Part shown: in pieces, positions 1-64,000 of the stretch | How the letters are laid out: each line of letters begins with the position of its first letter | How positions within the stretch are numbered: the first letter of the stretch is position 1 | NCBI RefSeq assembly: GCF_020745735.1 | Contig: NC_083402.1 | Coordinates: 8,198,004-8,262,003, forward strand | Length of the DNA: 64,000 nt | Reading direction: 5' to 3' | DNA from: Hemiscyllium ocellatum | Lineage: Eukaryota | The notes under the pieces: model-generated | Told to the model about the DNA's origin: nothing | What the model saw: only the letters and a program-made list of their open reading frames with translations | Databases searched by the model: none | Program-made: the position numbers and the translations under genes

Positions 1-976
1 AGGTGCTAATGGGAGGCCCATGCCCACAGAACCAGACCTCCAAAACTCGACACTGACACAGCACTGCCCTTAACACAGGAGGTTCTCTTAGATTATGTTC
101 AAGCCCTTAATAGAAGGATCACTTTAAACCATGATTTGGTAAAAGCTGCACTCCCCACACCACAGCAGGAACCACTTCACCCATTTAAACCTGGGGACTG
201 TGTAATGACACAGTCACTGCTGAAAGATGCTCTCTCCCCAAGGTGGAAAGGACGTACACAGGCTTGGTCTCAACCAGGACAGCAGTCAATCTCCAAGCGA
301 GACTGGAATGAACGCATGCGACCCAGTGCAAGAGGGTTGCACCTCCACAGAAGGATGACCAAGCCGGACAGGATGCAGCTCCGGACACCGTGGCAGGATC
401 TAGCTGCTCTCCACAGCCATCGGGATCATCACCGTCTGACATGCACATCACCACAGATCAGTAACAGGGGACACGGAGCGGAACACTTAATCCACCGTGA
501 GCTGCGGATGAACACTTTCCTTCACATGACCCACAGATATGCCCAGAAGGTGAACCAGACCGGCTGCTGGGTCTGTGCGCACGTCCCTGCCCATTTCCTC
601 TGGGGCATTCCTTTTAACATTGCAGAGATGGCAGAATGGTGGCTGGACCCGGACAGGTCCTCTGGGGTCACAACATTCAGCTGGGTAACCTCCTGGCTGG
701 GCTCATGGGGCACAGCCCTGCTGCAGGGTCTGATATCCCTTACTGACATTCTTGTGGGTATTGTAGTCCCGGTCATGGCCCTCCATGTGTGCTGCTCCTA
801 GTTGTGTACAGCATTGTTATCCCCTGCCCCCCTCACCACCCAGCTAATACAAGTCCACTGGAGTGACATCCAAACCCCTGACACAGTCTCCACCCTGCCA
901 GATTTAGACACACTGACAATCCCCCTGGATCTGGTACATTGCCCCCTTTTCAACCCATCTCAAAAAAATAGGGCAT
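1..976 (+). pseudogene. Class I ERV remnant, copy 1: integrase C-terminus, internally deleted env and polypurine tract
   Basis: HPFKPGDCVM...SPRWKG integrase tail; env SU motif NQTGCWVC; TM WVTSWLGSWGTALLQGLISL. Colinear with 61024-63154 apart from an approximately 1.15 kb env deletion. PPT-like AAAAAAATAGGG at 962-973. Confidence 0.85.
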
Positions 977-1161
977 TGTGGGAACAAGATCTGCCAACCT
1001 GCCCACCCACAGCACAGCCACATAAAAAGCACAGAAGCTAGCCTGCGAATCACAGAAATCAAGCCAGCCAACACATACAGAACACACCCACAATGCCCCA
1101 GCATTGGCGAAACAGACTAACAAAGAAACCGGGCATGGCCAAGCTACTCCCAGAGCAGAGA

Positions 1162-1258
1162 TTAGGCTCTGAAGGGCTCTGGCCCGAAATGTCGAATTTC
1201 CTGTTCCTGGCATGCTGCCTAACCTGCTGTGCTTTAACCAGCAACACATTTTCAGCTG
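1162..1258 (+). mobile_element. Penelope-like pseudo-LTR fragment inserted in LTR copy 1
   Basis: GAAGGGCTCTGGCCCGAAATGTCGAATTTCC...CAGCAACACATTT matches the PLE terminal repeat seen elsewhere in the window; absent at the equivalent site of copy 2. Confidence 0.75.
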
Positions 1259-1664
1259 AGAATACATTTCCCAAACAACCTTCACAGTAAAGCTCCCAGC
1301 CCCGGTGAGCACTGCGGTCCCAATCCCCGAAGGGCAGGCTCAAATCCCATTGAAATCGATACCGCAGAAACAAACAGGCAGACCGTGAGAACCAGGATGA
1401 CTTCACTCGCAGGAGGCGCACAACGGACACACCTGAGTGCCAGGAGAAGGGACATTTATACATATTCATGCAGACGGGAAATACAATGAAGACATTCTCA
1501 CCTACTCACGGAGATGGCTGGAATCTCCTGTGTCAATTACAAATGAATTGCTACTGAGGGATGCGTGATTAACTTCCATTCAGTTTATTCTTGTTTAAAT
1601 CGCTTTTTAATGTTCACCATTGTCCTGTAACTGCTTTACAGTTATGACCTTTGTGTTGTACCCC

Positions 1665-1670
1665 TATAAA
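1665..1670 (+). promoter_or_regulatory. LTR TATA box (also at 59181-59186 and 63741-63746)
   Basis: CCCCTATAAAGC is conserved in all three LTR copies near the end of U3. Confidence 0.7.
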
Positions 1671-1709
1671 GCATGCTGCATCTTCAGTTCTGGGAGTAGC
1701 ATTATGGTC

Positions 1710-1756
1710 ATCGCTTCTCGGCCTTTTGGCTAAGATCAAGTGTCTGTTCTTATCAG
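1710..1756 (+). ncRNA. RNU2: U2 snRNA 5' fragment (nt 1-52 minus 5 nt), not a complete gene
   Basis: ATCGCTTCTCGGCCTTTTGGCTAAGATCAAGTGT-CTGTTCTTATCAG equals vertebrate U2 nt 1-34 plus 40-52; AGTAT is deleted; no Sm site or 3' half. Confidence 0.93.
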
Positions 1757-1832
1757 GACAGGTGTCGAGGTGCGAGTCATCAGAGCTAGTAGAGATCATC
1801 GCTGGATCATGATCGTGATTGGACGTTGGAGG

Positions 1833-1852
1833 ATCGCTTCTCGGCCTTTTGG
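1833..1852 (+). ncRNA. RNU2: Second U2 5' fragment (nt 1-20)
   Basis: Exact ATCGCTTCTCGGCCTTTTGG. Confidence 0.85.
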
Positions 1853-2105
1853 TTCGGAAGATGTGTAGTTCCTGAGGACCAGAGGAAGAGATTCTGCGCG
1901 AGAGTTGCAGGTTCGATGCTGCGGATGTGCGCTGGCCGGGGAGAAACCATGGGGATCGTGTTGCGAGTCGTTGGAGCTGCTGGAGTCCATCACTGGATTG
2001 TGATTGGACGCTGGAGGATTGTTTGGTTGTGCTGACCTGCTCTTGGTGGATCTTTATGCTGGCTTCGGCCTAACGCCAATTCAGGTATCAGCCAACCTTA
2101 GAGCT

Positions 2106-4176
2106 ACGGCCTCAGCAGACGCTCACAGCCCTGGCCAGGGTATTCGCAACACAGTCAGGGTGACTGTGAAGAAGGTGGAGGAACACACACCAGTCGATCA
2201 GACAACTGTTTGTGAAGAAGATTTTGCTGGAGTGTTGTGGGTTTGTAGCTGCCCTCGAAGCCGATGTTGGGGGGATGAGACTGTCACACCCCTCCTTCTG
2301 GAATGTGCCTATGCAGAGGAAGTCTGGAGAGGAATGAAGTGGTATTTGTCGAGGTTCGTCCCGAGCAGCGCTGTGACGCGGGACTCCGTGTTCTACGGCC
2401 TGTTCCCCGGGATGCACACCGAGACGAACATCAACTGCGCCTGGAGGATCATCAACTCGGTGAAGGACGCTCTCTGGGTGGTCCGAAACCTGTTGATCTT
2501 CCAGCTGAAGGAGTTGACCCTGACTGAGTGTTGCAGACTGGCACATTCCAAGGTCCAGGACTACGTGTTGAGGGACGCGCTGAAGCTTGGGGGAGCTGCC
2601 GCCAAGGCGCGGTGGGGAAAGACCACCATATAACATCTGCCTGCCTAAAGAAGATGCGGGGGCCCTGCAGTCATTTGGGCTCTGCTGATGCCAGCTCAAT
2701 ATGTGAGTGAGAAATGCACAGATCTGTATGTAATAATGAAAGCTGTGTATGTAAATGTTGACATATGTATGGCATTACCAAATGTACAAGGTATCAAATA
2801 TTTTATGAATATTTTATGAATAAAGTATATTTTTGAAATAAAAAAAAGAAGATGTGTGGTGCCTACAGGATTTCCCTGGGGCAGGCTACTTCGACGTGAC
2901 CTTCAGGAGTGTGAAGCATTGTGAGCAGCTCCTGAAGGTCTTCAAGGAGAAGGAAGGGGAACCTCTGTTCTCCATCTTGTCGGTGGTCCCGTTGTGCGTG
3001 CTTCCTGTGCAAAGGAATAGGATTGTTACAATCCAAATGTACAACCCTTACATCCCAGCGGCAGATGTTCTCACCTTCTTGAAGAGGTATGTCCAGGTGG
3101 AAGGAGAAAGCACCGATGTGGTCAATCCTTTCGGGATCTGGACCAGCAAAAGACAGGTCAAGGTAACCCTGAGGGTCGATGGCAGCGGGAACATCCTCCA
3201 CCCATTCTCCAGCTTCGCCATCAGAGGAAGCAGAGGCTACCTGACGTACGCAGGGCAGCCGAAGGTATGCCGAACCTGCGGGAGGTCAGGCCACATGGCG
3301 GCCGACTGTCAGGTGACCGTATGCCGAAACTGCAAACAGGAAGGCCACCCGACCAAGGATTGTAAGGAGGCCAAGAACTGTAACCTGTGCGGAGAGGTGG
3401 GGCACATGTACAAGGCCTGCCCAAGACGAGGAGCTGCCACCTACGCACAGATGGCCGGAGGTGGCAACACGAGCCGTGGACCGACAAAGACCAGCAAGGT
3501 ACCACAACATAGCACGGAAACGGTGTCTGGAGGCACCCAGAAGGAGGAGCAGGCAGTAGCGGAGCAGACGGCAGACAGCAGGGAGGTGCAGCAGCTGATC
3601 CAAGCTCCGTCAAGGCAGATGGAGGAAATGGAATAGGAGGAATCAAAGGAGGCAGAGGATTGGATCACAGTCAAAAACAGGAAGAGGAAACCTCTCGGGG
3701 GCCCCAAAGCTACACAGAGAAGGGGGAAACGACACCTACCAGTCAAGGATACAGGCAGCTCTTTCGATGGTGAGGACGGGCGCAAGAAGGGTCGCCACCA
3801 GAGGAAGAGACAGAGCGCCGTAGGGAGAAAGGAGGGCAGCACCACCCAAGAAGGGAAAGACAATCCCTCTGTGGGGATGGGTAAAGGCCTCCTCCCACCC
3901 AGTGAGAACCAAGAGTTACCCACCAGCCCACAGCTCCAGGTAACTGGGAGAAGCGGTCCTTTGACAGCCCTGCTGTCAGATGGAGAACTGGACGGTGTCG
4001 ACCCTGGGCTCGACACAAAGACACCAGAGCGGGGAAATGGTTCCAGCATGGAGGCGGACAGCTACCTCAGACATGGGATGGTCCAGCAGTTTGCCGTCAC
4101 CACGGGGACGCACACAGCTACCCCAGAGGAGCAAGACCAGCAGCAAATGGACACTGTTAACCTTGTAAACAATTAA
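2106..4176 (+). pseudogene. Tx1 ORF1 (ZCCHC3-like RNA-binding protein with 3 zinc knuckles), disrupted
   Basis: Reconstructs as (M)ASADAHSPGQGIRNTVRV...FVKKILLECCGFVA|EDVWCLQDFPGAGYFDVTF...CRTCGRSGHMAADC, CRNCKQEGHPTKDC, CNLCGEVGHMYKAC. Lesions: ATG>ACG at 2106 (ATG intact in copy 2 at 63991), +1 G at 2208, insertion at 2251-2847, premature TAG at 3634. Confidence 0.88.
2251..2847 (+). mobile_element. 5'-truncated Tx1-clade 3' end (ORF2 C-terminus, 3'UTR, polyA) inserted into ORF1
   Basis: CPRSRCWGDETVTPLLLECAYAEEVW...WGKTTI* is a Tx1/L1 ORF2 Cys-rich tail; AATAAA at 2819-2824; A8 at 2840-2847. Confidence 0.88.
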
Positions 4177-4177
4177 A

Positions 4178-4630
4178 ATGGGGTTTAAAATTGCCAGCAT
4201 CAATGCGTGTAGCATCAAATCGGCTACGCGACGTGTATCTACAATGGCCTTCCTGGCCAGCGTTAAAGCCGGCCTCCTGTTTCTGCAGGAGTGTGGGATA
4301 CCGCACCTCAGCAGCTACAGGAGATGGTCAAGCTTGTGGGCCCATGGGCCGTCAGTTTGGTTGGGGGGCAACGATAGCCGCTCCTCCGGCCTGGGTATCC
4401 TGTTGCGAGGAAGCAACTTCACCATCTCCGAGGTTAAGGAGGTGGTGGGCGGGCGCCTCCTCGTCGCTGACGTTATGTACAAGAATGCTCCCCTGAGACT
4501 GATCAATGTATAGCCCCAGTGGGTAAGAGTGAACGGTTGGCCGTCCTGCAGCAGCTTCCACTGTTGCTGGCTACGTCCAGGCCGGTCATTCTGGCCGGAG
4601 ACTTCAACTGTATCATTGATGCAGATGGAC
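4178..4630 (+). pseudogene. Tx1 ORF2 APE endonuclease N-terminus
   Basis: IASIN, LFLQE, RLINV(Y)AP with a -1 frameshift near 4511, ILAGDFN. Confidence 0.9.
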
Positions 4631-5280
4631 AAGCCAGACCATGCAGCAGAGACAAGGAATAAAGTGTCTTGACAAAATGATAAAAAAGTAAAATGGAAGT
4701 CTTTACAAAAAACGATGCATTCACGGAGAGGATTCATGGAGAGGAAAGACTGAGCAGAATTTCAGAATCTGCTCCTGAATCAGGAAGGCTGACTGATGGG
4801 GACGGTGAAAGTTATGAGATGTCAGATAGTACAGACAAGCAGGAAATGTGGAGGGACCTGAAACCAGGAAATATAAATATTCTAGTCACCACCAAACCAC
4901 CAAGAGATTCAGGAAAACACAGGGAGTGGTTAGAATGTGGAACCTGCTCATACACCAAGTGGTTGACACAGTGACCATTGTTGTACTGAAGGGGAAGCTT
5001 GATTGACACTTGAGGGAGGAAGCAACAGAGGGAAGTGCTATCAAAGTGAGAAAAAGAAGGGTGGGGGAGGTGAACTTGTGCAGAACATGATCACCACCGA
5101 AGACCAACAGAATTCTTTAAGTTCCATTTACATGAGCCCTAATTTACTGTTCAGATTACTTCATATAATTCTCAACATGCTGAACATTTATTCGCTCATG
5201 GGGTGTAGGTGTTGTGAGCGGGTGTTACCTGTCCCACATTGTTGTCACAAAGGTACTAGCGAGCTGCTGCAGTCCATGAT

Positions 5281-6280
5281 GTTATAACCCTCACTAATAC
5301 TTCATTATTTTTATTTCATCAGTTTTACTTTGGAGCTGGGAATTAAAAAGATGTGAGCTGAAGGTGACAAACAAGTTTTGGTTTCTTTGTGAGGCCAGGC
5401 CTGGGAGTTATTTGCAGATTGCTTCTTGATCAGAACCATTCCATAGAACAGCTGTGAGCTGGGAGAGCAGTCTGTTTAAACAGATAGGAGATCTTGATCA
5501 GTAATTTTTTGTCATTACCTCGGTCAATCCGCTCTGGGGGAGACCTTCTGCTCAAGCTGATGGTAGATGTTGAATGGTAACTGGAACCTCGTGGGGAGAT
5601 GGTCAGGGTGAGAGCGAAAGTGCACAGTCTTGAACTGGATTTTGGTCTGTGTTTTCAGGGAGCAGGAGTTTTGATGCAAAAACATGAAGTTTTGAAAGGT
5701 CCCTGATTAACCTTCCATTGGCACCGATTGGAAGCTCAGAGAATAGAAATTCAGTTCCAAGTATTACTGAATTCATCGGAGTGAGCTGAAACTTTGGCCC
5801 TGATTGATATCTCCAGAAAGTCAAACTAAGAAATAATCATCTCTGCCTGTGGAACTAAAGTATCATGAGAACCACTTGCATGATCTGGCCAGTTTTGTTA
5901 TTGTATTTTATTTATCCCTTAACTGTGTTTTTCCATCCGTCAGTATTTTGTGTGATTGGGGCTGAAATGCAAAAAATTTGAAAATGGACACCGCCAACTA
6001 TTTTGCTCTTTACTTTTGTTGAAATTTCACTCTGCTACAGTCACTGTATTGTTCATAAATTGCTAAGTATTTTGTTTAAGCTACAAATCAGTGTCACTTG
6101 GGTCAATTCTGAAGGTCTTTGAAGACAAATGGAATTGAGAAAATTGGAGATGTGAATTCCAAAGAACAGAGAAAGAGATAGAAAGGGAGGAGAAAGAAAT
6201 AAATTTCAAAGAGCATTAAAGCTTAAAAAATTGGAACAAGAGTGGCAAGAGAAAGAAAAGTAACAGAAATTGAAAATGAT
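5281..6280 (+). mobile_element. Possible Gypsy-type LTR plus AG-rich gag start, degraded
   Basis: TGTT start and compositional resemblance to the 51460-55500 element; no clear protein motif. Confidence 0.3.
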
Positions 6281-6289
6281 GCCATTTCG

Positions 6290-6425
6290 GAGCAGTGGAT
6301 CAGTGGTTAGCACTGCTGCCTCACAGCATCAGCAACCCAGGTTAGATTGCACACTTGGGACTGTCTGTGTGGGTTTGCTCCGGGTCATCTAGTCTCCTCC
6401 CACAGTCCAGAGACATGGGACATGC
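6290..6425 (+). mobile_element. tRNA-derived SINE (HE1/V-SINE type), degraded
   Basis: CAGTGGTTAGCACTGCTGCCTCACAGC head, then the GTCTGTGTGG core. Confidence 0.75.
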
Positions 6426-6691
6426 TAGGCAAGTTAAACCAAATGTTTGGAAGAGACTTAAAGAGGAAGGTTTGAGCCGTAATTCACAGTTCAGTCAGGA
6501 GATTTTTCAGATTGTGCAGGTGAAATGATTGCACAGAGGCCAGGATCCTATCACCAAGACACATTTTATTTTCATGGGCCAGCTCAGAACCAGTTCCAAG
6601 AATGAGGAGACTCTTTGAATCTCCTGTTTATATCTGTTCCCCAGTGCCTCCTGGCCCAGGTAACAACCCAATCAAGGACCTTCTAAAATTT

Positions 6692-6890
6692 GCAGCACGG
6701 TGGCTCAGTGGTAAGCACTGCTGCCTCACAGTGCCAGGGAACCAGGTTCAATTCCCACCTGAGGCAACTGTCTGTGTGGATTTTGCACATTCTCCCCGAG
6801 TCTGCTTGGGTTTCCTTCCAGTGCTCCGGTTTCCTCCCACAGTCCAAAGTTGTGCAGGTTAGGTGAACTGGCCAGGCTAAATTGCCTGTA
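6692..6890 (+). mobile_element. HE1/V-SINE
   Basis: GCAGCACGGTGGCTCAGTGG A-box, GGTTCAATTCC B-box, TTTGCACATTCTCCCC core. Confidence 0.85.
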
Positions 6891-6899
6891 GATCACCGG

Positions 6900-7356
6900 A
6901 GGATCTGAGCTACAGGGAGAGGCTGAACAGGCTGGGGCTGTTTTCCCTGGAGCGTTGGAGGCTGAGGGGTGACCTTATAGAGGTTTACAAAATTATGAGG
7001 GGCATGGATAGGATAAATAGGCAAAGTCTTTTCCTGGGGTCAGGGAGTCCAGAACTAGAAGGCATATGTTTAGGGTGAGAGGGGAAAGATATAAAAGAGA
7101 CCTAAGGGGAAACTTTTTCATGCAGAGAGATTGGTACGTGTGTGGAATGATCTGTCAGAGGATGTGGTGGAGGCTGGTAAAATTGCAACATTTAGGAGGC
7201 ATTTGGATGGGTATATGAATCGGAAGGGTTTGGAGGGAAATGGGCTGGGTGCTGGCAGGTGGGACTAGATTGGGTTGGCATATCTGGTCGGCATGGACGG
7301 GTTGTACTGAAGGCTCTGTTTCCATGCTGTACATCTCTACGACTCTCTGACTCTAT
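6900..7356 (+). mobile_element. CR1/HER1-like LINE 3' end
   Basis: GLFSLERWRLRGDLIEVYKIMRG; TCTA(C/T)GAC tail. Confidence 0.88.
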
Positions 7357-7359
7357 ACA

Positions 7360-8200
7360 CCTTCTTGACCACCCTATCCACTTGTATTGGCACTTTCAGG
7401 GATCAGTAGACCTACACAACTAGATCCTACTGTGTGTTAATGCTTCGAAGGGTTCTACCATTTACTGTACACTTCCCTCTTGCATTAGACCTTATGCATC
7501 ACCTCATATCTCTCCAAATTAAATTTCATTAGCCATTTCTGTGCCCTAGTCTACAGCCTTTATATGTCCTGCTGTATCCTTTGTCAATCTTCCTCACTAT
7601 CCACAATTCCCCCAATCTTTGCGTCTTCTGCAAACGTACTAATCAGACCCTGACATTATTCTCCAAAATATTTATAAATGCTGTGAACAGCAGGGATCCC
7701 AACACTGATCCCTATGGAACAGCAATGGTCACAGATTTCCAACCAGAAAAACACCCTTTCACCACTACTCTCTGTCTTCTATGATTAAGCCAATTATATC
7801 TCCATCTTACCAGCTCTCCACGGATCCATGCGGCTTCAATTTTAGTATCAGCAAGCCACAAGGTACTTTGTCAAATACCTTACGAAAGTCCATGTGGACA
7901 ACATCTATCGCCCTCCCCTTGTCAATCATGAAACCTGCTCAAAAGACTGAATGACTTTGTGAGACATAACCTTCCTGCAAGAAGCCATGCTGCCTCTTGT
8001 TAATAAGAAGATTTTTTTTTCAAAGGGGAGGAAGTCCTGTCAGTAAGAATCTTCTCCAATATTTCCCCTACCACGGATGTAAGGCTCACCAGCCAGTAAT
8101 TTCCTGTCATTTGCTGCATTATCCCTGTTGCCATTAAACAAAGGAACAATGGTGGCTCTTCTCCAGTGCGCTGGGACCTGTCCCGTCAGGAAACAGAATC
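7360..8200 (-). mobile_element. CR1 LINE RT fragment
   Basis: Reverse-strand GSVLGSLLF, DFRKVFDKV and VPLFNGNRDN motifs, degraded. Confidence 0.75.
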
Positions 8201-8519
8201 CAAAGAACCTTTCCAAGCTCCAAACAATATGTTTCCTCACCTCGAGGAGTGAGGGGAGACAAACCTCTGTTTCTTTATATGAAAATATCTGTTTCCGTAC
8301 CCTCCATTTACCAAAGTAAATGGAAAATCATCCTGTACAATGTTTCTAAATGCATATTTGCTGCAGTGCAATCTTTGAGACTGGCTGCTGCTTTCCATCA
8401 CTTCCTGATGACATTGGCTTCCTCTTTGAGCATGTGGCACCTTGTAGCTCTGTATAAATCTGCTCACTGACAGCCCCTCCCATTCTTCAACAATTACTGT
8501 ACCTTACAGCAGTGTCCTT

Positions 8520-10100
8520 TTGTGGGACTGGAGTCACATGTCGGCCAGACCAGGTATGCAATGGGATGCATTGAAGAAGGAAATAAGGAGAGTACAGGGC
8601 TAAAGGGTGGGACCAACAAATCCAGTGAACCTTGAATACTGAGGAATACACAGCATGGGATGATGGGAAAAGGGAGGCTTATGGCAGATGCTGAGAATTC
8701 AAAACGGTTGCAATTTCTGGAGGATTATAAAATGTGCAAGTGGGAAATTAAAGTGGAGATTCGAAGTGCTAAAAGAAAATATGAAAGTATATTGACAGGT
8801 AATATAAAGAAACATCCAAAATGTTTTAAAGGAATATTAATCATAAAAGGACAGCAAAGACTATGGTTGTAATTGAAACTTGAACCCAGAGAATGTATGT
8901 CAGGCTGTAAATGAGTACTTTATGTTGGTGTTCAACAGTGAGAGGGATGATTTTGGTGTCGAAATCAGGAAGATAGTCTGTGACAAAGTTGAAGAAATGA
9001 ACATAGACAGGGAGGAGCCGCTGAGTGGTATGAGCAGCTTAAAAGTAGATAAATCTCCAGGGCAGGATGAAATGTATCTCAGGTTGTTGAGTGAGGCAAG
9101 GGAAAAAATAGCAGGTGCTTTGGAAATAATTTTCCATTCCTCTCTGGCTGCAGGAGAGGTGCTGGAGGACAGGAGGCCAGCCAGTGTGGTACCTCAAGAA
9201 GGGAACAAGGGATAAACCAGGAAACTTCAGGCTAGTCAGTCTAAACTCTGTGTCAAAACGTGTAGCAGGTCAGGTTGATGAAGGGCTTATGCCCAAAACA
9301 TTGTCCCTCCTGCTCCTCAGATGCAGCCTGAGCTGCTGTGCTTTTCCAGTGCCACACTGTTCAACTCTGACTCTCCAGCATGTGCAGTCCCCACTTTCTC
9401 TCAGTCTATACTCAGTGGTGTGGAAACTGTTCGAAGTAATTCTGAGGGACAGAATGGATCTGCAATTGGAGGAACAGGGATCAATCACGAACATGGATTT
9501 GTTCAGGAAGTTATATTGTAACAACTTCCATGAAGTTTTTCGAAGAGTTGACCAGATATGCAGATGAGGGGAATGAACTTGATACCATCGTTCTAATGCA
9601 AAGGGAGATAGATTTTAAATGAGATCTTATTGAATGAGGGAGCAAGTTCATAGATTCTCCTGCACCTTGGATGCTGCCTGACCGGCTGTACTTTTCCAGC
9701 TCCACACTCTTCGACTCTGATCTCCAGCATCCGCAGTCCTCACATTCTACTCGAGGGGTCAGATAGCCCTGCTCCTATTTTTATATTCTGTGTCTTCTTG
9801 GACTTCAGCAAGGCTTTTGAACAAGTTCCACATGGAAGAATGACAGCAAAGGTGAGAGCCCATGGGATCCAAGGAAATTTGGTAAATTGGATGCACAATT
9901 TGCTGACTGGCAGGAAACAGAGGGTGATGGTCAAGGGGCATTTTTGTGACTGGAACTGTGTGTCCAGTGGGATCCCACAGGGGTCACTTTTGGGGCCCTT
10001 GCTGTTTATGGTTTGTCGTAAATGATTTAGACTTGAATGAAGAGGGGTTGATCAATATGGTCCCAAATGATAAACAAGTAGTAGGGCGAGTAAATATTAT
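8520..10100 (+). mobile_element. CR1 LINE ORF2 fragment with PLE fragments inserted at about 9253-9400 and 9655-9760
   Basis: LKVDKSPGQD, DFSKAFEQVPHGR, SGIPQGSLLGPLLF. Confidence 0.8.
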
Positions 10101-10130
10101 ATTAGATTTTTTATATTGGATTCCCTGCAG

Positions 10131-10401
10131 AGTGGAAACAGACCCTTCAGCCCAACTAGTCTACACGGACCCTCCAAACAGCAACCGACCCAGATTATTT
10201 CCCCCTGACTAAGCATCCAAATCAATGGGCAATTTAGGATGACCAATTCACCTAACCTGCACATGTTTGAACTGTGGGAAGAAACCGACACAGACACGGG
10301 GAGAACATGCAAACTCCACACAGACAGTTGCCCGAGGCTGAGAATCAACCTCGCGTCCCTGGCGCTGTGAGGCAACAGTGCTAACCACTGAGCACTGTGC
10401 C
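10131..10401 (-). mobile_element. HE1/V-SINE
   Basis: Reverse complement of GGCACAGTGCTCAGTGGTTAGCACTG...TTTGCATGTTCTCCCCGTGTCTG. Confidence 0.85.
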
Positions 10402-11009
10402 AGCCTGCACGGTGGATAGCTTTAGACAGCGAGAGGGTCCATACACACTGGTCAGATGCACTGACCAGTAGCAAGCAGTATTCAAACTGGATAAGCATAA
10501 AGTGAAATCCCTGGGGAGGACAAAAAGGGCAAGGGAACACATAACATACAGTAAGACTATGAGAAACACCAAGGATCAGAGCGACATTGGTGTGCATATA
10601 CACCAGTCCGCTTAATGTATCAGGACGGGTGGATAATGTGGATAAAAAGCCCTATGGGATACTTCCCTTTATCAGCTGAAACATAAAGCTGAAGTAAGAG
10701 CAGTGAGGTTATACCAGAACTGTATGAAAAATTGGTTAGGTCACAGCTAAAGAATTGTGTGAAGTTCAGGAATCCACATTATGGGTTGGACCTGGAGAGG
10801 GTACAGAGCAGATTTGCCAGGATGTTTCCTGGGCTGGAGAGTTTCAGTTACGAAGAGAGTTTGGAGAGATTATTTTCTCAAGGGAAGAGGAGACATGATT
10901 GAGATGCATAAAATTATGAGGGACATAAATACGGCTGAAAGGAAAATCTTTTCACCATGATGGAGTGATCAGTGACCATGGGACATTAATTTAAGGTGAG
11001 GGGCAGGGA

Positions 11010-11340
11010 GTTTGTTTTTATTCTTTCATGAAATAAGCATGTCACTGGCTGGCCAGCATTCTTTGCCCATCCCTTGCTGGTGTCTTCAGAAGATGGTAAT
11101 GAGCTGCCTTCTTAAACCGTTACAGTCCACGTGCTGGAGGTAGACTCATAATGTCTTTAGGGAGTGAATTCCATGAGTTTGATGCAAGAAGAGTGAAGCA
11201 ATGATGATATATTTTCAAGTCAGGATGGTGAGTGCCTTGGAAAGGAATTTGCAGGTGGTGGTGCTCCCATTTATCTACTGCCACTGAATGTTTAGCTGGA
11301 GGTGTTAGTAGGTTGGGAAGGTGCTGTCTGAGGATTTCTG
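11010..11340 (-). mobile_element. 3' end of an abundant non-CR1 LINE family (possibly RTE-X-like)
   Basis: GGCCAGCATTCTTTGCCCATCCC...GAGCTGCCTTCTT matches, on the opposite strand, the tail at 45930-46020. Confidence 0.6.
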
Positions 11341-12831
11341 GTGAATGTTAGAGGTTTATCATGGATATGGGGGAAATCTTTTTTCATTCAGAGGATGGTA
11401 GGAATCTGGAACTCATTGCTTGTTGGGGGTGACACAGACAGAAACTCTCATAAGTGCTTCAATGTGCACTTGTAATGTCGATGTATAAGGAACTATCGCA
11501 AGTGCTGGACAATAGAATTGGAATAGATAGATGGTTGGTTTTGACCAACATGGACTCAGTGGGCCAAAGGGCCTTTTACTGTGCTCTAGATCTCTATGAC
11601 TCTATGATTAAGACCATTGTGGAACAGTGGTAATGTTCCTCCTGCAAAGCCAGGAGTCCTAGGTGAAGTCCCACCTGATCCAGAGGTGTGTAATAATATC
11701 TCTAATCGCGTTGATTGGAAAATATCTCCAGGAAAATATTACTTGAAATACATGATAACGGGCTTCAAAATGCCACATCTTAGCATGGTGAGGGGATGGT
11801 AAGTGGGTTCTGGAAGCGGTGGCATTAAAGGCATGCCTTAACAAGGGGCACACTTCTAATTTAACACCCAATAAGTTCCCTCATGTAAACTGTGATCCCC
11901 AATATCTCTGAGACACTGTGAACCGTGATTCTTTAAAATCATGGTCCGCCTGGATGTACATTGTGGAGGAGCAGGATGTGTTTCCCTCTGCAATGGAGGG
12001 GATTGGCTCAGAGTGCTGGGTGCAGGGTTTGTAACCTGAACCATGGGACTGTGAGAAAATTTGAAAGCCTGGGATTGGGTTGGGAATCATGGAATCAGGA
12101 ATCTCCATGGGAAGGCATCTGGGACTTCCCGGCTTGGAGAATGTGGAAAGATCGTTTATGCTCTTCTTTTCTTGAGAACTTCAAACAAATCATTCCGAAG
12201 CCTCCAATGCAAACATAATTTGTGTTAGAACATGCTGTAATTTAACTCTGTGAGACCTGATGTCATCATCCCACACCACATTATTTCTCAGGTCAGAATA
12301 TCCTTCCCAAGGTGTGGTGCCCAGAACTGCTCGTGAATTGAAAAAGAAATAAAATGAAAGATTATCCTCCTCAGGTTCAAATTCTTCCACAGCATTGGGT
12401 CTGTCATCTTCATATACTCACAATATTTCCAAATCTGGCCCCTCCATATCCCTTATTGTAAATGTAAACTCACCATAGTCCCAGGGGGCATCGGGCTGTT
12501 CTCTCATTAGCAAGTGATGTGTGGTGGTGGTTTCACCAGACTGTAATATTAACATCACTGGTGCCTAACTTTCAATCTCCAAGACTGAGAATTCCTGCCC
12601 AAACCTCTCCAACTCTCTTTCCCTCTTTTAAGTCACTCTTTAAGACATGGAGCACCACCTGTCCAAATAACTCGGAATATGGTTTGATGTCTGATTCTCA
12701 TGCAGTTCATCCAACATTTTCCAATGGTAAAGCTGTGATGTGAATCCAGGATTGTGTATGATTGTTTGATTCTAGAGTCAGAAAGCGAATGCAGTAAGGC
12801 AGTTTCAGAGTGAATCCTGTTTGTATTACAG

Positions 12832-12885
12832 CTCAGCCTGACTCCTGTCCCTATGCCAGCATCGTGTTTGACAGCAACAGAAAAG
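12832..12885 (+). CDS. Candidate cytoplasmic exon of an Ig-superfamily receptor with an ITIM-like motif (xQPDSCPYASIVFDSNRK)
   Basis: TGTTTGTATTACAG acceptor; 54-nt phase 1-1 open frame containing YASI; AAG|GTAACC donor; unique, non-repeat sequence. Confidence 0.6.
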
Positions 12886-12980
12886 GTAACCAGCTACATA
12901 TCGTTTTCCACATAGTGGTATTTCTAAACATTAAAAACATTTAAAATCCTCACTAACAGGCTGTTCTCTTTTCGTTCAAG

Positions 12981-13020
12981 GTGGCAAGATTCTCCTGGCT
13001 GCAGATTCAGAAGAGAGCGA
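12981..13020 (+). CDS. Next candidate cytoplasmic exon (GGKILLAADSEES)
   Basis: 95-nt GT-AG intron (12886-12980) with CACTAAC branch point at 12951-12957 and a pyrimidine tract; frame stays open; possible GTCAGT donor at 13021, or read-through to TAA. Confidence 0.5.
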
Positions 13021-13719
13021 GTCAGTTTTGTCCTTTCAAAATCCTAATCCTTACCTTAATCCTTTCTCATTTCCCAATCCCTAAAGCCCATTCTCCCATG
13101 TGTGGGGCAATGCTAGTTCGGCCTGTGTGATCCATTTCATTGTTATTTGAGACCCCAACTCTGTTTCGCAGCATTATGGAAATTTAATCACATGATGTTT
13201 GGGTAAATGTGCCCCATTCCTATAATTACCCTCAAACTGAAATTATAATTATCATCAGCTCTAATTTCTGTAACTTTCTAGCCGATGTAACCTATGCAGC
13301 TGTGGTGAAAACACATTAGGAGCAAATAAGAACTGAACCTGTGTAACTGAGGTTGCACTGTTTCCCAGATCAAATTCAAGCTTCATCATGGAATTCACCA
13401 GTTCATAACCATGACATTATTATTCTTCAAAAGTATTTTTTTTCAATTTTAGTCTTTGTATCTTTGTGTTTTTAAATGGGGAGTGAAATTGATCAGAATT
13501 GTTTGAAAGTCAGGGATTGTTTAAGGGTGACTGCATGTTTTTGAAAGCAAGTAACCTGACACTCATTGTCAGTGTTGTTTACACAGCTGCTGGGTCATAC
13601 AGTAGCAGAAGGTGCAGTCGAGCTGGAGACATGCTCATGTACAAATGAAGATTCAGCTGGAAACAAGTATCTGATTGGTGTATGGACTAATGGCCAGTAA
13701 GCATTAAATTTTCTGATTC

Positions 13720-16037
13720 ATTATATCGAAGTGCCTACAAGAAAAGGTGCAAAATTTGACCTAATGTTGGGAAATAAGACAGAGCAAGTGACTGAGGTGT
13801 CAGTGGGGGAGGACTTTGCAGCCAGTGACCATAATTCTATGAGTTTCAAATAGTGATGGAAAAGATCTAAAAATTGAGGTTCTAAATTGAGGAAGGCTAA
13901 TGTTGACAGTATTACGGAAGAACTTTCAATAGCTGATTGGGGGCAGATGTTTGCAGGTAAAGGGATGGCTAGAAAATGGGAAGCCTTCAGAAATGAGATA
14001 ACAAAAGTCCATAGATATTATATTCCGGTTTGGTGAAAGGAAAGGCTGGTAGGTATATGGAATGCTGGATGACTAAAGAAATTGAGGGTTTGGTTCAGAA
14101 AAAGAAGGAAGCATATGTCAGGTACAGACAGGATAGATCCAGTGAATCCTTAGAAGAGTATAAAGGAAGTAGGAGTATACTTCAGAGGGAATCCAGGAGG
14201 GCAAAAAGGGGACATGAGATAGCTTTGGCAAATAGAGTTAAGGAGAATCCAAAGGGCTTTTACAAATACATTAAGGACAAAAGAGTAACTAGGGTGAGAA
14301 TAGGACCCCTCAAAGGTCAGCAATGCAGCCTTTCTATGGAGCGGCAGGTGATGGGGGAAATACTAAATACTAATTTTGTATCAGAATTTACTGTGGAATA
14401 GGACATGGAAGATAAAGAGTGCAGGGAAATAGATGTGACATCTTGCAAAATGTCCATATTACAGAGGAGGAAGTGCTGGATGTCTTGAAACACATAAAAG
14501 TGGATAAATCCCAAGGAGCTGATCAGGTGTACCCGAGAACACTGTGGGAAGCTAGAGAAGTGATTGCTGGGCCGCTTGCTGAGATATTTGTATCATCATT
14601 ATTCATAGGTGAGGTGCCAGAAAACTGAAGGTTGGCTAAAGTGGTGCTACTGTTTAAGAGAGGTGGTAAGGACAAGCCAGGGAACTTTAGACCTGTGAAC
14701 GTGACATTGGTGGTGGGCACATTGTTGGAGGGAATCCTGAAGGACAGGATGTATATGTATTTGGAAAGGCAAGGACTGATTATGGATAGTCAACATGGAT
14801 TGGTGTGTGGTAAATCATATTTCACAAACTTTGATTGAGTGTCTTGAAGATGTAACAAAGAGAATTGATGAGGGCAGAGCAGTGGATGTGGTCTATGTGG
14901 ACTTCAGTTGAGGAATTTGATAAGGCTTTGGACTGGGTGTGTTTAGCAAGGTTATATCTCATGGAATACAGGGTGAACTGACTTAATGGTAGAAGACAGA
15001 GGGTGGTGGTGGAGGGTTGTTTTTCACACTGGACGCATGTGACCTGTGGAGTGCCACAAGGATCGGTACTGCATCCACAACTTTTCATCATTTATATAAA
15101 TGATTTGAATGTGAGCATAAGAGATATAGTTAGTAAGTTTGCAGATGACACCAAAATTGGAGATATAGTGGACAGTGAAGAAGGTTAACTCAGATTACAA
15201 TGGGATCTTGATTAGATGGGCCAATGGGCTGAGAAGTGGCAGATGGAGTTTAATTTAAATAAATGTGAGGTGCTACATTTTGGGAAAGCAGATCTTAGCA
15301 GGACTTATACACTTAATGGTAAGGTCCTAGGGAGTGTTGTTGAACAAGGAGTCCTTGGAGTGCAGTTTCAGAGCTCATTGAAAATGGAGTCGCAGGGAGA
15401 TAGGATAGTGAAGAAAGCATTTGGTATGCTTTCCTTTATTGGTCAGAGTATTGAGTACAGGAGTTGGGGAGGTCACATTGTGGCTGTACAGGACATTGAT
15501 TAGGTGAATTTTGGAATATTGCATGCAATTCTGGTCTCCTTCCTATCGGAAGAATGTTGTGAAACTTGAAAGGGTTCAGAAAAGATTTACAAGGATGTTG
15601 CTAGGGTTGGAGGATTTGAGCTAGAAGGAGAGGCTGAACAATCTGGGGCTGTTTTCCCTGGAGCGTCAGAGGCTGAGGGGTGACCTTACAGAGTTTTATA
15701 AAATGATGAGGTCTCTTCTATGGGGTGGGGGGTTCCATAATGAGAGCGCATTGTTTTAGGGTAAGAGGGGAAAGATATAAAAGAGATCTAAAGGGCAACT
15801 TATTCATGTAGACGGTGGTTATTGATGGAATGAGCTGCCAGAGGAAGTAGTGCAGACTAATACGATTGCAACATTTAAAAGGCATTTGGGTAGGTATATG
15901 AATAGGAAGGGTTTGGAGGGATATGGGCCGGGTGCTGGCAGGTGGGACTAGATTGGTTTGGGACGTCTGGTTGGCATGGACTGGTTTGACCCAATGGTCC
16001 GTTTCCATGTTGTATATCTCTATGACTCTATGACTCT
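13720..16037 (+). mobile_element. CR1/HER1-like LINE ORF2 and 3'UTR, multiple stops
   Basis: KENPKGFYKYIK, VPQGSVL...[13 protein letters not shown], (TCTATGAC)2 tail. Confidence 0.92.
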
Positions 16038-17334
16038 TTGACAAAGACCTTCTTGGTGCCAACAACTATGTGATTGGCTCCCAGGTAACTGAATAGCTTG
16101 TGGATATGAAAAAATAGGGAGAAGTCATCTGACCTCCACCATCTGAGGAACTGTTTATCATCAGCTCCATTCCCTGAGGTAAAAGCTACTTTAACTTGCA
16201 GGAAAACCAACTGACCTTCCTTTACATCAGTAGTTATAGTAAGCTCTAACCTTTAGTGAATAAGTCTGATCAGTTATAACTCACCCTGTATCTCTTGTAA
16301 ACCAATGGCAGCACCTGGAGAAGGAACACTAAGAATCAGCATTCTGATCTGCACGAGAATCATTTCAACAGATCCTGTGTGCAGGACCACTGAACCTGTC
16401 TTGTGCATATGTTTTTGAGGATCTTAGAGTTGTGATGAGTAGTTGTCAATGGGTTGTCATTATTTCTCTGGAATTAGAGTTAATTTATTTCTAACAAATA
16501 GTAAGCCTTGTAAGTACAGAAAGCTGGTCGGTACTTTCTGTCAACTTGGGGCTAAGACTCAGGTAAACTGGAAAGTTTTGTGAACTTCGAAAAAAAAATT
16601 CACCATTTTTGATGACCCCATGAAGAGTGAGGCTTGATTTCCAATCTGCTACCTCAGTGAGGTGTAACCATCTCCATCTGTATGTAATATGGTATTGACA
16701 TATGTGTGTGGTGTATCAATAAATTCTATATACATTTTCTGTATCTTTATCAATATCTTTTCCTTGATGTGGGGCAGCTTTTATTGCTTATTCCTTGGGA
16801 AGATTGTGCTGAACGCCCAGCTGTGTCGAGGGTGTTATTAATAATGGTGTTGTGGATCATTCAGTGAATATGAAGAAATGGAAAGATGGCATTTATATCA
16901 TGCTAATGAGGTTGATACTCAACCTCTCTGACCCAGAAAAGGAACAATTATAATAACTGAGTCATATTTTTCAGATTTGTATGGAACAATCCACATTTAT
17001 AAACTTCAGATTTAAGTTTGAAAATACATTTATTCATTTCAATCTCGTTCTTCTGTTTTCATTCCCCAACAAACAGCAATGCGCTAACAACCAGATATTA
17101 GTTTTAGTGACATTGATTCATGGATAAACATTGAGCAGGTCACCAGGGAGAACTTTGAATAGTCACCATTGGATCATGTGGGCCCACCCCTGTTGTCACA
17201 GCTAATGCTGCTGTGATTATGGGTGGAATCTTACAGGTGCCTGAGTGATGAGCCAAGATCAAATTTGTGGTGGAATAAGATGAGACGTCCGCTAAGGTCT
17301 AACTCAGTATCACGAACATCTCGCTGCATGCTTT

Positions 17335-17750
17335 GAGAAGCCCACAAACCCACTAACACACTAAAACAGCAGTTAATGAACTTAAAAGACCCTATACAGT
17401 CAGCATGCAAAACTAATGTCATTTACAAAATACCGTGCAAGAACTATAACAAACACTACATTGGACAGATAGGCAGAAAGCTAGTCACCAGGATACATGA
17501 ACACCAACTAGCCACAAAACAACATGACCCTCTCTCTCAAGTATCCTTACATACAGATAAGGAAGGACATCACTTTGACTGGGAAAACACATCCATCCTA
17601 GGAGAAGCCAAATAGAGACACACACAAGAATTCCTAGAAGAATGAAAATTCCAACTGGAACTCTATCAACAAACACATTGAGTTAGACCCCATCTACCAC
17701 CCCCTGAGAAAAAAAACAGAAAATTACTGCACCACAGGAAATGGCATCAC
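17335..17750 (+). mobile_element. Penelope-like element GIY-YIG endonuclease fragment (Poseidon-type)
   Basis: NVIYKIPCKNYNKHYIGQIGRKLVTRIHEH...GHHFDW. Confidence 0.88.
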
Positions 17751-17756
17751 CAACCA

Positions 17757-19115
17757 TGTCAGCGGTAGGGAAGCTGCTGGAGATGATACTGAGGGACAGA
17801 ATCTATTCCCATTTGGAAGAAAATGCTTTTATCCTTAATGGGCATCATGGTTTGGTACAGGGAAGGTCATGTCTTACAAAATAATAGAATTCTTTGAGTA
17901 GGTTACAAAATTGATTGATGGAGGAAGGGCTGTGGATGTCATATACATGGACTTTATCAAGGCGTTTGATAAGGTTCCCATGGTAGGTTGATGGAGAAGA
18001 TGAAGTTGTTTGAGCTCCAGGGTGTCCTAGTTAGATTGTTAGAGAACTGGCTGGGCAACAGGAGACAGACAGTAATAGTGGAAGGGAGTTTCTCAAAATG
18101 GAGATGTGTGACCAGTGATGTTCTACAGGGATCTGTGCTGGGACCACTGTTGTTTGTGATATGTATATGAATTATTTAGAGGAATGTATGAGTTACCTGA
18201 TTAGCAAGTTTGCAGATGACACCAAGGTTGGTGGAGTAGCAGATAATGAAAGAGACTGTCAGAGAATAAAGCAGGATATAAATCGATTGGAGAGATGGGC
18301 AGAGAAATGGCAGATGGAGTTAAATCCAGGTAAATGTGAGGTGATGCATTTTGGAAGATCCAATTCAATGGTGAACTATATAGTAAATGGAAAAGTCCTG
18401 GAGGGGATTTATATACAGAGAGATTTGGGTGTCCAGGTCCATTGTTTCCTGATGGTGGCAACGCAGGTCAGTAAAGTGGTCAAGACAGCATATGGCATGC
18501 TTTCCTTCAATGAACCAGGTATTGAGTACAAGAGTTGGCAGGTCATTTTACAGTTGTATAAGACTTTGGTTCAGACATGTTTGGAATAATGTTTACAGTT
18601 CTAGTCACCACATTACCAAAAGGATGTGGATGCTTTGGAGAGGGTGCGGAGATGGTTCACCAGGTTGTTTCCTGGTATGGAGGGAGCTAGCTGTGAAGAG
18701 AGGTTGAATAGATTAGGACTATTTCCATTAAAAAGTCAGAGATTGATGGGGGACCTGTTTGAGTTCACAAAATCATGAGAGGTATAGACAGGATGGATAG
18801 CAAGAAGCTTTTCCCGTGAGTGTGAAACCCAATTACTAGGGGTCATGAGTTCAAAGTGAAAGGGGAAAGATTCAGGGGAGATATGCGCGGAAAGTTCTTT
18901 ACACAGATGGTGGTGGGGGCCTTTAATATGTTGTTAGCAGAGGTGGCAGAGGCAGGCACGATAGTGTCATTTAAGATGTATCTAGACAGATATATGAATG
19001 GACAGGGAACAAAGGGATACAGATCTTTAGAAAGTAGGCAGCAGGTTTAAATAGATGATCTGGATTGGAAGGCTGAAGGGCCTGTTCCAGTTCTGTAATT
19101 TTCTTTGTTCTTTGC
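17757..19115 (+). mobile_element. CR1 LINE 3' half
   Basis: [32 protein letters not shown]. Confidence 0.9.
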
Positions 19116-19139
19116 TCTTTGTTCTTTGTTAACCAATGA

Positions 19140-19720
19140 TCAGATCTATTCTCCGCAGTCCTGCCACTGTAAATGATGGTGGACAATTAAACAACTCTTA
19201 GGAGGAGGTATCTCTATAAATATCTCCAGCTTCAATAATGGAAGAGCCCAGCACATCAGTACAAAAGACAAGGCTAAAGCTTTTACATGGGGTAAAAAAT
19301 GAGGTCTGCAGCTGCTGGAGATCACAGCTGAAAATGTGTTGCTGGTTAAAGCACAGCAGGTTAGGCAGCATCCAAGGAATAGGAAATTCAACGTTTAGGG
19401 CATAAGCCCTTCATCAGGAATGAGGAGAGTGTGCCAAGCACGCTAAGATAAAAGGTAGGGAGGAGGGACTTGGGGGAGAGGCGATGGGGATGTGATAGGT
19501 TTTACAGCAATGTCTGGCCAGAGGTGCTGAATGGATGATCCATCTCAGCCTCCTCCAGTGGTCCCCAGCATCACAGATATCAGTCTTCAGCCAATTGGAT
19601 TCACTTCATGTGAATCAAGAAATGGTTGGAGGCACTGGATGCACAAAATCCAGGCAACAGCCTCCATCTGTGTTCTCCATTCAACAATACAGAGGGATCT
19701 GTATCAAGTCAAACTCTCTA
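19140..19720 (+). mobile_element. Non-CR1 LINE ORF2 fragment interrupted by a PLE fragment (19288-19499, minus strand, TTTTACA duplication)
   Basis: WWTIKQLLGGG...AQHISTKDKAKAF, also seen at 31376-31620 on the minus strand; TTTTACA at 19281-19287 and 19500-19506. Confidence 0.7.
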
Positions 19721-20239
19721 TCTGATCTGGCACGATTCCTGCCCTGGGGGTGTTTGATGGGGACAGTGCATCATGGAAATAATAGTGTTCCTGGAGTGTG
19801 GAACTAGGCCATTTGGCCCATTAAGTCAACATTGACCCTCCAAAGAGCATCACACCCAGACCCAAGCACCTACTCCATTGTTGCATTTCCCACTGGTAAT
19901 CCACCAAATCCACACAGCATTGGACAATGGGAGGAAACCAGTGCACCTGAAGGAAATCCATGCTCAGTGAGGATGTCCAAACTCCCCACACACAATCACC
20001 CAAGAGTGAATTTGAACCCAATTCCTTGGTTCTGTGAAGCAGCAATGTTACCTCCTGAGTCACTGTACTGGCCATGAAGTATAGAGGAGCTATACTCTGT
20101 ATCTAACCCTCTACTGCCCAACGTTTGGAGTGTTTGATGTTGACACTGAGGATTTTGAGAAATGTATTGGAAGCTGATGCAACATTTTCTTTTCTCAACA
20201 GTTGTTGTGGTTGTTACTTCAACTTTATAACAGTTATGA

Positions 20240-21170
20240 CATTTGCTCAGCGTAAGAAGGAGGAAGTTTTGGGTATTCTAAAAGGCATTAAAGTAGACTT
20301 GGATGGGATATACCCCAAGTTACTGAGGGAAGCTAGAGAGGAAATAACTGGGACTTTGGGAGACTGATTAGCAAGGTTAAAACTCATGGAATACAAGGAG
20401 AACTAGCCAGTTGGATACAGAACTGGTTCAATGGTAGAAGGCAGAGGGTGGTGGTGGTGGATTGTTTTTCATACTGGATGCCTGTGACCCCAGTGGAGTG
20501 CCACAAGGATCAGTGCTGGGTCCTCTACATTTTGTCATTTACATAAATGATTTGGATGCGAGCACAGGAGGTACAATTAGTAGGTTTGAAGATGACAACA
20601 AAATTGGAGGTGTAGTGGACAGCGAAGAAGGTTACCTCAGATTACAACAGGATCTTTCTTAATTGTGTGCAATTCCATTTACTGTATAGTAAGGCATTTG
20701 ATAAGGTTCCCCATGGTAGGCTGATGGAGAAGGTGAAGTTGCATGAGCTCCAGGGCGTGCCAGCCAGATAGGTATAGAACTGGCTGGGCAACAGGAGACA
20801 GAGGGTAATAGTGGAAGGGGGCTTCTCAAAATGAGACATCTGACCAGTGGTGTTCCACAGGGATCACTATTGTTTGTGATATATATAAATTATTTGGAGA
20901 AATGTATCAGTTGCCTGATTAGCAAGTTTGCAGATGACACCAAGGTTGGTGGAGTAGCAGATAATGAAGGGGACTGTCAGAGAATAAAGCAGGATATAAA
21001 TAGATTGGGGAAATGGGCAGAGAAATGGCAGATGACGTTCCATTTCGATAAATGTGAGGTGACGCATTTTTGAAGATTAAATTCAAGAGCAAACTATCCA
21101 GTAAATGGAAAAGTCCTGGAGAAAATTGATGTACAGAGAGATCTGTGTGTTCAGGTCCATTGTTCCCTAC
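20240..21170 (+). mobile_element. Tandem CR1 RT fragments
   Basis: Two VPQGS / FADDTK blocks. Confidence 0.85.
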
Positions 21171-21414
21171 TGACCATACAAAACATCCCATTTTTGGTCC
21201 ATTTCATGGATGATTGATCAACATTTTTCGGTCAGGCAGAGGAAGTCAAGTAACTTCTGTCTTTTTTCTGTAAAAGGCCAAGAGTAAGTGAGCGAGGAGG
21301 GTGAAACACTAAAGTCCTGATGATGAAATCTTTCTATGTTTGTCTTTCTGCAGTCCTCCTGTCAGTCTCGGTGCAGTTCTAATACTCATCTTTCAAATTG
21401 CTTTCTCGTTGATG

Positions 21415-21615
21415 AAGAGGAAGTAAGGACTGTAGATGCTCAAGATTAGAGTCGAGGGTGGGTGCTGGGAAAGCACAGCAGGTCAGGTAGCATCCGGGCA
21501 GCAGGAGAATCAATGTTTCATTCCTTATGAAGGGCTCTTGCCCAAAACATAAATTCTCCTGTTCCTTGGATGCTGCCTAACTTCTGTGCTTTTCCAGAAC
21601 CACACCCTTGACTCC
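21415..21615. mobile_element. PLE terminal-repeat insertion with internal inversion
   Basis: Minus-oriented pLTR followed by a plus-oriented copy; flanks share TCGTTGATGA/TTGTTGATGA. Confidence 0.7.
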
Positions 21616-22639
21616 TTGTTGATGACCCATCCACTGTCTGGTATTTTGTTCCCAAAGCTGCTGCTGTTCAGCAGATCTGCCTTTTCCTTCAATGTGGCTC
21701 CTTCATCAGGGAGAAATCGTTGACTTTAAAAAAAATGAAAGCAAGATAACATCGCTTACTTGAAGTTGACAAAATGTTCCCAACAGAGCTCCAAGTGCGA
21801 CAGAGCCCACAGGAACTCATGTGACCTTCCAGAGAGTGAGGGGAGGTACAGAATACTGCAGGCACACCCAGGTTTCAGACAATAATGAGACTAAAGGTAT
21901 TTGTTGTTACTTCTTACAAAAAATACCACAAATACAGAACATACACAGGCAAAATTTGCTGTTGGCTGACCATTGAGATTGACTGAATAATGTGAACTTG
22001 CAACATTTCTTAGGTAGATAGAAACTAAATGCAGCACAGAATGTTACATCTTGTCTATGTCAGCCTCAATGCTAGTTTATCAATAGAATGAGTATTAATT
22101 ACTGTCAATCAGTGACAATCAACTCTTCATAGTGTGAAGATTCATTCCTTCAAATTTTCATTATAGATTCATGGACAGCTGGACATTTACAGCATAGGAA
22201 GAGGCCACTTGGGTTATCATGTCTGTGTCAACAAAGATCTGACTCTATTTCTCCCACCATGCAGCTTTTGGTCCATTTGCCTTTTTACCAACTTATTAGG
22301 GCTTTAAACTAATTCATGGGGCAGGTGTAGGGGGTGGGGGTGGAAGGTGGGTTTCAGTTGGAGGAAAGTTAAAAAATCCAACATAAATGAGAAAGCAGAG
22401 ATGCAAGCAACTGAAGTGGAAAATGGAAATGCAAATAAGTATGTAAATACTACTTAAATGTTACCAGCATTTCTGACTCAACTGCTGTTTAAGTCATTGT
22501 GTGTCAGACACTTATCAACCTCTATGTTAAAATGTATGTCAATTCTCCTCTTACATTCCTCAATAATTTAACTTTAATCTATATTCCCTGGTCACTGACC
22601 CCTGTGCTGATGAAAACGTGTTTTATTATGCATCTTATT

Positions 22640-23640
22640 TGTGCACTCCATTTTATCAGGTTCCCTCTCAACCATTGAAAAAGAAATGAGGGAGCAGAGA
22701 GCACAGATTAGTGAAGAGATGAATGATAAAGTTTAGTGGGAAAGGGTAGAGAATGTACACAGGAGGGTGTACAGTAGTAAAAATTGGCACCAGGCTAAGA
22801 AATGATATGGAAAACATTAGACCTTTGGATTCTTTATCTATTTGGAAAAATTGACATGAATTGAAAGGAGGTGGGGTTGCATTGTTAATAAAGAAAGGTA
22901 TCAGACTGATATGAGTAGCAATATTAATACAACAGATCATGATGTGGAATTGGTTTGGTTGGAAATAATGGATATCAAGGATAAGAAATTACTGGTGGGA
23001 GTTGTAGGAAAGTTGCCTCACTGCAGGTTAAATTATAAACTAGGAAATAGTGGAGGTATGCAGCAAAGGCATGACAATTGTCATTGGTGATTTTAATCTC
23101 CATATTCACTCAACAAATTAGATAGGCAAAGCTAACAAGGAAAATGAATGTGTAAAATGCAGAAGGGTTTGTTTTTTAGAGAGCTTGTTGTAGAATCTGC
23201 CTGGTAATAGATTGTTTTAGATTTAATAATGTGTAATAAGAGACAATTATGAAGAGTTCCTGCAATTGAGGTTTTTGTAGGGCATAGCAATCACAACATT
23301 GCAGAATTTCAAATCATTTTGAGGGAGAATAATTTGTTCTAAAAGCAATGTTCTCAACTTAAATAAAGACAATTACAGAGGCATGACGAAAACGAGTTGT
23401 CTAAAGTAGGATTGCAAATGGCAAAGTAGAAAGTAGGATGAGCAATGGCAGACATTTAAATAGATATTTCCCAAAGCTTGGAATTATTTATTCTGGTCAA
23501 AAAGAAGGATCGAAGAGAAAGATAAACCACCTGAGATTAACAAAGATGGTCAAGGAGAGTATCCAAACAAAAACTATGAGGGCACCAAATCCAGAGTTCC
23601 ATGGATGTCTGGAAATAGACAAGACTAAAACTAAAGGACA
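22640..23640 (+). mobile_element. CR1 LINE APE region, degraded
   Basis: GGGVALLIK and IVIGDFNLH motifs. Confidence 0.7.
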
Positions 23641-23689
23641 TGAGAACTATACAAGGGGGATGAAGTGAGCAAATAAACACACACTCCGG

Positions 23690-25640
23690 AGGCCTCTTGC
23701 ACAACATCTATTGATTCACTCTTGTCCACTCTACTGTTCGCATCTGCAAACAAATTCAGAAGATTTGTTGAGTCTGATTTCCCTACAGTGAATGCATAAT
23801 GATTTCGACTGATTCTGTCTCCGCTTTCCAAATGCTCAGTTATTACATCCTCAATAATTGTTTCCGGCACTTTCTCCACCATTGATGTCAGGCTAACCAG
23901 ACTATAATTCCTCATCTTCTCTCTCCCTCTGTTTTTTCAAAAAGTAGGGTTACATTAGTTACCCTCTGGTCCATTAGAATGCTTCCAGAATCTATAGAAT
24001 TCTGGAAAATGATCACCAATGTATCCTCTGTTTCTAAGGCTACTTTCTTAAGTCCTCTGGGATTCTGAGCATCAAGCCCTGGGGCCTTATTGGATTTTAT
24101 TCCAACCAATTTCCTCAATAACATTTCCTGACTAATAAGGATTTCCTTCAGCTCCTCCTTCATGCTTGACCCTCTGACCCCTTGCATTTCTGGAAGGTCA
24201 TTTGTGTCCTCTAAAGTATTTGTTCAACTGATCTGCCATCACTTTGTTTTCCATTAAAAATTCACTTGATTCTAAATGTAGTTTTCACCAGTCTTTTTCC
24301 CTTCACATATCTAAAGACGCTTTTGTAGTCATAGAGTCATAGAGATGTACAGCACGGAAACAAACCCTTCAGTCCAACTCATCCATGATGACCAGATATC
24401 CTAACCCAATCTTGTCCCACCTGCCAGCACCTGGCCCATATCCCTCCAAACCCTTCCTATTCTTATACCCATCCAGATGTCTTTTAAATGTTACAATTGT
24501 ACTAGTCTCCACCACTTCCTCTGGCTGTTCAGTCTTTAGATGTACCACCTTCTGCATGATAAAAGTTGTCCCTTAGGTCTCTTTTATATCTTTCCCCTCT
24601 CACCTTAAACCATGCCCTTTAGTTATGGACTCCCCCACCCCAGGGAAAAGGCTTTGTCTATTTATCCTATCCATGCCCCTCAAATAATTTTATAAAGCTC
24701 TATAAGGTCACCCCTCAGCCTTCATGTTCCAAGGAAACAGCCCCAGCCTATTTAACCTCTCTCTAGCTCAAATCCTCCAATCCTGACAACATGCTTGTAA
24801 ATCCTTTCTGAACCCTTTCAAGTTTCACAACATCTTTCTAATAGGAAGGAGACCTATTGCACACAGTATTCCAACAGTGGCTGAACCAATGTCCTGTGCA
24901 GCTGCAACAAGACCTCCCAACTCAATAGTCTGACCAATAAACAAAAGCATACCAAATGCCTTATTCACTATCCTATCTACCTGCAACTCCACTTTCAAGG
25001 AGCTATAAACCTGCACTCCAAGATCTTCAGTCAGTTTTTATTTTCTAGAAGCTTACTCCTGCATTCTATTGTCCCAATCCTCAGGTTTGCTGCTTTTTCT
25101 GGCCAATTAATCTGCCTCAACTTTGGCTTTAACACTATCCTTGATTTCCCTTGTTAGCCATGGCTGAGCCACCTTCCCTCATCTAATCTTATGCCAGACA
25201 TTGAGGCATAATTGCTGAATTTCATCTATGTGTTCTTTAACTAAATGCCATTATCTGTCCCTGCCAACCCTTGGTTAGCTTATCATAGCCAATGCACGCC
25301 TCATACCAACAAAGTTAGCTTTCTTTAAGTTCAGGACCCTAGTCTCAGATTTGATTATGTCACTCTCCAGCTTATTGAATAATTCCACCACATTAAAGTT
25401 ATTCTTCCCCAAAAACTCTCACACCACAATATTGCTAATCCAATACCCAATCGAGGATAGCCTGCTGTCCATTTGGTTCCTGGACATGGGATGGTGGAGG
25501 TACCATCCCTCATACATTCCAGGAAATCCTTCTCCAACGCATTGCTACCTGTTTGGTTAGTCCAATCAATACGTAAATGGAAGTCACCCATAATAACTGC
25601 TGTCCCATCACTGCACGCATCTCTAAGTTTCTGTTTGATG
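23690..25640 (-). mobile_element. Cluster of CR1 fragments (RT, 3' end with tail at about 24328, APE)
   Basis: RNYSLVSLTS; GTCATAGAGTCATAGAGA tail; MGDFHLRIDW. Confidence 0.82.
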
Positions 25641-26168
25641 CCATCCCAAAGTCACAAGTACTCTCTGGTGGTATAAGAGTGACCTTCACTGAGGCAGTAA
25701 CAACTCAGAGTTGGAGTTCGTTCAAGCGAATCCAGCAATTTATTACAAGCAGTAACAGGGAGAGGGCTTCCAGATAGACGTGCAGGAATACCGAACTCAC
25801 TCTGATTCATGAGCAAGAGCTTTTTATAGGCAGAAATAAACAACTTGTCTAGCAATTATCAGCAGTTTGTTTCCACACCCCTCTCCCGTCCCCCCCACCC
25901 CACCCCCCTTCTGGTGTGGTCACTCCCTCGAGCACAGAATTTGGTCTCATTTTAGTTTAGTAATTTAATCAGTTATCTACTTTGTCAGCTATACTTCCTC
26001 TAACTAATCTCGACAATCAGCTGCCTAACGGTTAGTGTATATCCTCCAGTGGTCTAACTGAAATGTCATCAAGGTGTCGGCATGGTCAGTAGACCACATT
26101 GTTCTATCCGTATAAGCCTTGCTTAAGCATTCTCAGTTAACTATTTCACGGCTATTCTACTGTACGTA

Positions 26169-26208
26169 TGTGTGTGTGTGTGTGTGTGCGTGTGTGAGTG
26201 CGCGCGCA
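26169..26208. repeat. (TG)n / (CG)n microsatellite
   Basis: Directly visible. Confidence 0.9.
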
Positions 26209-26656
26209 CGTGCGGTTGGGTCTGGAAGTGGTGTGTGGAGGGGAATTCCACCCTCTCAGTCCCCACTGTTGGCGCATGGCCAACCCATGGCTCATGGACA
26301 CAAGATATATTCAAATCACTATCCAATGTTCCTCCTCCGCAGTTGCTGGAGCTGATGGGGGATTGAAAATATCATTCTTAAGAAAGGCTCTGTTAACAAG
26401 GGGAATGAGCTGTTTCTTGGTAGCTGCCTGCTTCAGCATCTTTTTCAATACCACATTATAGATTATTAAAATTATTAGCACAAGCAATTGAAAAATAACG
26501 AGCACATTGCAAACAATACGAACTTATGGATGAATGTTGATATTTAGTCTCCAATCCCAAATCCAGGGCCACCAGGATTAAGATTATAAAACAGTTTTAA
26601 CAGTGTCTTTAGCCGGATGGATCTTGATAGATGGGTTAACGCATTCATGTTCCAAC

Positions 26657-29600
26657 TCATAGAGTTAAAGAGATGTACAGCATGGAAACAAACCCTTCGG
26701 TCCAACCCATCCATGCTGACCAGATATCCCAACCCAATCTAGACCCACCTGCCAGGGCCCGGCCCATATCCTTCCAAATCCTTCCTATTCATATATCCAT
26801 CCAAATGCCTCTTAAATATTGCAATTGTACCAGTCTCCACCATGTCCTCTGGCAGCTCATTCCATACAATTACCACCCTCTGCGTGAAAATGTTTCCCCT
26901 TAGGTCTCTTTTATATCTTTCCCCTCTCACCCTAAACCTATGACCTCTAGTTCTGGACCCATCAACCCCAGGGAAAAAAAACTTTGTCTATTTATCCTAT
27001 TCATGCCCCTCAAAGAATTTTGTAAACCTCTATAAGGTCACCCTCAGCCTCCGACGCTCCAGGGAAAACAGCCCCAGCCTTTTCAACCTCTCCCTATAGC
27101 TCAAACCCTCCAACCCTGGCAACATCCTTGTAAATCCTTTCTGAACCCTTCCAAGTTTCACAACATCTTTCTGATAGGAAGGAGACCAGAATTGCACGCA
27201 ATATTCCAACAGTGGCCTAACCAATGTCCTGGACAGCCACAACATGACCTCCCAACTCCTGTATTCTGTACTCTGACCAATAAGGGAAAGCATACCAAAC
27301 GTCATCTTCACTATCCTAACTAACTGCGACGCCACTTTCAAGGAGCTATGAACTTGCACTCTAAGGTCTTTTTGTTCAGCAACACTCCCTAGGACTTTAC
27401 CATTAAGTTATAAGTCCTGCTAAGATTTGCTTTCCCAAAATGCAGCACCTTGCATTTATCTGAATTAAACTCCATCTGCCACTTCTCAGCACATTGGCAC
27501 ATCTGGTCCAGATCCTGTTGTTATTTGAGGTAACCTTCTTCGCTGTCCACTACACCTCCAATTTTGGTGTCATCTGCAAACTTACTAACTGTACCCCTTA
27601 TGCTTGCATTCCAATCATTTATGTAAATGACAAAATGTAGAGGGCCCAGCACCGATCCTTGTGGCACTCCACTGGTCACAGGCCTCCAGTCTGAAAATCA
27701 ACCCTCCACCACCACGCTCTGTATTGTACCTTTGAGCCAGTTTTGTATCCAAATGGCTAGTTCTCCCTGTATTCCATGAGATTTAACCTTGCTAATCAGT
27801 CTCCCACAGGGAATCTTGTCGAACACCTTATTGAAGTCCATATAGAACACATCTACTGCCCTGCCCTCATCAATCTTCTTTGTTACTTCTTCAAAAACTC
27901 AATCAAGTTTGTGAGACATGATTTCCGATGCACAAAGCCATGTTAACTATCCTGAATCAGTCCTTGTCTTTCCAAATACATATACATCCTGTCCCTCAGG
28001 ATTCCCTCCAACAGCTTGCCCACCACCGAGGTCAAGCTCACTGGTCTATAGTTTCCTGGCTTGTCCTTACTGCCTTTCTTAAACAGTGGCACCACGTTTG
28101 TCAACCTCCAAGTGTTCCGGCACTCACCTGTGACTATCGATGATATAAGTATCTCAGAAAGAGGCCCAGCAATCACTTCTCTAGCTTCCCACATAGTTCT
28201 CGGGTACACCTGATTAGCTCCTGGGGATTCATCCACTTTTAACCTTTTCAAGACATCCAGCACTTCCTCCTCTGTAATCTCGACATTTTGCAAGATGTCA
28301 CCATTTATTTCCCTACAGTCTATATCTTCCATATCCTTTTCCACAGTAAATACTGATGCAAAATATTCATTTAGTATCTCCCCCATTTTCTGTGGCTCCA
28401 CACAAAGGCCGCCTTGCTGATCTTTGAGGGGCCCTATTCTCTCCCTAGTTACCCTTTTGTCCTTAATGTATTTGTAAAAATCCTATGGATTCTCCTTAGT
28501 TCTGTTTGGCAAAGCTATTGCATGTCCCCTTTTTGCCCTCCTGATTTCCCTCTTCCCTAGCATACTCCAACTTCCTTTATACTCTTCTAAGGATTCACTC
28601 GATCTACCCTGTCTATACCTGATATATGCTTCCTTCTTTTTCTTAACCAAACCCTCAATTTCTTTAGTCATCCAGCATTCCCTATATCTACCAGCTTTCC
28701 CTTTCACCCTGACAGGAATATACTTTCTCTGGATTCTTGTTATCTCATTTCTGAAGGCTTCCCATTTTCCAGCCATCCCTTTACCTGTGAACATCTACCT
28801 CCAATCAGCTTTCGAAAGTTCTTGCCTAATACCGTCAAAATTGGCCTTTCTCCAATTTAGAACTTCAACTTTTAGAACTGGTCTTTCCTTTTCCATCACT
28901 AGTTTAAAACTAATAGAACTATGGTCACTGGCCCCAAAGTGCTCCCCCACTGACACCTCAGTCACCTGCACTGCCTTATTTCCCAAGAGTAGGTCACGTT
29001 TTGCATGTTGTCTAGCTGGTACATCCATACACTGAATCAACATATTGTCTTCTACACACTTAAGAAATTCTTCTCCATCTAAACCTTTAACATTATGGCA
29101 GTCCCAGTCGATGCTTGGAAAGTTAAAATCCCCTACCATAACTACCCTATTATTCTTACAGATAGCTGAGATCTCCTTACAAGTTTGTTTCTCAATTTCC
29201 CTCTGCCTATTGGGGGTCTATAATACAATCCCAATAAGGTGATCATCTCTTTCTTATTTCTCAGTTCCACCCAAATATCTTCCCTGGATGTATTTCCGGG
29301 AATATCCTCCCTCAGCACAGATTTAATGCTATCCCTTGTCCAAAATGCCACTTCCCCTCATCTTTTGCCTCCCTTTCTATCCTCCCTGTAGCATTCGTAT
29401 CCTGGAACATTAAGCTGCCAGTCCTGCCCATCCCTAAGCCATGTTTCCATAATTGCTATGATATCCCAGTCCAATGTTCCTAACCATGCCCTGAGTTCAT
29501 CTGCCTTCCCTGTTAGGACCCTTGCATTGAAATAAATGCAGTTTAATTTATTAGTCCTATCTTGTCCCTGCCTGCCCTGACTGTTTGACTTACTTCTGTT

Positions 29601-30437
29601 CTCAGCTGTAGCCGTCTCAGATCGATCTCTTTCCTCACTATCTCCCTGGGTACCTTCCCACTCCCCTCCTCCCACAGACACCCCGCCTCCTCCCCCCCAC
29701 CACCACCTTACTAGTTTAAATCCTCCCAAGCAGTTCTAGCAAATTTCCCTGCCAGTATAATAGTACCCTTCGATTTAGGTGCAATCCGTCCTTCTTGTAC
29801 AGGTCACTTCTACCCCAAAAGAGATTCCAATGATCCAAAAATGTGAATCCTTCTCCCATACACCAGCTCCTCAACCATGCATTCATCTGTTCTATCCTCC
29901 TGTGCCTGTCCTCACTAACTCATAGCACTGGGAGTAATCCAGATATTACAATCCTTGAGGGCCTCCTTTTTAAATTTCTGCCTCATTCTCTGTAATCTCC
30001 CTCCAGGATCTCAACCTTTTCCCTTCCAACGTCATTGGTTCCAATGTGGACAATGACCTCCTGCTGGCCCCTGACCCCGTGAGAACATTGTACACCCTCT
30101 CGGAGACATCCTTGATCCTGGCACCAGGGAAACAACACACCATTCTGCTTTTTCTCTGCTGGCCACAGAAACATCTGTCTGTACCTCTGACTACAGAATC
30201 CCCTAACACAATTGATCTCTTGGAAGCCGACACACCCCTTGTTGCATTAGAGCCAGTCTCAATACCAGAAACTTGGCTGTTCGTGCTACATTCTCCTGAG
30301 AACCCATCATCCCCCACATATTCCAAAACAGCATACCTGTTTGAAATGGGTCCATCCACAAATGTCTCCTGCCCTCGGTGCCGATCTCTCTCACCCTTCC
30401 TGGAGTTAACCCATCTATGTGACTGTATCTGAGACTT
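26657..30437 (-). mobile_element. Near full-length CR1/HER1-like LINE: ORF1 SGNH-esterase domain, APE, RT and 3'UTR; fragmented
   Basis: ORF1 IVLGDSVVRG...VHIGTND; APE CIYFNAR, IAIMETW, VGDFNFP; RT NYRPVSLTS; (TCTATGA) tail at 26657. Confidence 0.93.
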
Positions 30438-30439
30438 TC

Positions 30440-31378
30440 TGCTTGCTTCCTCAGCCAATTGCTCCCATGAGATATGCCAATATGGAAGCTGGGGAATCCT
30501 GTCCTAGAGCAATGTGATGACATTCCTCAAGGCCGTCGGTGAGAACCGGCTAAGATATTCTTGCCTCTTTTAGCTGAGAATGGGGTCAATGATGGTACCA
30601 CTGGACAGAGTGATGGGCTTGATCAGATTCCAGATGCACGGATTCTGGCCTGCTATGTTACATCCTTTGTACAGTTTGGTCTGTTGTAGTGACGTGGATG
30701 GAGTCCAGGGCATAAGCCACTTGCATGCCGTAGCTCTTGACCCATGTAATATCAGAGTTCTCATAATGATGCAGGCCACAGTCAGGGGTGATGCTAACAG
30801 CATCTTTGGGTCACAGGAGGATGTCTCGATGATTGCTGCAGAGCTGAATGTCAATGGCCCGTGTCTGATTGTGTCGATGAACGACAAACCGAGCTCTAAC
30901 GTGGAGAATTGATGGGAGGGTTCATTTGGAATGTCCACATGTGGATGTTCACGAGGCTGTAAGTTACTTGTATGTTTTGTGGAATGTGCAAGAATAAGGC
31001 AATGATATTATTTTGACTTAAAAAGCCTGTTCTGTAGCCAGTAAGCATGAGAGACATCTCTGAAACCTTGGGTGCTTTTCGTATTTGCCTGATTAGCCAA
31101 ATATTGATTGGTTATCTAAATGGGGACAATTTATTGCCAAGTGCAAATAGGTGCAGTTGAACATTAGCTAAGGCCTGTGCCATAATCAGGGAGCAAAACT
31201 CAGCCAGTCCGATCGCTCCGATGTTGTCCTTAACTTGGTCAATTCGCTGGTTGATAGACTGCTCTATAGGCTTGACCAGAGTGATGGTGCGGATGTCGAC
31301 ACCTGTTCCCTGTGTACTGAGGTTTGTGGAGAATTATTGAAGCTTGAGATTGTCTTGTAGTAGGTCACGGACTATTTG
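30440..31378 (-). pseudogene. Degraded viral envelope-like frame resembling paramyxo-F-like (lokiretrovirus-type) Env
   Basis: Manual translation across stops and frameshifts: QSINQRIDQVKDNIG..EFCSLIMAQALANVQLHL..IALFLHIP..TYSLVNI..AIDIQLCSNHRDILL*PKD..ITPDCGL. The similarity is recalled, not searched. Confidence 0.45.
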
Positions 31379-31900
31379 CTGGACTCTTCCATCATTGAAG
31401 ATGGGGAGATAGTCTCCCTTGCTCCAGTGAGTTGGTTAATTGTCCACCACCGTTCAGGACTGTCTGTAGCAGGACTGCAGAGCCATCTGATCCATTGGTT
31501 ATAGGGTGGCTCTGTTGTGTGCTGTTTCTGATGTTTGATAAGCAAGTAGTCCTGGTGGTTGTAGTTTGTGTGTTGGCATCACTTTTTCTGTTTCCTGGTG
31601 TTGCTCACAGCATACTCACATGCCTCTTTGATCTCCCAGTCTGATGGGAATGGTGGAGTGGGGGGTCGGCTTGTGGATCATGAGGTTACAGATTGTGGAT
31701 GAATGGGCTGACAACTTTATCTTTAAGTTGGGGACTTCATGTTGGGGAATCCTGGAGCAAATCCCTGCTGACAGTATGCCACTGTGCCTCCAGCTCTTCT
31801 GGGTCTGTCCTGCTAATGGGACAGGGCATATCCAGGAATGTGAAGCTGGTGTTTTGGATATTGATGATGTGGAAGAGCGGGTGTTTGACTGGAGTGGACA
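31376..31900 (-). mobile_element. Non-CR1 LINE fragments (APE and linker)
   Basis: IPGYALSH*QDRPRRAGGTV; LCSPATDSPERWWTINQLTG. Confidence 0.7.
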
Positions 31901-34873
31901 AAGTTAAAAATCACATAACACCAGGTTATAGTCCAACAGGTTTATTTGAATGCACTAGCTTCCGGAGCACTGTGGAGCAGGATCATAAGACACAGAATTT
32001 ATGACAAAAATTACAGTGTCATGCAACTGAAGTGATACATTGAACAAACCTTAGTTTCGGATGTTATGGTTCTGTGATTTTGACCATGTGAAGCTATTAG
32101 TTGACCAGTCTGTGAGACAACTCTTCAACTTTTTGCACAAGCTCTCAGGTGTGTTAGTAAGAAGGACTGTTGGCAGGGTTGAGTTTGATTGATTGATTTT
32201 TACTTATTGTCACATGTACTTGTGCATGTATTTGTCACAAATACAGTGAAAGATTTTGTACAATGTCCAGAGCCAGCTTGACTGCATCATGATGACCTGT
32301 AGTAATCTGGATAAAGTCCTGGACTCCCTCAATGGAAATGAGGGGGAGCTCGGTGAGGGGGCACTAAAGAATCCAAAACTTTGCTGGATATGGACTCCAC
32401 GTCATCCCCTGCGCACATCACTAAGTCATAGTCTTCCTCCTGTCAGTAGTCCTCGACTGCTGGTACCTCCCCCACCGTGAGAGTGGGGGCTGCTCCCGGT
32501 GCCACCAGTTGACTCCCACCTTCAGGCTCCCTGGCAAGAACCTCCTTGAAGCACCCCAATGGGTCTCTTCTGGACCTTGGCCATTGGGCAGCTGAGACTT
32601 GGTGCCCTGCTCTTCTCCTGACATTGGGATGCCTCAGCTCCTTGGGGAAAAGGTCCTTCCCTAGGGCCAAGGCAGCTGGGAAAACCTAGGAGTGAGGAAA
32701 TCACCTTCCTCATCTCCATCTCCTGATGACCAGTGAGGATAGCATTTACACTGTTCACACCTTGGCATGTGCAGGGCTTTGGCTCATCCCCAGGAACTGG
32801 TGAAAGGCCTATTACAACCTTTGAGATTCTGGACTGGCCATGAAGGTCCCATCTTCTCAACCTTGTCCCTTGTCTGAGGCATAGTGACCCTCAGGCTAAA
32901 TCACCACCAGTCATCTCTCTCTAATGAGACTGTAGTTCTCTGGGACGATAATGAGTTTACTTTTATACTTCATTTCTCCTTTATTTCTGTGTCGCTTCCT
33001 GCTGTATCTTCACTGTGTATCCATCCCTCTGTTACAACTAATGATTGAGCCAGGTTGCTGAAGGCTGGCTCAGTAATAGAACAGAAAGTGCTGGGCAATA
33101 GAAAAGATTCTGCAGGGAGTTCCCTGAGTCTGCTCTTCAGATATCTCAGCGTCTCTTGGAAAAATGGAGAGTTCAAAAAACTTTCAGGCACCAAATCTGT
33201 CATCTCTGCAGTGCCATCTTTATAAACACAGAAAATAAAGCAAGATATAAAATATGAAGTTAGAAATAAATTTAATAAATAAAGTTTAAAATTCAACATT
33301 ATACTCCTCCTTGTTAAGTGCCTTAGCCAACAACCTGGATCCGAACTCTTCCACCTCGGTGCTGAGACCATCACCAATACAAAGCTGGTGACCAACCTCG
33401 AGTCCCTTCATCATGCCACCACTAGAATGAGTCGCCATACTTTGGCAACATCTTGCCTCCAAAAATGGCACCACCACCATGGGACCGTGCTGCACTGATC
33501 TTGACAATACAGCTGCTGCTGAAGCTGCCAGGTCCTGCACCAGGCACTGGGCCCAAACTGTCTCCCCTGCTGTCTCTGTCACTGCCACAGGGCACACCAA
33601 CTAGCCACTGGTGATGCTGTCTGAGATCTTCACAGAAGGTAAGCTTTAAAAAAAAAGATTAAGTGGGCAGAGCAGATGAGCCCTGGACTCAGGGGTGTAA
33701 ACGCTGAGCTGCTTACTCTACTGCCATAGAGTCCTAGAGATATACAGCACAGAAACAGACCCTTCGGTCCAATTCACCCAAGTTGACCAGATATCCAAAA
33801 TTAATCTGACAGCATTTGGCCCATATCCCCCTCAAACTTTCCTATTCATATACTCATCCAAATGCCTTTTAAATGCTGTAGTTGTACCATCTTGACTGTT
33901 CTTGTTTTTGGTGCCTCTGTTAATGTGGAGTAATCTGGTTCCATTCTTACCATATTGCCATTCCTTCAGTGTTGCTGGGTTAAAATCCTGGAACCCCATC
34001 CCTAAAATTACTGTGGGTAACTCCTGCACCTCAGGGCTGCAGCAGTTCAAGAAGGCAGTGTCTCCTGGGCAATCAGAGTGGATAAGAAATGCACATAATC
34101 TGAGCCAGTGACACCTATGGCAGAATAGAAACAAAATTAGAGGAGAAATTCATAAAACTAAGAAGATTCTGAGGGGGTTTGACAAGGTGTATTCTGAGGG
34201 GATATTTACTCTTGTCAGCAAAAGTCTCAGTGGGCTGTAAGTAAGGGATTCCCTATTTAAAGTGGGGAATTAGGAGACATTTCTTGTCTCAACTCACCTT
34301 TAAAGTTCATGCAGTGAAGAGCCACATAGCTGATATTCCCCCTCCGCCTGACCACAAAATATCATAACTGGAGCAAAATAACTAGGAGAAAGTTAGGACT
34401 GCAGATGCTGGAGATCAGAGTTGAATGTGTTGCTGGAAAAACACATCATGCAACATCCAAAGTGCAGGAGAATTGACATTTTGGGCATAGACCCTTCATC
34501 AGTAATAATAATTAGACTAGAATATGAGTTTAAATTAACCTATGCTCATTTCAAAGTTCATAATTTGGAACTAGTGAATGGTCATGTTAGGAATGATATC
34601 AGGGTTTCTGCTTCATACAGAGTGTGGTAAATACTTGGAATGTTATTGTTGGACCGGGAAAGGATGGAAAATCCTCACTGTATTTAAAGATTATTAACTT
34701 TGAGCGATGGACAGAGGCAACTACATGAATGGTTTCAGGAGCGTTCAATGGACTTCCTGATCTGGAAGCATCTTGTGATCAAGGTTCTCAAATCAAGACG
34801 TGTGGAGACATTTTGATCATTTGTAAGAGAATGTCTGGGACAGATCTGAGAGGCATGAGTAGTGTATTTAATT

Positions 34874-35056
34874 GGGGTAAAAAATGAGGTCTGCAGATGC
34901 TGGAGATCACAGTTGAACATGTGTTGCTGGTTAAAGCACAGCAGCTCAGGCAGCATCCAAGGAATAGGAAATTCGACGTTTCGGGCATAAGACCTTCCTA
35001 ATGAAGGGCTTATGCCTGAAAAGTCGAATTTCCTATTCCTTGGATGCTGCATGACC
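34874..35056 (-). mobile_element. Short 5'-inverted PLE insertion with a 14-bp target-site duplication
   Basis: TAGTGTATTTAATT (34860-34873) and TAGTGTAGTTAATT (35057-35070); inverted 48-nt arms at 34950-34997 and 35003-35050. Confidence 0.82.
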
Positions 35057-35166
35057 TAGTGTAGTTAATTAGCCATTTTGTTGTGAAATTGAAAGAAATG
35101 CAACAAATTGAAATAAGAACTTCTGCACAGTGACCTCATCCATTCTGATGTTTGTCCTTTCCTCAG

Positions 35167-35514
35167 CTGCTCAAGGAAATGTCTTAGTGCTGAGTGGGAC
35201 AGAGGGAGATTCAGTTACTTTACCCTGTATCTTCGGAACCAGGTCCTACCTTCCCCTGACCACTGTTACCTGGATGAGGAAGGAGCCCTACCAACACATC
35301 GTTACATTTACAGCCCAATCACAGGGAACTCGGACAACTGGACACGGTGGAAATCGGTACGAGCTCATCGGGAACCCAGAGGAGGGAACCGCCTCGACCA
35401 GGATAAACCAGCTGAGTGTGAGGGACAATCACACTTACCTGTGTCTGGTGGAATACAGGTCAGAACCTGATTCTCAGTATCTGATCCCGAAGGAGACTCG
35501 GCTGCAGGTACATG
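35167..35514 (+). CDS. Ig V-set domain exon of a Siglec-15/PILR-like membrane receptor
   Basis: TTTCCTCAG acceptor and G|GTAAGA donor; 348-nt phase 1-1 exon, fully open; B-strand Cys (VTLPC), C-strand Trp (VTWMR), DxxxYxC (DNHTYLC), RYELIGNP. Confidence 0.92.
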
Positions 35515-36054
35515 GTAAGAAACCATTCAAACATTAATCAGCTTGTCGAGGGTGTGCAGTGATAGTGTCACAGATTCATGAACTTTACATGATTTAATTT
35601 TCTGGTGAAAGTTCACTGAACTAAAACATTAACCCTGTTTCTCTCCACAGGTGTTGACTGGTCCGCTGAATATTGCTGCACTGTGATTTTCATTTCACAT
35701 TTCAGAATCTGCAGTATTTCACTTTTGTATTTGTGATTCAATTTTTGAAATATTTAATGTAATTTAATCTGCTGGATCCAGTAGGTGCATTCTGATGTCA
35801 GTATTGAAAGACATTGACACGCACAGAACATTCCGTTCAATCTCCAAGTGACTCAAAGTTATATTGACATTGAGATCATCTCCTTGAGCAGGAAGATGAG
35901 ACAGTCTAATGTGTTCCTCTTGGTACCAATGAAAGTGTTCACACCTTCATCAAGAATAGTTCAATCAATGCAAGTACATTCCCCAGTGTCCATCTGATTG
36001 TGTGAGGTATCACAACTGTGTGGGACCTACCCTAGCCATACATTCGTAGTTGGG

Positions 36055-36300
36055 AGATGGTGTATACTGCTCTTGTCACTGGGTGATTAATCCAGATACC
36101 CAAGTCTGGGGCATGAGTTCAAATCCCATCACAGCAGAAGGTGAAATCTGAATGAAATTTTTAAATATCTGGAATTTAAATGAAAAACTACCTTAATGGC
36201 TGAAAGTGATCATTGTTGAGAGTTGGAAAAGTCCATATGACTCAACCATGCACCTTTGGAAATGAAATCAGCCATCCTTACTTGGCTTGGTCTACAAGTA
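36055..36300 (+). mobile_element. SINE-like element (second family; also at 45660-46020)
   Basis: GAGTTCAAATCCCA B-box-like motif followed by AATCTGGAATT; the 45.7-46.0 kb copy ends in the tail shared with the non-CR1 LINE. Confidence 0.6.
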
Positions 36301-36725
36301 GGGCACAGAACAGGGATGGGTGGTACATCAGTGTTCAATAACCAGGGTACACTGTTTTGGTGAGTCAGCACCGGATCCAGGAATTACCCTATGGAATAAT
36401 TTAAAGTATCCATCTAACCTTATATTCTGTGTCATTGATTAGCAACTGCCTCCTTCAGGAGTTGTTCTGATCTGCAATGCACTGCTTAAAAGGACAGTGG
36501 AAATAGATTCAATAGGGGAATCTTTCAAGAGATAATTGTGTAAGTATTTGAAGGTGAGCAAATTACAGAGCTGTAGGAAAAGGCAGAGAAGAGTAATGAA
36601 CTGGATTGCTCCATTACAGAACATTGTGTTTGTACATTTAACCTTATGCTCCCTAACCCTGCTACAAGTTTCGCTGCAGCAACGTGGAGGTATTCCTGAC
36701 CAAGTCTGTTCTTGCTGTTTTACAG

Positions 36726-36899
36726 TGAAGAGGACTTGGCGAACAGAACCACAACAACGAGCACCCGAGCTACAAATCTTCTCACAAACTTTTGAAGAGG
36801 ACTGAGTCCACCACTGTATATCTGCTGGTCATTCCAATGCTTCTTGTCTTATCCTGCCCATCTGCTTCATAATCTTCATCAACTTCAGGAACAAAAGAG
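36726..36899 (+). pseudogene. Candidate stalk plus transmembrane exon of the Ig receptor, frameshifted as written
   Basis: TTTTACAG acceptor and AG|GTAGGT donor; pieces EEDLANRTTTTSTRAT / RTESTTVYLLVIPMLLV / ILPICFIIFINFRNKR lie in three different frames. Confidence 0.6.
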
Positions 36900-37199
36900 G
36901 TAGGTTTATGGAGAATGAGTTTTAATAAAACATCTTTCTGAGTTTGAAAGAAAAAGACTGGAGAGGGTGCAAAGGAAATTCACCAGGATGTCGCCTGGAG
37001 ATGGAGCATTTTAACAATGAAGAGAGGCTGAATAAGCTTGGCTTGTTTTCTTTGGAGCAGAGAAGGCTGAGAGTGACCTGAGACTGATGGATAAGATTAT
37101 GAGAGACTTGGCCAGTGGTGGATAGGAAGCACATGTTTCCCTTAGTTGAAGGCTCATTAACTGTTATGTATGCATTTGATGTGCTGCTCCTGTAAAAGA

Positions 37200-39240
37200 G
37201 TTAGTTGGGTGACTCACAGGGTAAGGAGCCTCAGGCTCAGACGAGAGCTGGCTGTAGAGGTTTGAGCTTCATCAATGCAGTGTTCCCATTCATGATTTTA
37301 CCTGGGCCTCTCTTGTGTAAAATTCATGATTCACAGAGAATTACAAACGTTACAAGTGACAGCAAGTGTGGGTCTGACCCATAATCTGTCTGCAAACGCT
37401 GTTTCTCCAGAGGGGACGTTGTCTGGAGTTTGGAACTTTCAGTGTGGGTTTAAGGATGTAATATCAAGGGAAGTGGTCATGAGGGGATTTGGGCCTGAAG
37501 AATGGCATATACCGGAGGAGTGAGCCAAGGGCAGTGGTTGTGAGGGGTCTCGGAGACAGCTGAAGAAGAGAGTACGTACCTGGGAGCTCCCAAAATTGTC
37601 ACGGAGAGCAGTCATGAGGAGACCCGAGTTGTGGATGATGCCAGGGCAGAATGGTAGACTAACACATCTGTAAGGGAACAGCTGGCACAGAGATCATTCA
37701 CAGAGGGAACTCAGGCAGTGGACAGTTTTCACATTCGAGAACAATTCCTGCCAGTGGGAAAACAGAATGACAGCCAATTTGAAGTGATAGGATTGTTGAT
37801 GAAGAGTCAGAAAATTAGACATTATACACAGAATTCATCCTTAAAGACAAACAAAATGGCCAAGGATATTATGGTACTGTTTTTTCTAAGATGAAACTTA
37901 GAAAACATGAAGCCATCCAACAGAAGCTTGTAACAAGGAGAGCCCTGGATTTTCAAGGAAGCTTTCAAAATTGCTATCTCAGTGGAGTTGGCTGTCAGTG
38001 AAGCAACAGCAGTGATGCATGACATGTGATAGTCTCGAGTAGCAGAAACCCTGCAGAGTGCAGCTGCTGATATGGCAAAAGTGGCCACGAGGGGTCAATG
38101 TGTTGGACATGAGAAACCCAGTGCTGCAGGTGTAAGGACTGGCTCATCCTGCCAGAAATTGAACTCTGCAATTCAAGCAAGAGAATGGGTGGCTGGAGGA
38201 GACAATGCAGAGTACAAGGCATTAGGTACATGCCACCAGCCAGGAATAGATCGGGAGTTAGCCAAGTCTGCGGGAGAAGCAGAAGGCCCAGGGTCAGCAC
38301 AGCTTTGGTTAAACATCCTGTTGGGGTGAAACTGATCATTCCTGGGTTCTTCCCAAATTGGAGGGGAAGACTGTAAAGTTGGAAATGGATATGTGAACAG
38401 CCATGACTGCCAAATTCATATATTAGAAAAAGTCAAAGGCACTGCCATTGAAGCTAGGAATGATTGCACTATGGACATATAGAACAAGTGGTGCCACTGA
38501 AAGTACAGGTAAGGGGCCAGTGCATAGAATTGCCACTGTACATTGTAAAAGGTGAATACCCAGCAATATTTGGCTGTTCCTGGTTACAGATATTAAAGTT
38601 GATGTGATTAATAGGTTGACTGCCTCAAACATGAGTTTGTAAGAGATCTTGGACAAGAGCAAAGATATTGGGGGACATGAAAGGTGTTGAAATTAAATTA
38701 CAACTGAAGCCAGAGGCTTGTCCTCAGAGCCTGAAAGCATGTCTGGTACTGTACGCCATGCAGCCTGAAGTGGAGGTGAGACTGGAATGGCTCATGAATC
38801 TGGGAACCTGTAACTTCCAGTGAATGAGCAACTCCCATCATTCCAATCTTAAAAACATATTTTGCAGTGAAGATTTATGGTGACTTTAAGGTACCAGTCA
38901 AGCCAGCCCTCACTGAGGACCTATTCAATGGACAGGATGAGGGAAAGAAATTTTCAGAAATATATCTGTCACAGCCCTACTTGTAGATGGGGTCACGAAG
39001 AAGTGACAATAGTGACAGCCAGGAGACTGCTCCACGACAAGCGACTTCCTTTTTGCATCAGGTCAGCACTAGCTCAGTTCCAGAGGGCAATGGATCAAAT
39101 GATAATGGATCAAATATTAAATTGGGTGGCAGAAGTCAGTGTTATCTGGGTGACAGTTTGATTACTAAATCCTTCACAGAAAAGCATTTGATAAATAGAA
39201 AGACATCCCTAAAATGATTGTACGAGTATGGCCTTAAAGT
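37200..39240 (+). mobile_element. Degraded Ty3/Gypsy LTR retrotransposon (gag-pro-RT)
   Basis: Gag RALDFK-EAFKIA (with frameshift); protease-region LPLYIVKGEYPAIFGCSWL; RT RLPFCIRSALAQFQRAMDQ and YLGD (YLDD-like). Confidence 0.72.
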
Positions 39241-39289
39241 AATTTTTTTTTAAAAAAGACGTTGATGTGATTAATAGGTTGACACATCC

Positions 39290-39720
39290 TATCTTGAGTG
39301 CATTCTATCACACTCCTGACTTGTGCCTTTGTTGAGAGTGGACAGGTTTTGAGGAATCAGAAGATAAGTTATTCATTACAATATTCATAGCCTCTGGCCT
39401 GCTCTTGCAGCCAATGTGCATAAGTGATGAATCCAGTTGAGTTTTTCCTAACCCTTAGGATGTTGACAGTGTGGGATTCAGTGATGATAATATTGAATGT
39501 CAAGGGACTTTGGTTAGGTTGTCAGTTATTGGTGATGGTCATAGCCTGGCATTTGTTTGACATAAATGTTACTTGCCAAGCATTTTAATATCTGAGAAGA
39601 CACAAATGGTGCCAAACATTGTGCAATCTTTGACAAACATCCCCACTTCTGACTTCACAATGGAGGGAAGGTCATTAATGAAGCAGCTAAAGATGGTTGG
39701 GCCAAGGACATGAACCTGAG
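39290..39720 (-). mobile_element. Non-CR1 LINE RT fragment
   Basis: Matches the same shark-type LINE family on the reverse strand. Confidence 0.6.
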
Positions 39721-39851
39721 GAACCCCTTCAGAAATATCCTGGAGTCAGAGCTGCTGAGTTTTTCCAGAAATTGTTTTGATTTTGTTTCTGATTATAGTA
39801 TTCAGAGTTCTTTTAGATTTTATTTTCAGTCTTTATGTAGATCACTAATTA

Positions 39852-40186
39852 GGATGGCAAGGTGGCTCTGTGGTTAGCACGCTGCCTCACAATACCAGGG
39901 ACCTGGGTTCAATTCCAGCCTTGTCTGTGTGGAGTTTGCACGTTCTCCCTGTGTCTGTGAGGGTCTCCTCTGGATGCTCCAGTTTCCTCCCACAATCCAA
40001 AGATGTGCAGGTTAAGTGAATTGGCCATGCTAAATTGCATCATAGTGTTCAGAGATACATAGGTTAGGTGCATTAGTCAGGGGTAAACATACAGTGATAG
40101 GGTAGGGGGATGGGTTACACTTCAGAGGATTGGTGTGGACTTGTTGGGTCAACAACCTGTTTCCACACCGTAGGGATTCTATGATT
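39852..40186 (+). mobile_element. Full-length HE1/V-SINE
   Basis: tRNA-like head, V core and CR1-like tail GGATTCTATGATTC. Confidence 0.88.
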
Positions 40187-40764
40187 CAGTCAATTAATCC
40201 CATCTTGAATATTCTGCTTTCGTTTTGGCTCCAGAATGTGTTCTTTGAAGAAACTATTCACTGTATATTCACTGTACTCCTCATCTAGACTACCTTTACC
40301 CATCTATATTTATCTAAGATTTCCCACCTGGGGAACTCCATATGACTGCTCACTGGTTCTGTGGGTCATTGTGTGGCTGATGAGCCTAATCCCAGACTCA
40401 CTTCTCCAAGCAATGTGTTTCCAGGAGGTGGAATTGGTTCTTGGCCATGGGTCGCTGGTATTCCTTTCCTTGATTCCTTTTCCATACTTTCTCTTTTTGA
40501 TAGGTGTTTTCAAAGAATTGTATCCATTCACACAGGAGCTGCCCCCAAGTTGGTTGAATATATTTTCTGCTTGAATCATACTTCAGTGCATTTGCACACT
40601 CACTGAACTTGTACAAATTGCACTGAAGTATATCTCTGTATTCCTGACAGTTCACCCTCTCACCCAGCTTGGTGTATTTAATATTATTCATTCTAAGTTG
40701 GGTTTTTGTTTTTTAAGTTAGTAACATATAGATTTTCTAAGGTTAATAATTGGCATGTTAGAAT

Positions 40765-41637
40765 GCTGTAGCCATGGTGATTTCTTCTAAAAACAATTTT
40801 TGAGGCCTAGCTTTAGAATTGATGCATTTTTGTTTATCTGTTTTATGGCCCAGCAAGATAATAATAGGCCCTCAAGGTTTGTTAGATATCTCAGGAATTT
40901 TTTTTTAAAGCTGAAGAGAAATATCAATAGTATGAAGAAAGCGTTTTTGCTTGTAAGTTTTACTCTGGGTTTGAGCAAACCTGTGAAATCCTTGGATGAA
41001 TACGGTGGTATACAGCTGTGTTCCTGAGGAGGAAAGGATATAGTGAACTACTTTACCTTAAAGTGAAGGGTTACTGTTAGTCACAGACCAGAAAGATTGT
41101 GACAAAACTCTGAAGAGGTTACTTCAAACTGAGTGCACTTAAACTCCGCTATAAATAGTCCCAGGAAGAATCCATGTGCATGATTGTCCATAAGTTTTAA
41201 ACCACAATGGCTGAGATCCACCAAAGCAATGGAGACATGTATTCTGGTGTGAATATTGCACAAATAGTGGTTTTGTGAATGGTACAAAGTGTGTATTTTC
41301 AGGTATTGTACCAGTGAATAGTTTTGGGTACAATGCCAAAACTTTATATTGCTTTAGAACTTACAACAGTGTTGTGACATTAATAGGATTGTACTTATAT
41401 GTTTAAAAATCTTTGAATATTTGTGAGAAGTAGATAGTTTTGTTTATTCTATTTTATTTCCTTTTCATTATAAATAAACTTCTGTTTTACTATTAAAGCA
41501 ATATGTGCAGCATAGTGTGTTTAACTTACACAGAGAGACCTTTTCATAATAAACCAACAAAAATCTAAAGATGATCCAGCAAGCCAGGCTCAATATCTGA
41601 GATTTGACATGTCCAGTCATCAGCTGCAGTTATAACA
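40765..41637 (+). repeat. Probable solo LTR
   Basis: TATAAATA at about 41150, AATAAA at about 41473, ends ...ATAACA like the LTR ending at 54954; left boundary uncertain. Confidence 0.4.
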
Positions 41638-41944
41638 ATATTAATATTTTTCTCTCTTACTTTGTCTCTGCTGTTCGACATTTGACCCCTAGTCCCCACT
41701 CATTATTCTAAAACACTCTAATCTGACTTGGTCACTGACTGATCTTGGACTGGGCTTTGTAAGACACTGTTGAGTAAAGGGTTCAGGTATCATATAACAT
41801 TCTAGAGTTCCCAGTATCTATGTGTGATATGTATATATTGTTGATAAGAAATGACATTGCTTGAGACACTTACAATATGGAGACAATGTGGCAAATTTGT
41901 CCATAGTTCAAAAAAAAATTTACTAATCAATTTTGCTCCCTTAG

Positions 41945-41984
41945 GGTGTTCACAACAAATCAGGCAGACCACATCTTTGTAAAG
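41945..41984 (+). CDS. Candidate short cytoplasmic exon of the Ig receptor
   Basis: TACTAAT branch-like motif, TTTTGCTCCCTTAG acceptor, 40 nt, AAG|GTAAGG donor; reads GCSQQIRQTTSL* in phase 1. Confidence 0.4.
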
Positions 41985-41998
41985 GTAAGGAAATTATT

Positions 41999-42812
41999 GG
42001 TTGAGTTGAGAGGGTGATGCTGGAAAAGCACAGCAGGTCAGGCAACATCTGAGGAGCAGGAAAATTGACATCTCAGACAAAAACCCTTCATCAGGAATAA
42101 GGTGGAGAGATAAATTGGAGGGGGAGTGGGGCTGGGGGAAGGTAGCTGAGAATGCAATAGGTGGATGGAGGTGGGGGTAAAGATGATAGGTCAGAGGGGA
42201 GGGTGGATTGGATAAGTGGGAAGGAAGATGGACAGATGCGACAGGTCATGAGGACGGTGCTGAGTTGGAAGGTTGGAACTGGGGTAAGGATGGGGGAGGC
42301 GAAATTAAAAAACTAATGGAATCTACACTGATTTGATGCCAAAGGCATTCTTCCTCCAGGCATCAGGTGGTAAGGGAGTGGCGATGGAGGACGCCCAGGA
42401 CCTGCACATCCTCGGCAGAGTGGGAGAGGGAGTTAAAGTGTTCAGCCACGGGGCAGTGGGGTTGATTGGTGCAGTTATCCCAGAGATGTTCTTTGAAGTG
42501 CTCTGCGAGTAGGCGTCCTGTCTCCCCAATGTAGAGGAGATGCCATCGGGAGCAATGGATGCAGTAAATGATATGTTTGGAAGTGCAGGTGAAACTTTAA
42601 TGGGTGTGGAAGGTTCCTTTGAGGCCTTGGGTGGAGGTGAGGGGGAGAGGTGTGGGGGTAGGTTTTGCAATTCCTGTGGTGGCTGGGGAAGGTACCAGGA
42701 GGGGAGGTGGGGTGTTGGGGGACATAGACCTGACAAGGTAGTCACGGAGGGAACGATCTTTACAGAATGCAGATAGGGGTGGGGAGGGAAACATATCCCT
42801 GGTGGTGGGGTC
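41999..42812 (-). mobile_element. Penelope-like element 3' part (GIY-YIG and pLTR)
   Basis: CIHCSRWHLLYIGETGRLLAEHFKEH; SLRDYLVRS; degenerate hammerhead motif at about 42065. Confidence 0.85.
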
Positions 42813-44479
42813 CATTGTCATGGTTGTAGAAATGCTCTGGTTCAGAATTACATTGAATACCTCTTGCTCACAGACAGAATGAGGCCCCCTGCTGATGAGC
42901 TGCTAATGTGACTTTTCCTTTTAAGAAGCTGCTCAAACACTCAGTGTGGGAAGGTGATGTCAATTTACCAAGAGGAAAATGACCGAATAATTGTTTCTAT
43001 AAGTAGAAAGTGTCAATCTTCAGCTATTTGTAAATCTCCAGCTCCAGAATCACCTGCAATCTGCCTTCACCAAATTAACCTGCAATTCACCCACTAAATT
43101 GTTCCTCATTTTTATCACAGAGAACACTTTCAGCTATAATGAAGGTTTTATGGAGGAAAAGATTGAAATGTTATCACTAGCAGTGAGTGCTGGGGATAAA
43201 ATGAAAGATTTTTGTCAGTCCTGTTATTTTCTCCCTTGCTCCCCAAGCAGCTGAATTTTCAATGGGTGGACATGAGATCATTCTTAACTTTTGCAATATT
43301 TCCAAGCCTTGTAACTTCTTCCAAAGTTCCAGCAGATGAGAAGCTCCTCCTGCAGGAATTCTCCTCTCACCTCCAATACCCTCCCTCCCTACCCTGTGAG
43401 TAGTTGCTCAACGCTGAGCCAGAGCTGCCTGGAATTATCTGTCACTGTGATTCCCGACAGTTTTAACAGCCATCCCTGTGTTACAGCTGTTGACTACACC
43501 TTGGGCTATGAGTGTCAGCTATATTCTGGTGCCAAGGCAACATTGTTTCTGATGATGACTTAGTCAAAGGTGATTAGTGTCTAAATCTGAACATGTTTTC
43601 ATTTGTGAGACATGGTCATCTCTGCTTGGGCCAGAATTCATTACCTGACCTTAGTTGGCCTTGAGAAGGTGATGGTGAGCTGCTTTCATGAACTGCCAAA
43701 ATCTGTGTGTTGTAGATAGAGCCACAAAGCCCTTAGGGAGGGAATTTCAGGATTTTGGCCCAGCAACAGTTCCCCACCACCTTCTCATGGACATCTAGGA
43801 GCAGCCAGCCAGACCCATGACCTGTGAGAGGATAAGCAAAAAGATAGGATTCTTGTTACTGTGGCCTGAGATTATGCCATTAACTTCCTCTGAATATTTA
43901 TGTTCCTTGTATATTGTTCAGGAATGATCCAGGGTCATCCAGCATACCCAAGACTAATCAGGCCCAGCAGCTGGCTGTACTTAAACTGACCAATCACCAT
44001 CCATTTCAGACACTGTAACATCGAGTGTGTGAAGCATCAACACAGTGGACAGACATGCAGTGACAGAGTACCACCCTCCCTATACAGCCTGACCACTTTG
44101 ATGGACTAACTCTCTTCCCATTCAGTGTAACCCAGTGAAAAGCAGCATGTTTCCCACTGAGAGCATCACTACTTTTGTTTTGGTTTGCTCACTTTTGGTT
44201 TGGAACTGTGATTTTAAAGTCGAGAATTAAAGTTTGAAAAACAGGTTGTTTGACAAAAGATGAGAGAACAAAAGGGAAATATTTGCTGTTGGAATATGGT
44301 CTGGAAAAGTAACGCAGGTTAATTCAAGGTCATTGTCGTTGTTATCGGTGATTACTCACTAATGAGTGTTATCATCCACTGAGGAAATTTGTGCCACTGG
44401 TCATGGGTTCTGTGGTTCTTTATGTGGATCCTAGAGCCACATCTCCAACCATGATATTTGACAGGTGTTTCCCAGATGT

Positions 44480-45345
44480 GGAGCAAAGAACAAAGAAAAT
44501 GTACAGCACAGGAACAGGCCCTTCAGCCCTCCAAGCCTGTACTGCTCCAGATCTTCTATTTTCTAAGGATCTGTACCCCTCTGCTCTTTGCCTTTTCATG
44601 TCTCTCTCTAGATATATCTTAAATGATACTATAGTGCCCACTTCTACCACCTCCGCTGGCAACCCGTTCCAGGCACTCACCACCCTCTGAGTAAAGAACC
44701 TTCCACACATATATCCCTTAAAGTTTTCCCCTCTCACCTTGAATTCATGACCCCTTGTAACTGAGTCCCCCACTCTGGGAAAAAGCTTCTTGCTGTCTGC
44801 TCTGTCTTTACCTCTCATGATTTTGTTGACCTCAATCATCAATCTTCCTAATGAAAATAATCCCAATTGACTCAAAGTCTTTTCATAACTAGAACCCTCC
44901 ATACCAGACAACATCCTGGTGAACGTCCTCTGCACCCTCTCCATAGCATCCACATCTTTTTGGTAATGTGGCGACCAGGTCTGTACACAAGATTCCAAAT
45001 GAGGCTGAATCAAAATCTTATATAACCGTAACATGACTTGCTAACTCTTGTCCTCAATACCCCATCTGATAAAGGAAACCATGCTCTGTACCTTCTTGAG
45101 CACTCTATCTTCCTACCTTCAGGGAACAATGGATCTGAACACCCAGATCTCTCTGTCATTTACCATATAGTTCGCCTTTGAATTGGATCTTCCAAAATGC
45201 ATCACCTCGCATTTGCCCAGATTAAATGCCATCTCCATTTCTCTGCTCAACTCTCCAATTTACTTATATTCTGCTGTATTCTCTGAAAGTCCCCTTCACT
45301 ATCTGCTACTCCACCAATCTCAGTGTCATCTGCAAACTTACTAAT
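44480..45345 (-). mobile_element. CR1 LINE 3' part
   Basis: LYKILIQPHLESCVQTWSPHYQKD; SKFADDT. Confidence 0.9.
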
Positions 45346-46659
45346 CAGCCCTTCATCAGGAGAGCCATGTGCCATAACATTCCATAAAGGGAGTTGACTG
45401 GATTCTTTAGTTTATTGTCCAAGCAATGGAGATGAAAATACTCTCCTCAGTCACGAGCTCTGGATGGATTCATGGACAGTAATTATTCCTGATTTCCTGA
45501 ATCATCTGGCTGAGTGACTGACTAGGCCATGTCCTTGCTGTCTCGAGCTGTTCAAGGCCAGTCTGTGTGCTGCTTCTGTATGGGTCAAGGACAAGAGACC
45601 AGTTGGGTGTCATGCATCCCAAACTACTCTAAGTAGCTGAGATTTTGAGGGAAGCCTGAGGATCAGGTTCATGCTCTGGGGGAGAGGGATTCAATTCTCA
45701 CCATGGCAACTTGTGGAATTTGCATTTAATTAATAAATCTGGAATTGGAATCTGGTGACCATCTGAACTATCATCAATTGTTACGTTAAAAAAAATCTGC
45801 TTCACTAATATCCTTCAGGGAAGCAAATCTATCATCTTTCCCCCATCTGCCTTATGGGTGATTTCAGATCCCCAATTCAGGACAGATTGCATGCAATGTG
45901 TTTGACTCTGTCCTTGTCTCTGAAATGGCCAAGCAAGCCTCTCAGTTCAAGGGTAACAAGAGATGGGCAACAAATGCTGGCCTTGCCAGTGAGACCCACA
46001 TGTGTTGAAGGAATGAAAAACATCTATCTCATCAATTCTCACTTTCTTCTCAGCCCCCGCACAGTCTGATATTTGCCCCAGCATCATCTCACTCTCTCTA
46101 TCCTTGTTTCCCTTCAACTGTCGCCAAGCATCCAATATCCCACCTGCTCCAATCACATCTCTCCTGAATGTTTCGAACAATCTGTGAGACCCTACCCAGA
46201 ATGAAACATATGACCATAAGAAATAGGGGCAGAGGTAGACCATTTAGCCCTTCAAACCTGCTCCAACCTTTAGGAAGACCACCATTGAACATTATTATCT
46301 TGTGATCTTTAGGTTTTCTTGCAGGACATTTTATAATGTTTCAATTTACAAACACATTGGTAAATGCAGATGATTCTGAGGCTCAGAGCTCATCCAGTCT
46401 CTGATGGGTGCAGATCACAGTTAACTCTCATGTATCACACATGTCTCTTCTGGAATGTCTGTCTTGCATGGCAGCAAAATAGGCAATATCTGCTTCCACT
46501 TTGGTAGTAACACACATGATAGGAGGAGCTGTTCAGCTCACTGTGCTCATGTTGGTTCTTTGAAAAAACAATCTAATTAGTCATACTCCCCATGTTCTCT
46601 CCACAGAGTCTGGTGCATTGACTTTGTCATGTGACCTCTGTACATTAGCACATTCACAC

Positions 46660-47150
46660 TGAAGAGACACCATTCACCTGCACTGAGTGTGTCAAGAAAT
46701 ATACACAGTCATCCCAGCTGCTGAGTTTACTACGATGAGAGATCTTTTAAAAATTCAAACTGTGGAAAATGCTTTAAAAGGACTTGATATTCCATCAACT
46801 TGTTCACTCTGATGAGAGAACATTGAAATGCTCAGATTGTGGAAAATGTGATAAACATTCTCATCATCTGGTGATTCATCAACATGTTCACACTGGGGAG
46901 AGACTGCTCCAGTGCTCTCATTGTGAGATTGAGTTCAGGCAATCATCTCACCTCACTGCACACCAACAAGCTCACATTAGGGAGAGACCATTCACTTGCT
47001 TAGAGTGTGAGAAGGGATTCAATGTCCCATCCCCCATGCTGAAATATCAGTAAGTTCATTCTAATGTGAAAATTTTAAATGTTCAAATGGTAGCAAGTGT
47101 ATTAAGTGTTCCAGATAACTGATTTCCCAATAATTTGTTCACTCTGATGA
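46660..47150 (+). pseudogene. Degenerate tandem C2H2 zinc-finger array
   Basis: CSDCGKCDKHSHHLVIHQHVHTGERLLQCSHCEIEFRQSSHLTAHQQAHIRERPFTCLECEKGF; flanking fingers carry stops and deletions. Confidence 0.85.
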
Positions 47151-47497
47151 CAAACGTTGAGACAGCGAGTTCACAAGTAACTACAAAGACTGGATTTTGA
47201 AATGAGTCCATATTTTGAAATGAGTCTTTTTCATCAGAATCTGTTTTTGATGCAAGGTCTCTGCTACATCCCTCACTTCCACTAGCTCACTGGTCCAAAC
47301 CCCTTCACATGTTGCTCCTTGTCTTAATCTTGAATTTATTTAAGTTTCTCTCTATCTTTCACTATGTCTCATCTAGGAAATGTTGACCAATTCTCACTTA
47401 ATTTCAGATTATGCAAATCACCAATACTAACTGATAATGTGAATAATATTTTCTCTCTCTCCTGATTCTGTTTTTTATTTACATTCACCACTGCACA

Positions 47498-47712
47498 GCG
47501 GCACGGTGGTTAGCACTGCTGCCTCACAGCGTCAGAGACCTGGGTTCAATTCCTACCTTTGGCAACTGTCTGTGTGGAGTTTGCACATTCTCCCTGTAGT
47601 GTCAGGTGAAGGGGTAAATGTAGGGGAATGAGTCTGGGTGGGTTGCCCTTCGAAGGGTTGGTGTGGAGTTGTTGGGCCAAAGGGCCTGTTTCTACACTGT
47701 AAGTAATCTAAA
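47498..47712 (+). mobile_element. HE1/V-SINE with internal deletion
   Basis: GGCACGGTGGTTAGCACTGCTGCCTCACAGC head; AGTAATCTAA tail. Confidence 0.85.
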
Positions 47713-48106
47713 CCATCATGCATCCTGAGAGAAAATCACCTTTGACCCATTCAAAGTCCTGTTCTATCTCCACCCTTGTCCTTCTACTTAGTGTCCCTTG
47801 GTGTTCTATTCATCGCCCTACCTATTTCTCGTCCACACTCTGCCATCTTGACAGATATCATGTTGGTTTTCACATGTGGATAACACTCAGCTTGATGTCA
47901 TCACTGCTCCTCTGTATTCCTTCACAGTCAATAAATTGACAAACTGCTTACCTCACATCCAGAAAGCCATTTCATTCAGTCACCATTACAAATTTTGCTC
48001 CCTGAATACCAACTCCATCCTGCTCCCTGGGAACAGTTTGATGCTAAACTAATCTCTTCACAAACTTGCTGTCATTTCTGATTCAAGGCGGGCTTCCAAC
48101 CACATA

Positions 48107-48736
48107 CTGCAAATGTGTTGCTGGTCAAAGCACAGCAGGCCAGGCAGCATCTCAGGAATAGAGAATTCGACGTTTCGAGCATAAGCCCTTCATCAGGAAT
48201 AAGAGAGAGAGCCAAGCAGGCTGAGATAAAAGGTAGGGAGGAGGGTCTAGGGGGAGGGGCGATGGAGGTGGGATAGGTGGAAGGAGGTCAAGGTGAGGGT
48301 GATAGGCCGGAGTGGGGTGGGGTGAGGAGGAGCGCCTCATCTTCCGCCTGGGAACCCTCCAACCACAAGGTATGAATTCAGATTTCTCCAGCTTCCTCAT
48401 TTCCCCTCCCCCCACCTTGTCTCAGTCGGTTCCCTCAACTCAGCACCGCCCTCCTAACCTGCAATCCTCTTCCTGACCTCTCCGCCCCCACCCCACTCCG
48501 GCCTATCACCCTCACCTTGACCTCCTTCCACCTATCCCACCTCCATCGCCCCTCCCCCTAGTCCCTCCGCCCTACCTTTTATCTCAGCCTGCTTGGCTCT
48601 CTCTCTTATTCCTGATGAAGGGCTTATGCTCGAAACGTCGAATTCTCTATTCCTGAGATGCTGCCTGGCCTGCTGTGCTTTGACCCGCAACACATTTGCA
48701 GCTGTGATCTCCAGCATCTGCAGACCTCATTTTTTA
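48107..48736 (+). mobile_element. Young 5'-inverted Penelope-like insertion, palindromic, with two hammerhead motifs
   Basis: 14-bp TSD CTTCCAACCACATA (48093-48106, 48737-48750); inverted arms 48107-48322 and 48486-48701 with about 3 mismatches. Confidence 0.92.
48608..48643 (+). ncRNA. Minimal type I hammerhead ribozyme motif (mirror copy at 48165-48200 on minus; another at 62395-62430 on plus)
   Basis: ATTC-CTGATGA-A-GGGC ttat GCTC-GAAA-CG-TC-GAAT: core CUGAUGA and GAAA, stem II, stem I ATTC/GAAT, palindromic ACGU for dimeric stem III, GUC cleavage triplet ending at 48639. Confidence 0.75.
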
Positions 48737-49619
48737 CTTCCAACCACATATCCATGCAATCACTAAAATCAGAAAGTTCAAACTCCAAGAAGTTCTACCA
48801 CCTCACTCCAGTTTACCAGCGTATCTGCTGCTGAAACCCTCACCCGTGTCTGTGTTGCCTTTGACTTAGATCCAATACATTACCAGCCCTGCTCACACCT
48901 GGAATCATGTGATCATCCACAGCTCTGCTGCCTGTGTCTCGCACAAAATTCCCTGCATCCATCACTCTGGTCTTCACTGACAGACTTTGTCTTCAGTCAA
49001 AAGATGTGGTGCTGGAAAAGCACAGCCGGTCAGGCAGCAACCGAGGAGCAGGACATTCGATGTTTCGAGCATAAGCTGTTCCTCAGGAATGAAAATGTTG
49101 TCTTCTGGGCAAGTAATAACTCAGATTACTAGGTAACGAAATGTCTGGAAATGAACCTTCCAGCTCAGGGAGCAAACCTACATCCAAAATCTCCCAGATT
49201 TAATTACTGAACCAGTGCATCCATGCCTGGGTGTGAAGCTCTCAATTTCCTTTCCCAAACCTCTCCTGTTTAAAGAGACATTTAAAAAATTGCTTCACTG
49301 ACTAAGCTTCCTTTCTCATGTCGCCCTCTCCTGATGTATAATATTTCTTCAGGAAACTACTCCGAATCACCTGTGACATTTTCTTGCATTTAGCCTGTTA
49401 AGTAAATCCACGTTGTGAATGTCATGACACGGGTAAATGTATAGCAAGATTCCAAAACACATTCATCCAAATTGAAACTGACAATACCAGTTCTTTTGGT
49501 GACGTTGGTTTTAAAATGAAAGTTGATCGCTGCACACCAGAGAACTCCCCTGTGGCCAGTGTGTGGAGTTGAAGTCAGCTTTCAAAGAATGGGGACAAAC
49601 TCCTGCGTGAAGATAAGGA

Positions 49620-49800
49620 GATGATTGGGCTCTGATAGTTCCCGGTATCTGCAACACTGGCGGAACAATGAGGCAGATTCCCAGCCAATGAGAAAGCCCC
49701 AGACTCAGTCCCGCCCCCTTACACTCCCATTGGTTGGACTGATTGATTGATGGCCTTCAATGCTTCAGTAAGACTCAGTTGTGTTCGAGCATGCGCTGAT
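49620..49800. promoter_or_regulatory. CCAAT/GC-box promoter-like segment
   Basis: GATTGG, GCCAATGA, CCCGCCCC, CATTGG and GCATGCGC clustered in non-repeat, CpG-retaining sequence. Confidence 0.45.
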
Positions 49801-50198
49801 CACCCAGAAAAACACCAGGCCTAAAGATAGAGTGATTCTCGATTTTCATGGAATTGTGGGTATTACAATAGCCATTGGAGTACATATCGCAGATGAGTAC
49901 AACTGAATGGAAAAGCAATTATTTACGATAAAGGATGCAACATGAGAAAAGATTTAAAATGCAGCGCTCTGCGTTTATGGCGCTGTTCGCCAACCAGGCA
50001 ATTCAATTAGTCTGTACCAGTTCTGAAACATAAAAGAATGTGCTGGAGAAACACAGCATCAGGAGAAAAAATACAGAGAAACAGCTTGAGAAACAAACAT
50101 CATGGTGTCTGTTCTCCATGTTTCTTCCAGTCTCCATGCACCTTCCACTGATGTTTCATGAGGATTTAATATTAGTGACAGGAAAGGTGGCATATTAG

Positions 50199-50355
50199 GG
50201 TGGCATGGTAGCTCAGTGATTCACACTGCTGCCTTACAATGCTAAGGTCTGGTTTGATTCCTCCCTTGGTTGACTGTATGTCTGGAGTTTGCACATTCTC
50301 CCTGTGTCTGTGTGGATTACCACCATGTGTTTCAGTTTCCTTCCACAGTCCAAAG
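50199..50355 (+). mobile_element. HE1/V-SINE, truncated
   Basis: GGCATGGTAGCTCAGTG head; GGAGTTTGCACATTCTCCCTG core. Confidence 0.8.
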
Positions 50356-50419
50356 AAAATCAGCAATAAACATGGAAACCAGGAACAACAGTAGTTGTCT
50401 GCCCCTTTGAAATTGCAGC

Positions 50420-51260
50420 TGATTAATATTCTTTCAACCTGCCATGCCACCTTCAAGGAACTATGAACCTGCTCAGTAACACTCCCCTTGACCCTACCAT
50501 AAAATATATAAGTCCAAACCTGGATTGCCTTGCTAATATGTAACATCACACATTTATCTAAATTAAACTTTATTGACCACTCGTCAGCTCATTGGCTCAT
50601 CTGGTCAAAGTTCTCCTGTACTGTGTGATAACTTTCTTCACTGTCCACAACCTCACCAGTTTTGGATGATCTGCAGACTTACAACCATTCCTTCCATATT
50701 CACATCAAAAACACAATGGACCCAGCACCAACTGTTGTGTTGCACCACTGGTCACAGGCCTCCAGTCTGAAAAACAATCCTCCATCACTACCCTCTGTCT
50801 CCTATCTTAAAGCTAATCTTGTCTCCAAGTGGTCAGCTTACCCTGGATTCCATATGATCTAACCTTCCTAACCAGCCTACAATTCAGAACTGAGTCAAAC
50901 AACTTGCTGAAGTCTATACATACAATATTCACCAATCTGCCTTCATCAACCTTCTTTGACATTTATTCAAGAAATTCCAGTCAAGTTTGTGATGCATGAT
51001 TTCCCATGTTCACTATCCTTATTCAATACTTGCCTTTCCAAATACACGTCGACTTCTGAACTCCAGTGAGTAGAGTCCCAACATTTTGCCTTGGCTCATA
51101 AGGCATTCTCTCCATATTGGAATCATCTTCATGAATATTCTCTAAACTACCTCCAATGAAATTATATATTTCCTCATCTGAAGAGATGAAAACTGCTCAC
51201 AGTACTCCAGATGTGCTCTCAGCAATACCTTGTATAGTTGTAGTCGGACTTCCCTACTTT
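50420..51260 (-). mobile_element. CR1 RT fragments
   Basis: Reverse-strand VSLQII, GNHASQT and QGIAES motifs. Confidence 0.7.
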
Positions 51261-51802
51261 GTACTCCAACCCCTTGAAACTATGAGTGGTATAGTTAAGG
51301 TGAATATCAAAGGTATTTTCCCTTGAGTGGAGGAGTTCAAAACTAGACGGCATATTTTTAAGATGAGAGGAAAAAGATTTAAAATGCTATGAGGGGAAAC
51401 TTTTTCATACAGAGATTGGTTCATACATATGTGATGAAGCTGCTCCTTTAACAATATGATGTTGTTCTTAGCTTTTTAGAGGGAGGTTGTAAAAGATACA
51501 GACTCTGAAACATCTGGGGTTGAAGGGCTGCAGGGCCAATTTGTTTGTAGCTGACAGATAATGCCCCAGGCAGAAGGCTCCCAAGTTAAAAAAAAACACA
51601 CTTGTACAATGAAAGGGAAGTTTCCACTTCCCTGAGCTCAGCTGTTCTCTGGTTTGATTTGGTTTGGAAGCTGCTGGACCCAAAGAAGCAGGTCCATGCT
51701 GGTATTCTCTCTGACACCGTTCCTGTCAGACCCTGTATTTGACTTTTCCTTTTGTGTCAAGGGATTTTGTGGGGATTGTTGCAAGTATTTGGAACAGCAT
51801 CT

Positions 51803-54740
51803 TTAGAACAAAGAGAGCAAAGAACATTACAGCACAGGAACAGGCCCTTCAGCCCTCTATTTCTGCTCTGATCCATATTCTTTATCTAAATCTGTTGTCT
51901 ATTTTCCAAGGATCTGTATACCTTTGGTCGCTGCACATTCATGTGTCTGTCTAGATACATCTTAAATGATGCTATTGACCCTTCCCCTACCACAAACACT
52001 GGCAATGCATTCCAGACACCTACCACCCTCTGTGTAAAGAACTTTCCATGTATATCTCCCCTAAACATTTCCCCTCTCACTTTTAACTCGTGATCCCTAG
52101 TAATTTAGTCCTTCACTCTGGGAAAAAGTTTCTTGCTATCCTCCCTGTCTACACCTCTCATGATTTTATAGGCCTCAGTCAGGTCCACCCCCCTCCCCCC
52201 AAACACCTTCTTTCCAATGAAAATATTCCTATTCAACTCAACCTCTGCTAATAGCTTGCTCCCTTCATACCAGGCAACATCTTGGTGAACCACCTCTGCA
52301 CCCTCTCCAAAGAATCCATATTCTTTTGTTAGTGTGGTGCCTAGAACTGTATGCAGTATTCCAGATGTGGCTGAACCAAAGTCTTATTCAATTGTAACAT
52401 GACCTGCCAACTCGTACTCAATATCCCACCCAGTGGAAGAAAGCATGCCTCCTTGACCATTTTACTGACCTGCATTGCCACCTCCAGGGAACAAGGGATC
52501 TGAAAATCCAAATGTCTCTGTACATCACTTTTCCCGGGACGTTTCCATTTGCTGTAGAGTTCACTCTGGAATTGCATCTTCCAAAATGCATCACCTTGCA
52601 TTTGTCCAGGTTGAAATCCATTTGCCAATTCTCTGCCCAACTCTCCAATCTATCTATTTTGTGCTATATTTTCTGAAAGTCCACTTGACTATCAGCTACT
52701 CCACCAATCTTCCTGTTATCTGCCAAACTTGCTAATCAGGCAACCTACACCTCCCTCCAAATCATTTATGTGTATCACAAACTTCAATGGTCCCAGCATG
52801 AATTCCTGTGGGACACCACTGGTCATAGGTCTCCATTTTGAGAAGCTCCCTTCCACACCTACTCTCCACCTCCTGTTGCCCAAACAGTTCTGTATCCATC
52901 TAGCTCGAACACCCTGGACCCCATGTGACTTCACCTTCTTCATCAGCATACCAAGGGGAATCTTATCAAACACTTTTCTAAAGTACATTTAAATGACATC
53001 TACATTCCTTCTCTCATCAATCAACTTTGTCACCTCTTCAAAGAATTCTATTGGGTTTGCATGACTTGACCTTTCTGCACAAAGCCATGCTGCCTATCAC
53101 TAATCAGCCCATTTTCTTCCTATCCCTTGGTATCTTCTCCAGTAGCTTCCCTACCACTAATGTCAGGCTCACAGGTCTGTAATTACCTGGATTATCCCTG
53201 CTACCCTTCTTAAATAAGAAGACAATATTAGCAATTCTCCAGTCCTCTGGGACCTCTCCCATTTTCAAGGATGCTGCAAAGATATCTGTTAAAGCCCCAA
53301 TTATTTCCTCTCTCATTTCCCATAGTAACCTGGGATAGATCCCATCCAATCCTGGGGATTTGTTCACCTTAATTCCTTTTAGAATACACAATACGTCCTC
53401 CTTCGTTATGCTGACTTAACCTAGAGTAACCAACGATCTATCCCTAACCTCAACATCCGCCATGTCCCTCTCCTCAGTGAATACTGATGCAAAGTACTCA
53501 TTAAGAATCTCACCCATTTTCTCTGACTCCACGCATATCTTTCCTACTTTGTCCTTGAGTGGGCCAATCATTTCCCTTGTTACCCTCTTGCTCCTTTTAT
53601 ATGAATAAATGGCTTTGTGGTTTTCCTGAACACTGCACGCTAAGGATATCTCATGACCTCTTTTAGCCCTCTTAATTCCTCATTTCAGATATTCTTCCAA
53701 AGCTTCATCTGACTTTAGTCACTTAGACCTTATGTACGCATCCTTTTTCCTTAGATAGTCTCACATGATTCATGATTCCCTAATCTTGCCATTTATATTC
53801 CTAATTTTCACAGGAACATATTTCTCCTGAACTCTAATTAACCTCTCTTTAAAAGTCTCCCATATATCAAATGAGGATTTACCTTCAAACAGCTGCTCCT
53901 GCTGAACTTTGGTATAGTTGGTCTTCCCAATTTAGCACTCTTCCTTTAAGACCACTCTCATCTTTGTCCATAAGTATCATAAAACTTGTGGAACTGTGAT
54001 CATTATTCCCAAAGTAATCCTCCACTGAAACTTTAACCACCTGGCTGGGCTCATTTCCTTGCACCAGGTTCAGTATGACTCTATCATGAGTTGGACTACT
54101 TACATACTGCTCGACAAAACCCTTGTGGATGCTCCTGGGGCATTTAGTTGCCAATCATGACCTTCACTCAACCAAGTTTTAGTAATAGCTGTAACATCAT
54201 ACTCCCAGGTACTAATCTAAGCTTGAAGTTCATTTGCCTTACCTACTATACTTATTGCAGTAAAACAAATGCATTCAGACTACCTGTCCCTTTGCCTTTG
54301 TCTATCACTTCCTGCCTACTCTGCCCCTTAGTCACGCTGAATTCATTATCTAGTTCCTAGCAGGCTATGTTACTACTTCCTTCCTGTCCACTAACGTTCT
54401 CATTTGGCTCCCATCCCCCTGCCACATTAGTTTAAACCATCCCCAACAGCATTTGCAAAAGCACCCCCAAGGACTTAGGTTCCTGTCCAGCTCAGGTGTA
54501 GACCATCCAATTTGTAATAGTCCCACTCACCCAGAACAGGTCCCAATATCCCAAAAATCTGAACTCCTCCCTCCTGCACCATCTCTCAAGCCATGCATTC
54601 ATCCAGAATATTCTATCATTCTTAATCTGACTTGCACGTGGCACTGGTAGCAATCCTGAGATTACTACCTCTGAGGTCCTACCTTTTAAACTTGGTTCCT
54701 AACACCTTAATTTCTTCATGTCGGACCTCATCCCATTTTT
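51803..54740 (-). mobile_element. Long CR1 LINE inserted in the Gypsy LTR
   Basis: VNKSPGLDGIYPRLL, NYRPVSLT, VPQEFMLGPL, APE region near 54100-54330. Confidence 0.9.
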
Positions 54741-55410
54741 TTACCTGTATCATTGATCATCAAATTTATTCAGTATTCTGTTCTCTTTTGTTTGTATTTC
54801 ATTTGGTAATCTTGTAAATAAATTCTGTTTTGTGGTTCAACCAACTGCATCCCTCTTGGAATATCCACGTTACACCTACTTAAAACAACAGGCAAAGTTA
54901 GGGTCTGGGCAACTTTCATGAAATATTTTGCAGGAGTGTGACCTGGTCATAACAGAGTGGGGGCTCTTTGCGAGATTTGTTCTATAGTTCCTTATTGGGA
55001 TTAGGGTTGTTGGACTCGGAGGCAGTGAATGGTAGGTGTTAGTGATTTTCATTCCCGGTGTTGAATTCAGTTGGTTTAAACAATACTTAGGATAGCAATG
55101 GCTCTTTCAGTCACTATGAGTTTTCTTGGGGTGGAAGAAGTGACTTTGGGAGTTTTGCAAAAGATGATTAAAGACAAGCTGCTAGAATTAGCAGACAAGT
55201 TGGGGTTGGAGTTGTCTCCTTCTGTGAAGAAAGGAGAGATAATTACAGCAATACCTCAGCATTTAAATTTGGTGTAAACACCACCAGTATCTTTAGAGAG
55301 AGCTAAAACCCAGTTGAAAATGAAGCAACTTAAGTTAGAGCCAAAAGACAAGAATGGGCAACAGAAATGAAAGAGTTTGAATTGTGATTAAAAGCAGAGT
55401 AAAGAGAAAA

Positions 55411-55445
<35 letters not shown>

Positions 55446-55447
55446 GA
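55411..55447. repeat. (AG)n microsatellite expanded inside Gypsy gag
   Basis: Directly visible. Confidence 0.9.
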
Positions 55448-55949
55448 GTGAAGAAAGGAAGAGGGAGAGGGAGCCTGAACCTCATAATTTGGCACTGAGA
55501 CAGGAAAGTCAGCTTAAAAGGGGGAGATGAAGGCTAGAAGTAAGTTTAATGAGGAAGAGAGTGAGGATGAGCAAACCAATGGTAGCCAAAGGGCTGGTGA
55601 AAAACTGTTTAAATATATTCAAGCATTGCCTACATTTGATGAGCAGGGTGCGAAAGCCTTTTATATCTCATTTGAAAAGCTGGTTAAACAAATGCAGTGG
55701 CCAGCCACCATAAGGGTTTTATTGATCCAAGCAAACTTGTAGTTAGACCTAGTGAAGTATTCACATCGCTATCAGAGGAGGGATCTGGGGCATATGAGGA
55801 GGTGAAGAAAGCCATCTTAACTGCACATGAGCTTATGTCAGAAGCCCACAGACAATGTTTCAGGAATCTAAGGAGGCACCCTGGTCAAGCTTACATAGAG
55901 TTTGAAAGAATCAAACAAAATAATTTTGAATGGTGGATAAGGGCATTAG

Positions 55950-57062
55950 GGTCTAGATTAGAGTGGTGCTGGTAAAGCACAGCAGTTCAGGCAGCATCCG
56001 AGGAGCAATAAAATCAACGTGCCGGGCAAAAGCCCTTCATCAGGGATACAGGCAGAGAGCCAGAAGGGTGGAGAGATAAGTGAGAGGAGGGTGGGGGTGG
56101 GGAGAAAGTAGCACAGAGTACAACAGTGAGTGGGGCAGGGGATGAAGATGATAGGATGGAGTGGGGGGGGGGAGGGGGGAGTCGATAGGTGGAAAAAAAG
56201 ATAAGCAGGTAGGACAAGTCATGGGGACAGTGCTGAGCTGGAAGTTTGGAACTGGGGTGAGGTGGGGGAAGGGGAAATGAGGAGATTGTTGAAGTCCACA
56301 TTGATGCCCTGGGGTTGAAGTGTTCCGAGGCGGAAGATGAGGCTTTCTTCCTTCAGGCGAATGGTGGTGAGGGAGCAGCGGTGAAGGAGGCCCAGGACCT
56401 CCATGTTCTCGGCAGAGTGGGAGAGAGAGTTGAAATGTTGGGCCATAGGGCGGTGAGGTTGATTGGTGTGGGTGTCCCGGAGGTGTTCCCTAAAGCACTC
56501 TGCTAGGAGGCATCCAGTCTCCCCAATGTAGAGGAGACCGCATTGGGAGCAACAGATACAATAAATGATATTGGTGGATGTGCCGGTAAAACTTCGATGG
56601 ATGTGGAAAGCTCCTTTCGGCCCTTGGATGGAGGTGAGGGAGGAGGTGTGGTCACAGGTTTTGCAATTCCTGTGGTGGCAGGGGAAGGTGCCAGGATGGG
56701 AGGTTGGGTTATTGGGGTGCGTGGACCTGACCATGGAGTCACGGAGGGAACAGTCTTTGCGGAAGGTGGAAAGGGGTGGGGACGGAAATATATCCCTGGT
56801 GGTTGGGTCTGTTTGGAGGTGGCGGAAATGTCGGTGGATGATTTGATTTATGCGAAGGTTGATGGGGTGGAATGTGCGCACCAGTGGCGTTCTGTCCTTG
56901 TTACAGTTGGAGGGGTGGGGTCTGAGGGCGGAGGTGCGGGATGTGGACGAGGTGCATTGCAGGGCATCTTTAACCACGTGGGAAGGGAAATTGCGGTCTC
57001 TAAAGAAGGAGGCCATCTGGTGTGTTCTGTGGTGGAACTGGTCCCCCTGGGAGCAGATACGA
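55950..57062 (-). mobile_element. Penelope-like element (RT thumb plus GIY-YIG, 265-aa open frame at 56219-57016) inserted in gag
   Basis: CHHRNCKTC; IIYCICCSQCGLLYIGETG..FREH; LGTLQPQGINVDF; pLTR at 55950-56218. Confidence 0.92.
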
Positions 57063-57204
57063 CATTAAAATGGAGAAAACCTGTGATGCTCTGAGAGAGA
57101 CTATTATTTTGTAGGAGTTGAAAAATTCACTTCCTGAAGTATGGGAACTCATGTGGAAGAGCAGAGAGTTAAAACAGCAAGATTAGCAGGTGCAATGGCT
57201 GATG

Positions 57205-57560
57205 ATAATAGAGACATACAAGATAATCAGAGGGTTAGATAGGGTGGACAGGGAGTGCCTTTTTCCAAGTATGGGGACAGTAAACACGAGGGGACACAAC
57301 TTTAAAGTGAGGGCAGATAGGTATAAGACAGATGTCAGAGGTAGTTTCTTTACTCAGAGAGTAGTAAGGGTATGGAATGCTTTGCCTGCAGCGGTAGTAG
57401 ATTTGCCAAGTTTAAATGCATTTAAGTTGTCATTGGACAGGCAAATGGACGTACATGTAATAGTATAGGTGGGATGGGCTTCAGATTAATATGACAGGGC
57501 GGCGCAACATCGAGGGCAGAGGGCCTGTACTGCGTTGTAATGTTCTATATGTTCTATATG
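57205..57560 (+). mobile_element. CR1 3' end (TTCTATATG tail subfamily) inserted in gag
   Basis: IETYKIIRGLDRVD...FFTQRVVRVWNALP. Confidence 0.88.
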
Positions 57561-58586
57561 ATTATGAATTGGTTGATAAATGAAAGTTTGGCTTCCAAAA
57601 TTAATTTCAGTCTGTGAGGAATAGAAATTGGGGAAAAGAGAGAACCCCACATGGAAAGGGAAAGGGAGATCTTGGTGAAGATCATAATGATAACTTACCA
57701 CAGGGCAAAAAGAAAACCCTTGAAGGGGACAGGGAAGTCTGGTGTTTTCACTGCAATAAAGTATGCCATAAGAAGTCACACCATTGGTGCGTTAGGAAAA
57801 GCACTAGGAAGCCAGATGTAGCAAAACAGGATCAGCCAATGAATTTTGTTGGAGGGTAACAGAAAGCACAGTGGATGCTAGAAAGCTGCACCAGAATGTA
57901 CAAGCTGGTCAGAGATTGGTTAAGGAGAAAATGCCAGATTTTCTTGAACGATATACCTGCCAAGGTAAAGTAAATGTACCGGCATTGGCCAGGAACAAAG
58001 GGTAAGGAGATTATGATCTTAAGAGACACTCTCAATTTGTGATGCTGAAAGATGAGGAGATATGTACTTCTGAAGAACTATTGCCAGAAAAGGTACTCAT
58101 AATGGGAATTCACAGTGAGACAAGAAGCACTCAATTATGTAAAGTGAGGTTAGAGTATCTTGTGAAGTGTGGTGAAGGCATGATTGGTGAATTGGATAAA
58201 CTCTCAGATCCAGGAATACAATTTGACTTGCTAATGATATAGCAGATTCACCAGTAGGAATGCTGCCTAATGTGTTGAAATGCCAGCGGAAATTCAGGCC
58301 ACTGAACTAATGGGGGATCCATATCCTGGGATTTTTCCTGATTGTGCAGTAATGAGGTCACAAAGTCATCAGTTGAAGCAAGAGAGCTTAAAGAGTACAG
58401 ATAAGAAAGTTGAAGTGGAATTAACAGAGACCCTGTTTGATCATATGGTTGAGAAAAACCAGGAGCAGACAGATGACAATGCAGACATGTTTAGCTCAGA
58501 TAAATTAACTGAGTTACAGCAGAGGATCAAAATTTAAATCAATTTAATCAAAGGGCATACACAGAAACAGAATCCAGATGTATCCC

Positions 58587-59364
58587 TGTGGGAATAAAAG
58601 ATCTGCCATTCCACCCACCCACAGCATGGCCACTTAAAAACACAGAAGCTGGTCTGTGAATTACAGAAATCAAGTCTGCCAACACATACAGAACACACCC
58701 ACAATGTCCCTGTCTTGGTCAAACAGGCTAACAAGGAAACCAGACATGGCCAAGCTATTCCCAGACCAGAGAATAGACTTCCAAACAACTTTCACAGTAA
58801 AGCTCCTAGCCCTGATGAACACTGCGGACCCAATACCCAAAAGGCAGGCTCAATTCCCATTGAAACCAATAAACAAACAGGCAAAGCTAGAGACCCTGGA
58901 AGACTTCACTCACAGGAGGAAAGCAATGTACACACCTGAATGCCAGGAGAAAGGACATTTACACATATTCATGCAGATGGGAAATATAATGAAGAATCCA
59001 CTAGAAAACATTCTCACTCATTCACTGATATGGTTAGAATCTCCTGTGTCAATTACAAATGAGTTGCTACTGCTGGACACTTGATTAACTTCCATCAGGT
59101 TTATTATTGTTTTAATCACTTTACAATTCTCACCATTGTCCTGTAACTGCTTTACAATTATGACCTTTGTATTGTACCCCTATAAAGCATGCCTGCACCT
59201 TCAGTTCTGGGAAGAACATTCTGGCCATCTGTGCAGAGAATCAGTTCTGTGTCAGCCTGGTCAATTTCTCTTCCATGATATTATTTTGTTTCATAAACTG
59301 CCTGTCAATTTCACTGTGATTCACATTTGTGTTCACTGAATCATTGGTCAGAATTTCTCCGACG
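58587..59364 (+). repeat. ERV 5' LTR (complete U3-R-U5)
   Basis: TGTGGGAAT start directly after Gypsy pol sequence; homologous to both 3' LTRs; continues past the point where they are interrupted. Confidence 0.85.
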
Positions 59365-59367
59365 GTG

Positions 59368-59387
59368 CGGCATAGTGAGCAGGATTC
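59368..59387 (+). promoter_or_regulatory. Degenerate tRNA-Ser(CGA)-type primer-binding site
   Basis: CGGCATAGTGAGCAGGATTC versus expected TGGCGCTGTGAGCAGGATTC (16/20, last 13 contiguous); the tRNA sequence is from memory. Confidence 0.6.
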
Positions 59388-59399
59388 AGACCTGTGCGG

Positions 59400-61340
59400 G
59401 GAAGCATTCTGGCAAAGAGTAACACAGTCAACATCTGCACAGACCTCAGATATGCCTTTGGAGTCATTCATGACTTTGGCACAATACGGAAGCAGAGAGG
59501 GTCCGTCACCTCGCAAGAAGACCACTCCAACATGCTGCACTCATTGCCAACCTCCTAGAAGCAGTCCTGCTAACCTCTGCTATAGCAATTATAAAATGTA
59601 CCACCCAGACATCTGCCACTGATCCCATCAGCCAAGGAAATGACTCAGCTGATGCAGCAGCCCAGGAAGCTGCACTACACCCGGTCACTAATGTCATGCA
59701 TATCCCTCCAGTGTGACAAAACCTCCGGAGTCCCCTGACCCTCTCAATGTAGTCCGAGCAGCTCAGCAAGCTGTCCCACCAGAACAGAGGGCCTCTTGTA
59801 CCCACATTGGGGCCATACAGTCACCCTCCCTACAGGTTCTTATTCACCCTGATGGCTGTATCATCTGCCCAAAAGCCCATCTGTACTTACTGGTCCTGGT
59901 GGCACATGGAATCAGACACACAGGCAAGAGAGGCATGATACATGTTGTCAGCCATTCCTGGTGTGCACCCGGATTCACTGCAGTTGCCCAAGCCCTGCAG
60001 TCACAGTGCCTCCACAGTGTCTACAGAACAACGCAAGGAAGCCTGTGGTCAAATATGACCACGTACCAGTTCCTAAGGGGCCCATTCACCCACCTCCAGA
60101 CTGATTTTGCCCACATGACTCAGAAACAGGTATACAAATATGTCCTAGTTATTGTAGACATGTTTTTGAAATGGGTTGAGGCATTTCCCACCAAAAAGAT
60201 GAAGCCCAAACATGGCAAAGTGTCTTCTGTTGGATGTTATTTCAAGATTTGGGATCCCAGGGAACATAGAAACAGACAGGGGGACCCATTTTACCATGAA
60301 GCTCATTACTGCAGTCCTTCCTAATGGAAGGATGTTGTGAGGGATTTGAAAGGGTTCAGAAAAGATTTACAAGGATGTTGCCCGAGTTGGAGGATTTGAG
60401 CTTTAGGGAGAGATTGAATAGGTTAGGGCTGTTTTCCCTGGAGCATCAGAGGCTGATGGGTGACCTTATAGAGGTTTATAAAATCATGAGGGGAATGGAT
60501 AAGATAAATAGACAAGGTCTTTTCCCTGGTGTGGGGGAGTCCAGAACTAGAGGGCATAAGTTTAAGATGAGAGGGGAAAGATATAAAAGAGAACTAAGGG
60601 CAACTTCTTCACTCAGAGGGTAGTATGTGTACGGAATGAACTGCTAGAGGAAGTGGTAAAGGCTAATACAATTGCAACATTTAAAACACATCTGGATGGG
60701 AAGGGTTTGGAGGGATATGGGCTGGGTGCTGGCAGGTGAGACTAGATTGGATTGGGACATTTGGTCGGCATGGACGGGTTGGACTGAAGGATCTGTTTCC
60801 ATGCTGTACATCTCTATGACTCTATAAAGCCATAGGGATACCCTGGAGACACCAGATCCCCAACCAGACTGAATCATCAGGAATGGTGGAAAGAATGAAC
60901 CGCACTCTCAAAACCACCCTCCCCTAAATCACCCAGGACACAGGATTGACTTGGCCAGACACCCTGCCACTGGTGCTGTGTACAAGGGACAGGGAAACTG
61001 AACAACAGGACTTACACCCTTTCAGGTGCTAATGGGAGGCCCATGCCCACAGCAACCAGACCTCCAAAACTCGACACTGACACAGCACTGCCCTTAACAC
61101 AGGAGGTTCTCTTGGATTATGTTCAAGCCCTTAATAGAAGCATCACTTTAAACCATGATTTGGTAAAAGCTGCACTGCCCACACCACAGCAGGAACCACT
61201 TCAGCCATTTAAACCTGGGGACTGTGTAATGACACAGTCACTGCTGAAAGATGCTCTCTCCCCAAGGTGGAAAGGACATACACGGGCTTGGTCTCAACCA
61301 GGACAGCAGTCAATCTCCAAGCGAGACTGGAATGAACGCA
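59400..61340 (+). pseudogene. ERV pol remnant: RNase H and integrase (gag-pro-RT deleted), split by a CR1 insertion
   Basis: VNICTDLRYAFGVIHDFG; GNDSADAAA; HHCC zinc-binding region; GPFTHLQTDF..LVIVDMFLKWVEAFP; SSGMVERMNRTLK. Confidence 0.9.
60324..60825 (+). mobile_element. CR1 3' end inserted in ERV integrase
   Basis: VQKRFTRMLP...GDLIEVYK; TCTATGACTCTAT tail; integrase frame VLP|KAIGIPW resumes after it. Confidence 0.9.
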
Positions 61341-61389
61341 TGCGACCCAGTACAAGAGGGTTGCACCTCCACAGAAGGATGACCAAGCC

Positions 61390-63138
61390 GGACAAGATGC
61401 AGCTCTGGACACCATGGTGGGATCTAGCTGCTCTCTGCAGCCATCGGGATCATCACCGTTTGACATTCACATCACCGCAGATCGGTAACAGGGGACACAG
61501 AGCGGAACACTGAATCCACCGTGAGCTGCGGATGAACACTTTCCTTCACATGACCCACAGATATGCCCAGAAGGTGAACCAGACCGGCTGCTGGGTCTGT
61601 GCACATGCCCCTGCCCATTTCCTCTGGGGCATTCCCCTAGCCGCTGTCCCTTTTAACATTGCAGAGATGGCAGAATGGTGGCTGGACCCGGACAGGTCCT
61701 CTGGGGTCACAGCGTTCAGCCTGCCAATCAGACCAGCCATTCATGTAACTAATAGCCCAGATGGCTGGAAATCTAAAGGGTACTTTTGAGACAAATTCAC
61801 AGGATGGTTCTACCCAGCCTATAACCCCTCACATGAACCCCTAACCTTGACCATCACTGACACCACCACACAGGGACCGACCAGAGGAACCATCTGCCTG
61901 ACAAGAAGCCAGCCATCTGCCTAGGAGGCTGGTTGGAGCCGGTGCACAAAGTCCCTGCTCTTGATCCCTGTAGTGTACCGTCCCACAGCAGAGGGTAGCA
62001 TCCTCAATTCACTTGCCCCCAACAAGTCTGCCCACAATTTCACTTTCACTACCATCTGGACAGGAACCCAAACCCACCACCTCAGAACATACAATGGCAT
62101 TTATTTTATCTGTGGCCACAAAACATACCCTTGGCTGCCATTGTCATGGACTGTGAGCTGTTTCATCAGGTAAATGATACCATTAATTTACCACTCCCAA
62201 TCCTCTCCTTTCCGGTAGCTTACCCCGGAAAGTAGCATAGAGTAAATGGCCTGGGAGTTGCAGTAGGAGAAGGACTCCCTGAGATTCTTGTAGAGAGAGG
62301 AGGAAAGCTTCTTCAAGGCAGGCATCCTTTCTACTTTCTCCCCACCCCCACCCTCCTCTCATTTATCTCTCCACCCATTAGGCTCTCTGCCTGTATTCCT
62401 GATGAAGGGCTTTTGCCCGAAACGTCGATTTTACTGCTCCTCGGATGCTGCCTGAACTGCTGTTCTCTTCCAGCACCACTAATCCAGAATCTGGTTTCCA
62501 GCATCTGCAATCATTGTTTTTACCTACTCTCCCTACTTGTGCCCACTTACGTAACCCTGTGCCTGGACATAGAGGCACATCAGCTGGCCACCACACTCAA
62601 GGAGATAGCGAATGCCACGGCTGAAGCGCTCGCCCAACTGAATATAGAGGCTGTCGCCATTTGCACTGTTGCCCTACAAAATAGAATGGCCCCGGATTAC
62701 TTGCTGGCTGAAAAGGGAGGCACTTGCTCCCTCATTGGTGCAGACTGCTGTACCTAATTCCCTGATCCCAGCGAAAATATAACAGACCTGATGCGCCACA
62801 TCCAACAGGCTACTGCTGTCTGACATGGCCAAGAATCCCGCTGGGACTTGTGGAGCTGGGTAACCTCCTGGCTGGGCTCATGGGGCACAGCCCTGCTGCA
62901 GGGTCTGATATCCCTTACTGCCATTCTTGTGGGTATCATAGTCCCAGTCATGGCCCTCCATGTGTGCTGCTCCCGGTTGTGTACAGCATTGTTATCCCCT
63001 GCCCCATCACCACCCAGCTAATACAAGTCCACTGGAGTGACATCCAAAGCGCTGACACAGCCTCCACCCTGCCAGATTTAGACACACGGACAACCCCCCC
63101 CCCGGATCTGGTACATTGTCCCCTTTTCAACCCATCTC
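61390..63138 (+). pseudogene. Gamma-type env, copy 2, with stops and a PLE insertion
   Basis: SU CWVC; immunosuppressive domain LQNRMAPDYLLAEKGG; CSLIGADCC (CX6CC); TM segment. Confidence 0.9.
62233..62529 (+). mobile_element. 5'-inverted PLE fragment with an intact hammerhead core, inserted near the env fusion peptide
   Basis: CTGATGAAGGGCTTTTGCCCGAAACGTC at 62399-62426; left part approximately 62233-62335 is in the opposite orientation. Confidence 0.75.
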
Positions 63139-63154
63139 AAAAAAAAGAGGGCAT

Positions 63155-63788
63155 TGTGGGAACAAGAACTGCCAACCTGCCCACCCGCAGCACGGCCATA
63201 AAAAGCACAGAAGCTGGCCGGCGAATCACAGAAATCAAGCCTGCCAACACATACAGAACACACCCACAATGCCCCAGCATTGGCGAAACAGACTAACAAA
63301 GAAATCAGACATGGCCAAGCTACTCCCAGACCAGAGAATACATTTCCCAAACAACGTTTACAGTAAAGCTCCCAGCCCCGGTGAGCACTGCGGTCCCAAT
63401 CCCCAAAGGGCAGGCTCAAATCCCATTGAAATCGATACCGCAGAAACAAACAGGCAGACCGTGAGAACCAGGATGACTTCACTTGCAGGAGGAACTCAAC
63501 GGACACACCTGAGTGCCAGGAGAAGGGACATTTATACATATTCATGCAGACGGGAAATACAATGAAGACATTCTCACCTACTCGCAGAGATGGCTGGAAT
63601 CTCCTGTGTCAATTACAAATGAATTGCTACTGAGGGATGCGTGATTAACTTCCATTCAGTTTATTCTTGTTTAAATCACTTTTTAATGTTCACTATTGTC
63701 CTGTAACTGCTTTACAGTTATGACCTTTGTGTTGTACCCCTATAAAGCATGCTGCATCTTCAGTTCTGGGAGTAGCATTATGGCCATC
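63155..63788 (+). repeat. ERV 3' LTR, copy 2, truncated by the U2-Tx1 insertion
   Basis: Follows PPT AAAAAAAAGAGGG (63139-63151); TATAAA at 63741; ends GGCCATC. Confidence 0.88.
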
Positions 63789-63832
63789 GCTTCTCGGCCT
63801 TTTGGCTAAGATCAAGTGTCTGTTCTTATCAG
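63786..63832 (+). ncRNA. RNU2: U2 snRNA 5' fragment, copy 2, with the same 5-nt deletion
   Basis: Identical 47-nt sequence to 1710-1756. Confidence 0.93.
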
Positions 63833-64000
63833 GACAGGTGTCAAGCTGTGAGTCATCAGAGCTAGTAGAGATCATCGCTGGATCATGATTGGACGCTGGA
63901 GGATTGTTTGGTTGTGCTGACCTGCTCTTGGTGGATCTTTATGCTGGCTTCTGCCTAACGCCAATTCAGGTATCAGCCAACCTCAGAGCTATGGCCTCAG
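63833..64000 (+). mobile_element. Tx1 5'UTR and ORF1 start, copy 2 (runs off the window)
   Basis: Matches 1757-2115 minus about 190 bp; ATGGCCTCAG at 63991. Confidence 0.88.

Follow-up and report, generated by a model that had tools for sequence, protein, structure and literature searches.

A U2-headed Keno-type Tx1 LINE in a retroviral LTR of Hemiscyllium ocellatum: probable off-target insertion and later duplication

The stretch of DNA analysed here (the window) comprises 64,000 nt of Hemiscyllium ocellatum (NC_083402.1, positions 8,198,004-8,262,003 of the forward strand, assembly GCF_020745735.1), and its contig is labelled C2 (8198004-8262003) in our searches of the 3.98-Gb assembly. All window features given with coordinates below lie on the forward strand. 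The window opens with an interrupted provirus: a remnant of the proviral interior (10..801), an open frame corresponding to the C-terminal part of an integrase with a weak Pfam match below the cut-off (MLVIN_C, E 5.4e-4), is followed by an LTR at 977..1712. Alignment to an intact LTR shows that the latter retains U3 and the first part of R, while the rest of R and U5 are missing, and that a 92-bp repeat is inserted within it at 1170-1261. It is the 3' LTR, because the integrase remnant and the polypurine tract stand upstream of it. Its TATA box (TATAAA, 1665..1670) occupies the same place, with small variations, in the LTR relatives. At 1710, 45 nt after the start of this box, the sequence continues as U2 snRNA from nt 1 (Rfam U2 match with a 5-nt gap, 40.9 bits, E 1.1e-06). 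The score is below the gathering score of 46, and at the gathering threshold Rfam gave no match anywhere in the window.

The point of fusion can be read from a paralog (L092) that is 840 kb away, 95.5% identical and devoid of Keno sequence. The trinucleotide ATC at 1710..1712 is common to the LTR and to U2 nt 1-3; this overlap and the breakpoint are confirmed because the empty paralog continues into R-U5 past the same ATC, as do nearly all of the 17 other uninterrupted LTR loci past the same position. In the paralog the LTR AATAAA comes 63 nt beyond the junction position, and the break therefore falls in R. The preliminary description had proposed exactly such a junction, made through a 3-nt ATC in R at 45 nt after the TATA start, and the alignment, the Rfam match and the empty paralog bear it out. 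It had also pointed to an intact 5' LTR at 59221-59364; an intact LTR does exist, but its full span is 58587..59364 and it belongs to a duplicated provirus. This complete 5' LTR, identified by alignment, is 82-84% identical to the interrupted LTR (977-1712), with the alignment running to 1712/59229. The 5 bp preceding it at 58587 are repeated in the 3' flank of the empty paralog's 3' LTR, a shared target duplication which indicates that these LTRs bound one provirus.

Beyond the junction lie pieces of two Keno elements, one nested in the other. The first 47 nt (1710..1756) consist of canonical U2 nt 1-34 joined to nt 40-52; this sequence, head B, is the one with which copies of Keno subfamily B normally begin, and is followed by a shortened subfamily B 5' UTR (1757..1832), so that 1710-1839 corresponds to element B nt 1-126 (91.7% identity). 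A second head, head A (1833..1870), is composed of the first 38 nt of a variant U2 with three substitutions and forms the 5' end of the nested element. The subfamily A 5' UTR and the first ORF1 codons come next (1871..2252), and 1833-2252 matches element A nt 1-419 at 91.9%. The start codon of this ORF1 (2106-2108) reads ACG and the frame breaks off at about 2250. The head does continue into a 5' UTR and ORF1 of the Tx1 family as the preliminary description stated, but ORF1 is thus defective, and the second head at 1833 had been missed. A Keno 3' end with the ORF2 C-terminus, 3' UTR and poly(A) follows at 2248..2848 (element A nt 4770-5383), and the rest of ORF1, with one stop codon, resumes together with the start of ORF2 at 2851..4630, from an ORF1 self-insertion site to the breakpoint of a tandem duplication. 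Relative to intact copies the order is hence B nt 1-126, A nt 1-419, A nt 4770-5383 with poly(A), and nt 355-2141, where the ORF2 start carries another stop besides that in the ORF1 remainder. In this window copy the domains recognized by Pfam are those of ORF1 only.

The tandem duplication relates positions -64536 to 4630, counted from the window start, to 4631 to 63889 at about 95-97% identity. Its breakpoint lies at 4630/4631 and the duplicated length is about 62-69 kb; a third, inverted paralog is located near C2:7.33-7.39 Mb. The 3' LTR of provirus copy 2 (63155..63788, by alignment) is cut at the same point as that of copy 1, and a second copy of head B and 5' UTR follows at 63786..64000, from where the broken element extends past the window to about 70116. 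The order of pieces in copy 2 is B nt 1-359, nt 2330-5326 with poly(A), nt 358-2338 and nt 3341-4373, and no more Keno sequence was found in the following 43 kb. The nested piece of copy 2 begins at element nt 2330 and its host piece stops at nt 2338 (64138, 69085), a coincidence that hints at one rearrangement, not two independent events. Aligned over the 1765 columns of their ORF1 parts, the two copies show 156 differences, above the divergence of the flanks; 17 ORF1 differences are shared while 53 and 84 are private, and the 3' inserts share none. Both window elements are broken.

A genome-wide search for the junction pattern with at most two mismatches returned two true places (1710 and 63786) and one unrelated match. 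The preliminary description had called for such a search, and the junction is found twice, but both places stem from the one tandem duplication. One base near the TATA box is absent from both junction copies and present in the paralog; an assembly error is unlikely because the junction stands in two paralogs that share this 1-nt deletion. The LTR junction is one event, duplicated once with its surroundings. Non-CpG divergence amounts to 12.6% between the 5' and 3' LTRs, 2.5-3.3% relative to the empty paralog and 2.1% between the two junction copies, which suggests that the LINE entered a provirus of already considerable age, and that the landing fell between two duplications of similar age. 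The provirus is also asymmetric in CpG content, with 15-18 CpG in the 3' LTRs (977-1712, 63155-63788 and L092) and 1 in the 5' LTR, an asymmetry that predates the Keno insertion.

Intact U2 genes occur in tandem arrays on C1, C3, C5 and C1061 (48 scored matches), and the preliminary description had anticipated that the same Tx1 family would be found inside true U2 loci with the Keno 3' flank; the search recovered it there. In the C3 array (unit 7490 bp) a 5.3-kb element stands in place of a U2 gene, in the order U2 promoter, head B, ORF1 (492 aa), ORF2 (1135 aa), poly(A) and U2 from nt 38/39. Pfam places Exo_endo_phos, an N-terminal AP-type endonuclease, together with RVT_1 and zf-RVT in the intact ORF2, and zf-CCHC and RBD_ZCCHC3 (zinc knuckles and ZCCHC3-like RNA-binding domains) in the intact ORF1. 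Keno is described as a Tx1-clade AP-endonuclease LINE specific for U2 snRNA genes in the passages of PMC6136364, PMC4640811 and PMC4494074 that deal with it. The intact copies likewise have two ORFs with an AP-endonuclease and a reverse transcriptase, as well as zinc knuckles, and sit in U2 genes where they are followed by the Keno 3' flank (PMC6136364, in its outline of the family), here from about nt 39 in both canonical and variant U2, while the window copy is off target. Unlike Keno as so described, the present family is not strictly specific for U2, since 38 of the 60 exact B heads are found elsewhere in the genome; it further comprises two subfamilies with heads of two U2 types, and has a strong secondary insertion site in ORF1. 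Among 41 homologs none is named Keno; the nearest full-length matches, in amphibians and other records, are 42-45% identical, and short ORF2 pieces in a shark 74-83%. The SINEs interspersed in the sequence likewise look shark-like. A Keno-like, U2-targeting Tx1 LINE is supported on structure, insertion site and 3' flank. Utopia, which uses the same U2 site with a restriction-like endonuclease according to the account in PMC4640811, is ruled out by the N-terminal AP-type endonuclease; weakened specificity is described there for Utopia, and off-target copies for U2-specific elements.

We counted head B with an exact 29-nt pattern spanning the 5-nt deletion and the head-to-UTR joint, for which the control gave 0 matches. 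All 60 genome-wide matches were examined, and 22 are in U2 genes (7 behind canonical promoters, 14 behind variant promoters and 1 in a third U2-like gene), the remainder being the 2 window copies and 36 dispersed ones, among which two are mutual duplicates and three are triplicates. The dispersed copies start at U2 nt 1 in 9 of 36 cases, the others beginning a few to about 20 nt in, and in 8 of 36 the two ends share matches of at least 6 nt, most of them clear target duplications. LTR sequence stands in front of none of the 36 dispersed heads (best match to the R stub, 10 of 20 nt). Head A has 91 exact matches, of which, judged by coordinates, 0 are in canonical arrays, 23 belong, or probably belong, to the variant array and 68 are elsewhere; 29 head-A loci were read, with 17 behind variant promoters, 0 behind canonical ones and 12 dispersed. 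Four dispersed A copies at unrelated sites (L019, L020, L024 and L026) carry the same base change at U2 nt 1.

We consider it quite probable that the composite at 1710 is what remains of a Keno-type Tx1 LINE that targets U2 genes but here landed off target, carrying the U2 head with which the family normally begins, and that a single chance insertion into R of an old 3' LTR was followed by duplication of the neighbourhood. That a U2-headed Keno from a Keno-interrupted U2 gene had inserted off target was already proposed in the preliminary description, and agrees with intact copies at U2 nt 38/39 bearing the predicted 3' flank and with off-target copies that begin at or near U2 nt 1. It had also conceded that the U2-like 47-mer might simply be the fixed 5' terminus of a family that never enters U2 genes. 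The first half holds for the whole subfamily (60 exact matches), but the second does not, as the family does occur in U2 genes.

The structure of the copies suggests how such heads may be maintained. Elements inside U2 genes would be transcribed from the U2 promoter into an RNA whose first base is U2 nt 1. During insertion into a U2 gene, the head cDNA would pair with the upstream part of the target and take over its 5' end, so that the new copy stays behind a U2 promoter, whereas elsewhere in the genome the end of the cDNA would be attached through microhomology, in this case ATC. On this model head A would reflect blunt joining where the target is cut, and head B would be the relic of a target duplication reaching to nt 52; with the loss of nt 35-39 it would have shed the cut site and most of the sequence that pairs with the branch region. 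In this shortened form, head B and the first element bases are predicted to form a 7-pair hairpin (z -3.6 for 53 nt). The landing in the LTR probably removed what lay downstream, both LTR and flank; the two copies would later have been broken by deletions and by the arrival of further Keno copies, and the LTR TATA box would stand before the head by accident, with no trace of having driven transposition.

The loss of the downstream LTR could have come about differently if Keno landed downstream of the LTR and a later deletion, repaired by microhomology, fused the LTR to the head. The rest of R-U5 and the paralog's downstream flank were not found in 80 kb upstream and 49 kb downstream of the window, nor genome-wide by a second close match among 40 scored of 3167 candidates, and no target duplication survives, all of which such a deletion would explain. 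However, the breakpoint lies exactly at U2 nt 1, the start of 9 of the 36 dispersed insertions, and a random deletion has no reason to stop there; we therefore regard a later deletion as improbable. Direct insertion into R is the reading that we retain. As the 3' end of the insertion and its target duplication are lost, the primary insertion junction is one that we infer. A one-off template switch from LINE RNA to free U2 snRNA was likewise weighed. It gains something from the presumed U1 piece that precedes the U2 head at three loci (described below), since such additions evidently happen here. It would resemble the U6-L1 chimeras, and snRNA-LINE chimeras are known from the examples given in PMC4494074. 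Nevertheless, 60 copies, including those in U2 genes, have one and the same 5-nt deletion and head-to-UTR joint, which contradicts a one-off switch and leaves it next to no probability.

A bolder claim of the preliminary description was that the fusion formed a special three-way composite in which a retroviral promoter replaced the lost U2 promoter, the LTR U3 and TATA box driving, now or formerly, an LTR-U2-Keno transcript independent of any U2 locus. Capture of a promoter by a retroposon has a parallel in SVA_F1, which uses a host promoter. In its favour, the junction lies in R behind an intact TATA box, before the LTR AATAAA and in sense orientation, and the 3' LTR retains 15-18 CpG compared with 1-13 in 17 other family loci, which could reflect low methylation in the past. 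However, the empty paralog has the most CpG (18), and the CpG richness therefore predates the insertion; CpG transitions make up 9 of the 22 differences between the two copies, pointing to methylation since, and the 3' LTR was already diverged when it was hit. No daughter copies were found either: at up to two mismatches the junction occurs only twice, in elements that are both broken, and a 5' extension by a captured promoter is seen in 0 of 36 dispersed heads. Nor does the Keno family seek out this LTR. Among 18 other LTR loci (269 candidates, 40 scored, 20 fetched) 16 lack Keno sequence and 2 have short weak matches, and a preference for the LTR is accordingly rejected. A search for RNA records covering 1300-2250 listed none, which weighs neither for nor against transcription. 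The composite with a working swapped promoter finds no support and is very unlikely. The LTR fusion itself matters little, being one of dozens of stray copies, and is likely an ordinary accident produced by a chance landing.

A second type of U2 gene bears on the origin of the heads. Variant U2 genes form arrays on C111 and C497 with a unit of about 2.02 kb, and the same promoter was also seen on several small contigs. The variant is full-length, 81% identical to the canonical U2 and scores 155.9 bits on the Rfam model (L085:148-339); its Sm site is kept, its 5' stem is still predicted to fold, and its promoter region differs from the canonical one. It departs from canonical U2 at nt 23-30 and nt 38, positions which presumably affect helix Ia, where U2 pairs with U6, and the last part of the branch-pairing sequence. 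We looked for a compensating U6 variant in the 30 U6 loci with the highest scores and saw none, although a ranking of this kind is biased towards canonical copies. Head A is identical to nt 1-38 of this variant U2, while head B, with canonical nt 23-30, occurs behind variant promoters with variant 3' flanks. These canonical bases came with the element, because the variant target could not supply them, and canonical heads behind variant promoters constitute our strongest evidence for the head mechanism suggested above. On such sequence relationships, it is likely that the element RNA carries the head along and that the head supplants the 5' end of the target, by analogy with R2. The array copies may be descended from few insertions; for the 14 B copies behind variant promoters, these may have been spread by array turnover, and the small contigs are possibly redundant.

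The head might instead be a fossil kept for target homology, if an internal promoter in the 5' UTR allowed dispersed copies to act as sources without any outside promoter. The many headed copies outside arrays (38 of 60 for B and about 68 of 91 for A by coordinates) agree with such a promoter, as do the four dispersed A copies sharing the change at nt 1. But head A equals nt 1-38 of the variant U2 and, in the loci read, 17 of 29 stand behind variant promoters and 0 behind canonical ones. PMC4494074 states that internal promoters have not been reported for snRNA genes, although that bears on the head only and not on the UTR. We give an internal promoter only a small chance, and keep to transcription from U2 promoters as the preferred reading.

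Taken further, the two diverged U2 types, with their own arrays and promoters, may both be parasitised by Keno, the RNA of each subfamily starting with the 5' end of its home gene. Subfamily B would overwrite variant nt 1-38 with a canonical head that lacks the cut site and the branch-pairing sequence, and would so become immune to re-insertion. The variant U2 itself might be a germline or maternal component of the spliceosome, like that of zebrafish, and the heads would then record which U2 promoter is active in the germline. We offer this tentatively, as possible rather than probable. Zebrafish possesses maternal and somatic snRNA types, whose mRNA-binding sites are said not to differ in the portion of 10.1101/858944 that compares them.

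Several known systems resemble the present one in part. In R2 elements with upstream 28S sequence in their RNA, the 5' junctions are uniform, junction deletions and duplicated downstream target are inherited, and microhomology is used when no heteroduplex forms, as summarized in PMC3774820. Keno here shares with R2 a target-derived 5' head, uniform 5' junctions, inherited deletions or duplications, and microhomology joining if the head cannot anneal. In R2, by contrast, the endonuclease is of the restriction-like type and a Pol I co-transcript is cleaved by a ribozyme, while the Keno RNA would start at the snRNA start site. The MutsuDr subfamilies in the maternal and somatic 5S rRNA arrays of zebrafish (PMC5340908, in the section concerned) are similarly subfamilies of a site-specific LINE that are linked to two types of one multicopy RNA gene; however, these are described as restricted to their gene type, whereas subfamily B is found in both arrays. 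The crocodilian SINEU are associated with Tx1-Mar, Tx1-8_Crp and Tx1-4_AMi, and PMC4494074, in its treatment of these families, proposes their transcription from a flanking promoter and notes that some Keno-related Tx1 families prefer LTR elements. SINEU also have U1- or U2-derived heads on elements mobilised by Tx1, but they are short and non-coding, whereas here the head belongs to a 5.3-kb two-ORF element, which rules out that it is a SINEU, and this Keno family shows no preference for this LTR family.

The family provides sequence evidence for an AP-endonuclease LINE that would be co-transcribed from an snRNA promoter and attach through the 5' end of a host RNA, a mechanism worked out for R2, and it also reveals a divergent U2 array. 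U2 heads, an addition that we take to be U1, and a shorter derivative without ORF2 are all present in this genome, and the family thereby shows a plausible route to snRNA-headed retroposons such as SINEU. Neither a shark U2 variant nor an exchange of heads between U2 types came up in our literature search; Repbase and the first description of Keno, reportedly by Kojima and Fujiwara in 2004, lay outside this search, and the novelty is hence provisional.

Some further arrangements were noted among the family members. ORF1 contains a self-insertion hot spot at element nt 348-360 (window 2848-2860), and in 19 of the 36 dispersed B loci, as in both window copies, a Keno poly(A) runs into ORF1 at this point. 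The bases upstream of this hot spot resemble U2 nt 32-38, and the 3' junctions spread over about 10 nt. In three paralogs on C185 (L143-L145) an added 5' piece precedes the U2 head, and the combined sequence has entered a further Keno copy at its ORF1 hot spot; we take this 28-nt piece to be the first 28 nt of U1 snRNA. A derivative of about 2 kb (L134; also L111, L118 and L143-L145) combines head B, an ORF1-like region of about 77-79% identity and the family 3' tail, and lacks ORF2; in L134 it is flanked by a 16-bp target duplication. Finally, at L126 and L162 on C48 the third U2-like gene, with a different promoter and 3' part, is interrupted by a full-length B element.
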